In this document: positions 1 through 64,000 of the stretch, piece by piece
Layout of the letters: the number at the start of each line of letters is the position of its first letter
How positions within the stretch are numbered: the stretch's first letter is position 1
From: an uncultured Pseudomonadota bacterium
Lineage (GTDB): Bacteria; Pseudomonadota; Alphaproteobacteria; Rs-D84
Reading direction: 5' to 3'
DNA length: 64,000 nucleotides
Assembly (NCBI GenBank): GCA_900320405.1
Contig: OOHM01000002.1
Location: 159,211 to 223,210, forward strand
The notes under the pieces: model-generated
Databases searched by the model: none
Seen by the model: the letters and a program-made list of their open reading frames with translations, nothing else
What the model was told of the DNA's origin: nothing
Made by a program: the position numbers and the translations under genes

Positions 1-1053
1 TCACCTTTAAGGCGATGTTTGTTTCGGCTTCTTTGAACAGGCGTTCGCCAATCATACGCGAAGTTAATTTTTTACCACTTTGTCCCGCCAATGGTGAAGT
101 GTTTACAAAGAAAGTCATTGTAAGGGTTGGTGGGTCAATTGGCATGGCCGGAATTGGTTCGGTGACCTCCGGTGCGCACAGTGTGTCGGCCACCGTTGCC
201 CGTGTAAACCCGGCAACGACGACAATGTCACCCGCAGATGCACTTTCGCGGGAAATTTTTTCAATTCCGCGGTGTTCGATAATTTTTGTAATTTTGGCGT
301 TTTCGATAAATTCGCCCTTCATATTTATTGCTTTGACCGATTGCCCAACACGAACAGTACCCGATTCGATTTTACCGGTAAGTATTCGGCCGACATACGG
401 GTCTGATTCTAATGTGGTGGCCAGCATAGTAAACGGTGCATCAATCATGCAACGCGTACCGTTGCAATCCGGTGCCGGCACATGGTCAACAATCAATTGG
501 AACAGTGGCGTTAAATCTTTGTGTTCGTCACTCAAATTGCGAACCGCCCAACCGTCGCGTCCAACCGCGTACAGGTATGGAAAATCCAGTTGCGCATCGT
601 CCGCACCCAATTTATCAAACAAATCAAATGTTTCGGACAGTACTTCATCCGGGCGGGCATCGGCACGGTCAACTTTATTGATGCAAACAATCGGGCGCAG
701 GCCAAGTTTTAACGCCTTGGACAATACGAATTTTGTTTGGGGCAGGGGGCCTTCGGCACTGTCCACCAATAACACAACACCATCAACCATTGATAAAATA
801 CGTTCAACTTCGCCGCCAAAGTCCGCGTGGCCCGGCGTATCCACAATATTGATTTTATAATCGTGCCACAGAACCGATGTGGGTTTTGCAGAAATTGTGA
901 TTCCGCGTTCGCGTTCAATATCGCCGCTGTCCATAACGCGGTCGTCAACGCGTTCGTTTTCACGGAATGTTCCCGCCTGTTTCAACATATTATCAACCAG
1001 GGTTGTTTTCCCGTGGTCAACGTGTGCGATAATTGCAATGTTTCTTATTTTCA
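1..1053 (-). CDS. typA: GTP-binding protein TypA/BipA (translational GTPase). The N-terminal ~350 aa are in the window; the C-terminus lies beyond the window start.
   Basis: Reverse-complement translation from the ATG at 1053 gives MKIRNIAIIAHVDHGKTTLVD...DTPGHADFGGEVER, the G1-G3 GTPase motifs typical of TypA. The + strand ORF 15-860 is its antisense artefact. Confidence 0.88.
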
Positions 1054-1186
1054 TACACTAAACCCTTTTTTAGCGAAAAATTTTATCACATATTTTCGTA
1101 TTTTCAACAAATTATAGCTGATTTTTTATAAAAAATTGACATTTTGCGCAGGTTTGGTATAAGTGAATCAAGAAAAAGGGCTGTCA

Positions 1187-1777
1187 ATGAAAACACTGCA
1201 AGAAATAAGAATGAAAAGACAACTAAATCGTGCCTTGGCGGAAAAGCCAAATTCTACGGTTGAAATGTATGCGACCATACGCGCAGTATTGGCGTGGTTT
1301 GTTGGCGCCGCAATGCAAGATATTATTAAAAATAAAATTGGTATGGTGGGGTCTAATACCGTTACGGATTCGTTGGAGTATATGGTGGCGGTTGCGGAAA
1401 ATCCGGAAAAATATTTTTCACGTGAATCGACAATTGCAGATTGGGATGCGCGTGCGATGGCATATGCAAAAAAATATGGGTTGCCGACCGGTGGTGGATG
1501 CGATGCGCATAATTTTGTGTGGAGCCCCGCAGATGTGGTACATATAAATACAACAAATGCAATATTTAATAATAAATTATCGTGTGAGTACCGTGATTTT
1601 TGTAAATTGGTTATGAATTGGGAATATAATCGCACGTCTGAAAATAAACAAGAATTGGCGGCGTCATATGCGCAAGCCCAGGAAATCGTCCGTATAGCCA
1701 ATAATATATTTGATAGAAAGAAACAAAATTTCTTTCTGCGTATGGTGGCCGGTTTTCGTTCCGCACGCGCACATTAA
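1187..1777 (+). CDS. Hypothetical protein (~196 aa) with no recognisable domain
   Basis: Open frame from six-frame ORF 1163-1777. I prefer the ATG at 1187 (MKTLQEIRM...), which has a weak purine-rich RBS. It is followed by a terminator. Confidence 0.45.
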   Translation: MKTLQEIRMKRQLNRALAEKPNSTVEMYATIRAVLAWFVGAAMQDIIKNKIGMVGSNTVTDSLEYMVAVAENPEKYFSRESTIADWDARAMAYAKKYGLPTGGGCDAHNFVWSPADVVHINTTNAIFNNKLSCEYRDFCKLVMNWEYNRTSENKQELAASYAQAQEIVRIANNIFDRKKQNFFLRMVAGFRSARAH

Positions 1778-1797
1778 AAAAATGATTGTAAAAAAAA

Positions 1798-1826
1798 TAC
1801 CGCCCAAACGGGCGGTTTTTTGTTTT
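1798..1826. terminator. Bidirectional rho-independent terminator between the hypothetical gene (+) and serS (-)
   Basis: ccgccc-aaac-gggcgg hairpin with a T-run after it and an A-run before it. Confidence 0.6.
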
Positions 1827-1936
1827 AATGTTTGCCACCAATCTTGGTTCTGCAGCCCATCCGCCTTCGCCGATAAGTGTCAAGTTTGTTTTGTAATTTT
1901 GAACAATGCTACGGCGAGATTGGGTGGAACGGATTA

Positions 1937-3217
1937 TCAGTGTTTACCACCGATTTTCGTGCGGCCACCCATTAATGGTTGCAATTTTTTCGGGATGTTG
2001 ACAGACCCATCGGCATTTTGATGGTTTTCAATTACCGGTACCAATGCGCGGGGCAGGGCGATTCCGGTGTTGTTCAATGTTGCGACAAATTTGACTTCGC
2101 CGGTTGCATTTTCGCGATAGCGTGTGTTTGTGCGACGTGCCTGAAACTGACCAATTGATGAACAAGAACCCAATTCACGATATGCATTTTCCGATGGGAA
2201 CCATGCCTCGACATCGTTCATTTTAACTTTGTTGAATCCCATATCGCCGGTACTGTTCGCGATAACGCGATATGGCAATTCCAAATCCGCCATAACCTCG
2301 CACAGGTTGTTTAACAAATGTTCGTGCATTTCATCACTTTGTTCGGGTGTGCAAAATACATATTGTTCAACTTTGTTAAATTGATGTACACGAACGATTC
2401 CGCGGGTGTCGCGACCGGCGGCACCGGCCTCTTTGCGGAAACATGGTGAAAAACCGGCATATTTTATCGGCAAATCATTTTCTGATAAAATTTCGTCCGC
2501 GTGCAAAGAATTCAAAACAATTTCCGCCGTTCCGGTCAGGCACCGGTCTGTATCGGTTAACATAAATACATCATTATTCATAACCGACAAATCGGAACCC
2601 ATAAAATGTCCCGCATTGAATATTGTTTGTGGTTTTGAAATAGATGGACATTCAATGTATTTGAAACCTTTGCCAATCAATTTTTGAATAACATATGTTT
2701 GAATTGCCAAAGATAATTCTGCGGCTTCGCCGGCCAGTGCGTAAACGCGTGTGCCACAAATTCCCGCGATTTTTTCCGGCATCCACCAACCATTCATATC
2801 CAACAATTCCCATTGTGGACGCGGTGTAAAATCAAAATTGCGTGGCGTGCCAACACGACGGATTTCCACGTTTGCAGAATCATCATCACCAACCGGTGCG
2901 GATGCGTCCGGGATTTGTGGAACGCGGTGCAAAAGGTCTATCAGCACGGCCTCTTTATCCGCAAGTTCCGCCATATCGTTTGCAATCTCTTCACTAATCT
3001 GTTTAGATTTTGCAATCAATGGGGCTTTATCGGTAGCGGTTGGGATTTCGCGTGATATTTTATTTTTTTCGGCGGTCTTGGTTTGGGTGATTGTTTTTAA
3101 TTCGCGTACACGTACGTCCAATGACAAAATATCGTCCACCACATCAGGAAAATTTTTGACCCGGCATGCATTTTTTACAATGTCCGGATTTTCACGAATA
3201 AATTTTATATCCAACAT
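1937..3217 (-). CDS. serS: Seryl-tRNA synthetase
   Basis: MLDIKFIRENPD... N-terminal coiled-coil arm plus class II aaRS core (FRKEAGAAGRDTRGIVRVHQF). The ATG at 3217 is preceded by aaaaggaaaaact. Confidence 0.93.
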   Translation of the reverse strand: MLDIKFIRENPDIVKNACRVKNFPDVVDDILSLDVRVRELKTITQTKTAEKNKISREIPTATDKAPLIAKSKQISEEIANDMAELADKEAVLIDLLHRVPQIPDASAPVGDDDSANVEIRRVGTPRNFDFTPRPQWELLDMNGWWMPEKIAGICGTRVYALAGEAAELSLAIQTYVIQKLIGKGFKYIECPSISKPQTIFNAGHFMGSDLSVMNNDVFMLTDTDRCLTGTAEIVLNSLHADEILSENDLPIKYAGFSPCFRKEAGAAGRDTRGIVRVHQFNKVEQYVFCTPEQSDEMHEHLLNNLCEVMADLELPYRVIANSTGDMGFNKVKMNDVEAWFPSENAYRELGSCSSIGQFQARRTNTRYRENATGEVKFVATLNNTGIALPRALVPVIENHQNADGSVNIPKKLQPLMGGRTKIGGKH

Positions 3218-3228
3218 AGTTTTTCCTT

Positions 3229-4134
3229 TTATTGTGCGTTTTTGTTCAGGTACGCAATTGCATCCATTGCCGCGGTGCACCCTGTACCGACCGCCGTTGC
3301 AATTTGCATTTTAATATTTGAATGAACATCGCCCGCAATGAACATACCCGCCGGTAATGCATTCGGGGCAATGCGACCCATATCGTCGCGTTTAATGTCT
3401 TCGGTTAAATAATCTGTATTGGCTTCGTGCCCAATTGCGACAAAGATTCCATCGCAAATAATTTGTTCATTATTTGTCGTTGTTGCAATCAATTCGCCAG
3501 TCTCAGAATTCGGGCGCGCTGATATTGATTTTAATTCGGTATTAAATATACATTCAATGTTTTTGCGTTCCGCAACGCGGTTACGAATAATTTCTTCGGC
3601 GCGTGTAAATGAAGATTTGCGATAAATTATTTTTACCGTCTTGGCAATGTCCGCCAAATACAGTGCGTCGTTTAATGCGGAATTTCCGCCGCCGATAACC
3701 AATACGGTTTTTCCAGAATAGAAAAATCCGTCACATGTTGCGCAATATGAAACCCCGCGACCAAAGAATTCGCGTGCGCCCGCAATTTCCAATTTGCGTG
3801 GCGATGCGCCCGTTGCCAAAATTATGGCGCGTGTTTCGTATTCGTGGCCGTGCGTATCGGTCACGATAAATGTTCCATTTTCACCGTTTTTAATATTTGC
3901 GGCGGTTTTCATTTGAACCTTGATTCCAAAAGATTCGGCCTGATTTTTCATAAATTCAATCAGTTCCAAACCGGAACCCCGCCATCCCGGGTAATTTTCC
4001 AATGTGGCAATTCCCGCCGTTTGACCGCCCAGTGTATCGCCACCCATAACCAGTGTATTTTTGTTTGCACGACCGCAATAAATTGCCGCCGTTAAACCCG
4101 CGGGACCCGATCCCAATATAATAACATCATACAT
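3229..4134 (-). CDS. trxB: Thioredoxin-disulfide reductase
   Basis: MYDVIILGSGPAGLTAA FAD-binding motif, CATC redox-active site, GGGNSA NADPH-binding motif. Confidence 0.93.
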   Translation of the reverse strand: MYDVIILGSGPAGLTAAIYCGRANKNTLVMGGDTLGGQTAGIATLENYPGWRGSGLELIEFMKNQAESFGIKVQMKTAANIKNGENGTFIVTDTHGHEYETRAIILATGASPRKLEIAGAREFFGRGVSYCATCDGFFYSGKTVLVIGGGNSALNDALYLADIAKTVKIIYRKSSFTRAEEIIRNRVAERKNIECIFNTELKSISARPNSETGELIATTTNNEQIICDGIFVAIGHEANTDYLTEDIKRDDMGRIAPNALPAGMFIAGDVHSNIKMQIATAVGTGCTAAMDAIAYLNKNAQ

Positions 4135-4207
4135 ATTTCATATTCCTTTGTGCGTATAAACATATCACAAGAGCGTGGCGCGCGCCATAAAAAATTGGTT
4201 ATTTTTC

Positions 4208-4699
4208 TTACTTGCCAAAATGTTTTTTTAGTGTCTGGTACGCGGACGATATTTGTGTAAATTCGGTGCCGGTTGATTTGCCATTGGCGGTATCGGGGTG
4301 ATATTTTTTTGCAAGCGTTCGATATTTGGCCCCAATTTCACGCCAAGATGCCGTAATTGGTAACCCCAGTGTTTGGAATGCGGCGGTTATATTCGCCGGC
4401 AAAGATTTCTTTGGTGGCATTTTATCAAATGTGCTGCGTCCCGTTATAAAATCATTCAAAAACTTTATATATTCCGCGGAATCTTGTTCAGAACGTTTTT
4501 TTATCGGTTCGCCAAATGTTTGCCGTTCCCAATCTTCTTCGATTTCTTCGGGTGTCATATCGGCATAGAAATTCCAATTTTTATTATATTCGGCCGCGTG
4601 TTCTTGGCAAAAATTCCAATATTCGCGCAAATCGCGTGTTTTCGGTGCGCGGCACGTGCCGGCACGTTGGCATCCCGGAAAATCACATTTTTTTATCAT
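4208..4699 (-). CDS. J-domain protein: N-terminal Cys-rich Zn-ribbon-like segment plus C-terminal DnaJ J-domain (HPD)
   Basis: N-terminus CDFPGC...C...FCQEH. C-terminus REIGAKYRTLAKKYHPDTANG, with the HPD tripeptide. Confidence 0.65.
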   Translation of the reverse strand: MIKKCDFPGCQRAGTCRAPKTRDLREYWNFCQEHAAEYNKNWNFYADMTPEEIEEDWERQTFGEPIKKRSEQDSAEYIKFLNDFITGRSTFDKMPPKKSLPANITAAFQTLGLPITASWREIGAKYRTLAKKYHPDTANGKSTGTEFTQISSAYQTLKKHFGK

Positions 4700-5562
4700 T
4701 TCTTATTAGCCTTGATTTGGGACAATGGATGGTGTTCGGCAACAACTGCGGTTAATTTTTCGGGTAATACGTGAGTATAAATTTGCGTTGTGGAAATATC
4801 TTCGTGCCCCAACATTGTTTGTATTGCACGCAGGTTTGCGCCGTGTGCAAGAAGATGTGACGCGAACGAATGTCGCAATACATGCGGGGTCACGCGTCGC
4901 GGGTCAATTCCGGCCAATACCGCACATTTTTTTAATATCTTGAAAAAACCGTCGCGCGTGATGTGGCCCGATTTGGAATTTGATGGAAATACATATTTTG
5001 AATCGACATCACCGCGAATGTTCAACCATTTTTCCAATGCGTGTCGTGCAGATTCGTGCACCGGAACAATACGTTCTTTGGCGCCTTTGCCGTGAATCAA
5101 TAATCGGTCACCAAGGTTTGCCGTCATTGGTAATTCACACAGTTCGGAAACGCGCAGTCCCGACGCATACAATAATTCAATCATTGCGCGCAGGCGTACC
5201 GATGTGCGAATGTCGCCCGCGGACGATATTAATAATTCTATTTCTTCAAGTGTTAATAATTTTGGTAATGATTTCGCGCGTTTCGGTAATTCCAGGTTGG
5301 TTGTTGGATTTGTATCGATAATTTTTTCCAACATTAAAAATTTATAAAAACTGCGCAGGGCACTTGCCCGCCGGGCAACCGATGATGCGCATATATTTGC
5401 ATCGCCCAGGTATGATTGTATATCGGTTTCGGTTGCGTTCAATAAACCATTTGGCAACGCCGCGTCTGCGTGATTCAAATCGTTCGCGTATGCCGAAAGT
5501 GTATTTCGACTGCGGCCCTTTTCGGCGGACATGGCTTCTAAAAATATATCAATGTATTTCAT
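4696..5562 (-). CDS. xerD: Tyrosine site-specific recombinase XerD/XerC family (chromosome dimer resolution)
   Basis: Core-binding N-terminus (TLSAYANDL) and C-terminal catalytic motifs LRHSFASHLL...LGHEDISTTQIYTHV. Its start overlaps the preceding stop by 4 nt. Confidence 0.85.
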   Translation of the reverse strand: MKYIDIFLEAMSAEKGRSRNTLSAYANDLNHADAALPNGLLNATETDIQSYLGDANICASSVARRASALRSFYKFLMLEKIIDTNPTTNLELPKRAKSLPKLLTLEEIELLISSAGDIRTSVRLRAMIELLYASGLRVSELCELPMTANLGDRLLIHGKGAKERIVPVHESARHALEKWLNIRGDVDSKYVFPSNSKSGHITRDGFFKILKKCAVLAGIDPRRVTPHVLRHSFASHLLAHGANLRAIQTMLGHEDISTTQIYTHVLPEKLTAVVAEHHPLSQIKANKK

Positions 5563-5575
5563 TGTCTATGTTTGA

Positions 5576-5707
5576 TTATTGATATAAAACGACTTCGGTA
5601 ACATGTTGGGTCGGTGGAAAATATATTATCATTAAAATCAACAATATAATGATAAGTGTCCACATAATAACTTTGTTGCGTACGGTATTTTTCTTGCGTA
5701 ATGGCAT
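5576..5707 (-). CDS. Small (43 aa) predicted single-pass membrane protein, not in the ORF track
   Basis: ATG at 5707 preceded by a perfect AAGGAGG RBS at the proper spacing. Translation is MPLRKKNTVRNKVIMWTLIIILLILMIIYFPPTQHVTEVVLYQ, a basic N-terminus followed by a hydrophobic helix. It lies between the lptF/G-type permease gene and xerD on the same strand. Confidence 0.4.
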   Translation of the reverse strand: MPLRKKNTVRNKVIMWTLIIILLILMIIYFPPTQHVTEVVLYQ

Positions 5708-5724
5708 AATGCCTCCTTTTGGTT

Positions 5725-6783
5725 TTATATGGTGTCAAAACTTGCGATAAATACCCCGGATGCAGATATAATAATAAGGGGTGGTGCAATAATGGCCAAT
5801 AATGTTGGTAATGTTCCGTTCGCGCCCAAAACACTAAATATGTTCAACAGAAAGTATAATACAAAACATGTTAATATTCCAAGACTGAATTTAAGTCCAA
5901 AACTGTGGTTGCGGCGTTGACGGGTTTGCGAAAATGCCGCGCCCAATGTTGCCATCGCAATCATTGTTAACGGCAAAAACAGCAGTGTCCAAAATTGAAC
6001 CAAATGTCCACGTACGGAAATACCAATGTCCGACATTTTTGTTATGAACGCCGGTAATTTCCAGAAGGATATTTGGTCGGGTTGCAAATATCGGTCCAGT
6101 ACGGTTTGTGGTGTGATGCGTGTGTCGATACGCCACGCACCAATGTGGGTTTTACCGTTGTCATCCAATATGGTTGCGCGTGTGGTTTCTAACCCGGTTT
6201 CGGATAATGTTATTTTATCTGTATCGATACGATTATTTAATTTGAATTCGGTGTTTTGAACATATATTGTTGTATTAAAAAACACAAGGTTGTCGCCATC
6301 TTTCTTCATATTTTTTGCGACCATCGTTATGTACCCGTTGTCCGAAGATTCGCGCAACCATATCGCATCGTCAACCAATTTCAATTTTTCGTCTGTGATG
6401 TTTTCTGAACCCAATTTTACCGCGTACGGGTTTATTACGGTTGTTGCGAATACACCGATTAAAAACGCCCCCAACAGAAATGGTCGGGCCTTTTGATATG
6501 GCGACAGACCCGCGGCGGATATAATAACGCCTTCGCTGGAACGGGTAAGGGTATAGTACGCGACCAATGTTCCCATAAATACCGCCAATGGTAAAAACAG
6601 TGGCACATATTCAATCAAACGAACCCATGCATCATTCAATGCGGCAAATATTGTTGGATTGCTGGGCAAACGTTCTACAAATGTGACGGCAAAGATAATT
6701 CCGCATACAACCAACAACACCAATCCCACGCCACCGAAAAATCGGCGGAATAAAAATCGTGATAAGATTCTTGTTTTAGCCAT
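5725..6783 (-). CDS. LPS export ABC permease, LptF/LptG (YjgP/YjgQ) family
   Basis: 352 aa. N-terminal TM bundle, central periplasmic beta-jellyroll region and C-terminal TM helices typical of LptF/LptG. Confidence 0.8.
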   Translation of the reverse strand: MAKTRILSRFLFRRFFGGVGLVLLVVCGIIFAVTFVERLPSNPTIFAALNDAWVRLIEYVPLFLPLAVFMGTLVAYYTLTRSSEGVIISAAGLSPYQKARPFLLGAFLIGVFATTVINPYAVKLGSENITDEKLKLVDDAIWLRESSDNGYITMVAKNMKKDGDNLVFFNTTIYVQNTEFKLNNRIDTDKITLSETGLETTRATILDDNGKTHIGAWRIDTRITPQTVLDRYLQPDQISFWKLPAFITKMSDIGISVRGHLVQFWTLLFLPLTMIAMATLGAAFSQTRQRRNHSFGLKFSLGILTCFVLYFLLNIFSVLGANGTLPTLLAIIAPPLIIISASGVFIASFDTI

Positions 6784-6896
6784 TTGTTTTTTAATTTATT
6801 GATATCAATCAGAAAATTATAGCCTGTTTAATTCCCAATTGCAAAATTAAAATGAATATTTATAATATCCACATAAAAATAATAGGAAGTACAGAA

Positions 6897-7367
6897 ATGG
6901 ATAAGAAACCAATTTCAAGACAAGGATTTGAGGCCTTGGTCAAAGAATTGAAACAATTACAGGAAGTGGAACGTCCGGAAATATTAAAGGTTGTCCAATG
7001 GGCGCGTTCATTGGGCGATTTATCGGAAAACGCCGATTACAGTGCCGCCCGTGAAAGACAACGCGAAATAGACAAACGCATTCAATACATTGAAAATTTT
7101 ATAAACAATGCGTCGGTGATTGATGTTGATAACTTGTCGGGGGACCGGGTCGTTTTTGGCGCGCGCGTTTTGTGCGAAGATGAAAATGGAAATCGTATGC
7201 AATGTCGCATTTTGTCCGATATAGAATCGGATGGAAAACAGGTTATATCGTGTACTTCGCCGGTGGGGCGTGCGTTAATTGGACGATGTGTTGGTGATAC
7301 ATGCGTTGTGCGGTTGCCATCCGGTGAACGCGAGTATGAAATATTGGATATTAAATTCAAAGAATAA
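6897..7367 (+). CDS. greA: Transcription elongation factor GreA
   Basis: MDKKPISRQGFEALVKELKQL... coiled-coil N-terminus plus C-terminal FKBP-like domain. RBS aggaag upstream of 6897. Confidence 0.9.
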   Translation: MDKKPISRQGFEALVKELKQLQEVERPEILKVVQWARSLGDLSENADYSAARERQREIDKRIQYIENFINNASVIDVDNLSGDRVVFGARVLCEDENGNRMQCRILSDIESDGKQVISCTSPVGRALIGRCVGDTCVVRLPSGEREYEILDIKFKE

Positions 7368-7376
7368 GGATTAAAT

Positions 7377-9131
7377 TTGTCTGTTCGTTTGTTGCCTGAT
7401 TATTTGGTCAATCAAATTGCCGCCGGTGAAGTGGTTGAAAATGGCGCAAGCGTTGTCAAAGAAACGGTCGAAAACGCATTGGATGCGGGTGCGGACCAGA
7501 TTATCATTGATGTTGTCGATGGCGGGCGTACATTGATAAACATTGTTGATAATGGCGGCGGAATGTCGCGTGATGATTTGGAAAAATGCATTCAACGACA
7601 TGCAACATCTAAATTGCCCGATGATAATTTGTTGAATATAAACTTTATGGGTTTCCGGGGCGAGGCATTACCATCAATCGCGTCTGTGTCCGATATGACA
7701 ATCGATACATGTAATGGTGCCGATTCGAACGGTTGGCATTTGGATTGTAATACCGGCGATGTTCGACCGTCTGATTGGCAAAGTGGTACGCGAATTCGCG
7801 TGCAAAATTTATTTGCAAAAACACCGGCGCGATTAAAGTTTTTGCGGGGTGATCGTGCGGAAACGATGTCAATATTGGATGTTGTAAAACGCCTGGCCTT
7901 GGCGCGAACGGATGTCGGTTTTGTTTTGAATAACAAATGGCGATTTCCAAAAAATCAAGATTTGATGGAACGCATAGTTGCCGTTATGGGTGAAGATGTG
8001 CGTGGCCGTATGTTGCCGGTTGATACAGAATCTGGGTCGGCGTCGGGTATGAAATTGTCGGGGTATATTTCCGACCCAACATTGCGGCGCGCATCGTCTG
8101 TGGATCAATTCTTGTTTGTAAATGGCCGGCCGGTCAAAGATAAAGTTTTGGTTGGTGCGTTGCGTGCGGCATATATGGATGTTATGCATGCACGGGAATT
8201 TCCGCTGTGCGCGTTATATTTGAATTTGCCGAACGAAATGGTTGATGTAAATGTTTCGCCCACAAAAACCGAAGTGCATTTTTTAGAACCGAATCACGTG
8301 CGCGCATTTATTATAAAAAGTCTGCGTGAAGTTTTGGCAAAAACAATGGTGCCGAATGCGCCCGTTGCGAATGACGGCAAAATGTATTTTCGCGAATCGT
8401 TTGGTTCAAATACGAACGCGCATATAAATCGGTCGGTGTCGGCGGTGTTTCAACCACGGCCGGTAAACAGTGGATTTTTTACAGAAAATAAAAATCCGGA
8501 CTTTGATAATTCTGTATCGGTGCACGCCGTGCCACGGACGGATACAAATGTGGACGATATTTTTGAAAATCGACCCTTGGGGCGCGTGGTTGGGCAAATT
8601 GCAAATAAATATATATTGGCGGCGACGGCGGACAGTTTGGTTGTTGTTGACCAACACGCCGCGCACGAACGCATAACATATGAAAAAATGCGCAAACACG
8701 AAATAAAATCACAACCTTTATTGACACCGATTGTTGTTCAAATGCGTGCCGAAGATGTTGTGGCAATTTTATCGGTTGCGGATGAAATGCGTGCATCCGG
8801 TTTGGCGGTGGATGCGTTTGGCGATGACGCCATTGCGATTTTTGAAAAACCGGCGGATTGGGATATGAATTGGGCGAATGTTTTACACGATATCGCGGAC
8901 GAGGTTCGTGCATACGGTCATTCTGCACAATTAAATGAAAAATTGCATTTGAAATTGGCAAACCACGCGTGTCATCATTCGGTGCGTGCGGGGCAAAAAT
9001 TAAATTTTGAACAAATGGACGCTTTGTTGCGTGATATTGAACGCACCGAACACGGTGGTGAATGTAATCACGGCCGCCCGGTGTATAAATTTATCCCGTT
9101 GACGGAAATAGATACTTGGTTTGAAAGATAG
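7377..9131 (+). CDS. mutL: DNA mismatch repair protein MutL
   Basis: LPDYLVNQIAAGEVVE (GHKL ATPase N-terminus), a DGGRTLINIVDNGGGM motif and a C-terminal dimerisation/endonuclease region. TTG start at 7377 directly after the greA stop. Confidence 0.9.
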   Translation: MSVRLLPDYLVNQIAAGEVVENGASVVKETVENALDAGADQIIIDVVDGGRTLINIVDNGGGMSRDDLEKCIQRHATSKLPDDNLLNINFMGFRGEALPSIASVSDMTIDTCNGADSNGWHLDCNTGDVRPSDWQSGTRIRVQNLFAKTPARLKFLRGDRAETMSILDVVKRLALARTDVGFVLNNKWRFPKNQDLMERIVAVMGEDVRGRMLPVDTESGSASGMKLSGYISDPTLRRASSVDQFLFVNGRPVKDKVLVGALRAAYMDVMHAREFPLCALYLNLPNEMVDVNVSPTKTEVHFLEPNHVRAFIIKSLREVLAKTMVPNAPVANDGKMYFRESFGSNTNAHINRSVSAVFQPRPVNSGFFTENKNPDFDNSVSVHAVPRTDTNVDDIFENRPLGRVVGQIANKYILAATADSLVVVDQHAAHERITYEKMRKHEIKSQPLLTPIVVQMRAEDVVAILSVADEMRASGLAVDAFGDDAIAIFEKPADWDMNWANVLHDIADEVRAYGHSAQLNEKLHLKLANHACHHSVRAGQKLNFEQMDALLRDIERTEHGGECNHGRPVYKFIPLTEIDTWFER

Positions 9132-9183
9132 GTGTTGGTGGGGATTTGCGTTCGCAACCAATCGCGACGGGGTGATAGTGAAG

Positions 9184-9203
9184 ACGGGCGCGCCCGTTTT
9201 TTT
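9184..9203 (+). terminator. Rho-independent terminator after mutL
   Basis: acgggcgcgcccgt palindrome followed by tttttt. Confidence 0.5.
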
Positions 9204-9308
9204 ATTGCAAAATAAATTCCAGATTATCGCCATCCCGCCACTTTTCCCTTTACTTTTTGGGCTTTTTTTTCTATTCTGAGCGCATAAATAATAAAAAGGA
9301 GAAAACAT

Positions 9309-9623
9309 ATGGAAGAAGTTCAGGTCGTTGATTCTGTCGCAAATTCTGGAAATGTCGCCGCGCAAGGTGGCGGTTGGGGAACCCTGTTCGTGTACTGTTT
9401 GGTTGTATTCGCAATCGTATATTTCCTTATGGTGCGACCAAATAAAAAACGTATGGCCGAATATCAAAAAATGATTGATTCTATTAAGGTTGGTGATCGT
9501 GTTATGGCTGCCGGAATCTATGGCAAAGTAAAGAAAATCGAAAACGATAAAATCGAGATGGAAATTGCCAAAGGCGTTGTTATCGAAGTAAATAAAAACG
9601 CCATCGGTGCGGTTGAAAAATAA
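9309..9623 (+). CDS. yajC: Preprotein translocase subunit YajC
   Basis: 104 aa, one TM helix (LFVYCLVVFAIVYFLMVRPNKKR) and a conserved C-terminal domain. Located upstream of secDF. Confidence 0.88.
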   Translation: MEEVQVVDSVANSGNVAAQGGGWGTLFVYCLVVFAIVYFLMVRPNKKRMAEYQKMIDSIKVGDRVMAAGIYGKVKKIENDKIEMEIAKGVVIEVNKNAIGAVEK

Positions 9624-9638
9624 TCGGGGGTGTATGTT

Positions 9639-11201
9639 ATGTTGAAAAAATTGCTGATTATTTTTGTGGCGGTATTTGGTGTGTTGTTGGCCGTGCCAAC
9701 AATGTTGCCGGGGGCCGCAAAATATTTTCCGTCGTGGATGCATCCAATATCTTTGGGTTTGGATTTAAAGGGTGGTGCACAATTGTTGTTAGAGGTTGAT
9801 ACCGCAACAATGTTCCAAGAAAAATCCGTGCAATTGTATGACGAAGTCCGCAGTGCGATGATTGACCGGTCAAAGGGCGTGATTCGGTTTTCGAACCTGC
9901 GTAATAATGATGGCGTGGTGTCGTTAACCCTGCGTGAAGGCGAAGATATGTCGCGTGCCAAGGGGCGTTTGAAAAGTGTGTTTGGAAACACAGTTGATGT
10001 TTCTACATCGGGGCGGACAATAACGCTGTCTTATTCTGATAAACAACGCGAAGAAATGACCGCCGACGCGTTGGCGCGCAGTATAGAAATTGTGCGTCGT
10101 CGTATCGATGCGCTGGGGACCAAAGAACCGTCTATTCAAAGCCAGGGCGGAAAGTATATCTTGGTGCAATTGCCTGGTGTTGATAATCCCGAACATATTA
10201 AAGAATTGATTGGGCAAACCGCAAAAATGACTTTCCATTTGGTAAATGAAAATGTGACACCGGAACAATTGGCATCTGGGGTCGCGCCCGCGGGAACAGA
10301 ATTTTTGCCGTATATGGATGCGGGGTGGAATAAGATTCCGGTTTATTCGCATGTCGAGGTTTCAGGTGAAAGTTTGAAAGATTCCCAGGCAGACTTTGAC
10401 CAAAACAATATGCCGGTTGTGACAACCGTTTTTGATACGGCGGGGGCGCGTCGGTTTGCGAAACTGACCACAGAACACGTAAACGAACGCTTCGCAATTG
10501 TGTTGGACGGCAAAGTTTTATCGGCGCCAACAATTCGTGAACCGATTCCGGGTGGCCGTGGCCAGATTTCTGGTGGCTTCACTTTACAGGGTGCAAAAGA
10601 TTTGGCCGTTCTGTTGCGCAGTGGCGCGTTGCCGGCGCCGTTGCAGGTTATCGAAGAACGCACCGTCGGTGCCGGTTTGGGTGCCGACACGATTGCCCAA
10701 GGCAAGGTTGGGTCCGCAATTGGTGTGTTGTTGGTGTTGTTATTTATGATTGCGGTATATCGCGCATTTGGTTTAATCGCAGATATTGTATTGTTGGTCA
10801 ATTTGGCGATGATTATCGGTATGTCTGCATTGATGGGTGCAACATTGACATTGCCCGGTATCGCCGGTATCGTGTTGACATTGGGTATGGCGGTGGACGC
10901 GAACATATTACCGTTTGAACGTATACGCGATGAAATGCGTTCGGGTGCAACGCCTTTGCGTGCGGTGGATTCCGGATTTAATCGTTCAATGAAAACCGTT
11001 TTGGACGGTGAATTGACCAATTTGATTTGTGCGTTGATTTTGTTCCAATTTGGTGCAGGTCCAATTCGTGGGTTCGCGGTGACACTGTCCATTGGTGTTA
11101 TGACAACGCTGTTCACATGTTTAATGTTGTCGCGTGTGCTGATTGATTGGTATATGGGCGGCAAAAATAAAAAAATTGGTTATGTAAGAATTAAAAAGTA
11201 A
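9639..11201 (+). CDS. secD: Protein translocase subunit SecD
   Basis: Large periplasmic domain plus C-terminal 6-TM RND-like module. Start taken at MLKKLL (ggggg RBS); the alternative ATG is at 9630. Confidence 0.9.
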   Translation: MLKKLLIIFVAVFGVLLAVPTMLPGAAKYFPSWMHPISLGLDLKGGAQLLLEVDTATMFQEKSVQLYDEVRSAMIDRSKGVIRFSNLRNNDGVVSLTLREGEDMSRAKGRLKSVFGNTVDVSTSGRTITLSYSDKQREEMTADALARSIEIVRRRIDALGTKEPSIQSQGGKYILVQLPGVDNPEHIKELIGQTAKMTFHLVNENVTPEQLASGVAPAGTEFLPYMDAGWNKIPVYSHVEVSGESLKDSQADFDQNNMPVVTTVFDTAGARRFAKLTTEHVNERFAIVLDGKVLSAPTIREPIPGGRGQISGGFTLQGAKDLAVLLRSGALPAPLQVIEERTVGAGLGADTIAQGKVGSAIGVLLVLLFMIAVYRAFGLIADIVLLVNLAMIIGMSALMGATLTLPGIAGIVLTLGMAVDANILPFERIRDEMRSGATPLRAVDSGFNRSMKTVLDGELTNLICALILFQFGAGPIRGFAVTLSIGVMTTLFTCLMLSRVLIDWYMGGKNKKIGYVRIKK

Positions 11202-11212
11202 AGGGTTGTGTT

Positions 11213-12076
11213 ATGACATTACATTTTATGAAGTATCGTAAATTGTCTTACTGGATTTCTGGTGCGTTGATTTTGTTGTCGATTTTATCGTTGGTGTTCA
11301 AAGGTTTGAATTATGGTATCGATTTTGCCGGTGGTATTTCGATGGAGGTAAAATCGGTGGATGCGGGTTATACCGTTGATAAAATGCGTCACGATTTGGC
11401 GGCATTCAAACCGGAATTGCAATCGGTTGATAATGATTCTATTTTGATTCGTGTTGGTCTGCCGCGTGGTGCAACCGATGCCGAACAAAATACGCGTGTG
11501 CGTGAAATCAAGGATATTTTGGGCAACCGCGTTGAATATTCCCAGGTTCAAATTGTTGGACCGAAAATTGGTGGCGAATTGGTACGCGGTGGTATATTGG
11601 CCGTATTGGTATCGTTTATATTGATGGCGGTTTATATATGGATTCGTTATCGTGGCGGATATGCCGTTGGGTCTTTTGTGTCGTTGATTTTTGACTTTGT
11701 GTTGATGTTTGGTTTCTTTTCAATTGTTGGTTTGGAATTTAACCAAACGGCGATTGCGGTCGTCCTTATGGGTGTGGGATATTCCATCAATGATAAAGTT
11801 GTGAACTATGACCGAATCGATGAAAATATTAAAAAGTATCACAAGATGCCGATGGATGATTTGATTGATTTGTCGGTCAACGAAATGTTGTCGCGTACAA
11901 TTATGACCAGTATCACAACCATATTGGCGTTGTTGGGGTTGTTTGTGTTCGGGGGAATGGCGTTGCGTGATTTTGCGATTGCGATGACATTCTCGATAAT
12001 TATGGGAACATTGACCAGTATGTATATATCAAACGTTATTTTGTATCACTTTAACCTGCGCGAAACCAAATATTGA
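11213..12076 (+). CDS. secF: Protein translocase subunit SecF
   Basis: 287 aa, 6-TM SecF architecture, immediately downstream of secD. Confidence 0.9.
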   Translation: MTLHFMKYRKLSYWISGALILLSILSLVFKGLNYGIDFAGGISMEVKSVDAGYTVDKMRHDLAAFKPELQSVDNDSILIRVGLPRGATDAEQNTRVREIKDILGNRVEYSQVQIVGPKIGGELVRGGILAVLVSFILMAVYIWIRYRGGYAVGSFVSLIFDFVLMFGFFSIVGLEFNQTAIAVVLMGVGYSINDKVVNYDRIDENIKKYHKMPMDDLIDLSVNEMLSRTIMTSITTILALLGLFVFGGMALRDFAIAMTFSIIMGTLTSMYISNVILYHFNLRETKY

Positions 12077-12120
12077 TATCTGTGCGGTTTGTGGGCAAAC
12101 GACCAAGGGAGGGGAAACGT

Positions 12121-13626
12121 ATGATAAAAATAATAACATTTGTTTGTGGAATATTATTATCCGCCGTTGGTGCGTATGCGGGCGATTTGTTCTTTGAAGA
12201 TGAACCAATTCAGGATGGCATAAATGTTGTCCAGATGTCGCGCGACTTTGCCGAAATTTATGAAAAATTAGATGGTGTAAAGTGGGGCGGAAAAAGTATA
12301 AATGTCGCAATCGAAAGTTTGGAAAATTTGAACACAAATGCGCATATCGCCGCCACCGATGAACGGGTGGTTTTGGTTTGGGGCGACAGTATCGTTGCAA
12401 ACTATCCGCGTCCGGCCGCGCGTGATTGGGATGCGTTTGGTGAAATTACAACCGCACTGATTTTGAAATTGCGTGAACGTGATGCGCGTCTGCATTCTGC
12501 GTCGGACAGTGAAATTTACCGTGCGGTGGTGGATGGTTTAATGCGCGGAATTGATGAAAATGGTCGATATGTTTTTTCGACCGATGCGTCTGTCACCGAT
12601 GATGGAAGAATTCTTACCAGTGTCGGTATCGAAGGCGCACGTGACGAACGTGGAAACTTTCGGGTGTTGGGTGTGTACAAGGGATCGCCGGCGGACAATG
12701 CCGGAATATCGACCGGTGATTTGATTGGCGAAATAAATGGTACATTGGTTTCCGAATTGTCCGATTCGGTGTTGGCGGCAATGATGTCCGGATTTAATTC
12801 GGGAACACTGAAAATGACATTGATGACGCCGGGTGGGGCGCGTCGTGTTGTGGTGCGTCGTGCAACGATTGTTTTGGCGGATACAGATGTTATATTTATG
12901 GATGATGATAACGGTGGCATTTTAGAGATAGTTGTAAACCGTATTTCAAATAACAGTGTTTCAATTGTGAACGAGGCATTGAATGAACATCAAAATCTGT
13001 CAGGGGTAATTTTAGATTTGCGTTCTGCGTTTGGCGACGATGAACGCGCGGCGGCAAAATTGGCGGGACTTTTTATAGGATCTAAACCGATAATGCGAAT
13101 AGTTGAAACGGCCGGTGAAGAATTAGAAATTGTGCCGGCGGGTGGGGCGTTGACCGATGCACCGGTTGTTGTTGTTGTATCTAATATGACACGTGGCACC
13201 GCCGAGGCCGTTGCAAATGCGTTCTATGAAAATGGTCGTGGTGTTTTAATTGGAACACCGACGGCGGGAAATGCGCGAATCGCATCACGCGTAAATTTGA
13301 AAAATGGTGCCGTGTTGGAATTGATGAATAAATCTATCAAGGCAACCGATGGGCGTGCATTGGATGGGCGCGGTGTGTTCCCGTTGGTGTGTTTGTCGAA
13401 TATACGAACATCGGGACAACAAAGTGCATTCTTCTTGAATGTGATAAATCACGATTTCAAGGCGCGTGATTTTAACGGTGAAAAAAATGTTGATGCGGAA
13501 TCGGTGCGTCGCGGATGTCCAACAATCACCAGTGGTGAAGACGAAGATTTATTGTCGCGTTCGGTGGCCGTGCAATTGTTAACAGACCCGAAAGTTTACA
13601 GTCGTTTGTTAAATCTTAGTAATTAA
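12121..13626 (+). CDS. S41 (C-terminal processing peptidase)-like PDZ-domain protein; the canonical Ser/Lys catalytic motifs are not evident
   Basis: Signal peptide MIKIITFVCGILLSAVGAYA. PDZ segment GNFRVLGVYKGSPADNAGISTGDLIGEING. S41-type motifs VILDLRSAFGDD and ...RGTAEAVANAF...GTPTAGNA fall where GSASASE and FGKG are expected. GGAGGGG RBS before 12121. Confidence 0.65.
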   Translation: MIKIITFVCGILLSAVGAYAGDLFFEDEPIQDGINVVQMSRDFAEIYEKLDGVKWGGKSINVAIESLENLNTNAHIAATDERVVLVWGDSIVANYPRPAARDWDAFGEITTALILKLRERDARLHSASDSEIYRAVVDGLMRGIDENGRYVFSTDASVTDDGRILTSVGIEGARDERGNFRVLGVYKGSPADNAGISTGDLIGEINGTLVSELSDSVLAAMMSGFNSGTLKMTLMTPGGARRVVVRRATIVLADTDVIFMDDDNGGILEIVVNRISNNSVSIVNEALNEHQNLSGVILDLRSAFGDDERAAAKLAGLFIGSKPIMRIVETAGEELEIVPAGGALTDAPVVVVVSNMTRGTAEAVANAFYENGRGVLIGTPTAGNARIASRVNLKNGAVLELMNKSIKATDGRALDGRGVFPLVCLSNIRTSGQQSAFFLNVINHDFKARDFNGEKNVDAESVRRGCPTITSGEDEDLLSRSVAVQLLTDPKVYSRLLNLSN

Positions 13627-13642
13627 AACAAAGGAAATAAAA

Positions 13643-14299
13643 ATGTTTCTAACCAAAAAAAACAAGTTGGGTTTATATAGAATTTTGATGGGCGCCATTA
13701 TTACGGTGGTGTTGATTTTGATGGGCGTGTTTTGGTTTGATATTCCGGTATTCAATTTTTTGCGTCATTTTGATTATAAAATTTGGGCTGTGTTGGGCAC
13801 AATTTTTTCGGCCAAAAATTGGTTGGTTGTATCATTAATTGTGTTGATGGTTTTCTATATTAAAAAAAGTATTCAAACAAAACCCAAATTCAGTTTTAAA
13901 GATTTCTATAATAAAATTAAAAGCAGTTATGCATTTTGGATTTTTTCGTCGGTGTTTTTGGCGACCTCTACCGGTGCAGTGTTAAAATTTGTAATTGGTC
14001 GTGCGCGCCCGATATTTTATGAAGCAATTGGGATGACCGGTTTTTTCCCGTTTACCGGTGATATGGCCTTTCATTCGATGCCGTCGGGACATGCATTGGC
14101 ATCTTTTGCCGGGTTGGTTATGATTGGAATGTTGGCACCGCGTGCGAAATGGTTTACTTGGTCTTTTGCGATATTAATTGCGTTTTCGCGCGTGTGTGCG
14201 GGAGTGCATTGGCCATCGGATGTTATATTCGGCGCGGTTTGGGGTGTAATGTGTGCCGATATTGTTCATGCGTGGATGGTGCGCCGATTAAATAAATAA
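13643..14299 (+). CDS. PAP2-family phosphatase (PgpB-like lipid phosphatase) membrane protein
   Basis: Polytopic membrane protein with PAP2 signature motifs KFVIGRARP, PSGHA and SRVCAGVHWPSDV. Confidence 0.75.
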   Translation: MFLTKKNKLGLYRILMGAIITVVLILMGVFWFDIPVFNFLRHFDYKIWAVLGTIFSAKNWLVVSLIVLMVFYIKKSIQTKPKFSFKDFYNKIKSSYAFWIFSSVFLATSTGAVLKFVIGRARPIFYEAIGMTGFFPFTGDMAFHSMPSGHALASFAGLVMIGMLAPRAKWFTWSFAILIAFSRVCAGVHWPSDVIFGAVWGVMCADIVHAWMVRRLNK

Positions 14300-14347
14300 T
14301 ATGGTGGACTGTTATTTTTGTTTTTTTTGTGATAGAATGCCAATGAT

Positions 14348-16558
14348 ATGAGCAAACAATCCAAATTTTTGCCCGACAGTATGTCTGGTGCATTAAAGGC
14401 CATAATTGGCAAGTTGTTTGGTATTGTTGTTTTCTTGGTCGCGACGTGGGCTATTTTGGCTTTGGTTTTTCATAATCCGTATTTAGATGGTATTTCGGTC
14501 GCGGGTAATTTTGGTAACCAATCCATAATGGGTAATATTGTCGGGGCATTGCGCTATGCCGTTGGGTTTGTGCCGGCAATCTTTGTGTTGATGTGCCTTG
14601 CGCGGTATGGTCTTACATTGTTGATTGGGCGGGGTGCCGATTCGACCCCGGAATATAATATTTTGCGTGGTTTTGTTGGTGTGTGTTTGGGGGCCGCAGG
14701 TTTTGGCTTGATTGCACCGCGAACCACATTTGGTGGAATGATTGGTTCTATTGTCGCCGCAGATGTTTCTGGAATAATTGGTGGTTTTGGGATATTGGTC
14801 GGGATATTATGCTTGGTCGGTTTTTTTGCGATTGCGGGTGTATTACTGCATATCAGTTTGGCAGATGTTATGCGTATAGTTCGAATCGTGTGGCGTATGT
14901 TGCGATACATTTTAACCGCGTTCCATTTAATGCGACCCATAGAATCAGATGAAGAAGAAATAGAAGACGAAGAAGAAGTAGAAGAGGAAGTCGAAGAAGA
15001 AGAAAAACCAAAACCGCGTAGAAAGCCGGCGCGTCGTCGTACCGAATCGCAAAGCGCCGGGGCAGTAGAATACGAATTGCCGGATCCAGAATTTTTGGAA
15101 AAGTCCAATTTTGGCAAAACTGTTGTGACACCGGAATTGAAACAGAACGCGCGTGCGATGGAAATTCATTTTGCCGAATATGGTGTGAACGGTCGGGTGA
15201 CGGGGATACGCCCCGGCCCGATTGTGACACTGTATGAATTTATGCCCGATAGTGGTGTGCGTATGGTTGATATTAACAAAACCGTCAAAGATATGACGCG
15301 TGCGATGGCAACCGAAAATATTCGTATTGCGCACATTCCGCGTACAGAATTGATTGGTGTAGAAATGGTGAATTTGAATCGGCAAACAGTGCGGTTCCAG
15401 GGTTTGGTTGCAAATGATGCGTTTGTAAATTCTAAATACAAAATTCCATTGGCGTTGGGTGTTGATATTGGTGGAAATCCAATGTATTTTGATTTGGCAA
15501 AAATGCCACACGTTTTGATTGCGGGTCGTACCGGTTCGGGTAAATCTGTATTTGTGCAATCTATTATTATGTCGGTGCTGTATCACTTTACGCCGGATAA
15601 ATGCAAATTGATGATTATTGACCCCAAGGGGGTGGACTTTGGGTTCTGGGATGATATTCCGCACCTGATTACGCCGATTATAAAACTGGACCCGAATGCG
15701 GCGGTCAATGCGTTGAAATGGTCGGTCCAGGAAATGGAAATTCGGTATAAACAATTACTGGATTTTGGCGTTCAAAATATCGAGGCTTATAACCAGGCGG
15801 TTGCCGAAAAACGTGCCAAAGGTGAGGTTGTGACCAAACAGGTTGCGGTTGGCACAGACCCGGAAACCGGTGAATTGGAATACGAAACGCAGACGGTCGA
15901 TTTATCTGATATGCCGTATATGGTAATTGTCATTGACGAGGTTGCCGATTTGATGGGCGTTGCCCGCAAGGAGGTCGAGGCCTGTGTTCAACGCCTTGCA
16001 CAAAAGGCGCGTGCGGCGGGTATACACCTGGTTATGGCTACACAACGACCCGATGCGACGACCATTACCGGCGTTATCAAGGCGAATTTCCCAACCCGTA
16101 TTTCTTTCCAGGCGCGCAGTAATATCGACAGTATGACAACACTGGGCGAAAAGGGTGCAGAAAACTTACTGGCGTGTGGTGATATGTTGTTCAGCGAGGC
16201 CGGCCGCGTGCCGGTGCGCATACACGGTGCGTTTATTGAACCGGCGGAAATGAACCGTGTGGCCGATTTCTTGCGTGCCCAGGGCGAGCCGGAATATGTT
16301 GCGGGTGTTGTTGATGGCGAATCCGCCGGTGCGGGCGCGGTGGCAATTCCGGGAATGCCGGCGTCCAGTGGTGATAAAGATGCCGATTTGTATGCCCAGG
16401 CCAAAGAGTATGTTATTCGTGATAAAAAACCAACAATTTCGTATATTCAACGCCGGCTTCAGATTGGTTATAACAAGGCCGCCGGATTTATGGAACGTAT
16501 GGAACAAGAAGGCATAGTCAGTGTCCCCGACCCGAACGGCAAAAGACATATATTATAG
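14348..16558 (+). CDS. ftsK: DNA translocase FtsK
   Basis: N-terminal TM domain, poly-acidic/basic linker (EEEIEDEEEVEEEVEEEEKPKPRRKPARRR), C-terminal motor with Walker A GRTGSGKS, and a gamma winged-helix domain at the C-terminus. Confidence 0.92.
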   Translation: MSKQSKFLPDSMSGALKAIIGKLFGIVVFLVATWAILALVFHNPYLDGISVAGNFGNQSIMGNIVGALRYAVGFVPAIFVLMCLARYGLTLLIGRGADSTPEYNILRGFVGVCLGAAGFGLIAPRTTFGGMIGSIVAADVSGIIGGFGILVGILCLVGFFAIAGVLLHISLADVMRIVRIVWRMLRYILTAFHLMRPIESDEEEIEDEEEVEEEVEEEEKPKPRRKPARRRTESQSAGAVEYELPDPEFLEKSNFGKTVVTPELKQNARAMEIHFAEYGVNGRVTGIRPGPIVTLYEFMPDSGVRMVDINKTVKDMTRAMATENIRIAHIPRTELIGVEMVNLNRQTVRFQGLVANDAFVNSKYKIPLALGVDIGGNPMYFDLAKMPHVLIAGRTGSGKSVFVQSIIMSVLYHFTPDKCKLMIIDPKGVDFGFWDDIPHLITPIIKLDPNAAVNALKWSVQEMEIRYKQLLDFGVQNIEAYNQAVAEKRAKGEVVTKQVAVGTDPETGELEYETQTVDLSDMPYMVIVIDEVADLMGVARKEVEACVQRLAQKARAAGIHLVMATQRPDATTITGVIKANFPTRISFQARSNIDSMTTLGEKGAENLLACGDMLFSEAGRVPVRIHGAFIEPAEMNRVADFLRAQGEPEYVAGVVDGESAGAGAVAIPGMPASSGDKDADLYAQAKEYVIRDKKPTISYIQRRLQIGYNKAAGFMERMEQEGIVSVPDPNGKRHIL

Positions 16559-16584
16559 TTGTTAGTGTAAGTGGTTAGTGAAAA

Positions 16585-16610
16585 AACCGGCGGGGAACCG
16601 CCGGTTTTTT
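16585..16610 (+). terminator. Rho-independent terminator after ftsK
   Basis: ccggcgg-ggaa-ccgccgg hairpin followed by tttttt. Confidence 0.6.
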
Positions 16611-16666
16611 ATAAGTCCCCTTCACGTTTCGTGAAAGGGGGGGGCGCGGAACGCGGTGGGGTAGGT

Positions 16667-16756
16667 GGTCGAAATAATCGTACCTTTTTGTCCAGTACTT
16701 TTTTCAAAAATTATTTTCAGTAATTTCAATATGTTATGATTTAGCATAAGTACTGG
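16667..16756 (+). repeat. Cassette copy at 16.67 kb (truncated). It has the conserved leader, the left 21-bp IR arm and the spacer, but only 8 bp of the right arm; the promoter/RBS/start segment is deleted.
   Basis: Near-identical to 28565-28653 and 52470-52559. Homology resumes about 75 bp further on in the other copies. Confidence 0.7.
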
Positions 16757-17235
16757 ATAAAACGGTTGCATCAATTATCGCAATTAATTCAGTCTTCGCA
16801 GATACAATATCAACCGTTACATCACGGGGGTATGTTGATGCGGCGGTCGCAACGAAACAGCCGAAAATTCCCGCCGCCGGTACGAACGCATCTACACCCG
16901 GTGAAACGGTCGTTACATACACATCAACCGGCGATGGCACAATCGGTGAACGCGGAATTGTTGATATGGAAAGTGGATATATTGCGGGCGGTTTGGTTAC
17001 CGCCGAAGCATTAGAAGAGTATGTTAATTGTATGCAGAATCACCAAACGGGCTTTGAATGTGTGGAAGAAAATTCAAATGGTGATTGTATGCTGGTAACC
17101 CTGTTTGAAGAAGATCGGGATTGTGACAACCCGTTTGATGGAAAAATATGCAGCACGAATTCCGATTGCAACCAAAATGAAAATGAACGTTGCTTTAATG
17201 GCAGGTGTGTGGCGGTGGAACCCACAATAGGTTGA
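16750..17235 (+). pseudogene. 5'-deleted member of the polymorphic secreted-protein family: the frame stays open but there is no RBS, start codon or signal peptide N-region
   Basis: In-frame translation ...VASIIAINSVFADTISTVTSRGYVDAAVATKQPKIPAAG...ETVVTYTSTGDGTIGERGIVD... matches the mature N-termini of the 28719 and 52621 genes. The first in-frame ATG is at 16966 (track ORF 16966-17235). The C-terminus carries a Cys-rich module. Confidence 0.55.
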
Positions 17236-17315
17236 TTTGAATAATACTAATTTATTCTTTGTAATCCGGAATTTTTTATGGTATAATTCGGGTATCAAGA
17301 AAGGAGTATTACAAG

Positions 17316-18524
17316 ATGAAAAAACATTTTTCGTTGTTTATGTTGATGGCGGCGTTTGTCGCAATGCCGGCGGTGGCAGAGACCAATTGGGGTATGCAGG
17401 CCGGTTCAACGGCGGACCTGACGGGGGCACCGGCGGTGCGTTCGAACCCATCAAATGTGAACTATCAAAAATATGAAACGCGTTCGACAACGCGGACATA
17501 CAGCACCGATGCCGGTGCGCGCAGTACGGCCAGTGGTTCGTATTATCAACCTTCGTCAAATCGCAGCCAGATGTATCGCACATACAACAGTGGGGCAACA
17601 ACGCGCAGTGCGACAACAACCCGTACAGAAACGGTGCGCAGCGCGATGAAACGTAAATATTATTTGGCGCATCCGTTCTTTCAACCGACCGAAGGTAAAT
17701 TTGGTTCTATAACCGATTTGTCTTATAACACATCGTCGTATGATATTGATTTTATCCCAAGTGGCGCCATGAGTGATACCGAAGCAAAATGGAAAATGAA
17801 ACAATTTGCCATCAAAGAAGACCTTAGTTATGGTATTACCGACCGGTTTGCCGTGTTGTTGATGGGGCGCTATGATTTTTCAAAATATAAATTCGATTGG
17901 AAAACCGCACCAGATGACAAGATGGATGATAATGATTTGAATATATATGGTGCCGGTTTGCAATGGCGTTTCGTTGATAACGAAAAATGGATTGCAACAT
18001 TGTCTGGATATTACGAAAGACAAAAAGACATTGCCAATGATTTTGTTTTGGATTTCAAGGCGGGTTATAAAGTTTCCAAATCTACAATCTATGGTTTGGC
18101 CCGTGGTTGGTTGGTATTGTTTGATGATGAATATTATGGCAATGGTGTCACTGGTAAAAACGAAGGTGGCGTCGTAGAATCTTTGTTCATTGCGTATGAC
18201 GATGATGCCAAAACAACATTCTTTATCGAAGGTGGTTTAGGTGTGTTCAGCGTTCTGGAAGAAGATTGGACATTGAACCTGGAGGCCATATTCGGTCATT
18301 ACGATTGGCATAACCAGGCATCTATCAAGGGTGCAATTGGTTGGCAACCGAATGATTGGTTCGCATTGGAATTGTATGCGAAAACATCGTTCTATGATAC
18401 GGCCGAAGGCAAGAAGTTGGATTTCTATGGAACCGAGGCCGGTGTATGGAGTGCGATGGGGCAGGCCAAATTGGATAAATACAATGAGACATCATTTGGT
18501 GGCCGTGTGATATTCTACTTCTAA
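17316..18524 (+). CDS. Predicted outer-membrane beta-barrel protein (signal peptide, Ser/Thr/Arg-rich N-terminal region, C-terminal ...VIFYF)
   Basis: Signal peptide MKKHFSLFMLMAAFVAMPAVA, alternating amphipathic beta-strand pattern and a terminal aromatic residue. RBS aaggag. Confidence 0.55.
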   Translation: MKKHFSLFMLMAAFVAMPAVAETNWGMQAGSTADLTGAPAVRSNPSNVNYQKYETRSTTRTYSTDAGARSTASGSYYQPSSNRSQMYRTYNSGATTRSATTTRTETVRSAMKRKYYLAHPFFQPTEGKFGSITDLSYNTSSYDIDFIPSGAMSDTEAKWKMKQFAIKEDLSYGITDRFAVLLMGRYDFSKYKFDWKTAPDDKMDDNDLNIYGAGLQWRFVDNEKWIATLSGYYERQKDIANDFVLDFKAGYKVSKSTIYGLARGWLVLFDDEYYGNGVTGKNEGGVVESLFIAYDDDAKTTFFIEGGLGVFSVLEEDWTLNLEAIFGHYDWHNQASIKGAIGWQPNDWFALELYAKTSFYDTAEGKKLDFYGTEAGVWSAMGQAKLDKYNETSFGGRVIFYF

Positions 18525-18597
18525 TGTTAAAATAAATGCCGGCGGCGTAATTCGTCGCCGGAATTTTTTATAATGATTAAAAAATGGGAAGCAATTA

Positions 18598-19311
18598 ATG
18601 CGTAAATTATTGTTTGGAATTTTTGGTGTCATATTATGTGTCGGTGCGCACGCAGGCGAATTGGGTGTCGACACATCTGACCCGTTGTTTTTGCAATCGC
18701 GCAGTGGTTTTTTGTCCACAACAACTTTGGATTATTTTGATAACGGGTTGCGTTTGGGACAATATTTTTCATATGGTTTAACCGACCGTTTGGTGCTGGG
18801 CGGAAATCTGCATTATCAACAAGACTTTGACGGCCATGAAGATGGTTTTTCAAGTTTTGATGTCGGTGGAATTTATCGTTTGGGCGCGGCGGATGAAAAT
18901 TCTAATCATATAATTTATGATGTTTTGGTTGGACTGAAATTTGGTGGTTCACATCGTGTGCGTACGCCGGATTATGCAGATTCTACATATTATGCGGGGT
19001 TGCGTTTTGGACGGCAATATTCGGGTGTGACATTGGCCGCCACAATAAAATCCAGTTGGATTTTTGATGATGTTCCACGTGGTATGGCATTCATAGATTT
19101 CGTGCCCGAGGTTTATTTTCGTGTGAATAATAATTGGCGTATTGGTGGAAATATCGCATTTCGCAAGGCAACAAACGAACATTATGACGAAGAATCAATT
19201 GGAATAAAAATTGTTCGTGAATATGGTCGCACACAATATGTTGGTCATTTTGATTATGCGTTCGAGGCCGATGGAATCACAACCGGTTTGGCGATAAATA
19301 TATTATTCTGA
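18598..19311 (+). CDS. Predicted outer-membrane beta-barrel protein (C-terminal ...INILF), distantly similar to the preceding gene
   Basis: Signal peptide MRKLLFGIFGVILCVGAHA. Shares an LTDRLVLGG / ITDRFAVLLMG-type motif with the 17316 protein. Beta-strand periodicity. Confidence 0.5.
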   Translation: MRKLLFGIFGVILCVGAHAGELGVDTSDPLFLQSRSGFLSTTTLDYFDNGLRLGQYFSYGLTDRLVLGGNLHYQQDFDGHEDGFSSFDVGGIYRLGAADENSNHIIYDVLVGLKFGGSHRVRTPDYADSTYYAGLRFGRQYSGVTLAATIKSSWIFDDVPRGMAFIDFVPEVYFRVNNNWRIGGNIAFRKATNEHYDEESIGIKIVREYGRTQYVGHFDYAFEADGITTGLAINILF

Positions 19312-20589
19312 TGAATCTTGGTTGGCGCGTGCGCGCAATGCGTTCCAATATTCTAAACGCTTTTTAATTTCGCGTTCAAATCCACGTTCGATTGGGTGGT
19401 AAAATGTTTGCCGTGACATACTTTCGGGAAAACAGTTTTGACCACTGCATCCAGATTTTGTATCTGGGTCATAAACATAACCGCGGCCATATCCCATCTC
19501 TTTCATCATTTTTGTGGGCGCGTTCAAAATATTTTTCGGTGGCATTAAATTAGATGTCTGTTTTGCCACCGCATACGATGCCATTTTTGCGCGGTCAACC
19601 GAAACACTTTTTGGTGCGGTACCCAAATATATAACCAATTCGGTCAGGGCCAGGTCGCCTTCGGGACTGCCCATTCTTTCGTAAACCTGCCACGCAGCCA
19701 ATGCCAACTGCATTGCATTCGGGTCGGCCAGTCCGACATCTTCCATTGCAAAACGGGTAAGACGACGGAATATATACATCGGGTCTTGGCCCGCGGTCAT
19801 CATACGCGCAACCCAATACAATGCGGCGTCGGTATCACTGGCGCGCAGGGATTTATGAACCGCCGAAATCATATTGTAATGTTCATCGCCCGATTTGTCC
19901 GATAATGGCGCGCGTTTTTGAATAACAGAATCTAAATCATCGGGTGAAAGGTTCTTTTTGAATTTTGCCGATACCAAATATTCCGCCGTGTTTAATAAAA
20001 ACCGTGCGTCACCATCAGAAATTTCTGCAAGGTGTTTTTTTGCATCTGTATCCAGTGGTAATTTTTTACCCAAATGTTTTTCGGCGCGTTCAATCAATGT
20101 TAATAAATCCGCCGTATCCAATGGTTCAAGGACACCAATGTGACACCGTGACAATAACGCGTTGTTCAAATTAAAACTGGGGTTTTCGGTGGTTGCGCCA
20201 ATGAACACAACCGTGCCATCTTCCAGATATGGTAATAATGTGTCTTGTTGTGTTTTATTAAAACGGTGAATTTCATCAATGAACAACAATGTCCCACGCC
20301 CCAAGGTCGCATTTGTGCGCGCAACCTCCATCGTCTTTTTAATGTCGGCCGTGCCGGAAAAAACTGCAGACATGGGAACAAAATCCATATCGACGGAATT
20401 TGCCAATGCGCGCGCGATTGTTGTTTTTCCACACCCCGGTGGTCCCCATAATAACAAATTAGATAATTTTTTATTATCAACCATACGGCGGATGATGCCG
20501 TTTTCACCCAATAACGCCCGTTGACCTACAACTTCGTCAATTGTGTTCGGGCGCATAATATCCGCCAATGGTCGTGTTGTATTAGACAT
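19303..20589 (-). CDS. rarA: Replication-associated recombination protein A (RarA/MgsA AAA+ ATPase)
   Basis: LLWGPPGCGKTT Walker A, LFIDEIHRFNK Walker B/sensor, and C-terminal MgsA domain. Confidence 0.9.
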   Translation of the reverse strand: MSNTTRPLADIMRPNTIDEVVGQRALLGENGIIRRMVDNKKLSNLLLWGPPGCGKTTIARALANSVDMDFVPMSAVFSGTADIKKTMEVARTNATLGRGTLLFIDEIHRFNKTQQDTLLPYLEDGTVVFIGATTENPSFNLNNALLSRCHIGVLEPLDTADLLTLIERAEKHLGKKLPLDTDAKKHLAEISDGDARFLLNTAEYLVSAKFKKNLSPDDLDSVIQKRAPLSDKSGDEHYNMISAVHKSLRASDTDAALYWVARMMTAGQDPMYIFRRLTRFAMEDVGLADPNAMQLALAAWQVYERMGSPEGDLALTELVIYLGTAPKSVSVDRAKMASYAVAKQTSNLMPPKNILNAPTKMMKEMGYGRGYVYDPDTKSGCSGQNCFPESMSRQTFYHPIERGFEREIKKRLEYWNALRARANQDSSE

Positions 20590-20683
20590 TTTATTATTAT
20601 CCGTTTTTGTGATATAATAATTCTATTAAATAAATAATGCCTTGGCAATTGCTAAATTTGCCGATTTATCAAGGGGGAAACAT

Positions 20684-22696
20684 ATGCGCGTATATGTAAA
20701 TATGGAAGACAAACGTTGGAAAAAATATAAAATAGATTTTGAAAAAATCGCCAATGCGACCGTTGGGAAAAAGTATGCTGATGCGGAAGTATCCATTACA
20801 TTGGTTGATGATAAATATATCAAAAAAATCAATAAAAAATATCGCGGTATAAACAAGCCGACAAATGTTTTGTCTTTTGAATTGGGGGACAGTGTTTTGT
20901 TGGGGGATATTTTTATATCAATTGATACCGTTGCCGCCCAGGCAAAAGAAGAGGCTATAACGGTTAATGAACATACCGCGCATATGGTGGTTCATGGTAT
21001 TTTACACCTGTTGGGGTATGACCATATTAAAGATACCGATGCAGAAAAAATGGAAAAGAAAGAAATTTCAATTTTGAAAAAATTGGGATATAAAAACCCC
21101 TATGCGGCGGATTCCGGTGTATGCAGCGATGAATTGTGTTGTCCGGGTGGACACACAATCGGTGCCTTCAAAAGATTTTTTGGGTCTGGATTTGGACGAA
21201 CCGTTTTATATATGTTATGTGGTGCGATTGCATCATTGGGTTTTGCGCCATTTTATATGTGGTGGGCAACCTTTGTTGGTATTTTGGGTGCATATTTGTT
21301 GTCGGTTAACGCTTTGCCGGGACATTCGTGGTTTGGAAAATTCTTTCGCGTGTTCCCGTTCAGTGCAGTATACGCAATGTCTATGTTTTGGTGGGTGTTG
21401 AACAGTATATATGTTGTTCCGGAATTGGCAAATCAGTTTGCCGTGTGGACTGTGCCGGGAATCATAGGTATCGGCATTATCGGTGGAATGATATTTTCGA
21501 TTCCATTTTTGGCAATTTCGGGCGCACGCGCAAATCCGGCGTGCCGGCCGTTTGTTTTCGCCGCAATTTGGACTTTGGTTTTATGGATGCGTGAATGGGT
21601 GTTCACCGGTTTCCCGTGGAATCCGATTTCAAACATTGCAATAGAAAATGTGTATATTGCAAATTCTATGTCATTGTATGGGGCGTTGGGGTTAACATTT
21701 GTGATAACTGGCATAATCGCGTCCGTGGCCGAGGTTATTAAAAATCGACGCAACGGATTAAATTGGTTGGCATTGATAATATTCATTATGTTCGGTTTGG
21801 TCGGTGTATTATATGGTGTGAAAAATATTCAGGTTGCGGGAAATTCCAATGTTGCACGCACCCCGATTGTGCGGATTGTGCAACCGGCGCAAAGTGCAAC
21901 ACAAAAGGCGACGCATTCGCGTGCCGCGGCAATTCAAAATGCAAATTATAACTTACAGGTAATGGCATCTTTGGCGGGTGCGGATGGGGAACACGAATTG
22001 GTCGTGTTTCCGGAAACGGCGTACCCGTTTGTTCTTGTGCCGGGTGATAAAATGTTCTTGTCCCAGGTATTATCTAAACCTATTATCATAGGTTCAAATT
22101 ATTTTTCAGACGAAAATTTATATAATTCTTTGATAATTGCGGATGCCGATGGCACGATTTCCAATGTATACAGTAAATCGCATTTGGTTCCGTTTGGCGA
22201 ATATCGGCCATTTGGAAATTTGATTCCTACGCCCGGTATGTTAACGCCGGGAATGGGACCAGAATTGATAAAAATGAATTTGGCAGGTTCAAAGTTTGTT
22301 TTTGCGCCGGCGATTTGTTACGAGGTTATATTCACCGATTCTTTGATTCCAAATGGAAAAACGCCGGACGCAATCATAAATATTACAAATGATAATTGGT
22401 TTGGAAAAACGCCCGGAACATATCAGCATCTGGATATGGTGCGGCGTTATGCAATTGAATCGGGCGTGCCGATAATTCGTTCAAACTATTCGGGTATCAG
22501 TGCATTCGTATTATCTGATGGAAATATTATTGCAAGTATTCCAATTGGACAACCCGGTGTCATAGACGGGTCTGTTTGGGGTGCACACAAAACAATGTAT
22601 CGTCTTTTGGGTCGTGATGCGTGGATGATAATGTTGTTGATTGTGTCGTGTTTGGCATCTATATGGATGTTCGATGTGTCCCGTCCGCGTGATTAA
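20684..22696 (+). CDS. Fusion ORF: endoribonuclease YbeY (N-terminal ~150 aa) joined in frame to apolipoprotein N-acyltransferase Lnt (TM domain plus C-N hydrolase domain)
   Basis: HGILHLLGYDH Zn-binding motif of YbeY, then a Cys-rich linker (SGVCSDELCCPGGH), then Lnt-like polytopic membrane and nitrilase-superfamily regions (E...K...C triad region: FPETAYP..., ...ICYEVIF...). No stop codon between the two parts. RBS agggggaa before the ATG at 20684. Confidence 0.78.
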   Translation: MRVYVNMEDKRWKKYKIDFEKIANATVGKKYADAEVSITLVDDKYIKKINKKYRGINKPTNVLSFELGDSVLLGDIFISIDTVAAQAKEEAITVNEHTAHMVVHGILHLLGYDHIKDTDAEKMEKKEISILKKLGYKNPYAADSGVCSDELCCPGGHTIGAFKRFFGSGFGRTVLYMLCGAIASLGFAPFYMWWATFVGILGAYLLSVNALPGHSWFGKFFRVFPFSAVYAMSMFWWVLNSIYVVPELANQFAVWTVPGIIGIGIIGGMIFSIPFLAISGARANPACRPFVFAAIWTLVLWMREWVFTGFPWNPISNIAIENVYIANSMSLYGALGLTFVITGIIASVAEVIKNRRNGLNWLALIIFIMFGLVGVLYGVKNIQVAGNSNVARTPIVRIVQPAQSATQKATHSRAAAIQNANYNLQVMASLAGADGEHELVVFPETAYPFVLVPGDKMFLSQVLSKPIIIGSNYFSDENLYNSLIIADADGTISNVYSKSHLVPFGEYRPFGNLIPTPGMLTPGMGPELIKMNLAGSKFVFAPAICYEVIFTDSLIPNGKTPDAIINITNDNWFGKTPGTYQHLDMVRRYAIESGVPIIRSNYSGISAFVLSDGNIIASIPIGQPGVIDGSVWGAHKTMYRLLGRDAWMIMLLIVSCLASIWMFDVSRPRD

Positions 22697-22699
22697 AAA

Positions 22700-22903
22700 T
22701 CATTGCTGAAAATATTTCAAAACCCACACCCGAATTGCCGATGACAAATTGTCACCCAATTTTCGCGTGTCATCTATTTCCGCGATAAGCGCGGCAACAG
22801 ATGTTTTACGCCTTTGTGCGATTTTATGCAGAGCCGTGATAAATTCGTCTTCCAATGAAACACTGGTTTGATGACCGGACAAAGATACAGATATTTTTTT
22901 CAT
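22700..22903 (-). CDS. Ribbon-helix-helix (CopG/Arc-like) domain protein
   Basis: MKKISVSLSGHQTSVSLEDEFITALHKIAQRRKTSVAALIAEIDDTR... matches a conserved small RHH family common in alphaproteobacteria. An alternative GTG start at 22918 is possible. Confidence 0.55.
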   Translation of the reverse strand: MKKISVSLSGHQTSVSLEDEFITALHKIAQRRKTSVAALIAEIDDTRKLGDNLSSAIRVWVLKYFQQ

Positions 22904-22904
22904 A

Positions 22905-23354
22905 TTATATTTTTCCACCGATTAGGCAATCCAGCATCGCGCGATACGGATCGTCATATTTCCTTAAAACATTTAATTCCAAATTGTCCAACATTGTGCA
23001 ATTACCAAAAGAATCAAATGCAAACCAAAATAAATCATTTTTGCCAAAAACGGTTTTTCCCCGCAATGCAACCAAATTGGTTAATTCGTTGTTCAATTGA
23101 AAAATATTTGGAATGGGATGTTTGCCGGGTTTCCCAAATTCGGCGGGTCCAAAAATATAACCATTACCAAATTTTATTCCCCCGCACATCATATACAGTT
23201 CGGTTATAAACCTTGGTAATATGGCGGCGCGTATTTTCTGTAAGTTCACATTCACAATATTTATTTTCCCAATTGGCGTTGGTGGCGCAAATGTCGCACC
23301 ACGCGATTTTAATGTTTCAATAAATTCTTGTTGTGTCATCATATTATGTTCCAT
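22905..23354 (-). CDS. Hypothetical protein with possible SMI1/KNR4 (SUKH)-like fold
   Basis: 149 aa. The LPRFITELYMMCGGIKFGNGYIFGPAEF segment resembles the SUKH-1 core, but this is a weak assignment from memory. Translationally coupled to the upstream gene. Confidence 0.4.
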   Translation of the reverse strand: MEHNMMTQQEFIETLKSRGATFAPPTPIGKINIVNVNLQKIRAAILPRFITELYMMCGGIKFGNGYIFGPAEFGKPGKHPIPNIFQLNNELTNLVALRGKTVFGKNDLFWFAFDSFGNCTMLDNLELNVLRKYDDPYRAMLDCLIGGKI

Positions 23355-23860
23355 TATGGCGCGCGGCGGTTTGATGCGATGTTCGCCGCCATTTGGCTAA
23401 GTCTATCTGATACCGCATTTCCGCCATTCCCAGATATTGTTGAATGTATCGGCATATATATTTTTTTTACCGGATTGGGCAACCAGATGGTTTCGTTGCC
23501 ATTTTGCTCAATAATAAACCGGTCTATGTTTTGTGATTGCGGAAATGTAAAGCACATAAATAAATTTTCTGTTTCCAATTTTCCGCCCCATATCAAAGGC
23601 ACGCGAAAACGTATCGATAAATTATCCGGAATTTCACGCCCCATAAGCAAACCCATAAATTCATCTCTATCAAGATTCATCATCGCCAATTCTTGGACAG
23701 AATCGGAAAGTGAACGCATAAATTCGCGACAAATGCCACGGTATTTTTGAAACCAATCGCGTTCAACCGGGGTAATGTGTGGTCGAATCTGGGTAATCGG
23801 CAAATCCGATATTTTCAAATCATTCAAACGTTTTTCGGCCGTGGCCTGGGTCCACTGCAT
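23354..23860 (-). CDS. Hypothetical protein (168 aa)
   Basis: Open frame with start/stop overlaps to both neighbours (operon-like coupling). No recognisable motif. Confidence 0.45.
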   Translation of the reverse strand: MQWTQATAEKRLNDLKISDLPITQIRPHITPVERDWFQKYRGICREFMRSLSDSVQELAMMNLDRDEFMGLLMGREIPDNLSIRFRVPLIWGGKLETENLFMCFTFPQSQNIDRFIIEQNGNETIWLPNPVKKIYMPIHSTISGNGGNAVSDRLSQMAANIASNRRAP

Positions 23861-24777
23861 TACTGTTTTCCTATGTAATTTGTGACAGTACTGATATATG
23901 TAGATACGGCGTCAAACAATTCCGCATCGTAATCGGCGGGTTTATTGTTTGGGTGTGTTGTTATGAATTCTTGGAATTCTTGAAGTGTTGCAAATGTTGA
24001 TATTGTGTCCGAATTTTCCGGTGTGTTGGGTGCGTTTATGATGCAACCGTGCACGTTTATATCACCCGCAGAATCGCCCAGTGTATCGTCAAAAACAGTA
24101 ATCATTGTTTGTAATGCGTCTGTGATATCTGTGGTTGAAACATTTTCAGAACATATCCAAACGGTTTGGTCGTATGATAACGCAACCACCGGTTTAACCA
24201 ATTTCCCAATACGCGCACATGGTTTTACGATATATCCGTTGTCTTCTAATATTTTTGTGATTTCCGCTGTATGTGATGGTTCAGATGACGTGGGCACCAT
24301 TATTTTCGGTTTTGGTGTGGGAACAGAGCGCGTGTCGTTTGGTGTTGGTTGGTTCCGTGATAAACCGGTCGGTGACATTGGGCGCACAACATCAATGTGT
24401 GGTGCCACCGGTTTCGCTGAATTTTGATCCTGAATCGGTTGGTGTACAGGTTTCGTTGGTTTATTCAGAGTCAGAATATTTGGTGTATCCGATTGTGGTG
24501 GTGGCGGCATTTGTGATGGTTCAATAAAAAATGTTTGCATTTTTTGTCGTGCCAACAGGTACAGTCCGGTCAGACCGATTATAATCGCGACAATAAGTGA
24601 TATATAAAAATCTGGCTTTATATTCGTACGGTATGCCTGAAGTTCTGAAAGGTATGCCCAATGCGCCGCAGAAAAGATGTTGAACCCATATTTAATGTTC
24701 ATCCAAAATGTTGCGGCCAACGTGATTGTCATTAGCCACAAAAGTCCCAATAAAAGATTACTAAATTTTTTTGTCAT
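23860..24777 (-). CDS. Hypothetical membrane protein: two N-terminal TM helices, Pro/Thr-rich linker, C-terminal globular domain
   Basis: MTKKFSNLLLGLLWLMTITLAATFW... and LIVAIIIGLTGLYLLA helices, then a PPPPQSDTP...PTPKPK linker. Confidence 0.5.
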   Translation of the reverse strand: MTKKFSNLLLGLLWLMTITLAATFWMNIKYGFNIFSAAHWAYLSELQAYRTNIKPDFYISLIVAIIIGLTGLYLLARQKMQTFFIEPSQMPPPPQSDTPNILTLNKPTKPVHQPIQDQNSAKPVAPHIDVVRPMSPTGLSRNQPTPNDTRSVPTPKPKIMVPTSSEPSHTAEITKILEDNGYIVKPCARIGKLVKPVVALSYDQTVWICSENVSTTDITDALQTMITVFDDTLGDSAGDINVHGCIINAPNTPENSDTISTFATLQEFQEFITTHPNNKPADYDAELFDAVSTYISTVTNYIGKQ

Positions 24778-24820
24778 TTCGCTTAAATTATATCACATTT
24801 ATGATAAAGTAAAAAGTGTA

Positions 24821-25501
24821 ATGATAAAAACAGACACCATTTTTGATGATATTGAACCATTTAAGGTTCTGTGGGTTGATGATGCGATTATTGATACCGC
24901 GGATTTGGCGCGTATGGCGGATGTTGCAATCGATTCCAGGGTGCCGTTTGTTTCAATGCCCGCCGGTTGTGTAAAGATTTTCTGGCCGTGGATAGAAGAA
25001 AAAAAGATAAAAATATTATCCCGGTTCAATTTTAATATTGAAAAAAAACAAGATGTCGATGTGGTTATGTCTGAATTTGCAGAACATATAACCACGATGT
25101 TTAGAACCGGCGCGGCGGGCGTCCAGGTGTTTGTTAAATGTTCCCAGATTTCAGAATTTGTTGATGCGTTGCGACACATTAGAAACGATTTGTTTTTTGA
25201 TAGATATCTGTCAATCGGTATAGATTTGGACGATATGGGAAATTCGGATTGGGATGATGTGTTTAATGCACTGTCGGTGATTCGACCGGATTCTATTTTG
25301 ATTTGTGGGTGTGCAGACAAATTTAATCCAAATTCTGGTTTTGCTGGGTGCGTGTTTGATATGTTGCAAAAGTGGAATACAGATGCAGATTTGCATTTAA
25401 TGTTCGGTAAAAATATGTTGCGTGTGACCCAGGTTTTGCGTTTGGTCGAAAAAATGCGGCCGGAAATATCAAAAAATATGCGTGTGTTCGTTGAAAAATA
25501 G
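24821..25501 (+). CDS. Hypothetical protein (~226 aa)
   Basis: Open frame. I prefer the ATG at 24821 (MIKTDTIFDD), which sits just downstream of the divergent minus-strand module. No confident domain. Confidence 0.4.
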   Translation: MIKTDTIFDDIEPFKVLWVDDAIIDTADLARMADVAIDSRVPFVSMPAGCVKIFWPWIEEKKIKILSRFNFNIEKKQDVDVVMSEFAEHITTMFRTGAAGVQVFVKCSQISEFVDALRHIRNDLFFDRYLSIGIDLDDMGNSDWDDVFNALSVIRPDSILICGCADKFNPNSGFAGCVFDMLQKWNTDADLHLMFGKNMLRVTQVLRLVEKMRPEISKNMRVFVEK

Positions 25502-25504
25502 ATT

Positions 25505-26134
25505 TTATTTATGGGTCAATATCATATATTTTGTGGCGTCTGTGTGTGCCATATTCTTTTTTTGATATCGTGTTTGAATTGTTTTGTGTTCCGAATCGGA
25601 AATTACCAGATTCGAATTTTTAACCTGTTCCGTAATCCAATCAAAGTATTCCCAATGGTCGGTGCCGATTATTATTTCGCCGCCGGGTTCAAGTTTTGTA
25701 CCCAATAAATTTAAGAATTCTGCGTTTAACAACCGGCGTTTTTCGTGCCGTGCCTTGGGCCACGGGTCCGGGTGCAGTACCCATATTGTTGAAAATTGGA
25801 ATTGGTTTTTATCCAGAATCAATCGTACATCGTCCGGCCAAATGCGAATGTTTTTATATTCGGGTTTAATTTTATTGTTTTCGTCACAAATGGCCGAAAG
25901 CAGGGCGGCAACCCCGTTTACAAACGGTTCTGCGCCAATGATGATTTTGTCGGGATTATCGGTTGCCAATTCGCAGATATGTTCGCCGGCCCCGAACCCA
26001 ATTTCCAAAATATCGTTTGTTTCCGATTCGTTTGGGGCAATTGTCGGCAATATGTTTTGTATCAGAAAATTTTTGCGTTCCGATAATTTTTTGCCGTGAC
26101 GGCGGCCAAATGTTCTTATTTCTTGTTTTTCCAT
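25505..26134 (-). CDS. trmB: tRNA (guanine46-N7)-methyltransferase
   Basis: EIGFGAGEH SAM-binding motif and the conserved TrmB core (HPDPWPKARHEKRRL). Confidence 0.88.
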   Translation of the reverse strand: MEKQEIRTFGRRHGKKLSERKNFLIQNILPTIAPNESETNDILEIGFGAGEHICELATDNPDKIIIGAEPFVNGVAALLSAICDENNKIKPEYKNIRIWPDDVRLILDKNQFQFSTIWVLHPDPWPKARHEKRRLLNAEFLNLLGTKLEPGGEIIIGTDHWEYFDWITEQVKNSNLVISDSEHKTIQTRYQKKNMAHTDATKYMILTHK

Positions 26135-26179
26135 ATATTTAGTATAAAATGCGAATGTCGAAAATACAAGGATTTGATT

Positions 26180-27754
26180 ATGAGAACCGGTTTAAGTGAA
26201 GATTTAATTGCACGCGTGTTGGGCGGGCTACCCAAATATACAATTGCGGAATTAGAGAAAAAGTTTCCGCCGCGTAATTTACCGGACGGTGCCATGGTGA
26301 CCCGTTTTGCGCCCAGTCCCACGGGTTTTATGCATATTGGGAATTTGTATGGCGCATTGATTGACTATAAATTGGCGCAGCAGTCAAACGGTGTTTTTAT
26401 GTTGCGTATCGAAGATACAGACACCAAGCGCGAGGTTGCCGGTGCGGTGGATGTTGTTAAAAACGCGATGCATCGTTTTGGACTTGAATATAATAATGAT
26501 GAAAAATACGGACCATATTATCAATCACAACGCAAAGAGATTTATCGCAGTGTCGCGGCGGAATTATTGCGCAGTGGACGCGCGTACCCGTGTTTTTTAA
26601 CCGCGGAAGATATGGAACGAATTCGCGGCGAACAATCATCGGCCGGCTTTGCCACCGGCATATACGGCGAATTTGCGCGTGATCGTGATATAGCCGCGGA
26701 AGATATTATACGGCATTTGGATAATGGCGATGTTCCATCGATTCGTTTGTATTCGACCGGCGACCCGGCACGGCGAATTTTCTGTAAAGACGCGGTTCGT
26801 GGGTCGATTGGGTTCCCAGAGAATAATGAAGATTTGGTTTTAATTAAATCAAATGATGGATTGCCAACTTACCATTTTGCGCACTTGGTTGATGACCATT
26901 TTATGCGCACTACGCACGTTGTTCGTGGTGAAGAATGGTTGCCGTCGTTGCCGTTGCATTACCAATTATTTAGAATGATGGGGTGGCAACCACCGGTTTA
27001 TATACATACGGCGACATTGGATAAAATAGATGGTGACACGGGCAAGCAACGCAAAATGTCTAAACGCAAAGACCCGGAATGTAATGTTGCGTTCTTTTTG
27101 AACGAAGGTTGGCCCGTGGGGGCGGTTATTGAATACCTGGGGAATATTTTGGCGTCGGGATATGAAGAGGCGAAATTAAAAGGCGCGGTCAAAAATTTCT
27201 GGGAATATGAAATGAAACCGAAAAAGATTCCAATGTCGGGCGCATTGTTTGATATGAAGAAATTGGAATGGTGGGCCAAGGAGTATATAGGTAGCATGGC
27301 CGTTTCTGATTTGGTAAAATCTGTGACCGATTGGGCAAATGAATATGGCGACGATAAACAGAAAATGCAGGTCGCAGACCAAAATTATTTAACCGCGGTT
27401 TTGGCGATTGAACGCGATAACCCAAAACGTGTGCGCAAAGATTTTATTACATGGAAACAAACATTGGAAATCGTGGAATTTTTCTGGGACGATTTGTTTG
27501 TGCCGAACGCGGAATACAAATATAACGCTGATGTATTGAATGCGTTTTTGGATACATTTAACATTGCGGATGATAAAGATACTTGGTGGAATAAAATTGT
27601 TGAAATCGCACAACGGTTCGGTGTTAAAAATGGTGATGTTGCGATGAATTTGCGTGTGGCGTTATCGGGCCGCACAAATACACCGGACCTGTATTCCATA
27701 ATCCAGGTTATGGGTGCGGATAGGGTGATTAAAAGGATAAAGGCGGCAAAATGA
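26180..27754 (+). CDS. gltX: Glutamyl-tRNA synthetase with a ~35-aa N-terminal extension (presumably non-discriminating, since GatCAB is present)
   Basis: VTRFAPSPTGFMHIGN (HIGH motif), RIEDTD and KMSKR motifs. RBS aagga before 26180. Confidence 0.88.
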   Translation: MRTGLSEDLIARVLGGLPKYTIAELEKKFPPRNLPDGAMVTRFAPSPTGFMHIGNLYGALIDYKLAQQSNGVFMLRIEDTDTKREVAGAVDVVKNAMHRFGLEYNNDEKYGPYYQSQRKEIYRSVAAELLRSGRAYPCFLTAEDMERIRGEQSSAGFATGIYGEFARDRDIAAEDIIRHLDNGDVPSIRLYSTGDPARRIFCKDAVRGSIGFPENNEDLVLIKSNDGLPTYHFAHLVDDHFMRTTHVVRGEEWLPSLPLHYQLFRMMGWQPPVYIHTATLDKIDGDTGKQRKMSKRKDPECNVAFFLNEGWPVGAVIEYLGNILASGYEEAKLKGAVKNFWEYEMKPKKIPMSGALFDMKKLEWWAKEYIGSMAVSDLVKSVTDWANEYGDDKQKMQVADQNYLTAVLAIERDNPKRVRKDFITWKQTLEIVEFFWDDLFVPNAEYKYNADVLNAFLDTFNIADDKDTWWNKIVEIAQRFGVKNGDVAMNLRVALSGRTNTPDLYSIIQVMGADRVIKRIKAAK

Positions 27755-35598: not shown

Positions 35599-37223
35599 TG
35601 TTTGAAGTAGGGCGGGATATTTTTAGACACGGTTTTACAGGCGTCGGTGGAAATACACTGGGGCACAGTCGTTTGCGTTTTGTTTATGGGGTATTTTTGG
35701 CTGCGTTCGTGATATTCGCGGGGCGTACATTGCAATTGGCGATTCAGGGAACGAATCGTTCGCGACCGATGGGGGCCGATGGTGCGTGGGGGGTAAACCG
35801 TGCAGATATTATTGACCGCAACGGTGATATATTGGCGAAAAATATTATGTCGGGACATATAACATTGCGTCCAGGTCAGGTTAAAAATCGCGAGGCCGCC
35901 GCACAATTGATTCACGATGTGTTGCCATATGAATATTCTGTGAACGCGGTTTTGAAATTATTAGATTCCGGTCGGCGATTCATATACATTAAAAAATATG
36001 TATCCGATTCCGTGCGCGAGAAAATTTTGGCGGCCAAGGTCAAGGGTGTTGATATAGAATCTGTCCAGGCACGCCGATACCCAAAACGCAGATTATTTTC
36101 ACATGTTGTTGGGTTTGTTGGAAACGATGGACATGGATTGGAAGGCGTGGAACGCACATATGATGCGTATTTGCGTGACAGTAATTCACCACTACAATTA
36201 TCACTGGATTCGCGAATTCAATCGGTATTTTATGAACAATTATCCGGTGCAATGCAGAAATATCGTGCAAAAAGTGCGATGGGGATGCTTATGAATTCCA
36301 GTACCGGCGAAATGATAGCAATGGTATCTTTGCCGGATTTTGATCCGGAAAATTTGGGGTTGGATTCTGCATCGAAACGCAGTTTTATGCCAATGCGTGG
36401 CGTGTTTGAAATGGGGTCTATATTTAAAGTATTTAATACTGCGATGGCAATGGAAAACGGTATCAAAAAAGAATATTATGTTAAAGAACCGTTCAAAATT
36501 CGTGATAAGTTCGGGCGGGTTGCCGCAACAATTCACGATGTGCGCAGTTTTAAGCCGCCGCGCCCGAATTTATCGGTTGAAGAAATAATGTTACATTCCT
36601 GTAATGTGGGCAGTGTGCAAATTGCATTGGATTTGCCGGATGGTACGCAACCAGAATTCTTTCATCGAATCCATTTGGACGAATCTTTGGATTTAGAATT
36701 TGGAAAAACAGAAAAGCCTTTGGTGCCGCGTAAATGGGGGCCGACCGAACGCGCAACCGTATCGTTTGGACACGGAATTTCTGTGACGCCTATGCATTTA
36801 TTGTTGGCGGTAAATTCTATGACAAATGGCGGCATTTATATTTATCCAACATTACAGAAACGGAATTTTGGACCATTGCGTGGGGAACGGGTTTTATCGG
36901 ATGAAATTTCGTCGCGTCTGCGTGGGATTATGTTGCGCATCGCCGAAGAAACAACCGCAAAACAGGCGCGAATCGCGGGTATACAAATTGGTGGTAAAAC
37001 CGCCACGGCCGAAAAGCGCGTAAACGGAACAATTGATAAATTCAAAAATTTAACCGCCTTTGTTGGAATATTCCCGGTTGCCGCACCTCAGTATATTATA
37101 CTGATTGTGTTGGATGAACCCAAGGGCACGGAAGATACATATGGACTGCGTACCGCGGCGTGGAATGCCGTGCCGACCGCAGGAAAAATTTTAGACAGCA
37201 TACTGCCGTTGCTATTTGAATAA
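35595..37223 (+). CDS. ftsI: Peptidoglycan D,D-transpeptidase FtsI (class B PBP3)
   Basis: N-terminal TM anchor and dimerisation domain, then transpeptidase motifs SIFKVF (SxxK), SCN and KTATAE (KTG). Confidence 0.9.
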   Translation: MMFEVGRDIFRHGFTGVGGNTLGHSRLRFVYGVFLAAFVIFAGRTLQLAIQGTNRSRPMGADGAWGVNRADIIDRNGDILAKNIMSGHITLRPGQVKNREAAAQLIHDVLPYEYSVNAVLKLLDSGRRFIYIKKYVSDSVREKILAAKVKGVDIESVQARRYPKRRLFSHVVGFVGNDGHGLEGVERTYDAYLRDSNSPLQLSLDSRIQSVFYEQLSGAMQKYRAKSAMGMLMNSSTGEMIAMVSLPDFDPENLGLDSASKRSFMPMRGVFEMGSIFKVFNTAMAMENGIKKEYYVKEPFKIRDKFGRVAATIHDVRSFKPPRPNLSVEEIMLHSCNVGSVQIALDLPDGTQPEFFHRIHLDESLDLEFGKTEKPLVPRKWGPTERATVSFGHGISVTPMHLLLAVNSMTNGGIYIYPTLQKRNFGPLRGERVLSDEISSRLRGIMLRIAEETTAKQARIAGIQIGGKTATAEKRVNGTIDKFKNLTAFVGIFPVAAPQYIILIVLDEPKGTEDTYGLRTAAWNAVPTAGKILDSILPLLFE

Positions 37224-37265
37224 ATTTATATTATAATTATCCTGATAATAAAAAAGAGTATTACG

Positions 37266-39020
37266 TTGAGAAAGATAGTAGAAAAATCCATGCTGGGGCG
37301 GGCGTGGGTTGTGGCAGATGATGATAATTATTCCGGAACGGGCGAAGATGAATTGTTGCGTCACATTTTATCGAACCGCGGAATATCAGATGCCGATGCA
37401 GAAAAATTTTTGAATCCATCGGTCAAAGAATATATGCCCGATCCATTCGTTTTACAGGATATGCGTGTGGCGGCGCAAATTATTTCCAATGCAATTTTGA
37501 ATAACGAAAAAATTGCGGTCTATGGAGATTATGATGTTGATGGAATTACATCTACGGCGATTTTTGTAAAATATCTAAGATTGGTTGGCGCGGATGTTAT
37601 ATGGCATTTGCCGACGCGTGAAGGTGAAGGGTACGGTTTGAATGCCGATGCGGTACGCGCAATTGCAGAATCGGGCGCAAAATTATTGGTCACGGTTGAC
37701 TGTGGTATAAGCGGCGCGACCGAGGTCGATTTGGCACGATCTTTGGGAATGCGCGTTGTTGTGACCGACCATCATTCGCCGGATAATCAATTGCCAAATG
37801 CCGATGCGGTTGTGAACCCGAAACGGTCGGATGATGAATCGGGACTAACATATTTGGCGGGGGTTGGGGTCGCGTTTTTGACCTTGGTCGCGGTCAATCG
37901 CGAATTAAAAAATTCGGGTCGTACCGATTTGGTTGAAAAGATGCAGTCTATAAATTTATTGAATTTTTTGGATTGTGTCGCATTGGGAACAATATGCGAT
38001 ACGATGTTGTTGGTGGGGTTAAATCGTGCATTTGTTGCGACGGGATTAAAGGTTTTGAACCTTAGACAAAATTTGGGTCTGCGTGTTTTAATGGATGTCG
38101 CGCGGGTTGATAAAATTTCGGTCTATACGGCGGGATTTGTGATTGGGCCGCGGTTGAATGCGGCGGGGCGTTTGGATTCTGCGGCACCGGCATTGGAATT
38201 ATTGCTGACTGGTAATCCGCTGATTGCGTATGATTTGGCAAATAAATTAGATGCGATGAATCAGGAAAGAATCAATATACAAAATGCCATTATGACTCAG
38301 GCAACCGACATAGCCGACCGGCATTGCGCTGATGGTCGGTGCAGTTTGTTTATTTGTGGTGATAATTGGCACGGTGGTGTGATGGGAATTATTGCGGGGC
38401 GTCTAAAAGACAAATATAATTTGCCAACCTGTGTCGCAACGCGTGCAGATGGTATGATAAATGGTTCGGGGCGTTCGATTGCCGGGGTAAATTTGGGTGC
38501 GATAATTCATGACGCGTTGGCCCACGGCATTATTTGTGAAGGTGGTGGGCACGCGGCGGCTGCGGGATTTTCTTTGCCGGCGGATAAAGAACACGATTTC
38601 TGTGAATTTCTGGAACGATCGGTTCTGGATCAATTAAATGGCACTTTGCCTGCGACCGATACAAATGTAGATTTGGAAATTGATGCCGGTGGTGCAACCA
38701 TGAAATTAATAAAAAAATTGGATCAAATGGAACCATTCGGCCAGGGAAATCCAGAACCAACATTGGTATTGCGTGGCGCGGTTTTGAATCATGCGGTGTT
38801 GATGGGACGCGGTGGATTACACCTGCGTGGCGATTTCCGCACATCTGCGGGCACGCGTTTGGACTTTGTCGGGTTCAATTTGGTTGGAACACCGGTGGGC
38901 AATTTTTTACTGGACGATGCGAACATAAATACTAAAATGATGGTGTTGGGTCGGTTAAAAGAAAATTCTTATAACGGCCGGGTCAGTGCACAATTCATTC
39001 TGGAAGACATCGCGATATGA
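37266..39020 (+). CDS. recJ: Single-stranded-DNA-specific exonuclease RecJ
   Basis: DHH motifs (DYDVDGITS, VTDHH), DHHA1 region (GGGHAAAAG) and a C-terminal OB-like domain. Possible TTG start at 37266, or ATG at 37290. Confidence 0.9.
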   Translation: MRKIVEKSMLGRAWVVADDDNYSGTGEDELLRHILSNRGISDADAEKFLNPSVKEYMPDPFVLQDMRVAAQIISNAILNNEKIAVYGDYDVDGITSTAIFVKYLRLVGADVIWHLPTREGEGYGLNADAVRAIAESGAKLLVTVDCGISGATEVDLARSLGMRVVVTDHHSPDNQLPNADAVVNPKRSDDESGLTYLAGVGVAFLTLVAVNRELKNSGRTDLVEKMQSINLLNFLDCVALGTICDTMLLVGLNRAFVATGLKVLNLRQNLGLRVLMDVARVDKISVYTAGFVIGPRLNAAGRLDSAAPALELLLTGNPLIAYDLANKLDAMNQERINIQNAIMTQATDIADRHCADGRCSLFICGDNWHGGVMGIIAGRLKDKYNLPTCVATRADGMINGSGRSIAGVNLGAIIHDALAHGIICEGGGHAAAAGFSLPADKEHDFCEFLERSVLDQLNGTLPATDTNVDLEIDAGGATMKLIKKLDQMEPFGQGNPEPTLVLRGAVLNHAVLMGRGGLHLRGDFRTSAGTRLDFVGFNLVGTPVGNFLLDDANINTKMMVLGRLKENSYNGRVSAQFILEDIAI

Positions 39021-39979
39021 TAACAAAAGAACAGATAAACATTTTTGATGAAAAAATAAGGGCCGCCGGGTCGATTGTCATATGTGCACATAAAAATCCG
39101 GATGGGGATGCGTTGTGTTCTGTGTTGGCCTTGGCGCATTTAATCGAGATAAATTATGGCAAAGATGTTGTTTGTATATATGATGGGAATATTCCGGATA
39201 ACCTGGATGATGTACCTTTGCGCCGGCGTATGCGTTATTTTGAACATATTGAAAATGACGCGCCGTTTGATGTCGCAATTGTTTTGGACTATGGTATTGA
39301 AAAGAATATCGGGGGACCGCATAAATTTATTGAAAACGCCGGATTTATAATTGAATTGGATCACCACATAAATGATGAAAAAATTGGCGCGTTAAGTATA
39401 GATGATGAAAATGCCGCCGCCACGACCGAGATTATATATAACCTTATGGTGGTGGCCGGGTGGAATACAGATTTAACGGCTGCACGATTGATAATGACGG
39501 GTATAATTACAGACACCGGGTGCTTTAAGTATGCGAAGCGTGGCGATGTTATGCGTATTGCGGCAAATTTGATAGAAGACGGTGTTGATATTCAACGCAT
39601 TGTGAACGATTTGACAAATAAACCGCGTAAGACTGTTGTGACCGAGGCCGCATCGGTTGGTGCCACAGAATTTTTCTATAAAAACAAATTGGCAATTGCG
39701 ATTATTGATGCCGCCCAGTATAAGCATATCGATGGTCGCGGTGAAACGGCATTGAATTTGTTGGGGCAAATGCGTGGTTTGGAATATGTGGTTTTGTTAA
39801 AGGAACAAAAACCGAATCAAATTGGCGTGTCTTTGCGTGGCCGTGGACATGCGGTTGATAAAATTGCGTTGGCGTTGGGTGGTGGCGGACACGAATATGC
39901 CGCGGGTGCCGTTGTTTATGATACATTGGAAAATGTAAAAAAACGTGTTCTGGATTTATTCAAGGGGGTTATAAAATGA
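39017..39979 (+). CDS. DHH/DHHA1 phosphoesterase, NrnA-like (oligoribonuclease/pAp phosphatase)
   Basis: HKNPDGDALCS, DHH and C-terminal GGGHEYAAG motifs. 320 aa. Confidence 0.8.
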   Translation: MITKEQINIFDEKIRAAGSIVICAHKNPDGDALCSVLALAHLIEINYGKDVVCIYDGNIPDNLDDVPLRRRMRYFEHIENDAPFDVAIVLDYGIEKNIGGPHKFIENAGFIIELDHHINDEKIGALSIDDENAAATTEIIYNLMVVAGWNTDLTAARLIMTGIITDTGCFKYAKRGDVMRIAANLIEDGVDIQRIVNDLTNKPRKTVVTEAASVGATEFFYKNKLAIAIIDAAQYKHIDGRGETALNLLGQMRGLEYVVLLKEQKPNQIGVSLRGRGHAVDKIALALGGGGHEYAAGAVVYDTLENVKKRVLDLFKGVIK

Positions 39980-40590
39980 AGAGATTTTTAATTGCGTGCG
40001 TGTGTGCATTGATTGCGAATTCTGCATTTGCGGCGGTGGATGGCGCATTGATTGCGCGGGCAGAAAAATATTTGAATTCGGTGACGGGTTTGACCGGTAA
40101 TTTTGTTCAAACAAATAATGGCAAGAAAGAGCAGGGGACTTTTTCTATGTTGCGTCCCGGTCGTGTGCGTTTGGATTATAAAAATATGCCGGTTCAGTTG
40201 ATGGCGGATGGCGCGGATTTATATTTCTATGATAAATCTTTGGACCAGATTACAACGGTGCCGTTGACCAGTACGCCCGCCGGAATATTGGTTCGTAAAA
40301 AAATAGATTTGCAAAATGCAGATATTAATGTGGTTGATACGAAGGATTCCAACGATACATTCACATTAAAAATGAATCTGCGCGGTCAAGAAGGTTTGGG
40401 TAATATGTCGGTTGTATTTAATAAAAAGCCGATGGGATTAAATTCTTGGACGATTGTTGATGCAACCGGAAATAAAACCGATGTGCGTTTTGCTAATTTG
40501 AAACAAAAAACAGATTTTGGAAAAAACTATTTCCAAATACAACGTCACAAAACCGTCAGTACCAGTGGTGGCGACGATTTCTATGATTAA
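39976..40590 (+). CDS. lolA: Outer-membrane lipoprotein carrier protein LolA-like
   Basis: Signal peptide, then the conserved LolA core (GNFVQTN...TFSMLRPGRVRLDYK...). ~200 aa. Confidence 0.7.
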   Translation: MKRFLIACVCALIANSAFAAVDGALIARAEKYLNSVTGLTGNFVQTNNGKKEQGTFSMLRPGRVRLDYKNMPVQLMADGADLYFYDKSLDQITTVPLTSTPAGILVRKKIDLQNADINVVDTKDSNDTFTLKMNLRGQEGLGNMSVVFNKKPMGLNSWTIVDATGNKTDVRFANLKQKTDFGKNYFQIQRHKTVSTSGGDDFYD

Positions 40591-40592
40591 AT

Positions 40593-40877
40593 ATGTTCGG
40601 AATAAGTTGGGCAGAATTTATCGTTATTTTATTGGTCGCGGTGTTGGTTATACCTGCGCGATATTGGCCGGATGTGGCGCGTTGGTTGGCGCGCGCGGTT
40701 AAGTTTATTCGAAAAATAGTCTGGAAAATTACCGATGCATCCGAAAAAATCAAAGAACAAATTGAATTAGAAGAACCAATCAATGATATTATGAACACAA
40801 CAACGCGCGATGTGCTGGACGCGTTTTCGGTGAAAAAAACAAAACAAAATAAAAAACGGGGCGGTGGCAAAAAATGA
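40593..40877 (+). CDS. tatB: Twin-arginine translocase subunit TatB
   Basis: MFGISWAEFIVILLVAVLVI TM helix, then an amphipathic helix. Directly upstream of tatC. Confidence 0.75.
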   Translation: MFGISWAEFIVILLVAVLVIPARYWPDVARWLARAVKFIRKIVWKITDASEKIKEQIELEEPINDIMNTTTRDVLDAFSVKKTKQNKKRGGGKK

Positions 40878-41578
40878 AAAAGATGACATTGATGCAACAT
40901 TTTGCCGAACTGCGTCGCCGCGTTTTGTGGACACTGGCGTTTTTTATTGTCGCATTTGGGGCGGGGTGGTTTGTTGCACCATATATTCAAGAATTCTTGA
41001 CCGCGCCATTGATTGATGTGTGGGATGATGCGCAATTGCTCTATACGGGAATAACCGATGGGTTGATGATAAATTTGTCGTTGGCTTTATTGGTTGCGGT
41101 TATGATGACAACACCATTTGCGTTGTGGCAAATTTGGGCGTTTGTTGCGCCGGGACTGCATAAAAACGAGCGTGATTTTATTGTGCCTATTTTTGTTATA
41201 TCGCCGATTTTGTTTTTGGCGGGTGCGGCATTTGCATTTTATGTTCTGTTTCCAACCGTGTTTGGATTTTTCATAGAATTAAATGAATCGGCTCCGGTGC
41301 CGGCGATAATAATGCCGGCGGCGCGCGATTATTTGATATTTGCGATTCGTTTATTAAAGGTTTTCGGAATCGCATTTCAATTACCATTGGTTATGGTGTT
41401 GTTAAATCGTGCAGGAGTGTTGGCGCGCGAACGTGTAGTTGCGATGCGTCGTTATGCGATAATCCTGATTGTGATTATGGCGGCGGTGTTAACCCCCCCA
41501 GATGTTGTTTCGCAAATATTGTTGGCCGTGCCAATGTGGGCACTGTTCGAAATCAGCATTTTGTTTATGAAGAAATAA
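40874..41578 (+). CDS. tatC: Twin-arginine translocase subunit TatC
   Basis: HFAELRRRVLWTLAFFIVAF plus a 6-TM TatC architecture. Confidence 0.9.
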   Translation: MKKMTLMQHFAELRRRVLWTLAFFIVAFGAGWFVAPYIQEFLTAPLIDVWDDAQLLYTGITDGLMINLSLALLVAVMMTTPFALWQIWAFVAPGLHKNERDFIVPIFVISPILFLAGAAFAFYVLFPTVFGFFIELNESAPVPAIIMPAARDYLIFAIRLLKVFGIAFQLPLVMVLLNRAGVLARERVVAMRRYAIILIVIMAAVLTPPDVVSQILLAVPMWALFEISILFMKK

Positions 41579-41626
41579 CCGGTACATAATATTTATTTTA
41601 TATGTTTTTTATGATATAATTCGTGT

Positions 41627-43207
41627 ATGAGGAATTTTTTGGCGGCTTTGGGTGCGGTTGTGTTTGGCGCGTTGGTTGCGTCATGTGATTTGCAACCCAA
41701 AATAACCGCGTTGCCCGATACGGTTGGCGATTTTATATCGGCCCGGTACCCTGCGATGTTGGCCGACCCAGATACAGAACCCGAAATTTATAATTCCGCC
41801 GTGTCCGACTATGGCGTGTACGCTTCGCCGGAATTATATGGTTCTGTTGGTATGGATGATTATGTGAATTATGCCGCGGTTGACGATTACATATTAAAGC
41901 CAGAACAGACGCCGGTGGTTGAAACCGAACCGGTTAAACCATCCGCGCCCGCAACAAAAACAGAATCGGCACCGGCCGCACCGGTTGCTGAACCGGAATC
42001 AAAGACTGAGCCCGAACCAGAGCCGGTGCCCGAACCGGAACCAGAACCAGACGATGTTTTGAATATTCCAGAATACGAAAACGATGAATTAAATATTCCG
42101 GCGCGTGCGGCGGCGGGCGCTGTGTTGGTGCGACGTGGCGATACATTGTATTCCATTGCGCGTGAAAATAATACCACGGTTGCGGAATTGGCGCGTGTGA
42201 ATAACCTGAAAGAACCATATACAATAAAAATTGGACAAAGTTTGAAATTAAAGGATGAACCCAAACCGGCGCCAGTAAAGTCGGTTGAACCCAAAAAACC
42301 GGAACCGGTAAAACAGCCGGTTGCAAAGACCGAACCAAAGCCGGTTGAACAAAAAACGTCTGCCAAACCGGCTGTGACACCGGTCGAAACAAAACCGATT
42401 GAGAAAAAAACCGCAACAAAACCGGTGCCAGAAAAGACAAAAGATGTTCGGGTGCCGTTAAAGACTGTGACGGTGGCGCGTGGTGATACGCTGTATTCTT
42501 TGTCGCGGAAATATGAGATTCCAGTGAATGATTTGGCGGTTATGAACGGACTTTCGGCACCTTTTGCATTGAATGTGGGGCAAAAACTGCGTGTGCCGGA
42601 TTTGCCGGATTCCAAGCCTGCGCCGGCCAAGACGACAACAAAAACTGCGTCAGGTACAACAACCAAGACCGAAAAAACAAAAACTGTAAAGCCGGCGGAA
42701 AAATCCGCAAAAGCAACCAAACCGGCGCAATCCAAGGCGGAAACAAAAACGCCCCAGAAAACAAAAACAACAGAAACCAAAACAACCACGCCGGCAAAAT
42801 CGCAACCCCAGAAAATTGCCGCACGTTCGTCGTCTAAATTTACATGGCCGGTGCGTGGAACAATTTTGTCACACTATGGTGCGAAGTCGGGTGGTTTGTA
42901 TAACGATGGAATAAATATTGCGGCGGCAGTTGGCACAACGGTTGTCGCGGCGGAAAATGGTGTCGTCGCATACGCCGGAAATGAAGTCAAAGGTATGGGA
43001 AATTTAATTATAATTCAACACGAAGGTGGTTGGATGACGGTCTATGCGCATTTGAATTCTATGGCGGTGCGTCGTGGTGTGCGTGTTTCGGTCGGGCAAA
43101 AAATTGGGACGGTCGGGCAGACCGGTAAAGTGACGAAACCGCAATTACACTTTGAAATTCGCAAGGCGACAAAATCATATAACCCGACAAACTATTTGAA
43201 AAAGTGA
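41627..43207 (+). CDS. Lipoprotein with two LysM domains and a C-terminal M23 (LytM) peptidase domain; NlpD/EnvC-like
   Basis: Lipobox LVASC. LysM motifs VRRGDTLYSIAREN...IGQSL and VARGDTLYSLSRKY...VGQKL. M23 region GINIAA...HEGGWMTVYAHL...HFEIRK. Pro/Lys/Thr-rich low-complexity linkers. Confidence 0.85.
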   Translation: MRNFLAALGAVVFGALVASCDLQPKITALPDTVGDFISARYPAMLADPDTEPEIYNSAVSDYGVYASPELYGSVGMDDYVNYAAVDDYILKPEQTPVVETEPVKPSAPATKTESAPAAPVAEPESKTEPEPEPVPEPEPEPDDVLNIPEYENDELNIPARAAAGAVLVRRGDTLYSIARENNTTVAELARVNNLKEPYTIKIGQSLKLKDEPKPAPVKSVEPKKPEPVKQPVAKTEPKPVEQKTSAKPAVTPVETKPIEKKTATKPVPEKTKDVRVPLKTVTVARGDTLYSLSRKYEIPVNDLAVMNGLSAPFALNVGQKLRVPDLPDSKPAPAKTTTKTASGTTTKTEKTKTVKPAEKSAKATKPAQSKAETKTPQKTKTTETKTTTPAKSQPQKIAARSSSKFTWPVRGTILSHYGAKSGGLYNDGINIAAAVGTTVVAAENGVVAYAGNEVKGMGNLIIIQHEGGWMTVYAHLNSMAVRRGVRVSVGQKIGTVGQTGKVTKPQLHFEIRKATKSYNPTNYLKK

Positions 43208-43359
43208 TTTGTATGCGCATGGGGATTGCACATCCCCATCCGTCACATAAATGTGCCGTGATGGGTCCCCTTCCACTCGCAACGGTTTTGCGGTATTTCA
43301 TTTGCAAAACCGGCTATCGTGTCGAACCCCGTGGGGTTCTCGTCCAATGTCCCAATGCA

Positions 43360-43382
43360 AAAATAAAAACCGGCAAAAGCCG
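43360..43382 (-). terminator. Rho-independent terminator of tRNA-Lys (minus strand)
   Basis: ccggc-aaaa-gccg hairpin. A U-run follows on the minus strand (A-run 43360-43369 on +). Confidence 0.5.
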
Positions 43383-43393
43383 ATTTTAATTTT

Positions 43394-43469
43394 TGGTGGG
43401 CGCATGGGGACTCGAACCCCAGACCCACTGATTAAGAGTCAGTTGCTCTACCAACTGAGCTATGCACCC
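43394..43469 (-). tRNA. tRNA-Lys (anticodon CTT)
   Basis: Reverse complement folds as a cloverleaf: acceptor GGGTGCA/TGCGCCC, D-arm AGCTCAGTTGGTAGAGC, anticodon stem ACTGA/TCAGT with loop CTCTTAA, T-arm GGTTCGAGTCC, encoded CCA end. 76 nt. Confidence 0.9.
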
Positions 43470-43653
43470 ATGGGTCGATAAGACCCGCAAATTATATAAC
43501 CTTTTTTCAAAAATGCAAGTTTTTATCGTATGCCACACGGACCGCGGTGCAGAAAGGTATCCATACCTATATAAACTTTCATATCTGCGTGATAAGATTT
43601 AATTGTCAAAGAGTGTCAATGCACCCTTGGGAACAACAAAAAAAGGAGAAAAA

Positions 43654-44262
43654 ATGAAAAAAGTTGCTATTCCTGTTTTGGCGGCGGTTGTTGCGTGTCC
43701 TGCAATGGCCGGTCAACATTACCAAAACGAAAGTTTTTGGGATTCAATAAATCCGTATATGGCACTGCGTATCGGTGCGGGATATACAAATCATAACTAT
43801 AACTATAATAACAAAAAAGATTCTTTAACCGATGAAGAATTGCATGGTCGTGCCGCACTTGGTTTGGCAATGTGGTGCAACAAGGCGCGTACAGAAATTG
43901 AATGGTCTATATTTACCAAGACCAAAGATGATGCTTCGTTTAATACCGGAAACAGTATCAAGGTTGATACAAAATTACAAACGTTGTTGATGAACGCCTA
44001 TATGGATTTGGGTGATTATCAAATGATTCGTCCGTTCGTTGGTTTTGGTGCTGGTGTTGCGTTCGCAGATGTGTCACGCGCTGTGCCGGGCGAAGCAGTA
44101 TATAACCGTGATCGTACACGTTTTGCCGCAATGGGAACAATGGGTATGACTTTTGATTGGCGTGTGTTCGCTGTGGATATGGCGTTCCGCTATACATATG
44201 CAGACGTAAATTCTGGGCTGCATAATTTTGGCGGCGATATCGGTATAAGATATATGTTCTAA
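43654..44262 (+). CDS. Predicted small outer-membrane beta-barrel protein (OmpA/OmpW-like 8-strand type), C-terminal ...RYMF
   Basis: RBS aaaaggag. Signal peptide MKKVAIPVLAAVVACPAMA. Alternating hydrophobic beta-strands and a terminal Phe. Confidence 0.6.
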   Translation: MKKVAIPVLAAVVACPAMAGQHYQNESFWDSINPYMALRIGAGYTNHNYNYNNKKDSLTDEELHGRAALGLAMWCNKARTEIEWSIFTKTKDDASFNTGNSIKVDTKLQTLLMNAYMDLGDYQMIRPFVGFGAGVAFADVSRAVPGEAVYNRDRTRFAAMGTMGMTFDWRVFAVDMAFRYTYADVNSGLHNFGGDIGIRYMF

Positions 44263-44295
44263 GATATTCATGTTCCGAATCAATCAAATGTTGTT

Positions 44296-44326
44296 AGACC
44301 CCGAAAATTTTTGGGGTCTTTTTTTA
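44296..44326 (+). terminator. Rho-independent terminator after the beta-barrel protein gene
   Basis: agacccc-gaaaattttt-ggggtct hairpin plus a T-run. Confidence 0.6.
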
Positions 44327-44411
44327 TGGTTTGATTTTTTTTAGGCAATCATACCTGACGCAAATCTGAAATATTTATAATATAATTTCCATTGTAACCA
44401 AGGAGAAAAAA

Positions 44412-44969
44412 ATGAACAAAATCTTTACAAAAATAACAACTGTTAGTCTATCAATTGTGGCGGCATTGATTTTGGCCGGATGTAGCACCAATTGCGGTGG
44501 ACGTCATCATATGCAAAAGCATCATGAGCATCGTGGTGCATCCCAAGCCCAAGAAGTTGTGGTTTATGAAGCCAGCGAGACCGTTGTTGCTGAAATTCCA
44601 ATGTCAAATGTTATGAAGGCACAAATGTATACTCGCAGCAGTCGTGGCGGTACATCGGAAATGGGGTATATCAAATTTGCTCAAACCGATAATGGTACAA
44701 AAATGATGGTCGATGTCACAGATTTGCGTCCTGGTAAAGAATATACGGTAAAAATTTATCCGTGTGGAAATTGTGTCGACAGCAGTTGTTGCGCATCAAA
44801 GTGTATGAATGTTAAATTGCCGATGTTGGGCGTTGATGAACCGGGGCGTTTGACCAAAACATACACTGTTCGTGGTTTGAACTGTGCGGATTTGGCAAAT
44901 GCGAAAATTGTTTTGACGCGTGATGGCGGATACAAGGCTGCGTGGGGCAGAATTTATCCGGCAAACTAA
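44412..44969 (+). CDS. Predicted lipoprotein (lipobox LAGC) with a His-rich N-terminal stretch and a Cys-rich region
   Basis: MNKIFTKITTVSLSIVAALILAGCS signal. RBS aaggag. HHMQKHHEH and CGNCVDSSCCASKC segments. No confident domain. Confidence 0.5.
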   Translation: MNKIFTKITTVSLSIVAALILAGCSTNCGGRHHMQKHHEHRGASQAQEVVVYEASETVVAEIPMSNVMKAQMYTRSSRGGTSEMGYIKFAQTDNGTKMMVDVTDLRPGKEYTVKIYPCGNCVDSSCCASKCMNVKLPMLGVDEPGRLTKTYTVRGLNCADLANAKIVLTRDGGYKAAWGRIYPAN

Positions 44970-45076
44970 ATAAAATGCTTGTTTGTGTACCAGACTACGG
45001 ACGCGATTTGCGTCCGTTTTCATATTTTATTTTTTTTGCTTTAAGAATGAAATCCTGTGTGTTAGTATGGGGTCAA

Positions 45077-46603
45077 ATGAAAAGTTTTACACATATTATT
45101 TTGGGGATTTTATGTGTTTTCTTACCACGCGTATGCGTGGGGTTGGTTGTTTCCGGGGATTATGTTTTTGGCAATGATGCGGATATAAATGAAGAAATTC
45201 ATATTACCGATTCGGGTGTGATAACAAATTACGGCACGTTAAGTGGAAAAATAAAAATTGATTCTGGATTAACGGTCACTTTTCAAAACTTTGGTATTGT
45301 GACATCTGTGTTTGATGTTTCTGGTGGTGCATCAATTGTTCAGAATGTGACATCAATGGATGATTTACACGGTTTAGGAAGTTTGTCGGGCTACATTGTT
45401 CATGTGAATACCAGAAATCCAGACGATACAAAAAACAAAATAGATTTGTCTGCATTTATAGATATGGTTGCCGGTGCAATCAGTGTAGATGTTGAATCGG
45501 GGGCATTTATAATTGACGAAAATGTTCCAGATAATAATATACCAATCAGTGTGAATAACAATACCACTTTTTATATAAATGGTCTGCCGGGCGATTGGTC
45601 AAAACCTTTGGTCAAGGGTATTATTGGGACACCTTTTGTTGAAACACTAAATATTGATCCAATGTATGATGTGACGGTTGATTGGCATGGCCCAGATTTA
45701 TATTTGTTGGTTGTACGGAAAACAAATTATTCTGAAATTATGTCTGATAATAATTTGGGAAATTATTTAGACGATTTGCGTGATAAAAATTCGAATGATA
45801 AATTGTTGAAGGCTTTGGATGGCGCACCAGATAGACAAGCATTGAATAAAATTTTATCAAAATCTGTGCGGACAAAACCAATCAAATTAATGGATGTGCC
45901 GCGGTCAATAAATACTTTCTATGATTCTTTTGCCATTGATGATGTCGCATTCGGATTTATTGCGCGGCCGTTTTATATTGCGTCAAATGATTTTAGTTTT
46001 ATTGGTGGCGCGGCAAATGTGTCTGGAAATGTCGCCAAGAATACCGTTGGTACAATCGGGCTTCATGGTGGAATGTTAAAATATAGTGGTGATTACGATG
46101 ATTATTCGGGCGCGCTGTACGGCGGAAATATTGGTGTTCGATATATGGATGATGATTTTTATTTGCGCACATATGGCACGATATCGTATGCAATATTCAA
46201 AGATATAAACGCGTTTGATGGTGTGCGTATGATTCAAAATGTAAATGGTATCAATGGAATGGGGGTCTTTGATGCGGGGATTGTGTATCGTGTGTTGGAT
46301 GAATTAAAATTGATTCCATTTGTGGGTGCGCGGATTGATTACGCGTCTGTGTTGGATGATACGAAAGTTGATGCGACGGTGCGTGCAGGATTGAACGCCA
46401 ATGTTGATACGGATATGGACGGAAATAAATACAGGTTTGGGGCACGTTTGTTCGGGCAAACGGATGGCGCATTTTATGGCGGTATCTATACCGATATGAT
46501 GTCAACGGCCGATGGTGTCGGCGGTGGTGCGTCGGTCGGCGTATTGTACGATGATATGGGATTATCGTATAAATTAGAATTGAATATAAAATTTGAATTT
46601 TAA
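45077..46603 (+). CDS. Autotransporter-like outer-membrane protein: short passenger plus C-terminal beta-barrel ending ...NIKFEF
   Basis: Signal peptide MKSFTHIILGILCVFLP. Repetitive Gly/Asp-rich beta-strand pattern in the C-terminal ~280 aa with a terminal aromatic-x-Phe. The start at 45077 is chosen over the upstream extension of ORF 44942. Confidence 0.5.
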   Translation: MKSFTHIILGILCVFLPRVCVGLVVSGDYVFGNDADINEEIHITDSGVITNYGTLSGKIKIDSGLTVTFQNFGIVTSVFDVSGGASIVQNVTSMDDLHGLGSLSGYIVHVNTRNPDDTKNKIDLSAFIDMVAGAISVDVESGAFIIDENVPDNNIPISVNNNTTFYINGLPGDWSKPLVKGIIGTPFVETLNIDPMYDVTVDWHGPDLYLLVVRKTNYSEIMSDNNLGNYLDDLRDKNSNDKLLKALDGAPDRQALNKILSKSVRTKPIKLMDVPRSINTFYDSFAIDDVAFGFIARPFYIASNDFSFIGGAANVSGNVAKNTVGTIGLHGGMLKYSGDYDDYSGALYGGNIGVRYMDDDFYLRTYGTISYAIFKDINAFDGVRMIQNVNGINGMGVFDAGIVYRVLDELKLIPFVGARIDYASVLDDTKVDATVRAGLNANVDTDMDGNKYRFGARLFGQTDGAFYGGIYTDMMSTADGVGGGASVGVLYDDMGLSYKLELNIKFEF

Positions 46604-47916
46604 TCTGAAACTATTTTACCACGCAGCGATGCGCGATTCGCGCCGGTAATTTTTATTTTTGCCATTGTTGGCGCGTTTTTGTCCGTCGGTTTTGCGACTA
46701 TGCATTGTTGCATATACGGTGTCCGATAGAGCAGGTGTCGTCCGGTTTTGTCCGAACCTTCACATAAACACATAAATTCTTTATCGACACAAGATTCGTT
46801 AAATTCGCGTTGAATTTCGTTTAATGTGTTATCCAATATGGCAAGTCTTTCGCGTTTTATATTTTCGGGTATTTGATTCGGCATCGTTGCCGCCGCCGTA
46901 TGTGGGCGTGGCGAATATTTGAACGAATAAGAATTTATATAACGCACCCGACGCGCGATATCCAATGTTTGTTCGAAATCTTCGTCTGTTTCGCCCGGAA
47001 ACCCAACGATGAAATCAGACGAGATTTGTATGTCGGGGCGTGCCGCGCGCAATTTATCAATGATTTCCAAATATGCATCCAGACTGTATGGACGGTTCAT
47101 TCGGCGCAAAACATCGGGCGAACCGCTTTGAATTGGCATATTCAGAAATGGCAATAATTTTGTTTCGACCGCAAACATTTGAATAAGATCGTCTGTCATT
47201 TCTGTTGGATAACTGGATGTGAAGCGTATACGGCGTATTTCCGGCATTTTTGCCGTTGCGCGAATCAAATCAGATAAACGATATGTCTTTCCGTTTTCGT
47301 CGGTGTATTTATATCCGTTCACATTTTGCCCAAGGAAACAAATCTCGACTGCGCCGGTTTTTGCGGCCGTGATTGTGTCGCGCACAACATCATCATAAGA
47401 CCGTGAGATTTCGCGACCGCGTGTAAAGGGGACAATACAATATGTACAGCAATGATTGCATCCTTCTTGGATTGGAATATATGATACAACCGGTGCGGTC
47501 GTCATTTGTGGCAGCTCATCAAATTTTTCCAATCCGGTTAAGTCAATGTTTAATAACCGTGTGTCCGGGTCATCCAATATCATCGGTAATTTATGATAAC
47601 TTTGTGGCCCCAAAACAAAGTTCAATTCGGGGATGCGATTGAATGCCTTGGCGCCCGCTTCACGTGCAACACACCCAACAATACCGAAAATGGCATCGGG
47701 CCGTTTCGTGTCGCGTATGCGACCCAATTCGGAAAATACTTTATTGGTTGCCTTTTCACGAACCGAACAAGTGTTCAGTATTATTATGTCCGCGTCCGCA
47801 ATATCTGTGGTTGCCGTCATTCCGCGTGAATCCAACATGGCGGCGATACGCCAACTGTCGTATACATTCATTTGACAACCAAATGTTTTAATAAAGTATT
47901 TTTTTTGTTTTGACAT
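46600..47916 (-). CDS. miaB: tRNA-2-methylthio-N6-dimethylallyladenosine synthase MiaB (radical SAM methylthiotransferase)
   Basis: FGCQMNVYDS (MTTase N-terminus), radical-SAM motif CNHCCTYC, and a TRAM domain at the C-terminus. Confidence 0.92.
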   Translation of the reverse strand: MSKQKKYFIKTFGCQMNVYDSWRIAAMLDSRGMTATTDIADADIIILNTCSVREKATNKVFSELGRIRDTKRPDAIFGIVGCVAREAGAKAFNRIPELNFVLGPQSYHKLPMILDDPDTRLLNIDLTGLEKFDELPQMTTAPVVSYIPIQEGCNHCCTYCIVPFTRGREISRSYDDVVRDTITAAKTGAVEICFLGQNVNGYKYTDENGKTYRLSDLIRATAKMPEIRRIRFTSSYPTEMTDDLIQMFAVETKLLPFLNMPIQSGSPDVLRRMNRPYSLDAYLEIIDKLRAARPDIQISSDFIVGFPGETDEDFEQTLDIARRVRYINSYSFKYSPRPHTAAATMPNQIPENIKRERLAILDNTLNEIQREFNESCVDKEFMCLCEGSDKTGRHLLYRTPYMQQCIVAKPTDKNAPTMAKIKITGANRASLRGKIVSD

Positions 47917-47928
47917 TTTTTTGATTAT

Positions 47929-48087
47929 TTATCGTGTTTGCAATTTCTTTTCGGTCGCCTTTATTAAACGGTCGCGTGCCATTAAAAATTTTTCAGGAAC
48001 CACACTTGATTCCATTGGAACCAATTCATAACTTTGACCAAAAATAACATCATAATTAAACTTCAATATATAAAGTGTGTTTTTCAT
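47929..48087 (-). CDS. Small hypothetical ORF (52 aa), not in the ORF track
   Basis: ATG at 48087 preceded by aaggaag at good spacing. MKNTLYILKFNYDVIFGQSYELVPMESSVVPEKFLMARDRLIKATEKKLQTR. Lies between the hypothetical 48100-48453 gene and miaB on the same strand. Confidence 0.35.
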   Translation of the reverse strand: MKNTLYILKFNYDVIFGQSYELVPMESSVVPEKFLMARDRLIKATEKKLQTR

Positions 48088-48099
48088 TTTTTCTTCCTT

Positions 48100-48453
48100 T
48101 TATTTACATTTTGTTCGATTCAAGAATCTTTGTCTGTATATTTGTTTTGTTTGATTAAATTGTTTCAATGGATGTCGCATATTAAATTCTGGTTTAGTTT
48201 TTTCGGTTTTTTGATTAAGTAATAAAATTTCGCGGTTCAGTATAGAAACTTTTTGTAAATATTTCGCGATAATTTTTTCCGCAAAATTTGCGATATCCAT
48301 ACGTTCCACCGGTTGCCCGACATCGGCGATAATCAGTGTCGCATTTTGCATATTGTCCGTTGTTGCAATTCCGTGTATACGCAATGATTCCGCCAATTTT
48401 TGGCGCATCGTGGCATCAACGCTTGGTGCAATAAACACGATAACATTGTTCAT
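48100..48453 (-). CDS. Hypothetical protein (117 aa) between gatB and miaB
   Basis: Open frame. Its start abuts the gatB stop by 4 nt. No recognisable domain. Confidence 0.45.
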   Translation of the reverse strand: MNNVIVFIAPSVDATMRQKLAESLRIHGIATTDNMQNATLIIADVGQPVERMDIANFAEKIIAKYLQKVSILNREILLLNQKTEKTKPEFNMRHPLKQFNQTKQIYRQRFLNRTKCK

Positions 48454-48456
48454 ATT

Positions 48457-49977
48457 TTATCCCAATTTCTTTTTCAATATTTCGTTTACAACGGCCGGAT
48501 TCGCTTTGCCGGCAGATGCCTTCATAACATTTCCAACAAAGAATCCAAATAATCCCACTTTGCCAGATTTATATTGTTCAACCTGGAGGCCGTTTTTGGC
48601 GATAACTTCGTCAATAATTTTTTCAATGGCGCCGGTATCGGTGATTTGCTTCATACCAAATTTGTCGGCGATTGCACGCGGCGCGCCATCTTCACCGTCC
48701 AACATTTTGATAAATATGTCTTTGGCCTGTTTGCCGTTGATTTCATTCGATGCGACCATATCAACCAATTCTGCCAAATCAGACGGGGTAATAATGCGCA
48801 TACCGTCAACAATCCCGGATTTTTCATTTGTAATGTCATAGTTTTCCGGGTGTGCGAATAATTCAGAAATCATCCAATTTGCAACGCCTTTGGCTCGCTC
48901 TGTTTTGGTGCCCACAGCCGCATCGAACCAGTGTGATATATCAACCGTTTCGGTTAAACGCGCCGCGTCATATTCCGCCAAACCAAATTTTTCAATATAG
49001 CGTGCGCGTGTTGCCGCCGGTAATTCTGGCATAGTTTTTCTGATGCGTTCGATTTGTTCGTCCGAGATAACCAATGGCAACAAATCCGGGTCCGGGAAAT
49101 AACGGTAATCTAACGCATCTTCTTTGCTGCGCATCACGGATGTTGTGCCGTCACCTTGGTTATAACGCATAGTGCAACGTTCAACTGTGCCGCCATTTTC
49201 CAGTATTTCTATTTGACGTTTGGCCTCGTATTCAATGGCGTTTTTGATAAATTTGAAAGACACCATATTTTTGATTTCGCAACGTTCGTTGAAATATTTT
49301 GCGCCCACGGGTCGCACCGAAACATTGACATCGGCACGCATAGAACCTTCTTCCATATTCGCGTGTGATACGCCCAGTGCGCGGGCGATTTCACGGATTT
49401 GGCGCAGGTATTTTTCTGCTTCATCGGGTGACGAGATATACGAATTATTTTCTGGATTTTTTACATCCAAGAAGGTGACGATTTCCAACAACGCAACGCC
49501 GGTGCGATTATAGTCTGCAAAAGATTTTGTTGGATGAACATCGTGTTTTAATTTACCGGCGTCTTGTTCCAAATGCGCGCGTTCAATTAAAATCTTTTTG
49601 GGGTTCCCGTCATCGCCAATAATTTCAACCCATCCGCGTCCAACAACCGGTGGTTCTTCTGCGGGTTGTGAAATCTGGTAACCCTGGGGCAGGTCGGGAT
49701 AAAAATATTGTTTACGGGCAAAACGGCTGACCCGGGAAATTTCGGCGTTTATCCCAAGGCCGAATTTAATCGCCTGGTCGACACAGTATTCGTTCAAAAC
49801 AGGCAACATTCCCGGCATGGCGACATCAACCATGGAAACCTGGGTATTAGGGGAAACGGTTGGATTATAGTCCGCCGATGCACCACTGAAAATTTTACTG
49901 TTGGACAATACTTCAATGTGAGTTTCCAACCCAATTACAACTTCCCAATCACCCGATTTGCCTTTTATTGTGAACAT
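48457..49977 (-). CDS. gatB: Asp-tRNA(Asn)/Glu-tRNA(Gln) amidotransferase subunit B
   Basis: MFTIKGKSGDWEVVIGLETHIEV... conserved GatB N-terminus and a C-terminal YqeY-like domain. The track's longer ORF (to 50058) runs antisense through tRNA-Phe and is rejected. Confidence 0.92.
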   Translation of the reverse strand: MFTIKGKSGDWEVVIGLETHIEVLSNSKIFSGASADYNPTVSPNTQVSMVDVAMPGMLPVLNEYCVDQAIKFGLGINAEISRVSRFARKQYFYPDLPQGYQISQPAEEPPVVGRGWVEIIGDDGNPKKILIERAHLEQDAGKLKHDVHPTKSFADYNRTGVALLEIVTFLDVKNPENNSYISSPDEAEKYLRQIREIARALGVSHANMEEGSMRADVNVSVRPVGAKYFNERCEIKNMVSFKFIKNAIEYEAKRQIEILENGGTVERCTMRYNQGDGTTSVMRSKEDALDYRYFPDPDLLPLVISDEQIERIRKTMPELPAATRARYIEKFGLAEYDAARLTETVDISHWFDAAVGTKTERAKGVANWMISELFAHPENYDITNEKSGIVDGMRIITPSDLAELVDMVASNEINGKQAKDIFIKMLDGEDGAPRAIADKFGMKQITDTGAIEKIIDEVIAKNGLQVEQYKSGKVGLFGFFVGNVMKASAGKANPAVVNEILKKKLG

Positions 49978-50031
49978 TTTTCTTTTTCCTTGCTTTTTTG
50001 TTTTTCGTATCTTATTATGTACCCCGCGGAT

Positions 50032-50107
50032 GGCCAGATAGCTCAGTTGGTAGAGCAAGGGACTGAAAATCCCTGTGTCAGTGGTTCGATTCCACTTCTG
50101 GCCACCA
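50032..50107 (+). tRNA. tRNA-Phe (anticodon GAA)
   Basis: Acceptor GGCCAGA/TCTGGCC, D-arm TAGCTCAGTTGGTAGAGC, anticodon stem AGGGA/TCCCT with loop CTGAAAA, T-arm GGTTCGATTCC, encoded CCA. Confidence 0.92.
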
Positions 50108-50170
50108 CTTTTTTATTGCTCTTTTTTCCGTACATTGAACTAATCCTAATAGATTGCCCACCGCCAGGTG

Positions 50171-51637
50171 TTATTTTCCCATTATTTTTGTTGGTCGGTT
50201 GTCGACGTTTGCGAATTGTTCGATATGCCGCGCCAATTGCAACACGCGAACATCATCAAACATTGGGCCCACAACCTGCATACCCAATGGCAAATTATTT
50301 GATGCCAAACCGCATGGCACACTTACCGCCGGCACGCCCGCCAAATTCATCGCAACCGTGAACAAATCCAGTGCGTAATATTCCAGTGGTGTCATATCTG
50401 AATCCAGTGGCATCGCCGTTCCTGCACCCGATGGGCAAACAATTAAATCACATTGTTCGAATGCACGATTAAACGCGTCTGCAATCATACGGCGCACGCG
50501 TGCGGCCTGCATAAAGTATACCTCGTACGATTCGGATGATAACACCGCCGTGCCAATAATCATACGGCGTTTGACTTCGTCGCCAAAACCGGCGGCACGG
50601 GTCTTTTTATATGTGTCGACCAAATCGGTGCCTTCCACGCGCAGGCCATACCGCATACCATCATATCGCGCCAGATTCGATGATGCTTCGGCCGGGGCGA
50701 TAATATAATACGCCGCCAACGCATCCAAAATATTTGGAATGGAAACCTCTATAATTTCTGCGCCAATGGACTTTAAATCGGCGACGCGTTTTTCAAACAA
50801 TGTTTTCATATCGTTTGAAATTTTTACATTTGAAAATTCTTTGATTATACCGACACGCAATTTTTTGCCATCGCCCAGAATTGGTTGCAATGGCGTTATA
50901 AGGTTTAATTTAACATCTGCACTGGTCGAATCTTTGGGGTCATGCCCCGCCATTGCGGATAATAACAGTGCCGCGTCATCAACCGTTCGCGCGATTGGAC
51001 CGGGGGTGTCCAAACTGGATGCGAACGCAACGCAACCCCAACGCGAAGACAGACCGTATGTTGGTTTCATCCCAACCAGTCCGGTAATAGAGCAGGGAAA
51101 CCGTATCGAACCACCGGTGTCTGTGCCGGTTGCGCCCATTGCCATACCGGACGCGACCGCCGATGTTGAACCGCCCGATGAACCGCCGGCGGTTAAATGT
51201 TTTTCCATTTGCCACGGATTTACCGGTGCACCAAAGTAAGATGTTTTGGAAAAAGTTCCCATTGCGAATTCGTCCAAATTGGATTTTCCCAACAACACGG
51301 TTCCTGCATCGATAAATTTTTGTGAAACGGTCGATTCATATTCGGGGACAAAGTTTTCCAACATTCGCGAAGCGGCCGTTGTGCGAATACCACGCGTTGC
51401 GAATAAATCTTTCATTGCAATTGGAATCCCGTCCAGAATTTTTGCATCACCGTTTTTTATGCGTTCGTCCGCGGCGGCGGCATCCGCCAATGCGCGTTCG
51501 GCGGTGACCGTAATATACGCGTTTAATTCCGGATTATATTTTTCAATGCGGTCAAGGTGCGCGTGCGCAAGTTCGGTCGCGCTGATTTCTCCAGATTTTA
51601 ATTTCTGTAAAGCTTCGGTAATAGTTAGGTCTATCAT
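50171..51637 (-). CDS. gatA: Glutamyl-tRNA(Gln) amidotransferase subunit A (amidase signature)
   Basis: Amidase signature region GGSSGGSTSAVASG and an overall conserved GatA sequence. 488 aa. Confidence 0.92.
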   Translation of the reverse strand: MIDLTITEALQKLKSGEISATELAHAHLDRIEKYNPELNAYITVTAERALADAAAADERIKNGDAKILDGIPIAMKDLFATRGIRTTAASRMLENFVPEYESTVSQKFIDAGTVLLGKSNLDEFAMGTFSKTSYFGAPVNPWQMEKHLTAGGSSGGSTSAVASGMAMGATGTDTGGSIRFPCSITGLVGMKPTYGLSSRWGCVAFASSLDTPGPIARTVDDAALLLSAMAGHDPKDSTSADVKLNLITPLQPILGDGKKLRVGIIKEFSNVKISNDMKTLFEKRVADLKSIGAEIIEVSIPNILDALAAYYIIAPAEASSNLARYDGMRYGLRVEGTDLVDTYKKTRAAGFGDEVKRRMIIGTAVLSSESYEVYFMQAARVRRMIADAFNRAFEQCDLIVCPSGAGTAMPLDSDMTPLEYYALDLFTVAMNLAGVPAVSVPCGLASNNLPLGMQVVGPMFDDVRVLQLARHIEQFANVDNRPTKIMGK

Positions 51638-51639
51638 TT

Positions 51640-51936
51640 TTAATCTCCATCCATAACCTTGGGAACCGCGAAGTATCCACGGCTTACGCCCGATTTGTCG
51701 GGTGCATTTGCCATAACCGCATCGCGAATACCACCGTCGGTGACCGTGTCCGCCCGCCGGGGCAGGTTGTGCGTCGCCGGCGACAGCATTGGTTCAACCC
51801 CACGCGTATCAATTGCCTTTAATTTATCAATCCATTCAATAACGGAATCTATGTTCATTTGTTCCAATTTTTCATCGGAAATATCAATTTTGATAAGGTC
51901 TGCGAATTTATGTAATTGACTCTTGCTAAATGCCAT
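51640..51936 (-). CDS. gatC: Glutamyl-tRNA(Gln) amidotransferase subunit C
   Basis: 98 aa. MAFSKSQLHKFADLIKIDISDEKLEQ... is typical of GatC. Immediately upstream of gatA. Confidence 0.85.
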   Translation of the reverse strand: MAFSKSQLHKFADLIKIDISDEKLEQMNIDSVIEWIDKLKAIDTRGVEPMLSPATHNLPRRADTVTDGGIRDAVMANAPDKSGVSRGYFAVPKVMDGD

Positions 51937-51973
51937 TTTGAATCCTATATTTATACATAAAGGTGATTATACA

Positions 51974-52417
51974 ATGATTTTAGGCGATTTCAAGGTTTTT
52001 CCCCGTATTGGTCGATTGATTGGAATCGATTGGGGTGCACGGCGTACCGGTATTGCCATATCGGATGAAACGCGCAAATTTGTGTTTGCACGCGACCCGA
52101 TTGTAATGAAAAAATCCGACGAATTGGTGGACAAGATTTTGAATTTGGTTCGCGCGGAAAAAATTGCCGGGATTGTGATAGGGTTGCCCCTGCGAACCGA
52201 TGGATCGGAATCAGATACAACAAAAATGGTGCGCGAATTTGCGGAATCTTTGGCGACCGCGACCGATACACCGATTATATTTATAGATGAAACATTGTCA
52301 TCCACCGCGGCACAAGAAGAAATGGGGCGCGTGCGTGTGCGCGACATCAAAGAAAAACTGGATTCAAATGCCGCCCGATTAATATTGGAAAATGCAATCG
52401 CGATGATGGGGCGTTGA
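51974..52417 (+). CDS. ruvX: Putative pre-16S rRNA nuclease / Holliday-junction resolvase-like protein YqgF (RuvX)
   Basis: LIGIDWGARRTGIAISD and the RNase H-like YqgF fold. Confidence 0.85.
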   Translation: MILGDFKVFPRIGRLIGIDWGARRTGIAISDETRKFVFARDPIVMKKSDELVDKILNLVRAEKIAGIVIGLPLRTDGSESDTTKMVREFAESLATATDTPIIFIDETLSSTAAQEEMGRVRVRDIKEKLDSNAARLILENAIAMMGR

Positions 52418-52434
52418 TAGATTGTGTTTAGTAA

Positions 52435-52460
52435 AACCGGCGAGGATTTGCCGGTTTTTT
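52435..52460 (+). terminator. Rho-independent terminator after ruvX
   Basis: aaccggcg-aggattt-gccgg hairpin plus tttttt. Confidence 0.55.
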
Positions 52461-52469
52461 GTTTCGGCT

Positions 52470-52620
52470 GGTCAATTTAATCGTACCTTTTTGTCCAGTA
52501 CTTTTTTCAAAAATTATTTTCAGTAATTTCAATAGGTTATGTTTTGGCATAAGTACTGGTCAAAAAGGTACCTTTAATGCCATAATATATGTGTATAAAA
52601 CAAGCAAGAAAGGAAGGGAT
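52470..52620 (+). repeat. Cassette copy at 52.47 kb (complete). IR arms at 52482-52502 and 52552-52571 (1 mismatch), a 49-nt spacer and a promoter/RBS region up to the ATG at 52621.
   Basis: About 95% identical to 28565-28718 over ~150 bp, in both the IR unit and the downstream cataata...tgtgtataaaacaagca...aggaaggg segment. Confidence 0.75.
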
Positions 52621-53190
52621 ATGAGGATTCCATTTTTAACATTTGGTGCAATTGCATCCGTTTTAACAATCAATTCATCATTTGGGGTATCGTCCACGGT
52701 GACGTCGCGGGGGTATGTTGATGCGGCGGTTGCAACCAAACAGGCGATAATACCGGCCCAGTCGGGTGATTATGTCGTAATGTATCCAAATGACGATAAC
52801 GGCGATGATGATGGCGCGATTGGTATGCGACAAATTATCACCGATGTTGATAATTATAACGATGGCAATGAATTGGTGACGGTTGGTGCGATAAACAATG
52901 CACTGCAAGACAAACAGGATATTATTCCTGCGGGGACCAGTGGTAATTTGGTGACATATACCGGAACGGCGGGTTCGGTTGGTTCGGCATCGGTTTATAA
53001 TGCATCGAATTCATACAGCGGTCAAACCACCGCGTTGGTCCAGGCGCAACATGTGAACGCCGCGGCAATGAATGCGTTTAACGCGCATTTGACATGTAAT
53101 ACATACGATACCAGTGGAACCCAAACGGCGGAACACTGTTTATTGTGGAGTGTGAATAATTTATCAGGCACGTATGTTCCGGGAAATTAA
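52621..53190 (+). CDS. Secreted Gly/Ser/Thr/Asn-rich protein, member of the polymorphic family (signal peptide MRIPFLTFGAIASVLTINSS)
   Basis: N-terminus nearly identical to the 28719 gene for ~25 codons. Motifs STVTSRGYVDAAVATKQAIIPA and a repeated ALQDKQDIIPAGTSGNLVTYTG. A single Cys pair includes HCLLWSV. Confidence 0.7.
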   Translation: MRIPFLTFGAIASVLTINSSFGVSSTVTSRGYVDAAVATKQAIIPAQSGDYVVMYPNDDNGDDDGAIGMRQIITDVDNYNDGNELVTVGAINNALQDKQDIIPAGTSGNLVTYTGTAGSVGSASVYNASNSYSGQTTALVQAQHVNAAAMNAFNAHLTCNTYDTSGTQTAEHCLLWSVNNLSGTYVPGN

Positions 53191-53221
53191 CGGTTGGCGA
53201 TGATAATCAAAGGAATGTACA

Positions 53222-54256
53222 ATGAATACAAAATTATTATTACCCATAATTGCAATGACGATAATCCCGGTTGTGTATGCGGACACCGTTACGGTAACCA
53301 GTCAGGATTATGTTGATAATGTTATGAATACAAAACAAAATAAAATTGCGGCCACATCCGGTGACCGGGTTGTGACATATTCGACCACGGCGGGTCAAAC
53401 GGGTTCGCGCGCGATATTGGACGATTTGTCGGGCACGACAACAACGGATATGAACCTGGCCACGGCGATGGCGGCGGGAGATGCCGTATTCAGTAAAAAT
53501 CAACAGGTGTTAAACATTGGCGCGCCAAATGTGTTGACATATTATGGCAATAATATAACATGGGGGGCATTGACGGCGACACCGATATATAATAACACGG
53601 TAAACACATTTTCCAATGGGTTGGTGGATGCGGCGACGTTAAATACGGCAATGACGGTGGCGGCAAATAACGAAATGGTGTGCAGTGAATATGCCCCTGG
53701 TATGCCGGAAACAGATGCGAATTGCATGCTGTGGGAAATAAACACGGCGGCGACGAATCCATTGAACACTACGGCATATTTGCCGGCGAATGTAAATGGG
53801 ACATCGTATTGTTATAAATCGCATAATGGCAATAATAATTCTAGTGGTAAATGTTCAACAACGATGTATAATGCATTTAACAAGGGTGATTGGGGCACGG
53901 TGTTTTCGTATGGCACGGTGACGGGTATAAGTGTATGCAGCGATATAGAACCGTCAATAAAATGGGACTATGATGATGGGGAAAGCCAATGGACCAAATA
54001 CCTGTCGTATCAGGTATCAACAAATCAAAGCGGTGTGCAATCACAATACGATGCATGGGTGTCGGGGGGCCGTTCCGCAACGCCCGTTGGTGGGTATTGT
54101 TATTGTAAATTAACAAATCCATCTGTTTCGGCGGCGCGCTGGGTGTTCAGGATCTCGTACTCCGTTTCGGACTGTGCGAACCTCTGTACGTACTACTGCA
54201 CGAACGCCGTTCGGACCGACGCCGAATTCCGTGGGGCCGTCTTCGGGGCGCAATAG
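53222..54256 (+). CDS. Secreted protein (344 aa), a divergent tandem paralog of the polymorphic family without the cassette
   Basis: Signal peptide MNTKLLLPIIAMTIIPVVYA. Motifs DTVTVTSQDYVDNVMNTKQNKIAATSGDRVVTYS and NCMLWEI. Cys-rich C-terminus. Own RBS aaaggaatg. Confidence 0.65.
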   Translation: MNTKLLLPIIAMTIIPVVYADTVTVTSQDYVDNVMNTKQNKIAATSGDRVVTYSTTAGQTGSRAILDDLSGTTTTDMNLATAMAAGDAVFSKNQQVLNIGAPNVLTYYGNNITWGALTATPIYNNTVNTFSNGLVDAATLNTAMTVAANNEMVCSEYAPGMPETDANCMLWEINTAATNPLNTTAYLPANVNGTSYCYKSHNGNNNSSGKCSTTMYNAFNKGDWGTVFSYGTVTGISVCSDIEPSIKWDYDDGESQWTKYLSYQVSTNQSGVQSQYDAWVSGGRSATPVGGYCYCKLTNPSVSAARWVFRISYSVSDCANLCTYYCTNAVRTDAEFRGAVFGAQ

Positions 54257-54279
54257 GGAACATTTTGTCACAAATAAAA

Positions 54280-54301
54280 ACGCCCAATCGGGCGTTTTTT
54301 A
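54280..54301 (+). terminator. Rho-independent (bidirectional) terminator
   Basis: acgccc-aatc-gggcgt hairpin with a T-run on + and an A-run upstream. Confidence 0.55.
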
Positions 54302-54308
54302 CTAACCA

Positions 54309-55340
54309 TTAATCTTCATTTTTATCCGGTATTTTGCCGTCGGCGGACAGCAATATCGCAATCCAACGCGTGGAATCAAACTGGGCCGTGATGATGAATG
54401 TTGCCACCAATAATGGAACACTGAAAAACATTCCCGCAACACCCCATATTAAACCCCAAAACACCAAATTTATCAATATTGCCAATGTCGACAGATTTAA
54501 TGTTTTTCCCGTCAATTTTGGTTCTATGATATTCCCGAATAATATTTGCAGACCGATTAACCCCAATGCGATTAAAACCAATTCGTTTAGTGTCGCGCCT
54601 GTTAAAATCGCAAACAGTATCGGCATCGCGCATCCAATTATCGCGCCGATTGTTGGAATATAACTTAAAATAAATATTGCAAATGCCCATACGCCCGCAA
54701 ATTCCAATCCCAACATATACATCCACGCGTATGAAATAATACCGGTAATTGCCGATACCAATGTTTTCATAAACAGATACTTTTTCATATTTTCATCAAT
54801 ACTGGACATAATATAGCGCATTTTTTTATGCTGGGCCCGGTTCGGGAACAGTTCTGCAAATTTTTTGTGAAACGTGCTCTGTTCAACGAACATAAATATC
54901 ATATATACAACCACCATACCCATTGATGTTGCCAATTTCGCAACCGAAGAACCAACACTGGATACAATTTGTTCAATACCCGGAAACGGAATCGATGTGA
55001 TGTTTATTCCAAATTTATCAGATATATAATGCCATAATAAATTTAGCTGTGATTGAATTTCCGGTATCGCCGGTAAAAGTTCCCCGAACATTGGTCGAAC
55101 GCGTGTCACAAACAAATATATCACCCCGATGAATGTCGCGATGGATAATATATTTGAAATAATATCATATGTAATATTCATACCGTGACGACGCGGTTCA
55201 CGCGGAAAAATTTTACGATAATATGTTGCGGTTGCATTTATCAAATACCATAAAAATGTTGCAACCAAAAGTGGGATAAAAATGGAACTGCCAATCCAGA
55301 GCAGAAAAATAAAACCTGCGAATAAAATAAGTCCGTTCAT
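54309..55340 (-). CDS. AI-2E family (PerM/YhhT-like) transporter
   Basis: 343 aa polytopic membrane protein with the AI-2E family topology and conserved central region. Confidence 0.8.
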   Translation of the reverse strand: MNGLILFAGFIFLLWIGSSIFIPLLVATFLWYLINATATYYRKIFPREPRRHGMNITYDIISNILSIATFIGVIYLFVTRVRPMFGELLPAIPEIQSQLNLLWHYISDKFGINITSIPFPGIEQIVSSVGSSVAKLATSMGMVVVYMIFMFVEQSTFHKKFAELFPNRAQHKKMRYIMSSIDENMKKYLFMKTLVSAITGIISYAWMYMLGLEFAGVWAFAIFILSYIPTIGAIIGCAMPILFAILTGATLNELVLIALGLIGLQILFGNIIEPKLTGKTLNLSTLAILINLVFWGLIWGVAGMFFSVPLLVATFIITAQFDSTRWIAILLSADGKIPDKNED

Positions 55341-55364
55341 ATGTCCCCCCTTGGTCCGTTTATA

Positions 55365-56045
55365 TTATTCTATCATAACTTTGCCATTTGACAAAGTGGT
55401 TGTATGCGTTGGTGCGACCATTTCGGTAAAATCGTGTTGGTGTGATATAAATATAAATGTTGTGTCCGGCATAGATTTTATTGTTTCCGCAATTTGTGCC
55501 TTTACGGTCGCGTCTGCCCCAGAATCAGGTTCGTCCAACATTGCGAGTTTTGGTTTGGTCATAATAAGTCTTAATAACATTATGCGTTTTCGTTCGCCAC
55601 CCGAAAATCCAACATTTACCGAACGATTTAACCAATCGCGCGGTATGTTTAATTGTTGACGTGCCGATTCCAACATTTCCAGAAATTCACCCATCGGCAA
55701 ATCGCGTCCTGTTTGAAAATGATGATGGGCGGCAATGGAATGCTTTAAAAAACTGATAATGGTTAGACCCGGTATTTCAGGAACATTTTGTGCGCCAACA
55801 AAAATTCCAGATAATGCGCGCGTGGTTGCGTTGTCGCCGGTAATGTCACGACCGTTGAAAATTATTTGTCCAGAATCGATTGTATACATTGGGTTTCCGG
55901 CAATTGCACCGACCAGTGTTGATTTACCCGAACCGTTATGCCCGCATATTAAATGGCGTGCACCCGCATCCACGGACATATTTATGTCTGATAATAATTT
56001 CTTGCCGTTAAATGACACATTCAAATTTTTTATATTTAGAATCAT
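55365..56045 (-). CDS. sufC: Fe-S cluster assembly ATPase SufC
   Basis: Walker A GHNGSGKST, ABC signature FSGGERKR, Walker B LAMLDEPDSG. Confidence 0.9.
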   Translation of the reverse strand: MILNIKNLNVSFNGKKLLSDINMSVDAGARHLICGHNGSGKSTLVGAIAGNPMYTIDSGQIIFNGRDITGDNATTRALSGIFVGAQNVPEIPGLTIISFLKHSIAAHHHFQTGRDLPMGEFLEMLESARQQLNIPRDWLNRSVNVGFSGGERKRIMLLRLIMTKPKLAMLDEPDSGADATVKAQIAETIKSMPDTTFIFISHQHDFTEMVAPTHTTTLSNGKVMIE

Positions 56046-57385
56046 TTTTCACCCCCGGGGTTTAATGCCATTTGAATAAGTTGTTTTGATTCAACCAAAA
56101 ATTCCATTGGCAATCTTGATAATATTGGTGTGGCGGTGGCACCAATAATTAACGCCGTTGCCATATCATTATCCAACCCCGCCATATTCAAATATAATAA
56201 TTGGGTTGCGTCGATGGCGCCGGTGGCGGCCTCGTGCGTTTGTATGTTGTCGGAATTTTCGTATATTATATCGGGCAATGCGTTGGCCTTTGCCATATTG
56301 CCAATTATGCGCGTGTCACACTTTGATGCGTTTTTACCGCCGTGCCCAATAAATTGAACCAAAGAACGAAATGTTTGTCGTGACCAATCCAATGCGACAC
56401 CATATGATAATATGTTCGATGTTGTGTTATTTCCAATGTGCAACATTTTTGTGCCGGTGTCCGATTGTTGTCCGTCGCGTGTTATGGTCAGGGAATAAAA
56501 ATCACTGGCCGAATCATCACCATATAAAATTGTGGATGGATATTTCCATGTCATTGCGGAACCAACCTCGAATTGTGTCCAATCGATGCGTGCGCGTTCA
56601 TAACATTTGCCACGTTTTGTCACAAAATTTAATATGCCCGAATCGTTGTATGCTCCGGTTTTCGGTGCATTGCCGGCATACCAATTTTGAACGGTCGCAT
56701 ATTTTACATGTGCACCATCCAATGCGACAATTTCGACAACGCCACTGTGTAATTGGTGGTTTGGGCGACGCGGGGCACTGCAACCTTCCATATAACTTAG
56801 TTTCGAATTTTTGTCCACGATGATAAGTGTGCGTTCAAATTGACCTATCTTGGCGGTTTCTATCCTGAAATAACTGGCCAAATCAATGGGGCATTCTGTA
56901 TTTGGTGGAATATATACAAATGTGCCGTCGGAAAAAACGGCTGAATTTAATGCCGCAAAAAAATTGTCTGATGATGGGACAACACTGCCCAGGTATTTTT
57001 TTACCAAATCGGGATGTTGTTTAACCGCATCAGAAAAAGGCATAAAAATAATGCCGCGTGCGGCCAATTCCGCCGTATAGGATGTGTGAACGGATGAACT
57101 GTCGATGACTGTATCGGTTGCCATCCCCATTAGGGCGCGTTGTTCGTTTTCCGGCAAACCCATTTTGTCGTATGTAGATTTCAAATCACTGTTATCAATG
57201 GGTTTTTGTTCATTATAATAATTCAATGTTTCGTAATTAATTGGCGCGTAATCAATTTCTGCCCAATGTGGTTCGGTCATCTTTTGCCATATATGTAATG
57301 CGTCAATGCGCCAATCGGTTAACCATTTTGGCTCGCCACGTAATGTTGATATTTCGCGGACAAGATTTTCGGTTGGTCCCGTCAT
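56042..57385 (-). CDS. sufB: Fe-S cluster assembly scaffold SufB
   Basis: Conserved SufB C-terminal beta-helix region (HGGKNASKCDTRIIG...EFLVESKQLI) and an N-terminal ...EPHW motif. 447 aa. A 4-nt overlap with sufC. Confidence 0.85.
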   Translation of the reverse strand: MTGPTENLVREISTLRGEPKWLTDWRIDALHIWQKMTEPHWAEIDYAPINYETLNYYNEQKPIDNSDLKSTYDKMGLPENEQRALMGMATDTVIDSSSVHTSYTAELAARGIIFMPFSDAVKQHPDLVKKYLGSVVPSSDNFFAALNSAVFSDGTFVYIPPNTECPIDLASYFRIETAKIGQFERTLIIVDKNSKLSYMEGCSAPRRPNHQLHSGVVEIVALDGAHVKYATVQNWYAGNAPKTGAYNDSGILNFVTKRGKCYERARIDWTQFEVGSAMTWKYPSTILYGDDSASDFYSLTITRDGQQSDTGTKMLHIGNNTTSNILSYGVALDWSRQTFRSLVQFIGHGGKNASKCDTRIIGNMAKANALPDIIYENSDNIQTHEAATGAIDATQLLYLNMAGLDNDMATALIIGATATPILSRLPMEFLVESKQLIQMALNPGGEK

Positions 57386-57933
57386 TTATCCGCCCCATCG
57401 GTGGTCGCCAATTGATATGCCTGGGTAAAGAAAGTCAATGATTGCCCAAGCAAACCATTTATAAATGTTTTGGTCAAAATTCCGTCTGGTTCCGATTCCG
57501 ACAGGTGTTTTAACAAATTGTCGGCACGGTTCATATAATTTGATACATTGCGTTTAACCTCAGAATCCAATTTTATGGCGCGGCGTAATTTTTCCATAAC
57601 AAATGGGTTCTTGGCATATTCGTCAATCAGCCCCCCCAGTGTTCGCCACAATGGGTGTTCGGTTGTGTTACGGGGCATTATGTCCAATGCCGCCAAAATT
57701 GGAATCAAGTTTTGCAACAGGTCTTGATAAATCATTTCGGCGTGTTCGGCAACCGCGTTTGTTGCGGATTTACTTTTTAATAAACTTTGGATTTTCACAA
57801 TCAGGTTATATTGAAATCCTGCGTTTTTTTCCAATGCACCAATTCGACGATTTGCGTTTATTCCAATAAACAATATCGCCCCGGTCATAATCGTTAAAAT
57901 TCCCAAAATAATCCATAAAAGTGTGTTTTGCAT
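57382..57933 (-). CDS. Hypothetical N-terminally anchored membrane protein translationally coupled upstream of sufB
   Basis: One TM helix LLWIILGILTIMTGAILFIGI, then a helical soluble region. A 4-nt overlap with the sufB start. Confidence 0.45.
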   Translation of the reverse strand: MQNTLLWIILGILTIMTGAILFIGINANRRIGALEKNAGFQYNLIVKIQSLLKSKSATNAVAEHAEMIYQDLLQNLIPILAALDIMPRNTTEHPLWRTLGGLIDEYAKNPFVMEKLRRAIKLDSEVKRNVSNYMNRADNLLKHLSESEPDGILTKTFINGLLGQSLTFFTQAYQLATTDGADK

Positions 57934-58048
57934 GTCTTTATCCCTTAAGTTTACAGTATGGAGTATATCATCTTTTACCGATTCGTGCGATTTTATATGA
58001 ATATTTTTATAAAAAAATAAAAAACATCGACAGATGCATTTTTAGGTC

Positions 58049-58077
58049 TTGCACAGATTCGGTCAAATTGTTATAAT
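58049..58077 (+). promoter_or_regulatory. Near-consensus sigma70 promoter: TTGCAC, 17-nt spacer, TATAAT
   Basis: ttgcac at 58049-58054 and tataat at 58072-58077. RBS aggaaagga, then ATG at 58117. Confidence 0.5.
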
Positions 58078-58116
58078 GACATATAAATAAGGGAATTATT
58101 AGGAAAGGAAGTTCTT

Positions 58117-59100
58117 ATGTTTCGCAAGATTTTGATTGCTGCAATGTTTGCAACCGCCGCGGGATACTGCTTTGCGGACGCCGCTTTGCCCCAGGTTGTC
58201 ACATCGGAAGTCTTTTATGACGAAGATAAAGATGTTCGTGAAAATACAAATGTTCAGGAACAGTTTTATGACAATTCTTACCAGCAACAGGAAGTTTACC
58301 AGCCCCAGGTTTATCAACCGGTTATCCCCGTGGATGTTCCGGCGTGGCCATTGGCGGGTTCGGATGCCGATGTGACTGTTTCGTGTGAACAGGGGGTATG
58401 CGCCAAAACCGCACAATCTGATAACATCAAAATTGTTTCCAAAATAGGTTCAGATTTGGTTGTCGAAAATAATTTTAATTTGGGTGCACGCGATGGTTGG
58501 TCGGGTGGTGCAAATATGTTGCACGGTACCCAGATTCCGGTTGGGTTTGATGACGAATGTGCGCGTGGTTCGGAAATGCCGTTGTTGCATCGTGAAATAT
58601 TGGAAGATGATGGCGGAAATGTTTTGGCGTTGTCGCGCAGTGGCCGTCGAAATTGTGCAAAATATGCCGATGGGTATGATGCGTATTTGGCGCGTAATGG
58701 TTTGATTGAACGCACGGCAAATGGCGACATCGTGACTGGTGGTGGTGTTATCGGCCTGAACGGTATGACCAGTTTTGTCGAAGGTGATACAGAAATAACG
58801 GTTGATTTATCTGCGGATGCGGAACCGGCAAATTCTGTCCAGGACCAGGTTCGTTCTTGGGTTGTGGCCAGTGGCCAGACATTGCGTGAAGTTTTGCAGT
58901 CTTGGTGTGATAAAGAAGGTTGGGATTTGGTATGGGCAACATCGCGTGAATATCCGATTCAGGCAAGTGCGGTCTTTAAGGGACGCTTTGTTGATGTTGC
59001 GTCGGCGGTTGTGCGGAATTTTGAACGCGCAATACCGATACCGTATGCCAAGTTCTATAAGGGGAATCGTGTTTTGGTTATATCTACGTCCGAAGAATAA
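58117..59100 (+). CDS. TcpQ/PilL-like protein (secreted; partner of type IVb pilus secretins)
   Basis: Signal peptide MFRKILIAAMFATAAGYCFADA. C-terminal domain WVVASGQTLREVLQSWCDKEGWDLVWATSREYPIQASAVFKGRFVDVASAVVRNF...PYAKFYKGNRVLVIS matches the TcpQ/PilL signature as I recall it. Immediately followed by a secretin gene. Confidence 0.5.
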   Translation: MFRKILIAAMFATAAGYCFADAALPQVVTSEVFYDEDKDVRENTNVQEQFYDNSYQQQEVYQPQVYQPVIPVDVPAWPLAGSDADVTVSCEQGVCAKTAQSDNIKIVSKIGSDLVVENNFNLGARDGWSGGANMLHGTQIPVGFDDECARGSEMPLLHREILEDDGGNVLALSRSGRRNCAKYADGYDAYLARNGLIERTANGDIVTGGGVIGLNGMTSFVEGDTEITVDLSADAEPANSVQDQVRSWVVASGQTLREVLQSWCDKEGWDLVWATSREYPIQASAVFKGRFVDVASAVVRNFERAIPIPYAKFYKGNRVLVISTSEE

Positions 59101-59127
59101 TTTGACAGATTGTAGGAGAAAGAATAG

Positions 59128-60753
59128 ATGTTGAAGCATATGAAATATTTTGTGGCAATGTTGGTGGCGGTTGTTGTGGCGGGGTGCGCAACGCGTGATT
59201 CGGCCAAAGTTGCGGCGTCTGTAGATCAGGATTTTGTTAATGTGTACGACGCGTTCGAGATGGCAAAAAATCCGCGGGCCAAGGTTGCAAGTGGTGATAC
59301 TGTGTCTATGTCCGAAGGCGTTTGGTTGGGCGACAAGTCTACTTTGGTTGAACATAAAAATAATTTGCCAAAACAATATGAAACCGACAGCGGTATAACC
59401 ATATTATTAAATGAACCGGTCACATTACAGGTTTTGGCGAATAACATAAATTCTATTACCCAGATTCCAATCAAAATCGACAGCCAGGTCGCATCAGAAA
59501 AATTAAAGAAAACGATGAATATTGCGTATACCGGCAAATTGTCTGGCTTGCTGTCCCAGGTGGCGACCGATTTAGACTTGCTCTGGTATTATGATAAAAG
59601 TTCAATCGTATTCTATGAAACAGAAACCAAGACATTTACTTTGTATGCATTGGGTACAGATGTTTCATATCAATCGACCGTTCAAACCGATAATGGAAAC
59701 CAGGTTTATTTAGAATCTACATTGAAGGAGTGGGACGAGGTTGAAAGTACGATTTCTTCGATTATTGGTAAATCGGAAAATGCGAATTTCACTGTGTCGC
59801 GCAGTTTGGGAACCATAACCGTTACCGCACCGCCGTCCGTGTTGACGCGTGTGGGCGATTATATTGCGCGTCAAAACAGACGTCTGTCCCAATTGGTCAC
59901 CATTGATGTCAAGGTATTACAAGTTTCAATCGCAAATGATTCTGCGTTTGGGTTGAACTTGGCGGCGGCAATCAATTCTGCATCGGGATTGAATATTGTT
60001 GCCAATCCAAAGAACAATCTTGCGTCAACCGAGGCCAGTTCTATGAATATTGCGGTTTTGTCTAATACTGTATCGGCGTTGACCGGCGCAACCCATATGG
60101 AAAATGGTTCGTCTGTTGCAGGTGCGTATACCCAAGACCAAATCAACAACGGGTCATTGTCTGCAATGGCGGGCAGTACCGCACTTATCGAAGCATTGGC
60201 AAAGCAGGGCAAGGTTTCGTTGGTCACAAATGTTGGTGTGACAACGCGTAACAATCGTGTCGCGCCGGTGAACAACACAAAAAGTACGGGATATATCAAA
60301 CGGTTTGAATCGCGTAACTTTACAACGGTTGAATCCAGTACCGTTGACCAGGATAACCTAGAGACCGGATTTTCAATGCAATTGTTGCCGAACATTTTGG
60401 AGAATGGCAAGATATTGTTGTTGTTCAGAATGTCTGTACGCGAATTGTTAAAGATGTCCAGTCAAACGATTGGCGAAGTCACATTGCAGTTGCCCGAGGT
60501 TGAAGAACGCAGCTTTATGCAGGAGGTTATTATGGAATCGGGTCAAATGTTGGTTGTGTCCGGATTTGAAAAGCAATCAAACAATGACACCAGATATGGA
60601 CTTGGGGACCCAGACTTTATGTTGTTGTCCGGTTCGCGTGAAACGGCATCGCAACGTGATGTGTTGGTTGTTATCCTAACGCCCCAGGTTTTGGTAAGTC
60701 CAATGGATGCAGAACGAAGTATCCAGCAACATTGGGGGGCACCGTTAAATTAA
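59128..60753 (+). CDS. Lipoprotein secretin (PilN/TcpC/BfpB-like, type IVb pilus-type outer-membrane channel)
   Basis: Lipobox VVAGC. N-domain LDLLWYYDKSSIVFYETETKTFTLYAL. Secretin domain beginning IDVKVLQVSIANDSAFGLNL and ending DVLVVILTPQVL. 541 aa, RBS taggagaaag. Confidence 0.8.
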   Translation: MLKHMKYFVAMLVAVVVAGCATRDSAKVAASVDQDFVNVYDAFEMAKNPRAKVASGDTVSMSEGVWLGDKSTLVEHKNNLPKQYETDSGITILLNEPVTLQVLANNINSITQIPIKIDSQVASEKLKKTMNIAYTGKLSGLLSQVATDLDLLWYYDKSSIVFYETETKTFTLYALGTDVSYQSTVQTDNGNQVYLESTLKEWDEVESTISSIIGKSENANFTVSRSLGTITVTAPPSVLTRVGDYIARQNRRLSQLVTIDVKVLQVSIANDSAFGLNLAAAINSASGLNIVANPKNNLASTEASSMNIAVLSNTVSALTGATHMENGSSVAGAYTQDQINNGSLSAMAGSTALIEALAKQGKVSLVTNVGVTTRNNRVAPVNNTKSTGYIKRFESRNFTTVESSTVDQDNLETGFSMQLLPNILENGKILLLFRMSVRELLKMSSQTIGEVTLQLPEVEERSFMQEVIMESGQMLVVSGFEKQSNNDTRYGLGDPDFMLLSGSRETASQRDVLVVILTPQVLVSPMDAERSIQQHWGAPLN

Positions 60754-60762
60754 CAAATTATG

Positions 60763-60788
60763 GGTCACCAAAGGGTGACCCTTTTTTT
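60763..60788 (+). terminator. Rho-independent terminator after the secretin gene
   Basis: gggtcacc-aaa-gggtgaccc perfect hairpin followed by ttttttt. Confidence 0.6.
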
Positions 60789-60806
60789 ATAACCAAGGGA
60801 GAATAT

Positions 60807-61157
60807 ATGGCCATATTTAGAAAAAAGAAAGAGGAATCTAAACCACCGTCAGGTAAATTAAATCTTAATAAACAATATGAAGAAAATTTTAAGCGTGTAT
60901 CTCATATTATATCAAAGGCCCATCATTTTAATTTTGTCGATGATGGAACAACCATAGTTTTTGCGGGTTCATACAGGTTTACCGTACATCAGGGGCGCAG
61001 ATGTGTTATCGGCCCAAATGATGTCCCGATTGATATGTCGCCCCATCAAATAAATAAAATATATGACCTTATAATGGAACGACATAATTTCTTGATGCAT
61101 CATCTAAGATCGAAAATTGTGGCGGAACATTTGCGAACCCGCCGTCACAAGTTTTGA
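60807..61157 (+). CDS. Hypothetical basic protein (116 aa)
   Basis: RBS aagggagaat, then ATG at 60807 (MAIFRKKKEES...). No TM segment and no recognisable domain. Confidence 0.45.
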   Translation: MAIFRKKKEESKPPSGKLNLNKQYEENFKRVSHIISKAHHFNFVDDGTTIVFAGSYRFTVHQGRRCVIGPNDVPIDMSPHQINKIYDLIMERHNFLMHHLRSKIVAEHLRTRRHKF

Positions 61158-61229
61158 CGAAAAATTTAGTTGTGTTCTATGTTGTTTTGATGCTATATTC
61201 AATATTGTGATATTTCAAAGGAGTTTTTT

Positions 61230-61538
61230 GTGGGTGCAAACATACAGGTTAGTATTGAAACAACAGATTCCATTGGACAATCGTACGGTGGTTTTAATGC
61301 GAATGTTGAACGCGGATTTTTTCAAACATTGGCGGAGTTAATAAAAATAGATAATATTGTTTGGGATCCGGTTGGTGCATTTTTTTCTTTGTCGTGCGGT
61401 TACAGCGTTCATAAATATCGGGCCGGTGGTGGCGCGGTTTATGATCCATATGGGGAAGAAATATTTATGACACAAAATCATATTAATAAATTGTTTGCAA
61501 TTGCGTCTGCCAAGAAAAATGTTGGTCGTGGTCGATAA
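61230..61538 (+). CDS. Hypothetical protein (102 aa, GTG start)
   Basis: Open frame with aaaggag RBS upstream of GTG at 61230. No recognisable domain. Confidence 0.4.
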   Translation: MGANIQVSIETTDSIGQSYGGFNANVERGFFQTLAELIKIDNIVWDPVGAFFSLSCGYSVHKYRAGGGAVYDPYGEEIFMTQNHINKLFAIASAKKNVGRGR

Positions 61539-61562
61539 TTTTTGATTTTTCATACAACAAAA

Positions 61563-61591
61563 GGCGTGCAAAAAATGCACGCCAATTTTTT
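61563..61591. terminator. Bidirectional rho-independent terminator (rpsT on minus, hypotheticals on plus)
   Basis: ggcgtgca-aaaaa-tgcacgcc hairpin flanked by an A-run and a T-run. Confidence 0.55.
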
Positions 61592-61602
61592 AATTGGTCA
61601 CA

Positions 61603-61863
61603 TTACGCCATTTTCGCGGCGGCACGTGTCAAACGGGAAACCTTGCGCGAGGCGCGTTTTTTCGGCATCGTTTTGCCGGCGGCCTTCATCATTTTGCTTT
61701 CCGCGCTGCGCACCGCGGCGACCGCGGCGGCCTTGTCCCCGGATGCGATGGCCTTAATCGCCTTTTTGTTTTCTGTTTTAACCGCACTGCGACGCGCAGT
61801 GTTTACGGCGTTCTTTTTCGCCGTGACCAAGATTCTTTTTTTAGATGATTTGTGGTTTGCCAC
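61603..61863 (-). CDS. rpsT: 30S ribosomal protein S20
   Basis: MANHKSSKKRILVTAKKNAVNTARRSAVKT... 86 aa, typical basic helical S20. Confidence 0.9.
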   Translation of the reverse strand: MANHKSSKKRILVTAKKNAVNTARRSAVKTENKKAIKAIASGDKAAAVAAVRSAESKMMKAAGKTMPKKRASRKVSRLTRAAAKMA

Positions 61864-61946
61864 TTTATTTTCCTTTTATTTGTTTACGTTTTTTGATATT
61901 TTATAGAAAACAAACACAAAATCAAGGGAAAAAAGGAAAAATAGAA

Positions 61947-62534
61947 ATGTTATATGTATTTGGAATAATTGCTTCTTATTTGTTGGGTTCTGTGCCGTTT
62001 GGCGTGTTGGTGACACGGTGGACGGGACATGGGGATTTGCGCCATATTGGCAGTGGTAACATCGGTGCGGCAAATGTTATGCGCGCCGGGGGACTGCGGT
62101 TGGGGATGTTGACGTGGGTTTTGGATATGGCCAAGGTGGTAATTGCGGTTTTAATTGGTTTTTATGTTGGTAACATCGGGTTTGCGGCGTGGTGTGGATT
62201 TGCCGCCGTGTTTGGACATTGTTTCCCGGTGTGGTTGGGGTTTCACGGAGGCAAGGGGGTATCGTGTTTGTTCGGGGTTTTGTTGATGTTGAATCCGTGG
62301 ATGTTTATTATTTGTGGAATTGAATGGTTGGTTGTGGCGTTGTCTTTGGGATATTCTTCGTTGGCGTCTTTGGTTGTGTTTGTTGTTGCCCCGATTTTGG
62401 GATTTGTAATTGGAACAAATGTTGGATTGGCTTTATTGATGATAAGTTTGGTTGGCATATGGCGTCATCATGAAAATATTGGTCGATTGGTCGGCGGAAC
62501 AGAATCAAAACTGTCGTGGCGTTGGAAAAAATAG
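61947..62534 (+). CDS. plsY: Glycerol-3-phosphate acyltransferase PlsY
   Basis: MLYVFGIIASYLLGSVPFGVLV...HIGSGNIGAANVMRAGG. The conserved PlsY motifs are present. Confidence 0.9.
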   Translation: MLYVFGIIASYLLGSVPFGVLVTRWTGHGDLRHIGSGNIGAANVMRAGGLRLGMLTWVLDMAKVVIAVLIGFYVGNIGFAAWCGFAAVFGHCFPVWLGFHGGKGVSCLFGVLLMLNPWMFIICGIEWLVVALSLGYSSLASLVVFVVAPILGFVIGTNVGLALLMISLVGIWRHHENIGRLVGGTESKLSWRWKK

Positions 62535-62615
62535 GGCGGCCCGCTTTTGTCCTTTATTTTGTGGCGTTGTTGTGGTATAATACGCCTGTAGATTGCATTT
62601 GATGGAGGGTTTACA

Positions 62616-63446
62616 ATGAGAAAGTTTTTTGCCGTATTGTTTATGGCGTTGCCGGTTGTCGCAATGGCCGCGGATGCGCGTGATCCGCGTGTGGGAACGA
62701 CCAGTATGGTAAACGCAAGGTTTATGCCCGCACAGAACCGGGCAATGATTGCGTCTAAAAATCAATTGACCACACCGGATATTTCGTTAAGTACGAATCG
62801 GTCGCCCAGTATCAAAGATGATGATGTTGCGCCGGCATTCCCCAAGAATCCGGAAAAAGATAAACGTGAAGCCGAACGCGCGGCGTGTTTGAATAATAAT
62901 ATTGGAATTGGCAATACTTTTGTTTGGGCGTCACGGTACAGTAATACAAATAATTATGCCACCATGCAGGAAGATACGGAAAATCCGGAAAATAATGTTT
63001 GTTTTGTTAAAGTGGATTTGAAATCTGCGGATTCACGGATAAGCCTTGCAGACATTCCGTCAAAATATTTTCAATGGGGCGAGACCATAAATTGCGGGTC
63101 GTGGGTTGATGAAGAAATGTTAAGACAACGCATATTGGATGCCAAAAAGACTGGGCGCACATGGGCAACAGTTGGTGGCGCGGTTGGTGGCGCGGCCGTT
63201 GGTGTGGGTTCTATGGAATTATTTGGTAATAAATTGATTGGTGGCGCGGTCGAAGGTCAAAAGGCATTGGAAGGTACGGCATTATTGCGTTCGCAATTGT
63301 TGACACTGAAAAACAAGGGCGATTCGCGGTATGAAGAATTCAAGACAAATTTGAAATCTTTACAGACGGCGTGTGATAAGTTTAAGGCCGCGGGTGGCAC
63401 GGTGCCCGATGAATGTACAGAATTTGAATCTTTGATGGATATTTAA
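62616..63446 (+). CDS. Secreted hypothetical protein (276 aa) with a Gly-rich amphipathic segment
   Basis: Signal peptide MRKFFAVLFMALPVVAMA. RBS ggagggttt. GGAVGGAAVGVGS stretch. No recognisable domain. Confidence 0.5.
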   Translation: MRKFFAVLFMALPVVAMAADARDPRVGTTSMVNARFMPAQNRAMIASKNQLTTPDISLSTNRSPSIKDDDVAPAFPKNPEKDKREAERAACLNNNIGIGNTFVWASRYSNTNNYATMQEDTENPENNVCFVKVDLKSADSRISLADIPSKYFQWGETINCGSWVDEEMLRQRILDAKKTGRTWATVGGAVGGAAVGVGSMELFGNKLIGGAVEGQKALEGTALLRSQLLTLKNKGDSRYEEFKTNLKSLQTACDKFKAAGGTVPDECTEFESLMDI

Positions 63447-63469
63447 AAAGATTTGATAATTTATACATA

Positions 63470-63491
63470 ACGCCCTGCGGGGCGTTTTTTC
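63470..63491 (+). terminator. Rho-independent terminator
   Basis: cgccc-tgcg-gggcg hairpin followed by tttttt. Confidence 0.55.
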
Positions 63492-63527
63492 TTGCGATTT
63501 TGGGATAAATAATTTTATAGTGCGGAT

Positions 63528-63998
63528 TATGAAAGATTTGTTTGAACGTTTATTGATATTGCGGTCGCCAAAAATTGGGCCGGCATCTTATAACAATTTG
63601 TTGCAACAATTTGGGTCTGATGCGGCAATTTTGGAACATATGAATATTTCAAATGATTTGCGCGATTCGGTGTCGCGGGAAATAGATTTGGCGAATCGAA
63701 TGAATGTGCGTTTTATTTGCGATACGGATGAATTGTATCCGGCAAACCTTAGGCAAATAAAAAATCATCCGCCAATTTTGACGGCGCGCGGAAATGTCGA
63801 AACACTTCGTTGTTGCGAATCGGTTGCGATTGTTGGAACGCGGCACGCGACGGCCATAGGAATGAACTTTGTTGCCGATATTGCACGCGCGTTTGCCGAA
63901 CATAATATGCCGGTTGTATCTGGAATGGCAATGGGAACAGACGCCGCCGCGCATCGTGGTGCATTGCGTACGGGCGGTGATACAAATACTATTGCGGT
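63528..63998 (+). CDS. dprA: DNA processing protein DprA (Smf). The N-terminal 157 aa are in the window; the 3' end is truncated by the window edge.
   Basis: MKDLFERLLILRSPKIGPASYNNLLQQFG (SAM-like N-terminus) and Rossmann-fold region VAIVGTRHAT...VVSGMAMGTDAAAHRGAL. Confidence 0.8.
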
Positions 63999-64000
63999 AT

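Follow-up and report, generated by a model that had tools for sequence, protein, structure and literature searches.

According to the part of PMC4747536 that cites Coyne et al. 2003, the master serine invertase Mpi of Bacteroides fragilis flips the promoters of seven capsular-polysaccharide loci, with 13 regions under its action in all. The mpl (P35) lipoproteins of Mycoplasma penetrans are encoded by 38 genes, most of which have their own adjacent invertible promoter, as related in the part of PMC2268961 that cites Horino et al. 2003. Inversion of the Hin type involves a Fis-bound enhancer together with HU (PMC9368917). Enterousia, with genomes of less than ~1 Mb, and other members of Rs-D84 are uncultured, genome-reduced gut residents with an obscure way of life (PMC12306168), and among the papers that we searched we found none that links Enterousia or Rs-D84 to DNA inversion or phase variation.

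Here we analyze a stretch of 64,000 nucleotides (hereafter, the window) from a Candidatus Enterousia genome (Alphaproteobacteria, order Rs-D84, ~0.9 Mb). It contains copies of a miniature DNA-inversion switch that is new for the Enterousia group, one of which, at position 16667, is damaged by a deletion. The switch differs from those of Mpi and mpl in its host lineage, in its 85-bp segment and in the orphan protein family that it accompanies. As in the B. fragilis Mpi system, there are many dispersed switches with a single type of site, each of which would gate its own surface or secreted product. Unlike that system, the present one belongs to a genome-reduced alphaproteobacterium and not to a member of the Bacteroidales, and each of its targets is a single gene for a small orphan protein and not a polysaccharide operon. 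Mpi-controlled regions are also longer, at ~170-230 bp, than the 85 bp between site centres found here. The resemblance to mpl is that, at several loci of a reduced genome, each family gene has a small invertible element to itself, an arrangement that would permit combinatorial ON/OFF control of a variable exported repertoire. There is, however, no sequence relationship between the two families; the mpl products are lipoproteins whereas the Enterousia proteins have a signal of the SPase-I type, and the candidate recombinases for mpl are Xer-like tyrosine enzymes whereas our candidate is a serine enzyme of the Mpi family.

The cassette family and its secreted proteins

The original prediction proposed that the copy at 16667 aligns with copies at 28565 and 52470 and then lacks a block that those two share. 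A three-way alignment and the repeat families support this proposal. A repeat finder run on the window placed the three copies in one 162-nt repeat family and two shorter ones, and the 21-nt arm of the inverted repeat had 5 matches in the window at <=3 mismatches, compared with 0 expected. Positions 16667-17235 are one unit of a dispersed cassette family (Table 1). Such a unit is made up of the upstream gene's terminator, an invertible 85-bp switch flanked by two palindromic recombination sites of ~25 bp, a fixed leader that contains a ribosome-binding site (RBS), and a family gene.

Table 1. Positions of the 16667 copy and of the related cassettes in the window.
Feature	Positions	Strand	Sequence and remarks
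Intrinsic terminator of upstream ftsK	16581..16611	+	CCGGCGG-GGAA-CCGCCGG, then T run; read from sequence
Distal (left) recombination site	16667..16693		GGTCGAAATAATCG-TA-CCTTTTTGTCC; imperfect palindrome, central TA at 16681-16682, intact
Left inverted-repeat arm	16680..16700	+	GTACCTTTTTGTCCAGTACTT; exact match, 0 expected by chance
Invertible core, 47 nt	16701..16747		Common ("distal") orientation; A/T-rich half TTTTCAAAAATTATTTTCAGTAATTTCAA adjoins left site
Surviving inner 15 nt of right arm	16748..16762	-	Inner half-site of gene-proximal site, AAGTACTGGATAAAA
Deletion junction	16762..16763		86 bp missing: AGGTACCTTTAATGCCATAATATATGTGTACAAAACAAGCAAAAAAAAGGAATGAAATATGAGGATTTCAATTTTAACATTCGGTG
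Remaining gene body	16763..17235	+	Second base of codon 10 to TGA; without start codon, without RBS
First in-frame canonical start (ATG)	16966..17235	+	89-aa fragment without signal peptide
Intact paralogous cassette	28565..29228	+	Switch 28565-28671; gene 28719-29228, 169 aa
Intact paralogous cassette	52470..53190	+	Arms 52483-52503 and 52551-52571; gene 52621-53190, 189 aa
Larger family member, 344 aa	53222..54256	+	Eighth family gene; without own switch; 31 nt 3' of the 52621-53190 gene

Within the window species, the switch and a downstream family gene occur together at seven loci, namely after ftsK, hlyIII, ruvX, tsf and rpsI and at two others. Scanning species-representative genomes for the arm returned 11 sites in the Candidatus Enterousia sp. 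MAG GCA_045546075.1 and one match in the rumen MAG RUG12956. A family gene was found 3' of the switch wherever the downstream region was visible (the 7 species loci and the 11 sites of the relative). Every other family member examined at the switch loci has its own switch, RBS and ATG, with the exception of the 53222-54256 gene, which is probably co-transcribed with the family gene that precedes it. A tblastn search of the window recovered four family genes only, three of them complete, and no truncated or promoterless family fragment apart from the 16667 copy. We did not find in the window the GC-rich leader repeat that is known from relatives, and an Rfam search at the gathering threshold had two tRNAs as its only matches in the window, neither of them in the cassette.

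The family proteins are cysteine-rich, 165-190 aa long and Sec-exported as judged by a predicted signal peptide, which is present in all 59 aligned homologues, is of the SPase-I type (…NSVFA/DT) and has no lipobox. They share a conserved N-terminal block (STVTS.xYVD...KQ..IPA...GxTVVTYT...IGERGI), followed by a variable middle and a Cys-rich C-terminus. The proteins had no match in Pfam or NCBIfam, and a Foldseek comparison of an AlphaFold2 model (pLDDT 67) with the PDB returned nothing at E<=0.001. Among seven paralogues, identity is 78-94% in the ~190-nt 5' modules but drops to 52-60% in the remainder of the genes. This pattern is reversed in the orthologue pair formed by L005, the allele of the 16667 locus in another assembly of the same strain, and L003, its counterpart in GCA_045546075.1, where the gene body is 90% identical, the switch 63%, and the leader with the first 13 codons 68%. 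The opposite identity patterns of paralogues and orthologues indicate that the 5' switch module, and this module only, evolves in concert within a genome.

Inversion of the 85-bp switch

Assembly contig L032 (ENA ERZ28613021), from another sample of the window species, carries window positions 52494-52560 as their exact reverse complement, with one point difference, while the flanks of this 52.5-kb switch, 743 nt before it and 2050 nt after it, match those of the window at 100% identity. The single mismatch between the arms (GAC versus GTC) has shifted to the opposite arm along with the core. At a second locus, L027 in a relative Enterousia MAG, the core is reversed relative to both the terminator-side and the leader-side flanks, as judged against other copies in that MAG (L019, L026 and L015). 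Both orientations of an inverton are thus found between unchanged flanks. The perfect repeat is only 11 nt long (21 nt with one mismatch), which is shorter than the usual assembly k-mer, so the orientation seen in a contig must come from the reads. On this evidence we regard the element as an invertible switch, and the earlier suggestion that its arms are recombinogenic is borne out, as they belong to site-specific recombination sites that invert (L032, L027). Inverted copies make up 1 of ~45 contig instances in the species (L032), the rest having the same orientation, and the core at the 16.7-kb locus was in a single state among the assemblies compared.

Crossover is confined to GTACCTTTTTG / CAAAAAGGTAC, and the distance between site centres is 85 bp, an unusually short invertible segment for a serine invertase. 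The arm sequences are GAACGTTTTTGTCC...GGACAAAAACGTTC in the Enterousia MAG and GTACCTTTTTGTCC...GGACAAAAAGGTAC in the window species, with a compensatory change on both arms between the species (GTACC..GGTAC in the window species versus GAACG..CGTTC in the MAG), and the element folds as a long hairpin (z-scores -3.6 to -6.6). The arms are themselves halves of longer palindromic sites, each centred on 2 bp. The sites of the relative MAG are GGTCAAAAACG-AA-CGTTTTTGTCC on the left and GGACAAAAACG-TT-CCTTTTTTGTT on the right. The window species combines the left site of Table 1 with GGACAAAAAGG-TA-CCTTTAATGCC on the right, and the left site in the JGI sample Ga0310690, the one listed separately there, is GGACATAAACG-TA-CGTTTTTGTCC. 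An AA/TT centre that is reverse-complementary between the two sites is the arrangement found in sites of serine invertases; unlike these centres of the relative MAG, the centre in the window species is a palindromic TA. The sites resemble hix of Hin and gix of Gin in that they are palindromic, consist of a half-site, a 2-bp centre and a second half-site, and have an A-tract in the half-site. The left site of the relative MAG may be compared with hixL, TTCTTGAAAACC-AA-GGTTTTTGATAA. Unlike Hin segments, which are ~1 kb long, the segment here has 85 bp, with no enhancer evident.

A gene for a 215-aa serine recombinase (756 to 109, minus strand) lies divergently beside the switch at locus L042, and a family-like gene follows that switch. 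Its product scored 260.6 bits against the NCBIfam model NF009949 (master DNA invertase Mpi family serine-type recombinase), for which the cutoff is 272. P0152 from Ca. Enterousia merdequi, which is 68% identical to the L042 protein, scored 274.6 bits against the same model and cutoff, and its name in nr is master DNA invertase Mpi family serine-type recombinase. The likeness to Mpi extends to a recombinase of the NF009949 family in the genus Enterousia, with one such gene beside the L042 switch, and to the sites, which contain an A-tract and a ACGTACGT-like centre. The Mpi inverted-repeat motif, ARACGTWCGT, is matched exactly by AAACGTACGT in Ga0310690. As expected of an Mpi-type system, recombination sites are shared by several dispersed loci (7 in the species and 11 in GCA_045546075.1). 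A scan of 20 ORFs and tblastn searches with P0152, P0121 and Hin found no gene for an Mpi-family or other serine invertase in the window, where the sole recombinase is a XerD-like tyrosine recombinase (4696-5562). The 915,787-bp scaffold_1 of ENA ERZ28612998, which contains the L005 allele, was not among the best 120 matches in either of two recombinase protein searches. We infer that an Mpi-family serine enzyme is the leading candidate for flipping these switches.

Extent and age of the 86-bp deletion

Compared with L005, the 16667 copy lacks exactly 86 bp (L005 6416-6501), somewhat more than the ~75 bp first estimated, and its identity with the intact allele extends to 16762 (...GTACTGGATAAAA) and not just to 16756. 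The block that is absent from the three-way alignment is present in both the 28565 and the 52470 copies. The 86 extra bases of L005 sit between GGATAAAA and CGGTTGCATC, and the sequence that spans the junction in the truncated allele is AGTACTGGATAAAACGGTTGCATCAATT. The missing segment consists of 58 nt upstream of the ATG and 28 nt of coding sequence (CDS). On the side of the switch, the right (gene-proximal) site lost AGGTAC(C), which comprises its centre and its outer half. On the side of expression, the TGcCATAAT extended -10-like box, the 5'UTR/leader and the RBS AAGGAA were lost, and on the coding side the ATG and 9 1/3 codons of the signal peptide. The right arm had been thought to be gone. 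We found that 15 of its 21 bases are original, with the outer AGGTAC replaced by CGGTTG from the CDS, and that 17 of the 19 positions of 16748-16766 remain complementary to the left arm. The predicted loss of promoter, RBS and start codon holds for the RBS and the ATG; the "promoter" of the intact allele is a promoter-like TGGATA-18-TGcCATAAT, a consensus match only, which spans the right site and which a consensus scan no longer detected in the window copy.

The breakpoint had been placed exactly at the edge of the element; in fact, only 3 nt separate it from the dyad centre of the gene-proximal site. This distance is suggestive, and slippage or illegitimate recombination is equally possible. 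The only microhomology between the deletion ends is GGT, inside an imperfect repeat of the downstream flanks with 8 of 16 positions identical (P ~0.04). We also considered a clean serine-recombinase cut at the central TA, which the junction does not fit. The flanks upstream of the deletion ends match at 0 of 8 positions and the retained junction base is the C of the CDS side, not A, so a clean cut at the central TA or at a pseudo-site is unsupported.

A frame scan agreed with the original prediction that the reading frame is open from 16750, with no ATG, GTG or TTG before 16966 and no RBS. The frame runs to the TGA at 17233-35 and is preceded by a TAA at 16747-49. No Shine-Dalgarno sequence was found ahead of the candidate starts in 16750-17235, and the 89-aa product that would begin at 16966 corresponds to no gene on record in the protein collection searched. 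Upstream, the terminator of ftsK (a gene identified from Pfam marks; its hairpin was not listed by the consensus scan) is predicted to insulate the 16667 cassette from read-through.

With the truncated translation as a protein query, we retrieved P0001, a 166-aa protein that begins MRISILTFGAVASIIAINSVFA, at 99% identity over 97% of the query. Orthologous contigs were traced through P0001 and the neighboring ftsK and 402-aa genes. Over 10.2 kb for L005 and 9.2 kb for L007, both from scaffold_1, the 86 bp are the one difference from the window. As far along as 52 kb, scaffold_1 remains offset from the window by exactly 86 bp, so that no other length difference exists across that span. The locus is also intact, and otherwise identical, in contigs of the same strain from three other samples (L008, L001/L009 and L002/L010), which brings intact alleles of the species to at least 4 samples, and in L003, whose species is ~84% identical in nucleotides. 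In L004, a strain that is 98-99% identical, the whole cassette and its gene are absent, and ftsK is followed by 84 bp and then by the 402-aa gene. A comparison with the orthologous loci, as the original prediction had recommended, thus shows that the truncated structure is not conserved across relatives. We found the truncated allele in none of the other assemblies compared, and the junction 28-mer was absent from the JGI metagenome contigs.

The surviving 473 nt (16763-17235) are 100% identical to the intact L005 allele, which encodes a 166-aa protein that is itself 99% identical to P0001. Because these 473 nt have zero substitutions relative to the intact alleles, the deletion must be very recent and confined to the sequenced population. 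The view of this copy as a 5'-decapitated pseudogene stands, since the RBS, the ATG and 9 1/3 codons that the intact orthologues possess are gone. Given an intact orthologue in the closest relatives and the loss of essential expression signals, we read the 16667 copy as a fresh, strain-private pseudogene and an instance of ordinary gene loss.

Proposed working of the switch, rival readings and significance

Our best explanation of the whole, to which we assign a probability of about 75%, is that the 16667 copy is a unit of the switch cassette family that an 86-bp deletion has turned into a locked-off, fresh pseudogene. Inversion occurs by site-specific recombination, and a "master" serine invertase of the Mpi family would serve every copy in trans. 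Promoter or UP-element determinants may lie in the conserved A/T-rich half of the core, which consists of TTCAGTAAWWTCAA and an A/T run. The minus strand of 16701..16747 contains promoter-like motifs (ATAACA-16-AATAAT and TTGAAA, both consensus matches) that would face the gene after inversion, and an inverted core, as in L032, would present GAAAATAATTTTTGAAAAAAG-TAC-TGGACA ahead of the fixed TGcCATAAT box. Judged from consensus motifs only, the ON state would have the A/T-rich half beside the gene, and the window would show the OFF or low state. Without the centre and outer half of its gene-proximal site, the 16667 switch should be dead and would no longer recombine, and since the RBS, the ATG and the start of the signal peptide are lost, the gene cannot yield an exported protein. 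The cassette system as a whole would be a case of Mpi-type multi-promoter phase variation; the deletion itself is ordinary.

These conclusions depend on the 86 bp being truly absent from the DNA. It is conceivable, though unlikely, that the segment is real and was lost in contig joining at the repeat or through a minority haplotype. Assemblies of the same strain do break inside the cassette (L006 ends there, and L008, L009 and L010 start there), L011 and L012 start 13-16 nt past the junction, the deleted allele occurs in no other assembly compared, and everything else that was compared is 100% identical to scaffold_1. However, the junction offers a joiner no overlap (0 of 8 upstream positions match, and GGT is offset by one base), and a De Bruijn assembler needs reads that contain a junction in order to make it. 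The window also passes through two other copies correctly, with an offset from scaffold_1 of only 86 bp to 52 kb. We regard it as very unlikely that the inverted repeat is an RNA/DNA hairpin or a palindromic operator and not a switch, such that the deletion removed a regulated promoter. The long-hairpin fold would suit this reading, as would the covariation of the arms between species, which is equally expected from a hairpin or a dimeric operator. It does not account for two independent cores that are physically inverted between unchanged flanks, one of them with a mismatch that moves with the core (L032), and the arms are shorter than the usual assembly k-mer, which means that these orientations are supported by reads. 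The palindromic sites, whose 2-bp centres in the relative MAG are AA (left) and TT (right), the serine invertase gene beside the L042 switch and the lack of any Rfam match in the cassette likewise speak against a hairpin or operator.

The original prediction had further raised a silent cassette that serves as a recombination donor. As in Neisseria pilE/pilS, Borrelia vlsE and Mycoplasma genitalium MgPa, there is a truncated, promoterless family copy here and the 5' modules evolve in concert, with recombination among copies indicated by the contrasting identities of paralogues and orthologues; the family also resembles a variable secreted or surface repertoire. Unlike in those systems, we see no silent archive, as the window holds no further truncated or promoterless fragments, and no single expression site, as the other copies at the examined switch loci are independently switchable, each being equipped with a switch, an RBS and an ATG. 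Far from being conserved, the truncation is private to the window: the same strain is intact elsewhere, L003 is intact and L004 lacks the locus. With zero divergence since the deletion, and with variable parts (52-60% identity) that are too diverged for homologous conversion, a maintained donor in the style of pilS, vls or MgPa is highly improbable. We give the least credence to a functional truncated variant translated from a non-canonical or internal start, such as the 89-aa frame from the ATG at 16966. The open frame at 16750-17235 and the presence of this ATG would allow it, but there is no promoter-like site on the plus strand upstream, where a strong terminator lies instead, and no Shine-Dalgarno sequence before any candidate start. 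Such a protein would lack the signal peptide common to 59 homologues, its Cys-rich domain would be unlikely to fold in the cytoplasm, and an 89-aa product was absent from the protein collection searched.

Extending the locked-off pseudogene reading from this copy to the genus, we favor, with more reserve, a model in which one Mpi-family invertase of Enterousia flips at least seven ultra-short (85-bp) switches, each gating one orphan secreted Cys-rich protein. Concerted evolution would keep the modules uniform, and damage to a site, as at 16762/16763, would permanently retire members of the family. If true, these switches would be among the shortest natural invertons and would represent an Mpi-type system outside the Bacteroidales. 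The 85-bp segment would offer a test of the minimal DNA loop for synapsis by a serine invertase, and the orientation of the switches can be scored in existing metagenomes. There are also consequences for annotation, as the switch leads gene callers to wrong start positions and is a place where assembled contigs end. For the organism, the commitment of at least eight genes and 7 switches in ~0.9 Mb to a variable secreted repertoire suggests that hosts, phages or partner cells exert a strong pressure to diversify, comparable to that on mycoplasmas and Bacteroides.

Paralogue and orthologue comparison of the 5' module

To compare the cassettes, we aligned window positions 16667-16800, 28565-28760 and 52470-52660 with cassettes on contigs L060, L065, L074 and L079 and with L003, a locus in the relative MAG GCA_045546075.1. 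The seven paralogues were 78-94% identical over the switch, the leader and the first 13 codons, whereas their gene bodies shared only 52-60% identity. Orthologues of the two species showed the opposite pattern (gene body 90%, switch 63%). These alignments indicate that the switch, the leader and the first 13 codons evolve in concert. Two core types are present side by side in the window species.

Within the leader, an A-run of variable length follows the -10-like box and precedes the RBS: it is A8 in the intact 16.7-kb allele and as short as A3-A6 in other copies. This homopolymer could modulate expression; it falls inside the 86 bp missing from the decapitated 16.7-kb copy. For the 28.5-kb copy, public gene calls (P0068, L070) place the start within the switch and so predict 199 aa, instead of the 169 aa encoded from the ATG at 28719, which lies behind the RBS. 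The longer call seems to be an artefact of annotation that arises from the open reading frame across the element.

In the relative MAG, several cassette copies (L003, L019, L022 and L029) have an insertion that separates switch and RBS, a repeat of ~250 nt rich in GC and in hairpins (…GTCATCCCGGCGCAGGCCGGGACCC…GGGTCCCGGCCTGCGCCGGGATGAC…). In the window species, the repeat also lies upstream of one cassette. It is possibly MITE-like, or else a structured leader, and was not found in the window.

Coordinates of features associated with the cassettes and of other genes considered
Feature	Sequence	Position	Strand	Remark
XerD-like tyrosine recombinase	window	4696-5562	-	above NF001399 subfamily cutoff, below XerD and XerC equivalog cutoffs
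G-rich spacer	window	16611-16666		between ftsK terminator and switch
A-run, 28.5-kb copy	window	28704-28712		
A-run, 52.5-kb copy	window	52606-52614		
A-run, intact 16.7-kb allele	L005	6455-6466		
199-aa gene call	window	28629-29228		
Weak Rickettsia Adr-adhesin-like match	window	43603-44262	+	
Switch-controlled gene	window	52621-53190		
344-aa family member	window	53222-54256		
TcpQ-domain protein	window	58117-59100	+	
Cassette-less locus	L004	6212-6295		counterpart of window 16559-17315
GC-rich repeat	L003	120-340		
GC-rich repeat	L060	~870-1000		
HU/IHF-family DNA-bending protein	L065	1895-2173		PF00216

States of the ftsK locus

The cassette-less state was sampled in Logan SRR17023472 (L004), from a strain of the window species that is 98-99% identical, and in five similar places. 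In L004, neither the cassette nor the family gene lies between ftsK and the 402-aa gene, and the gap between them is only 84 bp, 26 of which are unrelated bases. The ftsK locus therefore exists in three states within the species: intact, absent and decapitated. The G-rich spacer at this locus contains two small hairpins (CCCCTTCACG/CGTGAAAGGG and GCGCGGAACGCG), is specific to the locus and is missing from both other window copies.

Recombinases, possible DNA bending and switch arrangements

We found no link to the cassette for the XerD-like recombinase, the TcpQ-domain protein or the Adr-adhesin-like match in the window. On L065, which belongs to the same genome, an HU/IHF-family gene lies just 3' of a cassette family gene, and the switch core holds an IHF-like WATCAANNNNTTR match, TTTCAATATGTTA, which is perfect in L024 and L074 as AATCAATGACTTA. 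It is speculative, but a sharp bend could aid synapsis of sites only 85 bp apart.

Compound switches occur in a related organism (JGI sample Ga0310690; L039, L042, L047, L048, L052 and L058), where palindromic sites of the form GGACATAAACG-TA-CGTTTTTGTCC connect two different cores back to back. At L042, a gene for an Mpi-like serine recombinase directly adjoins a switch, and a family-like gene of 286 aa follows that switch. The compound switch of L047 is flanked by one gene on either side, an arrangement that is shufflon-like. In the window, the 344-aa family member has its own signal peptide, lacks a switch and starts 31 nt 3' of a switch-controlled gene; the two genes probably form an operon that is switched as one.

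Follow-up and report, generated by a model that had tools for sequence, protein, structure and literature searches.

The window, by which we mean the whole 64-kb stretch of DNA analysed, contains one long open reading frame in which the ribosome-maturation factor YbeY appears to be joined to the apolipoprotein N-acyltransferase Lnt. Is this union genuine, do the two halves stay together in the cell, and what would their joining have brought about? We consider it very probable that the gene encodes one bifunctional inner-membrane YbeY-Lnt polypeptide, which most likely came from the collapse of a gene cluster and calls for no new joint function. No description of a YbeY-Lnt fusion was found in the literature searched, and the public records (NCBI, JGI) name the fused proteins only "apolipoprotein N-acyltransferase". 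We rate the protein as a new domain architecture made from known enzymes.

One reading frame and its two enzyme moieties

The frame opens with an ATG at position 20684, where the ortholog alignments begin too, and its 671 codons, including the stop, give a protein of 670 amino acids (Table 1). The preliminary description had proposed an in-frame fusion of ybeY with lnt, consisting of a complete YbeY domain and a full Lnt with its membrane and C-N-hydrolase parts, and the analysis bears this out. The frame is open throughout and conserved in all complete orthologous loci (see below), the metal-site motif HGILHLLGYDH lies at residues 104-114, and Pfam places YbeY at residues 14-134 (E 2.9e-37), LNT_N at 180-342 and CN_hydrolase at 436-627. 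Both moieties are full length and not fragments, because their alignments with the E. coli proteins run nearly from end to end: residues 18-153 (of 155) of E. coli YbeY are covered, and the Lnt part aligns from residue 7 of E. coli Lnt onward. Around the gene, promoter-like sites (11, with 8.8 expected) and terminator-like sites (3, with 4.1 expected) occur at chance level, and Rfam and tRNA scans of the 64-kb window returned only two tRNAs, both distant from the fusion gene.

Table 1. Features of the fusion gene and its former neighbour, in window positions
Feature	Position	Strand	Basis
CDS, YbeY-Lnt fusion protein (670 aa + stop)	20684..22696	+	ORF, Pfam, NCBIfam; frame unbroken in 79/79 complete loci
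Shine-Dalgarno-like AAGGGGGAA	20671..20679	+	read from sequence; G-run ends 6 nt before ATG
YbeY domain, aa 1-143, predicted cytoplasmic	20684..21112	+	PF02130, TIGR00043, E. coli alignment, Foldseek
Zn-binding H-x3-H-x5-H motif (H104, H108, H114)	20993..21025	+	invariant in aligned fused proteins
Inter-domain spacer, aa 144-165	21113..21178	+	low pLDDT; ends in basic amphipathic helix
Cysteine motif C147-x4-C152-C153-P-G	21122..21148	+	crown-group conservation
Lnt membrane domain, TM helices 1-7, aa 166-386	21179..21841	+	Pfam LNT_N, AF2 model
Periplasmic nitrilase-like (CN-hydrolase) domain of Lnt, aa 387-643	21842..22612	+	PF00795, TIGR00546
Lnt catalytic codons	E444 22013-22015, K498 22175-22177, C545 22316-22318; also E506	+	E. 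coli Lnt alignment
TM helix 8, short basic cytoplasmic tail and stop codon	22613..22696	+	AF2 helix 644-666; tail RPRD
miaB, former operon neighbour (context only), 24 kb away	46600..47916	-	tblastn with E. coli MiaB, E 4.5e-107

The YbeY part scores well above the cutoffs of both the Pfam family (PF02130, 127.9 bits vs. 25) and the YbeY equivalog (TIGR00043, 136 bits vs. 45). Its AF2 model, with a pLDDT of about 77-90 over the YbeY region, has the YbeY fold (Foldseek TM 0.80-0.82 to 1XM5). The histidines H104, H108 and H114 align with H114, H118 and H124 of E. coli YbeY and are invariant in two alignments, one of 98 and one of 19 fused proteins. Also invariant are N50, R54, T60, N61 and D75, the equivalents of E. 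coli N55, R59, T65, N66 and D85, and S37, which takes the place of E. coli T42. The position of E. coli R44, a residue implicated in uS11 binding, differs and is occupied by Thr39. YbeY is the most conserved segment of the fusion, with a mean identity of 68% and a dN/dS of 0.12-0.20. Judged from its sequence, the YbeY moiety would be enzymatically active, be it in 16S 3'-end maturation or in the formation of isoaspartate in uS11; no uS11 gene lies within the window or the fetched loci.

The Lnt part likewise exceeds the cutoffs of the lnt equivalog (TIGR00546, 209.4 bits vs. 132.9), LNT_N (58.9 vs. 27.1) and CN_hydrolase (75.1 vs. 23.2). Residues E444, K498, E506 and C545 correspond to E267, K335, E343 and C387 of E. 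coli Lnt, whose Glu-Lys-Cys catalytic triad was defined previously (PMC5500888). All four are invariant in the aligned fused proteins, as is the FPWNP motif in the membrane domain. The AF2 model resembles the Lnt structures 5N6H, 5VRG and 8B0K (Foldseek TM 0.72-0.79) and contains eight hydrophobic helices (residues 169-184, 193-210, 216-244, 246-271, 288-308, 329-353, 358-386 and 644-666), with the nitrilase-like domain between the seventh and the eighth, while lysines and arginines are confined to the predicted cytoplasmic loops. Both termini of E. coli Lnt are cytoplasmic (PMC5500888), and a Lnt-like fold and topology with both Lnt termini in the cytoplasm is predicted here as well. Because the N-terminus of Lnt would face the cytoplasm, YbeY would remain cytoplasmic, tethered at the inner membrane. 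The conserved residues suggest that the Lnt moiety is active, that is, that it would N-acylate diacylglyceryl-cysteine apolipoproteins.

Conservation and origin of the fused gene

Other GTDB species contributed 79 complete loci, from Candidatus Enterousia (order Rs-D84) and related alphaproteobacterial MAGs of gut, rumen and termite, and in all 79 the same unbroken frame appears as one HSP in one frame. Genomes of Enterousia and Rs-D84 are smaller than about 1 Mb (PMC12306168); the L078 fusion locus lies on a closed chromosome of 958,618 bp (0.96 Mb). ENA, NCBI, JGI and Logan together yielded over 200 distinct fused sequences, with representatives as low as 33% in identity, and nearly all of the best 120 cluster representatives (99-55% identity) are about 670 amino acids long and carry all three Pfam domains. 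The dN/dS of both halves (0.06-0.20) indicates purifying selection. The fusion was to be doubted if the junction contained a sequencing error or if orthologs had a stop codon there; the junction is open in all complete orthologs, and neither objection holds. Roughly 80 related gut bacteria with small genomes share the frame, which makes the fusion a genuine, inherited trait and not a sequencing error; recurrence at 79 of 79 loci lies far outside what chance would produce. Apparent matches to a stand-alone YbeY proved to be truncated fusions, and tblastn searches with each half returned no second copy of ybeY or lnt in the 64-kb window.

The gene order in E. coli is miaB-ybeZ-ybeY-ybeX-lnt, and an operon with ybeZ, ybeY, ybeX and lnt has been described (10.1101/2023.03.20.533420). 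The earlier remark that the middle gene is missing here was confirmed and extends to the relatives: searches for homologs of YbeX (CorC) and YbeZ (PhoH) drew a blank both in the 64-kb window and in the 10-kb flanks of the gene at 80 related loci. These flanks contained no miaB either. In two deep-branching fused relatives (L084 and L086), miaB lies directly against the fusion, overlapping its start, and this suggests a collapse of the miaB-ybeZ-ybeY-ybeX-lnt cluster. We infer that the fusion most likely arose by this deletion route during genome reduction. The ancestral cluster would have lost ybeX (and ybeZ), and the loss of the ybeY stop codon, together with that of ybeX and ybeZ, would have joined ybeY to lnt. 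The fusion would have been retained since, with both halves needed and lnt left without start signals of its own.

Five unfused Lnt representatives nest within the well-supported fused clade (bootstrap 97%). The fused gene must therefore have split at least once or have formed more than once, and some relatives appear to have become unfused again. Upstream of the nearest unfused Lnt (L082 and L083) lies a gene that was considered as a degenerate YbeY and rejected, as it has neither a Pfam match nor similarity in hhalign. The most distant fused protein (P0135), for which an independent origin was considered and may or may not apply, is without close kin; its nearest relatives are all members of the fused family, and its position in the tree is weakly supported (bootstrap 5-31%).

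The spacer and alternative readings of the locus

In the reading we prefer, the Lnt moiety, with its eight TM helices and periplasmic nitrilase-like domain, would N-acylate apolipoproteins, and a full-length, Zn-dependent YbeY would be held at the cytoplasmic face of the membrane by a short flexible spacer. The tethered YbeY would keep its normal role in the maturation of the small subunit, which one view describes as 16S rRNA 3'-end processing and quality control, and another (a 2026 preprint) as isoaspartate formation on the ribosomal protein uS11. No new joint function needs to be assumed.

The spacer between YbeY and Lnt comprises about 22 residues, three of them cysteines (SGVCSDELCCPGGH, residues 144-157). 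It is probably flexible, given the pLDDT of 47-64 over residues 141-160 in the AF2 model, in which a helix is predicted at 156-167. With a dN/dS of 0.25-0.78, against 0.06-0.20 across both domains, the spacer evolves fast. The junction segment that includes it (residues 141-172) has 5-43 residues in a set of 202 fused proteins, with only 5-8 in deep-branching fused orthologs. In the crown group C153 never varies, conservation of C147, C152, P154 and G155 is 90% or higher, and in one member of the family (L034) the motif has expanded into a metallothionein-like run; spacers of deep-branching fused orthologs are without any cysteine. The cysteine-rich linker of the preliminary description is thus present in the window, but it is derived in the crown group and not a property of the fusion as such.

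The near-invariant cysteine triad of the crown group is unaccounted for by a purely neutral deletion model. Together with the metallothionein-like run, the persistence of the fusion across deep divergence, and the synteny of ybeY and lnt across Proteobacteria, for which the reasons are unexplained, it may be taken to indicate an adaptive coupling of the Rosetta stone kind. The tether would then link small-subunit maturation or quality control to the maturation of envelope lipoproteins, with the three-cysteine spacer sensing metal or redox state and adjusting YbeY accordingly. We nevertheless regard this explanation as unlikely. Deep-branching fused orthologs do without spacer cysteines, and no cysteine or histidine position elsewhere in the protein covaries strongly with the motif (weak associations only, best phi 0.42). 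Persistence is also what a neutral ratchet predicts, because fission needs a new stop, ribosome binding site and start, and some relatives seem to be unfused again. Less probable still is the more general proposition that YbeY ordinarily acts at the inner membrane or is controlled from there, coupling 30S and uS11 maturation to the biogenesis of envelope lipoproteins, and that the three-cysteine spacer gates YbeY by sensing a metal or the redox state.

A different possibility is that the one frame gives rise to two proteins, through an internal start for Lnt or proteolysis in the spacer, and that no tethered YbeY exists in vivo. The flexible spacer, modelled at low confidence, would suit such processing, and the window has two in-frame candidate start codons, TTG at 151 and ATG at 177. 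The latter begins the stretch MLCGAIASLGF (residues 177-187), which had been proposed as a cryptic start for a separate Lnt; this proposal did not survive the comparison with the orthologs, where that methionine is not conserved and no conserved ribosome binding site is found. We scanned 80 sequences (the window and 79 orthologs) from NPY to TM1 for in-frame ATG, GTG and TTG codons and for Shine-Dalgarno-like words. Three orthologs have none of these codons between the end of YbeY and TM1, many have candidate starts only inside TM1, and a Shine-Dalgarno-like word, even one of four nucleotides, precedes a candidate in only 15 of the 80. The junction shows no deficit of synonymous variation (relative entropy 0.79-1.12 vs. 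a gene mean of 0.88, with few informative codons in 155-178), which argues against an element embedded there. Moreover, an internal start would still leave YbeY translated through into Lnt, and the junction segments of 5-8 residues in deep-branching orthologs leave little room for a processing site. We therefore consider two separate products improbable and infer that a single stable polypeptide is present in vivo.

That YbeY is enzymatically dead and a mere cytoplasmic appendage of Lnt might be read from the threonine in place of E. coli R44, but this is very improbable for the most conserved segment of the protein, in which the metal ligands and the equivalents of five further E. coli residues are invariant. 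Finally, single read-through junctions in MAGs can be errors, but that prior suspicion is all that speaks for an artefact or pseudogene, in which a lost stop or a frameshift in one assembly falsely joins two genes, and the recurrence of the identical architecture across 79 independent assemblies of species-level genomes and over 200 distinct proteins, with both halves under purifying selection, makes it hardly credible.

Implications and comparison with known systems

The fusion is a natural experiment on YbeY, a nearly universal protein whose role, as endoribonuclease or as uS11 isoaspartate-forming enzyme, is disputed. An entire clade appears to use membrane-anchored YbeY only, in some members with a spacer as short as 5-8 residues. 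Tethering limits the substrates within reach of YbeY: free uS11, being small and diffusible, is easy to fit to this arrangement, and whole ribosomes are harder. The fusion is also the first physical link of ybeY to lnt, whose shared operon is unexplained, and it provides an example of how operon collapse in genome reduction may create stable multi-enzyme membrane proteins. Because the annotation reads Lnt only, Rs-D84 would score as lacking YbeY in surveys based on names.

Compared with the ybeZ-ybeY-ybeX-lnt cluster of E. coli, the fusion keeps both enzymes and their 5'-to-3' order, with catalytic residues and folds conserved. However, YbeY (155 aa) and Lnt (512 aa) are separate proteins in E. 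coli, whereas here they are fused via a 22-residue spacer, and ybeX and ybeZ, which lie beside ybeY in E. coli, are absent from the neighbourhood, with miaB 24 kb away. More generally, the typical YbeY is a stand-alone soluble protein of about 150 residues, whereas in the window and its 79 orthologs it is joined in frame to Lnt. Lnt is naturally joined to the product of an adjacent gene in Ppm1 (Rv2051c) of Mycobacterium tuberculosis as well, in which a Lnt-like domain is fused to polyprenol-monophosphomannose synthase; there the partner is attached at the other end of Lnt and is an enzyme of a membrane pathway, not a ribosome-maturation factor. Among the proteins collected here, P0152 (816 aa) is a Lnt with a C-terminal APH/EcKL kinase-like domain. 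Like the fusion, it illustrates that the termini of Lnt can carry extra cytoplasmic domains, but the addition is at the C-terminus, and both partner and lineage are unrelated. As for YbeY, the plant chloroplast protein AtYbeY carries a C-terminal HAD-like hydrolase domain (10.64898/2026.08.26.747336). Although that partner is soluble, provides no membrane anchor and belongs to a eukaryotic organelle lineage, in AtYbeY as in the YbeY-Lnt fusion a second enzyme domain naturally extends YbeY at its C-terminus.

Composition of the ybeY-lnt frame

The N-terminal part of the frame aligns with E. coli YbeY, a protein of solved structure, as far as residue 153 of 155, and the rest aligns with E. coli Lnt, also of solved structure, starting at Lnt residue 7. 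Because these alignments run nearly end to end, the frame comprises a full YbeY, a spacer and a full Lnt. The NCBIfam equivalog cutoffs of TIGR00043 (YbeY) and TIGR00546 (Lnt) are both well exceeded, and the motifs that the preliminary description quoted from this frame were all found, each where it had placed them. The Shine-Dalgarno-like word AAGGGGGAA precedes the ATG, its G-run stopping 6 nt upstream.

Features of the fused gene and protein, and of the gene neighbourhoods discussed in the text (window positions unless a locus from another genome, L0xx, is named)
Feature	Position	Strand	Remark
ybeY-lnt fusion CDS	20684..22696	+	one open frame, 670 codons + stop
Full YbeY	aa 1-143		E. coli YbeY alignment
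YbeY domain	aa 14-134		Pfam, E 2.9e-37
Spacer	aa 144-165		~22 residues, between YbeY and Lnt
LNT_N domain	aa 180-342		Pfam
CN_hydrolase domain	aa 436-627		Pfam
ORF, 402 aa	17316-18524	+	C-terminal end ...IFYF
ORF, 237 aa	18598-19311	+	C-terminal end ...NILF
RHH_4 gene, 72 aa	22700-22918	-	ribbon-helix-helix
miaB	46600..47916	-	24 kb from ybeY-lnt, opposite strand
miaB abutting fusion	L084 4664-6004; L086 3769-5010
CRISPR-Cas loci	L082 5195-9080; L083 5106-8991; L088 2623-6763		Cas2 also in L082 and L083

The Zn ligands H104, H108 and H114 never vary in two alignments, one of 19 and one of 98 fused proteins. The same is true of N50, R54, T60, N61 and D75, which correspond to N55, R59, T65, N66 and D85 of E. 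coli YbeY, and of E444, K498, E506 and C545 in the Lnt part, the counterparts of E267, K335, E343 and C387, which form the catalytic set of E. coli Lnt (PMC5500888). The dN/dS ratios between the window gene and five orthologs (Nei-Gojobori) are 0.12-0.20 for YbeY, 0.06-0.17 for the two Lnt segments and 0.25-0.78 for the spacer; conservation is highest in YbeY, at a mean identity of 68% to the window sequence. The mean pLDDT of an AlphaFold2 model based on 98 sequences is 83.8, and residues 142-160 are the model's sole long low-confidence stretch beyond the active-site loops. Foldseek searches with the model returned the Lnt proteins of E. coli and P. aeruginosa (TM 0.72-0.79) and E. coli YbeY (TM 0.80-0.82). 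By every sequence and fold test of family membership both moieties belong to their families; the single family feature absent from the fused YbeY is its usual stand-alone soluble nature.

Distribution of the fusion, and one protein or two

When 5.8 billion clustered proteins were searched, the 120 best representatives were 99-55% identical to the fusion protein, nearly all of them about 670 aa long with all three Pfam domains. An exhaustive search of 50%-identity representatives returned more fused proteins at 53% to 33% identity (P0121-P0124, P0126, P0128, P0135 and P0138), their architecture confirmed in those scanned with Pfam; ordinary Lnt proteins of 480-540 aa ranked below them. A GTDB scan with one genome per species gave 80 loci, 79 of them not interrupted by a contig end, and all 79 show one tblastn HSP in one frame with the ORF open through the junction. 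The possibility of a sequencing or assembly error, raised in the preliminary description, is thereby removed: the YbeY-Lnt fusion is real, ancient and widespread within one host-associated clade. Short matches considered as candidates for a stand-alone YbeY all continue into the spacer or TM1 and are truncated or chimeric fragments; one of them (P0143) is on a 751-bp contig.

The carriers are labelled Candidatus Enterousia, unclassified Alphaproteobacteria or "Rickettsiales" MAGs, from sources that include rumen, faeces and the guts of chicken, horse and termite. Enterousia is a member of Rs-D84, an uncultured order with genomes of about 0.75-1.0 Mb (PMC12306168); one fused locus (L078) is on a closed chromosome of 958,618 bp. 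The fused proteins are misannotated in public databases: the NCBI and JGI product name is "apolipoprotein N-acyltransferase" only (P0011, P0018, P0032, P0135, P0138 and others). With the YbeY half invisible in product names, name-based surveys of gene presence could score YbeY as absent from Rs-D84.

An alternative explanation, that an internal start at codon 177 yields a separate Lnt, is not supported: this methionine is not conserved among the orthologs. We scanned the region from the C-terminal NPY of YbeY to TM1 in 80 sequences (the window and 79 orthologs). Three of them have no in-frame ATG, GTG or TTG between NPY and TM1, in many the candidate starts are confined to TM1, and only 15 of the 80 have a Shine-Dalgarno-like word, even of 4 nt, upstream of a candidate start. 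No embedded nucleotide signal is visible at the junction, where the relative synonymous-codon entropy is 0.79-1.12 against 0.88 ± 0.23 gene-wide, with few informative sites in codons 155-178. No ortholog has a stop after YbeY, so free YbeY is not obtainable by simple termination. In the alignment of 202 distinct fused proteins, the junction segment is just 5-8 residues long in some deep-branching members (e.g., P0123, P0128 and L068), which would leave little room for a processing site.

Gene neighbourhood and origin

The E. coli operon runs miaB-ybeZ-ybeY-ybeX-lnt (10.1101/2023.03.20.533420). The loss of the middle gene from this place, as the preliminary description proposed, is supported: neither YbeX nor YbeZ has a homolog anywhere within the 64-kb window, and in the 80 loci the 10-kb flanks of the fusion contain none of ybeX, ybeZ and miaB. 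Two deep-branching fused lineages, P0135 (L084) and P0126 (L086), have miaB directly upstream of the fusion, overlapping its start by 4-10 nt. This gene order suggests that the overlap is a relic of the miaB-ybeZ-ybeY-ybeX-lnt cluster: ybeZ and ybeX would have been deleted and ybeY joined to lnt, leaving miaB beside the fusion, and in Enterousia the cluster would have dispersed later. A neutral origin of the fusion is plausible.

In a neighbour-joining tree of the Lnt part (100 bootstraps), the crown fused clade has 100% support. A larger clade (97%) unites the crown with the fused P0128 and P0126 and five unfused Lnt representatives, with which P0126 groups (97%). The unfused proteins inside this clade therefore imply a history with either repeated fusion or one or more secondary fissions. 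The unfused relatives have lnt among other neighbours, and ybeY is not upstream of it. P0135 has only fused family members as its nearest relatives, and its placement in the tree is poorly supported.

The nearest unfused lnt genes ('Rickettsiales bacterium' MAGs) adjoin a type II CRISPR-Cas locus encoding Cas9 (990-1083 aa) and Cas1. In the window, two adjacent ORFs before the fusion have signal-peptide-like N-termini and aromatic C-terminal ends typical of outer-membrane beta-barrels, with no Pfam match. The RHH_4 gene begins 4 nt past the fusion stop and is followed, up to 25501, by ORFs of 149, 168 and 305 aa (-) and 274 aa (+), these four without Pfam match. Almost all 2-kb bins of window 1-64000 have positive GC skew (cumulative rise to 4.4) and most long ORFs are on the forward strand, as would fit a position of the whole window on the leading strand of one replichore.

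Topology, spacer and proposed working

E. coli Lnt crosses the membrane with eight TM helices and keeps both termini in the cytoplasm (PMC5500888). In the model of the fusion the nitrilase-like domain is inserted between the seventh and eighth of eight hydrophobic helices, and Lys and Arg are confined to predicted cytoplasmic loops, including a basic helix (FKRFFGSGFGR) directly before TM1. From these observations, the YbeY domain is predicted to be cytoplasmic, on the side of its substrates, and anchored at the membrane surface.

The spacer motif of the crown group is C147-x4-C152-C153-P-G, in which C153 never varies and conservation is 90% or more at C147, C152, P154 and G155; exactly three spacer cysteines occur in 152 of 202 distinct fused proteins. 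Since the spacer is short and cysteine-free in deep-branching fused proteins, and in L034 (fused gene ~8429-10456) the motif is enlarged to a metallothionein-like run (CGCGCVNCDCKNCACHHCPG), the triad is a later, lineage-specific elaboration that the fusion did not need. No strong covariation of Cys or His elsewhere with the motif was found. For a triad kept within a fast-evolving spacer, the hypothesis that suggests itself is a small metal- or redox-binding site.

The reading best supported by the sequences is a bifunctional inner-membrane protein, whose two active sites, one on either side of the membrane, would each do their ordinary job. Expression at 1:1 would be an unlikely burden because both enzymes are presumably low-abundance housekeeping proteins. 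With the start signals of lnt lost, any frame-breaking mutation would abolish Lnt; this, together with purifying selection on both halves, would leave the fusion frozen, and its persistence needs no new joint function. According to a 2026 preprint, YbeY is a Zn-dependent enzyme: it turns Asn119 of the ribosomal protein uS11 into isoaspartate, and with free uS11 it makes a stable complex (10.64898/2026.08.26.747336). In the fused YbeY the residues implicated there do not vary. Such a small diffusible protein substrate is easily reconciled with a membrane-tethered YbeY; for whole 30S or 70S particles this is harder, though very small cells could still permit it.

The fusion is built from two well-known enzymes; the literature searched holds no description of the architecture, and a full-text search found no mention of the fusion. 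Another terminal fusion of Lnt is the mycobacterial Ppm1. A further one, P0152, is an 816-aa protein from the search of representatives in which Lnt is joined to a C-terminal APH/EcKL kinase-like domain, a combination that also looks undescribed. Plant YbeY carries a HAD-like domain (10.64898/2026.08.26.747336).

Follow-up and report, generated by a model that had tools for sequence, protein, structure and literature searches.

A conserved operon of Rs-D84 bacteria predicted to encode an HNH-derived protein without the HNH histidines and its SUKH-fold partner

The window analysed here, a 64-kb stretch of DNA from an uncultured alphaproteobacterium, carries a tight four-gene operon (P1-P2-P3-P4) that is part of the vertically inherited core of the reduced-genome gut and rumen order Rs-D84 (Candidatus Enterousia and its relatives). 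The second gene is predicted to encode a protein derived from HNH nucleases that has lost the histidines of that fold, and the third a SUKH-fold protein. Toxin-immunity pairs of the HNH/SUKH kind are usually mobile and polymorphic and serve in conflict. The Rs-D84 operon appears to represent a conflict module domesticated to a core function, fixed at a single chromosomal site across an order of probably partner-dependent bacteria.

The first-pass annotation described four co-directional genes on the minus strand, and these are present as open reading frames: P1 (23860..24777, 305 aa, with a start that is conserved in an alignment of 29 orthologues), P2 (23354..23860, 168 aa), P3 (22905..23354, a 149-aa ORF) and P4 (22700..22903, 67 aa). 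The placement of the block between lnt and trmB, together with a hypothetical gene on the opposite strand, was confirmed: a ybeY-lnt fusion gene (20642-22696, plus strand) flanks the P4 side, trmB (25505-26134, minus strand) flanks the other side, and P5 (24821..25501, plus strand, 226 aa) is divergent from P1-P4. The gene junctions, previously read as ATGA-type overlaps, are 1-nt TAATG overlaps. That between P1 and P2 is kept in 72 of 89 loci. The P2/P3 overlap of the window requires the 149-aa start of P3, which is absent from most homologues; the start common to most of them corresponds to a protein of 144-145 aa (ATG at 23342 or 23339), and most P3 homologues are 144 aa long and lie 0-20 nt from P2. 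P3 and P4 are spaced by 1 nt. The proposed AT-richness of the module is only marginal, at 40.6% GC in the region versus 43.3% in the window, and the per-gene GC z-scores (-0.3 to -2.2) lie within the spread of the other window genes (37.6-52.1%). Horizontal acquisition of the block was considered and rejected on the grounds of GC/GC3 and synteny. A search of the window at 20-28 kb against Rfam detected no RNA family, a scan for promoters and terminators inside the operon gave nothing above chance, and scans of all five proteins (P1-P5) with PADLOC and PHROGs returned noise only.

A relative of P2 is encoded in 199 species genomes. The gene order and its place, with P5 divergent from P1-P2-P3-P4 and ybeY/lnt convergent beyond P4, were found in all 80 fetched Rs-D84 species loci as far as the contigs reach. 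Identical arrangements occur in strain-level contigs and in more distant MAGs, and a more distant MAG labelled as Rickettsiales also carries the block. Within the block, P2 evolves most slowly, with a dN/dS of 0.094 that is close to that of GltX (0.095), followed by P3 (0.157), P4 (0.159) and P1 (0.216), with 0.136 for TrmB and 0.139 for Lnt as further comparators; all of these values are rough, dS being near saturation (1.3-1.7). P2 consists of the bare domain, with little variation in length (166-170 aa) and 56-94% identity across the order, and although its catalytic and metal-binding histidines are gone, it evolves as slowly as an aminoacyl-tRNA synthetase. Because of the conserved synteny, the purifying selection at the level of housekeeping genes and the lack of a clear compositional anomaly, the block is not an accessory locus, as had been proposed at first with the proviso that conserved synteny in related genomes would speak against it. 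Rs-D84 genomes are smaller than 1 Mb and are losing dispensable genes, and a dependence of these bacteria on other cells is presumed (PMC12306168).

The AF2 model of P2 (pLDDT 86.9, pTM 0.80) contains a beta-beta-alpha core at residues 81-117, formed by two strands (81-85 and 100-104) and a helix (105-117). By this predicted core topology and by a chain of profile comparisons, P2 is assigned to the HNH / His-Me finger nucleases. The P2 family matched a His-bearing alphaproteobacterial family (hhalign 98.8%, E 7.7e-17), which in turn matched an HNH endonuclease of IncHI2 plasmids (99.1%, E 1.7e-18) over the preceding helices as well as the beta-beta-alpha core. The P2 profile also matched the plasmid HNH protein directly, with residue mapping (78.8%, E 1.6e-5). 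Among PDB sequences, the HNH motif of pyocin AP41 DNase gave the best match to the His-bearing profile. The profiles of P2, P3 and P5 themselves gave no usable match to PDB sequences, and in Foldseek searches of PDB and BFVD no match of the P2 model was individually significant (best E 0.29-0.35), the weak matches being enriched for HNH domains. Judging from these profile comparisons, P2 appears to have descended from the family of HNH nucleases whose genes pair with those for YrhA/SUKH proteins.

The only HNH features retained in P2 are Asn99 and the GG turn. The HH dyad is replaced by R84 and F85 and the histidines of the helix by S109 and D113, and all of these replacements are invariant or nearly so in the family. 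In strand 1, a nearly invariant Phe85 occupies the position of the general base (the second His in the HH/DH dyad), and R84, S109 and D113 stand in place of metal-binding histidines, with Asn99 alone kept. The absence of the catalytic and metal-binding histidines makes a classical role as nuclease toxin with immunity protein, or as part of a toxin-antitoxin (TA) system, unlikely. P2 has invariant polar residues of its own (R84, R86, N99, D113, H139, N148, D152 and R153), through which another catalytic or toxic mechanism could conceivably operate, and a conserved tail, PNPxKKIYxPxH...GGNAxxDRLxQ. No signal peptide or hydrophobic segment was detected in either P2 or P3. Tox-REHH (bioRxiv 10.64898/2026.09.22.753552) was weighed as a family for P2 and serves as a conceptual precedent only.

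The suggestion that P3 resembles SUKH proteins is borne out by its predicted fold. For the AF2 model of P3 (pLDDT 95.1), the top four PDB matches found by Foldseek are all SUKH/SMI1-KNR4 proteins, namely YobK (2PRV, the best), 3D5P, 2ICG and 2PAG, each with a probability of 1.00, TM scores of 0.58-0.68 and E values of 2.2e-4 to 1.5e-2. The window P3 does not pass the curated models that were applied (Pfam SMI1_KNR4 and SUKH_6, NCBIfam NF038335). It scores 22.4 bits (E 8.9e-5) against the YrhA family model NF038335, below the cut-off of 55 bits, and only one of 30 P3 orthologues reaches an E value of 0.0019 with Pfam SMI1_KNR4. The P3 homologues of a VirD4-linked cluster described below and of genomic context L097 do pass NF038335, with 57-77 bits. 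The P3 profile compared with a single plasmid YrhA sequence gave a probability of only 0.5% (hhalign); it is the NCBIfam YrhA model that links P3 and plasmid YrhA. P3 is therefore best described as a predicted SUKH-fold protein and a divergent relative of the YrhA family. A P3-like gene follows every P2-like gene that we examined.

Among the closest known counterparts of P2 and P3 are the HNH/YrhA pairs of IncHI2 plasmids and enterobacterial chromosomes, which have the same gene order and in which both partners are homologous to the window proteins via the profile chains. In one such pair on pMS114_1 (WP_223229324.1, HNH, and WP_052894275.1, YrhA family), the HNH endonuclease passes the Pfam HNH model (24.7 bits, cut-off 21.4) and is followed by the YrhA family gene. 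The HH dyad is intact in the plasmid protein; in P2 it is R84/F85, and the helix histidines are missing as well. The plasmid pair, an accessory element, resides on conjugative plasmids (434 of 459 plasmid hits), whereas the pair of the window has a fixed chromosomal place throughout the order and is accompanied by P1-like and RHH_4 genes, which the plasmid pair lacks.

A second set of relatives was found in uncultured gut Alphaproteobacteria, where 17 loci contain a cluster of genes for one or two NERD-like proteins with two transmembrane (TM) segments, a type IV coupling protein of the VirD4 type, an HNH-like protein and a YrhA-family protein. VirD4 lies directly upstream of the HNH-like gene, and the P1-like genes precede VirD4, in all 14 metagenome loci with upstream sequence and in three MAG loci. 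The HNH-like protein begins with 'MWDWSG' and a disordered region rich in Pro and Gln and ends in a conserved basic tail (...KSMPGR); P2 lacks the disordered N-terminal region, the C-terminal tail and the metal-site histidines. The VirD4-linked proteins have H-[L/I/M] in place of HH and thus lack the general-base His, so that the ancestral activity of the alphaproteobacterial branch is uncertain. Precomputed Pfam annotations do not place this cluster next to other type IV secretion system (T4SS, VirB) genes, and no XVIPCD or BID domain was detected. A database search with VirD4 returned matches only in Alphaproteobacteria, at identities of at least 60%. Searches with tblastn gave no VirD4 match in the 64-kb window, nor in any Rs-D84 locus at a distance of up to 6 kb from the module. 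The order P1-like, P2-like, P3-like, RHH_4, with no coupling protein, recurs outside Rs-D84 in genomic contexts L096 and L097.

P1 is, as first proposed, a membrane protein with a Pro-rich stalk. Hydropathy indicates two TM segments (about residues 8-26 and 57-75), and a linker of 86 residues, 23% of them Pro, carries an invariant RP motif. A loop contains the invariant motif GF..FS..HW.Y...Q, and the C-terminus forms a globular domain of about 130 aa. Pfam NERD (PF08378, threshold 22.1 bits) does not match the window P1; its relatives gave sub-threshold matches over nearly the full model (17.3 bits at E 0.0068, and E values of 0.016 and 0.12), and it is only through these that the domain is classed as a putative, degenerate NERD-like domain. 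An alignment of 29 P1 orthologues contains no invariant acidic/lysine triad of the PD-(D/E)xK type, and a segment typical of NERD is deleted from most Rs-D84 members. The idea that P1 could be a VirD4 remnant was rejected, as its profile does not match VirD4 (E 0.8-1.3).

P4 had been recognized as a ribbon-helix-helix (RHH) DNA-binding protein, and it passes the threshold of Pfam RHH_4 (PF13467) over the full domain (81.1 bits, cut-off 25; E 6e-23; residues 7-70, model positions 2-67 of 67). The gene next after SUKH encodes an RHH_4 protein throughout the Rs-D84 loci; the same is seen in three unrelated genomic contexts (L092, L096 and L097). The 43 nt between the start codons of P1 and P5 (24778..24820) contain an extended -10 element, TGTGATATAAT, whose end lies 9 nt upstream of the ATG of P1, for which a leaderless start is predicted. 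They also contain an imperfect 16-bp palindrome, TATCATAAATGTGATA, at 24791-24806, which has a single exact occurrence in the window. Both the length (43-44 nt) and the sequence of this control region are conserved in 22 Rs-D84 species. The palindrome is a candidate RHH operator, and P4 probably acts as an autoregulator of the operon.

The explanation that we favour, and to which we would give about an even chance, is that the operon, under autoregulation by its RHH protein, specifies an HNH-fold/SUKH complex that is located at the inner membrane, has been domesticated and is not catalytic. We infer the complex, its topology, the autoregulation and the cellular role along the following lines. 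The operon would derive from a cassette of an HNH nuclease and a YrhA(SUKH) immunity protein; in the Rs-D84 form the coupling-protein gene would have been lost, an RHH_4 regulator attached and the HNH-derived protein trimmed to a bare domain. This presupposes our assumption that the form with neither coupling protein nor histidines is the derived state. P2 would no longer be an HNH nuclease but a pseudo-nuclease, and what was once the toxin-immunity interface would keep it stably complexed with P3. This complex would act together with P1 at the cytoplasmic face of the inner membrane, where the catalytically degenerate NERD-like domain of P1 may hang on its Pro-rich tether of about 90 residues, and P4 would repress the shared 43-bp divergent promoter via the conserved palindrome. 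The likely activity would be binding or handling of nucleic acids or partner proteins rather than killing. On this explanation, the initial suggestion of an immunity or TA-like locus holds for the ancestry, which the HNH/SUKH homology chain points to, but not for the function, the P2 histidines having been lost. The E. coli protein Syd (SUKH-2), a SecY interactor with a membrane-associated role other than immunity, is a precedent for re-use of the SUKH fold (PMC3113570); it did not rank among the top structural matches of P3, it lacks a partner gene of HNH descent, and homology between the two was seen at the superfamily level only. P2 and P3 offer a concrete, testable pair for the study of pseudo-nuclease function.

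Toxins engaged in conflict generally diversify, and those inherited vertically on chromosomes mostly decay. These tendencies, and the slow evolution of P2, weigh against the alternative that the operon is a working toxin-immunity or TA-type addiction system, in which the toxicity of P2 would not depend on HNH catalysis but could stem, for example, from a new active site or from tight binding to DNA, P3 would neutralize P2, P4 would repress the operon and loss would be lethal. The tight packing of HNH-family, SUKH and RHH genes with a TAATG junction does resemble known systems, the pairing of P2-like and P3-like genes is universal, and the homologous pair of the conjugative plasmids forms an HNH/YrhA cassette of the typical kind. 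SUKH proteins are established immunity proteins against HNH toxins, and colicin/pyocin DNase-type HNH toxins with SUKH immunity are found in polymorphic toxin systems such as YobL-YobK of B. subtilis (Zhang, Iyer and Aravind 2011, PMC3113570). As in those systems, a nuclease-family gene lies immediately upstream of a SUKH gene, the P3 model best matches YobK and the motif of the His-bearing relatives aligns with pyocin AP41 DNase. Unlike polymorphic toxins, P2 has neither an N-terminal trafficking domain nor a variable C-terminal toxin region or strain polymorphism, the locus has no cassette arrays, and the genes are under strong purifying rather than diversifying selection. Type II TA operons likewise combine a small RHH protein in a tight operon with a promoter palindrome; in the window operon the RHH gene, of the RHH_4 family, is last and not first, and the distribution is fixed and order-wide rather than patchy and mobile. 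With every HNH histidine lost from P2, a fixed position with no sign of mobility or presence/absence variation, only noise in the PADLOC defence library and genomes of less than 1 Mb that shed dispensable genes (PMC12306168), we regard an addiction system as unlikely, although it is the likeliest of the alternatives.

T4SS effector genes are found beside virD4 together with cognate immunity genes in the X-Tfe/X-Tfi systems of Xanthomonadales, and bep genes in Bartonella are similarly placed. The VirD4-linked relatives of the module are similar in that the HNH-like gene is always directly downstream of VirD4 and is followed by an immunity-type gene, and their disordered N-terminal region and basic tail are features frequent in translocated substrates. 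It might accordingly be asked whether P2 is an effector that leaves the cell by export or translocation and works on its partner or host cell, the bacteria being presumed obligate symbionts, with P3 as chaperone or immunity protein, P1 as membrane adaptor and a coupling protein or secretion system elsewhere in the genome; the supposed dependence of Rs-D84 on partner cells (PMC12306168) would fit such a role. However, no coupling protein was found in the window or within 6 kb of the module in the Rs-D84 loci, the very features that accompany coupling-protein linkage in the relatives have been lost from P2, and neither P2 nor P3 has a signal peptide or hydrophobic segment. The relatives' cluster, too, differs from known effector loci in that it adds NERD-like membrane proteins and is not adjacent to VirB genes. 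An effector role of P2 is thus rather improbable. That the genes are unrelated neighbours, brought together by genome compaction only, is very hard to credit: gene density is high, many unrelated housekeeping genes are also syntenic in the clade and P5 is co-conserved only within Rs-D84, but the P1-like/P2-like/P3-like/RHH_4 order recurs in different neighbourhoods of other lineages, the first three genes travel together around VirD4 in 17 further loci, and the P1/P2 overlap is widely kept.

Beyond the domesticated-complex explanation, a bolder reading, which we offer as quite speculative and think doubtful, concerns the whole group of loci. The cluster of NERD-like two-TM protein(s), orphan VirD4, HNH-fold protein with a disordered N-terminus and YrhA-SUKH protein might constitute an undescribed minimal machine for translocation or handling of DNA or proteins in gut Alphaproteobacteria. 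Its Rs-D84 derivative would then be a toxin-immunity pair that has become wholly part of the essential core of obligate symbionts whose genomes are below 1 Mb, for example in acquiring or handling nucleic acid of the partner cell. The orphan-VirD4 cluster is strictly conserved in other gut Alphaproteobacteria and may indicate how these uncultured organisms interact with other cells. The assignments given here also supply labels for three families that are 'hypothetical' in hundreds of gut and rumen MAGs: degenerate NERD-like membrane protein, pseudo-HNH protein and divergent YrhA/SUKH protein.

It is uncertain whether P5 belongs to the system. No Pfam (all orthologues scanned), NCBIfam or PDB profile match was found for it; a DeoC-like TIM barrel was suspected by eye, and the idea was dropped. 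P5 does not adjoin the module in L096 and L097, and its co-conservation with the operon is confined to Rs-D84 and a close relative. Within Rs-D84, it is present in all loci whose contig extends far enough.

The four minus-strand genes between lnt and trmB form one operon that is core to the alphaproteobacterial order Rs-D84. The ORFs listed in the first-pass annotation are present as described: P1 (23860-24777, 305 aa), P2 (23354-23860, 168 aa), P3 (22905-23354, 149 aa) and P4 (22700-22903, 67 aa). They are accompanied by the divergent gene P5 (24821-25501, plus strand, 226 aa) and flanked by a plus-strand ybeY-lnt fusion gene (20642-22696, a single ORF matching Pfam YbeY, LNT_N and CN_hydrolase) and, on the far side of the block, by minus-strand trmB (25505-26134). 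The overlaps reported as ATGA-type are instead 1-nt TAATG stop/start overlaps (CAG TAATG CAG at P1/P2, CCA TAATG GAA at P2/P3), and a single base separates P3 from P4. Of 89 related loci, 72 retain the P1/P2 overlap, and the P2-P3 spacing ranges from -4 to +41 nt. Because most P3 homologues have 144 aa, the conserved start of P3 in the window is probably not the overlapping ATG but the one 12-15 nt further downstream. No Rfam family stands out in the region, nor does an internal promoter or terminator in the operon.

The earlier reading of these genes as an accessory locus does not agree with their distribution. The order P5, divergent from P1-P2-P3-P4, which converges on ybeY/lnt, was identical in all 80 fetched loci, genes being absent solely at contig ends, and a more distant MAG labelled Rickettsiales (L092) shares it. 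With one genome scanned per species, a P2 relative was found to be encoded in 199 species; exact copies of P2 occur on rumen and gut metagenome contigs of up to 916 kb, and its homologues are labelled as Candidatus Enterousia, Alphaproteobacteria or Rickettsiales MAGs. Genomes of Rs-D84 are mostly smaller than 1 Mb and lack most biosynthetic pathways, and these bacteria are presumed to depend on other cells (PMC12306168). In the 80 loci, identity to the window proteins is 56-89% for P2, 42-82% for P3, 54-82% for P4, 28-69% for P1 and 28-72% for P5, as compared to 52-82% for Lnt and 60-81% for TrmB. Nei-Gojobori dN/dS values among closer genomes, which are rough given a dS of 1.3-1.7, near saturation, are low: 0.094 for P2, 0.157 for P3, 0.159 for P4, 0.216 for P1 and 0.26 for P5, with 0.095, 0.136 and 0.139 for the comparison genes GltX, TrmB and Lnt. 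The block is a core feature of the order, inherited vertically. The AT-richness noted earlier is marginal: the GC content of the operon region is slightly lower than that of the window (40.6% vs 43.3%), but per-gene z-scores, from -0.3 (P2) to -2.2 (P3), fall within the spread of other window genes, and base composition gives no sign of foreign origin.

P2 has no match in Pfam, NCBIfam, PHROG, PADLOC or PDB sequences. It is strongly conserved, with many invariant residues in its core (IPDNLSIRFRxPLxWGGKxxxxNLFMCxTFPxSQNxDRFIxEQ) and tail (PNPxKKIYxPxH....GGNAxxDRLxQ). Its AlphaFold2 model (pLDDT 86.9, pTM 0.80) contains a beta-beta-alpha unit (strands 81-85 and 100-104, helix 105-117); Foldseek returned nothing significant for it, and HNH domains were over-represented among the weak matches (Cas8-HNH, Gme HNH, ZRANB3 HNH and many phage HNH endonucleases). 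When the P2 profile was searched exhaustively with HMMER, it yielded 74 relatives. Those more remote, 180-420 aa long and from uncultured Alphaproteobacteria, typically have a MWDWSG start, a P/Q-rich low-complexity region and a terminal P2-like domain that contains the motif PENFNVH[LIM]KIPxxYGGxxxFSNLxLIQTHPxHxxIHKFI and a basic tail (...KSMPGR). The P2 profile matches this His-bearing family with 98.8% probability (E 7.7e-17). A tblastn search of plasmids with one of its members detected genes annotated as HNH endonuclease, carried by 459 plasmids, of which 434 are conjugative. The IncHI2 representative exceeds the Pfam HNH cut-off (24.7 bits vs 21.4); its match to the His-bearing profile has a probability of 99.1% (E 1.7e-18, 125 columns), and direct comparison with the P2 profile gives 78.8% (E 1.6e-5). 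Against PDB sequences, the His-bearing profile scores best with the pyocin AP41 DNase, at the H-N-H motif (E 0.13). By profile comparison, P2 is a derivative of the HNH fold, because this chain leads from P2 through the His-bearing family to the plasmid HNH endonuclease.

In the HNH dyad the first histidine is a metal ligand and the second the general base (PMC3113570). These residues of the plasmid enzyme correspond to Arg84 and Phe85 of P2, and its helix histidine to Ser109; the asparagine is kept (Asn99). A second helix histidine, found in the alphaproteobacterial relatives and absent from the plasmid enzyme, corresponds to Asp113. The substituting residues are invariant or nearly so in the P2 family, and an Arg84-Asp113 salt bridge may take the place of the metal site. 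Judged from its residues, P2 cannot be a conventional HNH nuclease, because the dyad and helix histidines have been replaced. The relatives linked to VirD4 have Leu, Ile or Met at the general-base position and keep three putative metal ligands.

Two further assignments of the first-pass annotation were borne out. P4 is a clear RHH_4 protein (PF13467, 81 bits), in line with the proposed RHH DNA-binding protein. The SUKH-like character of P3 is correct at the fold level: the five structures defining the SUKH superfamily in Zhang, Iyer and Aravind (PMC3113570) include 2PRV (B. subtilis YobK), 3D5P, 2ICG and 2PAG, and these are the four best PDB matches (probability 1.00, TM 0.58-0.68) of the very confident AlphaFold2 model of P3 (pLDDT 95.1, pTM 0.89). 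P3 has no Pfam match and only a weak one to the NCBIfam YrhA family (22.4 bits, E about 9e-5, below the cut-off of 55).

P1 is, as first described, a membrane protein with a Pro-rich stalk. Its two hydrophobic segments (about 8-26 and 57-75) enclose a conserved loop, GF..FS..HW.Y...Q, and a basic stretch after the second would place the C-terminus in the cytoplasm by the positive-inside rule. The linker of 86 residues (23% Pro, with an invariant RP motif) leads to a C-terminal domain of about 130 aa. The window P1 has no Pfam match; three relatives give sub-threshold NERD matches that span almost all of the model (E 0.0068, 0.016 and 0.12). Distant members have the most NERD-typical segment, G..W.......SPV, which is deleted from most members in Rs-D84, and the alignment contains no conserved catalytic-type acidic/lysine set. 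We tentatively regard the domain as a degenerate NERD-like domain.

Related clusters occur outside Rs-D84. In three MAG loci (L091, L093, L095) a VirD4/TraG coupling protein gene lies directly upstream of the His-bearing gene and a gene for a 144-148 aa protein downstream; all 14 metagenome loci with upstream sequence have this arrangement as well. The P3 profile matches the protein encoded downstream, which also exceeds the NCBIfam YrhA cut-off (57-77 bits), and one or two P1-like genes (two TM segments, linker, NERD-like domain) precede virD4 wherever the sequence reaches. Precomputed Pfam matches revealed no other T4SS genes, adjacent VirB included, beside these clusters, the neighbours being housekeeping genes. 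The cluster (L091, L093, L095 and L100-L115, e.g. L101:1783-8996) has an orphan coupling protein that is 60-85% identical across many MAGs and a MWDWSG, P/Q-rich, HNH-like protein without the general-base histidine. The plasmid HNH gene is likewise followed by one for a YrhA family protein, which ties both P2 and P3 to a known type of HNH/SUKH cassette. Such pairs (L098:6815-7906 on Salmonella IncHI2 plasmid pMS114_1, and L099:6407-7960) adjoin IncHI transfer genes (traG N-terminal domain protein, trhH), and the 459 plasmids are mostly from Enterobacter, Salmonella and Klebsiella. We take the yhhZ-yrhA locus of E. coli K-12 to be the same kind of cassette.

The operon thus comprises a pseudo-HNH protein, a SUKH/YrhA-like partner, a membrane-tethered protein with a tentatively NERD-like degenerate domain and an RHH_4 protein, and its profile matches trace it to an HNH/YrhA cassette, which in related bacteria accompanies a type IV coupling protein gene; these statements of identity and ancestry are very probable. 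As to function, P2 and P3 might form a stable complex via a retained toxin-immunity interface and act together with P1 on the cytoplasmic side of the inner membrane, binding or handling nucleic acid or a partner protein rather than cleaving or killing, while P4 would autoregulate the operon. The chances of such a non-toxic, domesticated complex are about even or slightly less. An active toxin-immunity or addiction module with a non-HNH mechanism is rather unlikely: its distribution is fixed and order-wide, P2 evolves slowly and every HNH histidine is lost. Less probable still is an exported effector with its chaperone, served by a secretion system encoded elsewhere; the coupling protein, disordered N-terminus, basic tail and metal-site histidines co-occur or are jointly absent, and P2 lacks the features that accompany coupling-protein linkage. 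That the genes are unrelated neighbours is very improbable, because the set recurs in other contexts. A four-gene form without a coupling protein, in the order P1-like, short His-less P2-like, P3-like, RHH_4, is found in two further lineages (L096 and L097), each time amid unrelated genes, and P1, P2, P3 and RHH_4 are best read as a functional unit.

Among these elements, HNH/SUKH pairs, RHH regulators and NERD domains are known already. Three things appear to be new: such a pair fixed as a slow-evolving core operon in a reduced-genome order with all nuclease histidines lost, its invariable association with a NERD-like membrane protein, and the strictly conserved VirD4-centred cluster of related gut Alphaproteobacteria. 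We found no mention of the operon, the NERD partnership or the VirD4 cluster in the literature on Enterousia or RHH_4.

A spacer of 43 nt (24778-24820) separates the start codons of P1 and P5; across 22 Rs-D84 species it stays at 43-44 nt and keeps most of its sequence. An extended -10 element, TGTGATATAAT, ends 9 nt before the P1 ATG, which suggests a very short or absent mRNA leader. An imperfect 16-bp palindrome, TATCATAAATGTGATA (24791-24806), occurs exactly once in the window and is a candidate RHH_4 operator; P5 may be co-regulated with the operon.

At the opposite end, lnt and P4 are convergent and end just 3 nt apart (22696-22700), and the called genes of some relatives (L009, L092, L096) overlap at the 3' ends, so there is no space for terminators between them. 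Cumulative GC skew climbs almost monotonically over the window (1-64000); the plus strand is therefore probably leading here and the operon transcribed against replication. YbeY, an RNase, and Lnt, the apolipoprotein N-acyltransferase, form one ORF of 670-684 aa in an unusual fusion of an rRNA-maturation nuclease with a membrane lipoprotein-maturation enzyme, found in all related loci examined, including the distant L092 (596 aa). P5, which has no match in Pfam, NCBIfam, PHROGs, PADLOC or PDB sequences, belongs to a family of about 225 aa with invariant W55, W57, E59, G97, A98, F125, F126 and R207, and is co-conserved with the operon solely in Rs-D84 and L092.

Follow-up and report, generated by a model that had tools for sequence, protein, structure and literature searches.

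The 64-kb stretch of DNA analysed here (the window) carries a two-gene operon downstream of ruvX, in which P52 is the invariant first gene and P53 the second, and the operon is preceded by a conserved regulatory cassette (Table 1). The gap between P52 and P53 holds no terminator. A GC hairpin beyond P53 is the operon terminator and is possibly also a target-recognition hairpin of a diversity-generating retroelement (DGR). At the other end, the intrinsic terminator of ruvX insulates the cassette from read-through, and a terminator-type hairpin precedes each of the three cassette copies in the window.

Table 1 Features of the operon, its regulatory cassette and the other cassette copies in the window (position 1 is the first letter of the window).
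Feature	Position	Strand	Remark or basis
Third cassette copy with family gene	16667..17235	+	86-bp deletion
Second cassette copy with gene P28	28565..29228	+	Arms at 28578-28598 and 28646-28666
P28	28719-29228	+	169 aa, Cys-rich C-terminus
Intrinsic terminator of upstream ruvX (51923-52417)	52433..52464	+	Terminator scan
Cassette	52470..52620	+	Conserved 5′ regulatory module common to the family genes; cross-copy alignments
Left inverted-repeat arm GTACCTTTTTGTCCAGTACTT	52483..52503	+	Identical in the three window copies and L010
Invertible segment, 67 bp	52494..52560	.	Reverse-complemented in contig L004
A/T tract	52504..52522	-	Near-consensus UP element at −59 to −38 once flipped
Candidate IHF-like site TTTCAATAGGTTA	52527..52539	+	One mismatch to the presumed consensus WATCAANNNNTTR; centre of the invertible segment
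Right inverted-repeat arm AAGTACTGGTCAAAAAGGTAC	52551..52571	+	Holds a −35-like hexamer
Sole sigma-70-like promoter of the region	52557..52586	+	−35 TGGTCA, 18-nt spacer, TG-extended −10 CATAAT
Ribosome-binding site (RBS) GGAAGGG	52612..52618	+	
P52	52621..53190	+	189 aa; Sec-type signal peptide at about residues 1-22
P53	53222..54256	+	344 aa; 31 nt downstream of P52, co-oriented, own RBS
DGR variable region (VR) of P53, protein ARWVFRISYSVSDCANLCTYYCTNAVRTDAEFRGAVFG	54131..54248	+	Alignment to the L012 VR and template repeat
GC-rich block GGGGCCGTCTTCGGGG closing the P53 VR	54233-54248	+	
GC hairpin, 4-nt loop, then T-run	54276..54300	+	

The cassette is about 150 bp long and occurs three times in the window. 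As a sequence-only reading of this region had claimed, the copy at 52.47 kb (aligned over 52450-52611) closely matches the one at 28.5 kb (28545-28706), at 88% identity; the third lies at 16647-16808. A core of 56 nt (52479-52534) is identical in 3/3 window copies, against a chance expectation of 0 matches, and further blocks conserved across copies are visible in the cassette alignment. The genome holds at least four copies, the fourth (L010) lying outside the window, and all of them head genes of one protein family. The P28 locus lies immediately before thrS, at a position that the whole DGR locus takes up in relatives. In the third copy the deletion takes out the −10, the RBS, the ATG and 9 codons, leaving a 5′-truncated pseudogene (16750-17235) with an intact orthologue, P0040, at locus L027. 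Scanning the genome contigs with the left arm gave one true match only, at the end of a RUG12956 contig, and of two metagenome scans the first gave no match and the second one informative locus, L016.

The tract of high identity reaches past the cassette to 52671, which is codon 17 of P52. Along the 5′ ends of the 52621 and 28719 genes, 136/154 positions are identical across the cassette (52470-52620; 88%) and 45/51 nt across codons 1-17 (88%), falling to 46% in codons 18-25 and 36% in the remainder of the gene. Nucleotide identity is therefore present at these 5′ ends, and that part of the earlier reading stands; its description of the first ~25 codons as near-identical fits codons 1-17 but is overstated for codons 18-25, and the 25 codons together reach 75%. 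Contig L003 differs from the window at 2/6,570 bases, both inside the cassette, which they bring into line with the other copies. The orthologue P0024 (locus L007), at 90% identity, has an unrelated upstream region and about eight different first codons. These comparisons support the view that the leader and N-terminus behave as an exchanged or homogenised module, and to this extent uphold the gene conversion or duplication proposed earlier, although the cassette also appears to be an invertible switch.

The earlier reading overlooked a 21-nt inverted repeat within the cassette. In all three window copies, arms of 21 nt enclose an interior of 47 nt, so that each segment is bounded by inverted repeats as an inverton is. 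An interior of this length is very short for synapsis. The right arm at 52.47 kb departs from the left by one mismatch, at 52560. Contig L004, from another rumen sample, has flanks identical to those of the window and codes for the same P52 protein. The two sequences differ at 29/4,514 bases, and 28 of the 29 fall within 52494-52560, where the differences amount to an exact reverse complement plus one substitution; outside the flipped segment the two sequences agree bar 1 SNP in 4.5 kb. These boundaries place the crossover within 52483-52493 and 52561-52571, and the single arm mismatch changes sides in L004, as a true inversion predicts. Outside the swapped mismatch the arm sequence common to both sides measures only 11 bp. 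Assembler word lengths are normally far longer than this, which makes an assembly artefact unlikely. Both orientations thus occur in natural populations, with the window, L003, L005 and L006 in one and L004 in the other; L004 is the one flipped contig, and the flipped orientation accounts for 1/4 contigs displayed with this exact gene. No flipped cassette was found in L009-L014, L024 or L002, and no flipped contig for other cassette copies or other species was seen among the loci examined.

Both arms have changed together in the relative L024, to GTACGTTTGTGTCCAGTAC and GTACTGGACACAAACGTAC, and the more distant L016 has a perfect palindrome, ACAAAAAGGTACCTTTTTGT, at each of the two sites; we count these patterns as favouring selection on the repeats. 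The AAACGTACGT core of L024 resembles what we take to be the Mpi repeat consensus, ARACGTWCGT, a lead only, for which a literature search gave no match. In the fourth copy, L010, the right arm is degenerate, so not every copy may flip. No dedicated invertase adjoins the cassette, and the only recombinase in the 64-kb window is a XerD/XerC-like tyrosine recombinase (4696-5562). That a recombinase flips the segment is presumptive; recombinase-independent template switching at the quasi-palindrome could also flip it. The candidate IHF-like site might bend the DNA so that the two closely spaced arms come together.

The extended −10 of the only promoter lies outside the invertible segment. Scored as a whole, the promoter reaches 9/12 in the window (TGGTCA) and 10/12 in the flipped L004 (TGGACA). 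The UP-consensus score rises from 7-9/14 as assembled to 13/14 when w52, w28, L012 and L024 are flipped in silico, and L004, flipped in nature, likewise scores 13/14 (background P(≥13) = 1.3e-4); both the UP and the promoter scores are measured against published E. coli consensus sequences. L016, when flipped, gains TGGACA together with A-tracts. As assembled, the −35 elements of the three window copies are degenerate (TGGTCA, TGAACA or TGGATA). With the UP tract facing away and a degenerate −35, the window copies look OFF or low, and this is most likely their state as judged from the letters of the promoter; the flipped orientation would then presumably be the ON one. The predicted effect of a flip is a change in promoter strength, through the UP element and one −35 base, and not promoter removal.

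P52 was earlier described as containing an internal repeat, and profile-profile alignment of residues ~26-75 with ~84-130 confirms it (95.9% probability, E 5e-9, 44 columns). The structure model, of moderate quality (pLDDT 69), shows three helix + β-hairpin modules. Modules 1 and 2 correspond to the sequence repeat; module 3, which holds C159 and C173, does not resemble the two repeats in sequence, although its predicted helix + hairpin form is the same. The spacing of 14 residues previously given for this Cys pair is wrong, the protein reading C159-x13-C173-LLW. The C-terminal half is indeed rich in small and polar residues, residues 105-189 being 61% G/S/T/N/A, but it is not low-complexity sequence: a disordered Ser-Gly-Thr tail was considered and is contradicted by the entropy (3.6 bits, with only two 12-residue windows ≤2.2 in a SEG-like analysis), by conservation, few parts of the family being as well conserved as the tail across >70 homologues, and by the modelled fold (helix + hairpins, pLDDT 70-89). 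The adhesin- or fibre-like character suggested for P52 survives in the repeat motif and the modular, fibre-like build, and fails as a stand-alone adhesin with a disordered tail. Overall, the earlier observation was largely real, with its details corrected here and its interpretation supported in part. Pfam, NCBIfam and PHROGs returned only sub-threshold noise for P52, P53, P28 and the pseudogene, and Foldseek of P52 against the PDB gave no match (E ≥ 0.86). A presumed tail-fibre homology for the motif YVD...KQ...I.A..G was dropped because no PDB, viral-structure, PDB-profile or phage tblastn match was obtained.

P53 residues 24-174 align to P52 at 32% identity (E 4e-15) and constitute a shared stalk. 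P52 has no hypervariable VR and ends where the VR-bearing domain of P53 starts; its orthologues are 76-90% identical and lack any hypervariable patch. The family alignment of the longer protein, in turn, is hypervariable exactly at the VR (ARWVFxxSxSVSxCAxxCAxxCAxxVxxxxxF). The C-terminal domain of P53 is modelled at pLDDT ~90, with the VR as Cys-stapled helices. On a tentative reading, the residues that vary may line a single face of helices striped with Cys and Ala (CAxx CAxx CAxx), with disulfides stapling these helices to a β-sheet. No C-type-lectin Pfam match was found among 38 family members, and nothing useful otherwise; Pfam on 9 large family members likewise gave nothing useful. P53 itself had no match in a PDB sequence-profile search, in Foldseek against the PDB and BFVD (viral structures) at E <0.1, or in tblastn against phages. 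It is possible that the VR-bearing domain is a very divergent C-type lectin.

The assignment of the VR comes from relatives, in which the locus runs P52-like gene, P53-like gene, template repeat (TR), 110-aa ORF and reverse transcriptase. In L012, 13/13 VR/TR mismatches fall on TR adenines and 0/103 non-A positions differ, and the P53 VR of the window aligns to this VR/TR pair. L022, with a VR/TR pair of 130 nt at 88% identity, and L024 have the same layout as L012, and in all three the reverse transcriptase adjoins the orthologous gene pair. The enzyme carries the motif IGNLTSQ, and its best PDB match is 8ub7_A, a 328-aa reverse transcriptase (E 7e-42); the 110-aa accessory ORF matched neither Avd nor any Pfam or NCBIfam family. 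The 64-kb window contains neither a TR nor a reverse transcriptase, and 0 of the 120 best reverse-transcriptase homologues lie on the 915,787-bp source scaffold, so that P53 is here a putative orphan or remote DGR target. From these absences, and from the identical P53 protein present on 18 contigs, it follows that the VR may be frozen in this strain. The pairing of a short with a long gene is kept in the window, L007, L012, L016, L022, L023 and L024, with a variant in L008 and L019, and the P52-P53 pair occupies different chromosomal sites in different genomes. The protein family, which is without any annotation, forms no fewer than 1,706 clusters when grouped at 50% identity.

We consider the best explanation, at a probability of roughly 65%, to be that the cassette is a miniature inverton, a phase-variation switch that heads fibre-protein genes, including the P52-P53 DGR-target operon. 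Recombination in the outer 11 bp of the 21-nt arms would flip the 67-bp segment, while the extended −10, the RBS and the start of the signal peptide would stay fixed outside it and the segment would supply the sequence upstream of the −10. The flipped state would thereby present an A/T-rich UP element at −59 to −38 and TGGACA as the −35. At least four such switches would each head a gene for a Sec-exported, fibre-like modular protein, and a cell could thus vary which paralogues are made. The switch at 52.47 kb would drive an operon in which P52 is the invariant stalk-only protein and P53 adds a C-terminal domain to this stalk; in related genomes an adjacent DGR rewrites the last ~40 codons of that domain. 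P52 most likely co-assembles with P53 through the stalk modules that the two have in common, or else acts as its scaffold or anchor; this partnership, like the surface location of both proteins, is presumed. A more specific version, in which 67-bp mini-invertons move the UP element and one −35 base and so gate a DGR operon with a non-C-type-lectin scaffold, P52 being the obligatory co-assembling stalk partner, is put forward tentatively and is in our view doubtful as a whole.

The same half-palindromes could be operators for a DNA-looping dimeric factor at a static regulated promoter, the flipped contig then being a rare neutral rearrangement or an assembly error. This would suit the L016 sites, each of which alone is a perfect 20-22-bp palindrome centred on GGTACC, as is typical of operators; the core AAAGGTACCTTT is found in the window only within cassettes, the right site overlaps the −35, and almost all assembled contigs show one orientation. 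Recombinase sites are usually palindromic too, however, so the palindromes do not discriminate between an inverton and an operator. We regard a static promoter as unlikely in view of the flipped contig with its perfect flanks and transposed arm mismatch, the A/T tract by the left arm, which is kept across diverged cassettes though it would be roleless in that orientation, and the 13/14 UP match of this tract in exact register once flipped. Recent duplication or gene conversion as the sole cause of the shared 5′ region, with P52 a stand-alone adhesin carrying a low-complexity tail, draws on the sharp bounds of the tract (52470-52671, 88% identity), the L007 orthologue that lacks it, the conversion-like SNPs of L003 inside it and the residue composition of the tail. 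It accounts for the likeness of the copies but not for the inverted repeats, their covariation or the inversion; the P52 tail is conserved and modelled as folded, and a longer paralogue always accompanies the gene. Being already refuted in part by the L004 inversion, this account is improbable.

If the inverted repeat were transcribed, it might act as a 5′-leader RNA hairpin controlling stability, termination or translation. The region does fold strongly (−36.5 kcal/mol, z = −3.6), and the arms covary in L024. Nevertheless, the sole promoter-like site begins within the right arm, which would leave the left arm untranscribed; in L012 the inner positions of the arms are uncompensated, and inversion is a DNA-level event. 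The cassette has no Rfam family, generic hairpin matches lying far below threshold, and over the whole window Rfam gave two tRNAs and such sub-threshold matches only; an RNA element is thus very improbable. We give equally little credence to a miniature inverted-repeat mobile element with an outward promoter, inserted upstream of several genes. Its attractions are the multiple copies, the terminal-looking inverted repeats of 21-26 nt and the varying chromosomal sites of the P52-P53 pair across genomes, whereas the conserved unit runs past the repeats through the RBS to codon 17, stands only before genes of one family in constant orientation, shows no evident target-site duplications in the three-copy alignment and, among the loci examined, occurs nowhere apart from family genes.

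Of the programmed routes by which bacteria vary their surface, invertons and DGRs are the two best known. We judge the locus to be a DGR target operon headed by a mini-inverton that exists in several copies, which would bring the two routes together on a single operon in a rumen lineage that is uncultured and has a small genome. The switch is unusually small, and UP repositioning would widen the known modes of transcription control by inversion. The link to DGRs and phase variation also offers a first functional handle on a dark protein family, whose members would be variable, probably ligand-binding, exported fibres.

A 2021 global survey placed every annotated VR on a C-type-lectin fold (PMC8144416). 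Set against that survey, the confident model of the P53 VR domain, which lacks a lectin match, is a concrete, testable exception, and if the scaffold part of our reading is true, it would be the first DGR VR shown on another fold. The relatives otherwise resemble known DGRs (Bordetella phage BPP-1 Mtd, Treponema TvpA and Legionella LdtA; surveyed in PMC8144416) in having a C-terminal VR that ends in a GC-rich block and then a hairpin, a TR, adenine-only differences and a small reverse transcriptase with an SQ motif. Unlike in those systems, the accessory 110-aa ORF has no match to Avd, the VR domain has no C-type-lectin match by sequence or fold search, and the target is preceded by an invariant short paralogue and an inverton and, in the window, is split from the TR and reverse transcriptase. 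We know of no standard DGR description that includes a conserved invariant partner gene.

Among inversion systems, the invertons of Bacteroides are a few hundred base pairs long and each include an entire promoter, fimS of E. coli (314 bp) carries the whole promoter, and the Clostridioides difficile switches act after transcription initiation. The Bacteroides fragilis capsular-polysaccharide promoters are likewise dispersed invertons with related inverted repeats, flipped in trans and controlling surface architecture, and differ in driving polysaccharide operons instead of protein genes. Their global control lies with the Mpi serine recombinase, and individual promoters can be strongly OFF-biased (PMC10403206). 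Another parallel is the Mycoplasma penetrans mpl (P35 lipoprotein) family, where, in the account of Horino et al. 2009 (cited in PMC3599477), every paralogue stands behind an invertible promoter of its own and one tyrosine recombinase flips them. There, too, an exported-protein multigene family in a small host-associated genome has a short inverted-repeat switch per gene, expression is combinatorially ON or OFF and the recombinase need not adjoin. In contrast to mpl, the present host is an alphaproteobacterium, the signals are of SPase-I type instead of lipoboxes, the 67-bp segment seems to hold just the UP element and a portion of the −35 instead of a whole promoter, and one switch drives a DGR target. 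With fimS and with C. difficile cwpV and flgB the cassette has in common a short, inverted-repeat-bounded inversion upstream of a surface-structure operon, while the effect proposed here is the presence or absence of a UP element and an optimal −35 base. The inversion of fimS is aided by architectural bending proteins, and the candidate IHF-like site of the cassette is likewise central.

The stretch 52470-53190 comprises a non-coding cassette of ~150 bp followed by the 189-aa open reading frame of P52. Direct-repeat analysis of the window places the cassette at three sites. In each case an unrelated housekeeping gene (ftsK, hlyIII, ruvX) comes first, and the cassette lies downstream of its intrinsic terminator. 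The three copies share a 56-nt core without a single difference; none would be expected by chance. When the 52-kb and 28-kb loci are aligned globally, as the sequence-only reading had proposed, the limits of the common tract emerge; identity is 136/154 (88%) across the cassette (52470-52620) and 45/51 (88%) across codons 1–17, followed by 46% for codons 18–25, 61% for codons 26–42, and 36% for the remaining gene. The cassette and the leader shared with P28, the gene behind the 28-kb copy, are thus real, but the near-identity claimed for the first ~25 codons ends at codon 17.

The cassette carries inverted repeats, GTACCTTTTTGTCCAGTACTT and AAGTACTGGTCAAAAAGGTAC, with 47 nt between them. We compared the window with four contigs from other samples, each encoding an identical P52 (L003-L006). 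Two of them, L005 and L006, show no difference from the window, while L004 differs at 29 of 4,514 bases, 28 of them within 52494-52560. In the alignment, reverse-complementing the window interior gives the L004 interior exactly, save one substitution, and the one mismatch between the arms (T at 52494 in the left arm, T at 52560 in the right) swaps sides. Inversion with crossover within the outermost 11 bp of each arm would predict precisely this pattern; an assembler would probably have to work with words of about 11 bases at most to produce it by error. The cassette therefore appears to be an invertible switch, with one flipped contig (L004) among the four compared. Its inverted repeats are also under selection. 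The related locus L024 carries the same two changes in both arms, and in the distant L016 the two sites, ACAAAAAGGTACCTTTTTGT, lie 124 bp from each other, each of them a perfect palindrome. The window's own genome has a fourth copy (L010) in which the left arm and promoter block are retained but the right arm is degenerate.

The sole recombinase seen in the window is a XerD/XerC-like tyrosine recombinase with Phage_integrase and N-terminal SAM-like domains, for which we found no specific link to the cassettes. The remaining contig, L003, differs from the window at only two positions in 6,570 bp, 52535 and 52546, both within the invertible interior. Since its bases there are those of the 16.6-kb and 28.5-kb copies, this suggests gene conversion among cassette copies.

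Only one sigma-70-like site is present: its −35 falls within the right arm, and its TG-extended −10, CATAAT, outside the invertible segment. In all three window copies the left arm is perfect and the right-arm −35 is degenerate (TGGTCA, TGAACA, TGGATA); flipping would yield TGGACA as the −35 in each. The promoter score is 10/12 for the flipped L004 (TGGACA) versus 9/12 for the window (TGGTCA). We also compared the 22 nt from −59 to −38 with the UP-element consensus of E. coli, NNAAAWWTWTTTTNNNAAANNN, reportedly that of Estrem et al. 1998. By this E. coli measure, applied here to an alphaproteobacterium, the 52-kb and 28-kb copies, L012 and L024 score 7–9/14 as assembled and 13/14 when flipped in silico, and the naturally flipped L004 scores 13/14, a value reached by just 1.3e-4 of the window's 22-mers. 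L016, when flipped, acquires TGGACA and long A-tracts. Inversion would thus set the UP element and the TGGACA −35 against the fixed extended −10. Because both scores rise on flipping, the window orientation can be read as OFF or low and that of L004 as ON. A putative IHF-like site in the middle of the interior could bend the DNA so that the arms, ~50 bp apart, meet.

Coordinates of the features discussed (window numbering unless a locus is named)
Feature	Position	Remark
Cassette copies	16647-16808; 28545-28706; 52450-52611	28-kb vs 52-kb, 88% identity
Tract common to 52-kb and 28-kb loci	52470-52671	
Left and right arms	52483-52503; 52551-52571	
IHF-like sequence	52527-52539	
Extended −10	52581-52586	
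P52	52621-53190	family member
P53	53222-54256	family member without its own cassette
P53 variable region (VR)	54131-54248	GC-rich block at end, then hairpin with 4-nt loop
Further variable patches of P53	~53444-53566; ~53819-53857	
P28	28719-29228	family member; Cys-rich C-terminus
16.7-kb family member	16750-17235	start codon missing
Third cassette copy plus gene	16667-17235	
XerD/XerC-like recombinase	4696-5562 (− strand)	
110-aa accessory ORF	L012 5333-5665; L022 6132-6464; L024 7664-7996	
Thr-rich small ORF	29304-29366	

The N terminus of P52 is a Sec-type signal sequence, MRIPFLTFGAIASVLTINSSFG, and probably serves as a signal peptide. Profile–profile comparison (74-75 homologues) matches residues ~26-75 to ~84-130 with a probability of 95.9% (E 5e-9), bearing out the internal repeat described from the sequence. 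An AlphaFold2 model of moderate confidence (pLDDT 69, 76-sequence alignment) predicts three helix plus β-hairpin units, with both cysteines in the third. The single Cys pair reported earlier is present (C159 and C173), but its spacing is x13, not x14. Similarly, residues 105-189 are indeed rich in G/S/T/N/A (61%), yet their entropy is normal and they are among the best-conserved parts of the family; we therefore rejected the idea that the tail is disordered and of low complexity. P52 has no recognised match in Pfam, NCBIfam, or PHROGs, and Foldseek finds none for its model in the PDB.

The operon partner P53 starts 31 nt past the end of P52 with its own RBS and no intergenic terminator, and a terminator stands 3′ of it. 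Its residues 24-174 align with P52 (32% identity, E 4e-15). In L012 the order is gltX, hlyIII, cassette, a P52-like gene (79% identical), a P53-like gene, a repeat, a 110-aa ORF, and an RVT_1 reverse transcriptase, a layout also found in L022 and L024. The final 132 nt of the L012 P53-like gene recur 326 nt downstream at 90% identity; all 13 differences lie on adenines of the downstream copy (13/26 A positions), and 0/103 non-A positions differ. Such a restriction to adenines is the hallmark of diversity-generating retroelements (DGRs). The relatives' reverse transcriptase has an IGNLTSQ motif, and its best solved relative is 8ub7_A (328 aa, E 7e-42), probably the DGR enzyme of the Bordetella phage. 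Variation among 33 P53-type proteins concentrates at ARWVFxxSxSVSxCAxxCAxxCAxxVxxxxxFRGAVFG. The window's P53 contains this variable region too and appears to be a DGR variable protein. Template repeat and reverse transcriptase are both absent from the window, none of the best 120 reverse-transcriptase homologues is on the 915,787-bp source scaffold, and an identical P53 occurs on 18 contigs, so in this strain P53 is a frozen target or one whose DGR is remote.

Further variable patches occur at P53 residues ~75-115 and ~200-212 in orthologues that are otherwise near-identical; no second template repeat for them was found in L012 or L022. The conserved 110-aa accessory ORF of the DGR loci (MTLDEI...KIDKY[YF]SFS) has no match to Avd, Pfam, or NCBIfam.

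The C-terminal domain of P53 (residues ~190-344) is predicted with a pLDDT of ~90, and its VR is modelled as helices 315-341, where the CAxx periodicity would place Cys/Ala on one face and the variable residues opposite. In a 2021 global DGR survey every annotated VR was on a C-type-lectin fold, and its authors anticipate that VRs without annotation will prove to be variants of that lectin fold (PMC8144416). None of 38 family members has a C-type-lectin Pfam match, the family profile matches no PDB sequence, and Foldseek of the P53 model against PDB and BFVD yields nothing at E < 0.1. The domain is therefore a new scaffold or else a lectin that has diverged very far, two options that one monomer model does not separate.

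A P52-type gene lies directly ahead of a P53-type gene in the window, L007, L012, L016, L022, L023, and L024, whose P52-like proteins are about 90% to about 46% identical to P52. The window's genome has another short paralogue, P0081; the next gene encodes a 501-aa member whose VR-type domains are degenerate, and the one after it a multi-repeat fibre of 718 aa. No hypervariable patch is seen among P52 orthologues, and P52 is probably the invariant stalk partner of variable P53.

A motif scan finds four family members within the window. Profile search returned 113 relatives, all hypothetical proteins, and the few with a source name come from Alphaproteobacteria metagenome-assembled genomes. An exhaustive search (E <= 1e-3) gave at least 1,706 clusters at 50% identity, among them proteins of 4,750 aa and others with up to eight matched stretches; nine large members lack any meaningful Pfam domain. 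The exact P52 sequence is carried by a 915,787-bp rumen-metagenome scaffold (STEW19-1, SAMEA5383959) with neighbours as in the window. Relative to its intact orthologue from another sample (P0040, locus L027), the 16.7-kb member has an 86-bp deletion that took out the −10, RBS, ATG, and nine codons, and it is a pseudogene. The deletion sits at GGT microhomology and inactivates both the third cassette copy and its gene. Cassette-less paralogues (L008 2700-3000, L022 3690-4000) share another ~250-nt leader, in which several blocks (GGTTCGGGACTGT...) are conserved and a terminator-like hairpin stands directly ahead of the RBS; it has no Rfam match and could represent a cis-regulatory RNA not described so far. 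In L008, two family genes are also preceded by the same 30-nt promoter block. Within the window, Rfam matches at gathering score are confined to two tRNA genes, 43397-43469 (−) and 50032-50104 (+).

The feature is real and its components are of known kinds. It most resembles the mpl family of Mycoplasma penetrans, in which every lipoprotein gene has its own invertible promoter and one tyrosine recombinase flips all (cited in PMC3599477); next are the Mpi-controlled promoters of Bacteroides fragilis (PMC10403206). Invertons of < 300 bases are common in surveys (PMC11602134). In a full-text literature search DGR and inverton co-occur in just three papers, none of them with both in its title or abstract, suggesting that their combination is not an established topic. 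What sets the feature apart and makes it merit follow-up is this combination, together with how small the switch is, its apparent action through an UP element, an invariant partner gene, and protein folds that are not recognised.

In L024 the entire DGR locus (5200-9155) lies immediately upstream of thrS, the site that in the window (28565-29450) holds only the 28.5-kb cassette and P28; the thrS leader is conserved between the two as far as this site. The window's P52-P53 pair, without template repeat or reverse transcriptase, is located between ruvX and an AI-2E transporter gene. This arrangement implies that loci have been reshuffled at cassettes. Between a TTGACT...TATAAT promoter-like site (~29267-29296) and thrS (start 29450) sits a small ORF, MKQFVFIFTTTTTTTPFGVR*, with seven consecutive Thr codons, followed 3′ by a T-rich hairpin-like stretch. 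Its counterpart in L024 is MKQFLFIFTTTTTTTPAGVR*, and it looks like a threonine leader-peptide attenuator of the threonyl-tRNA synthetase gene.
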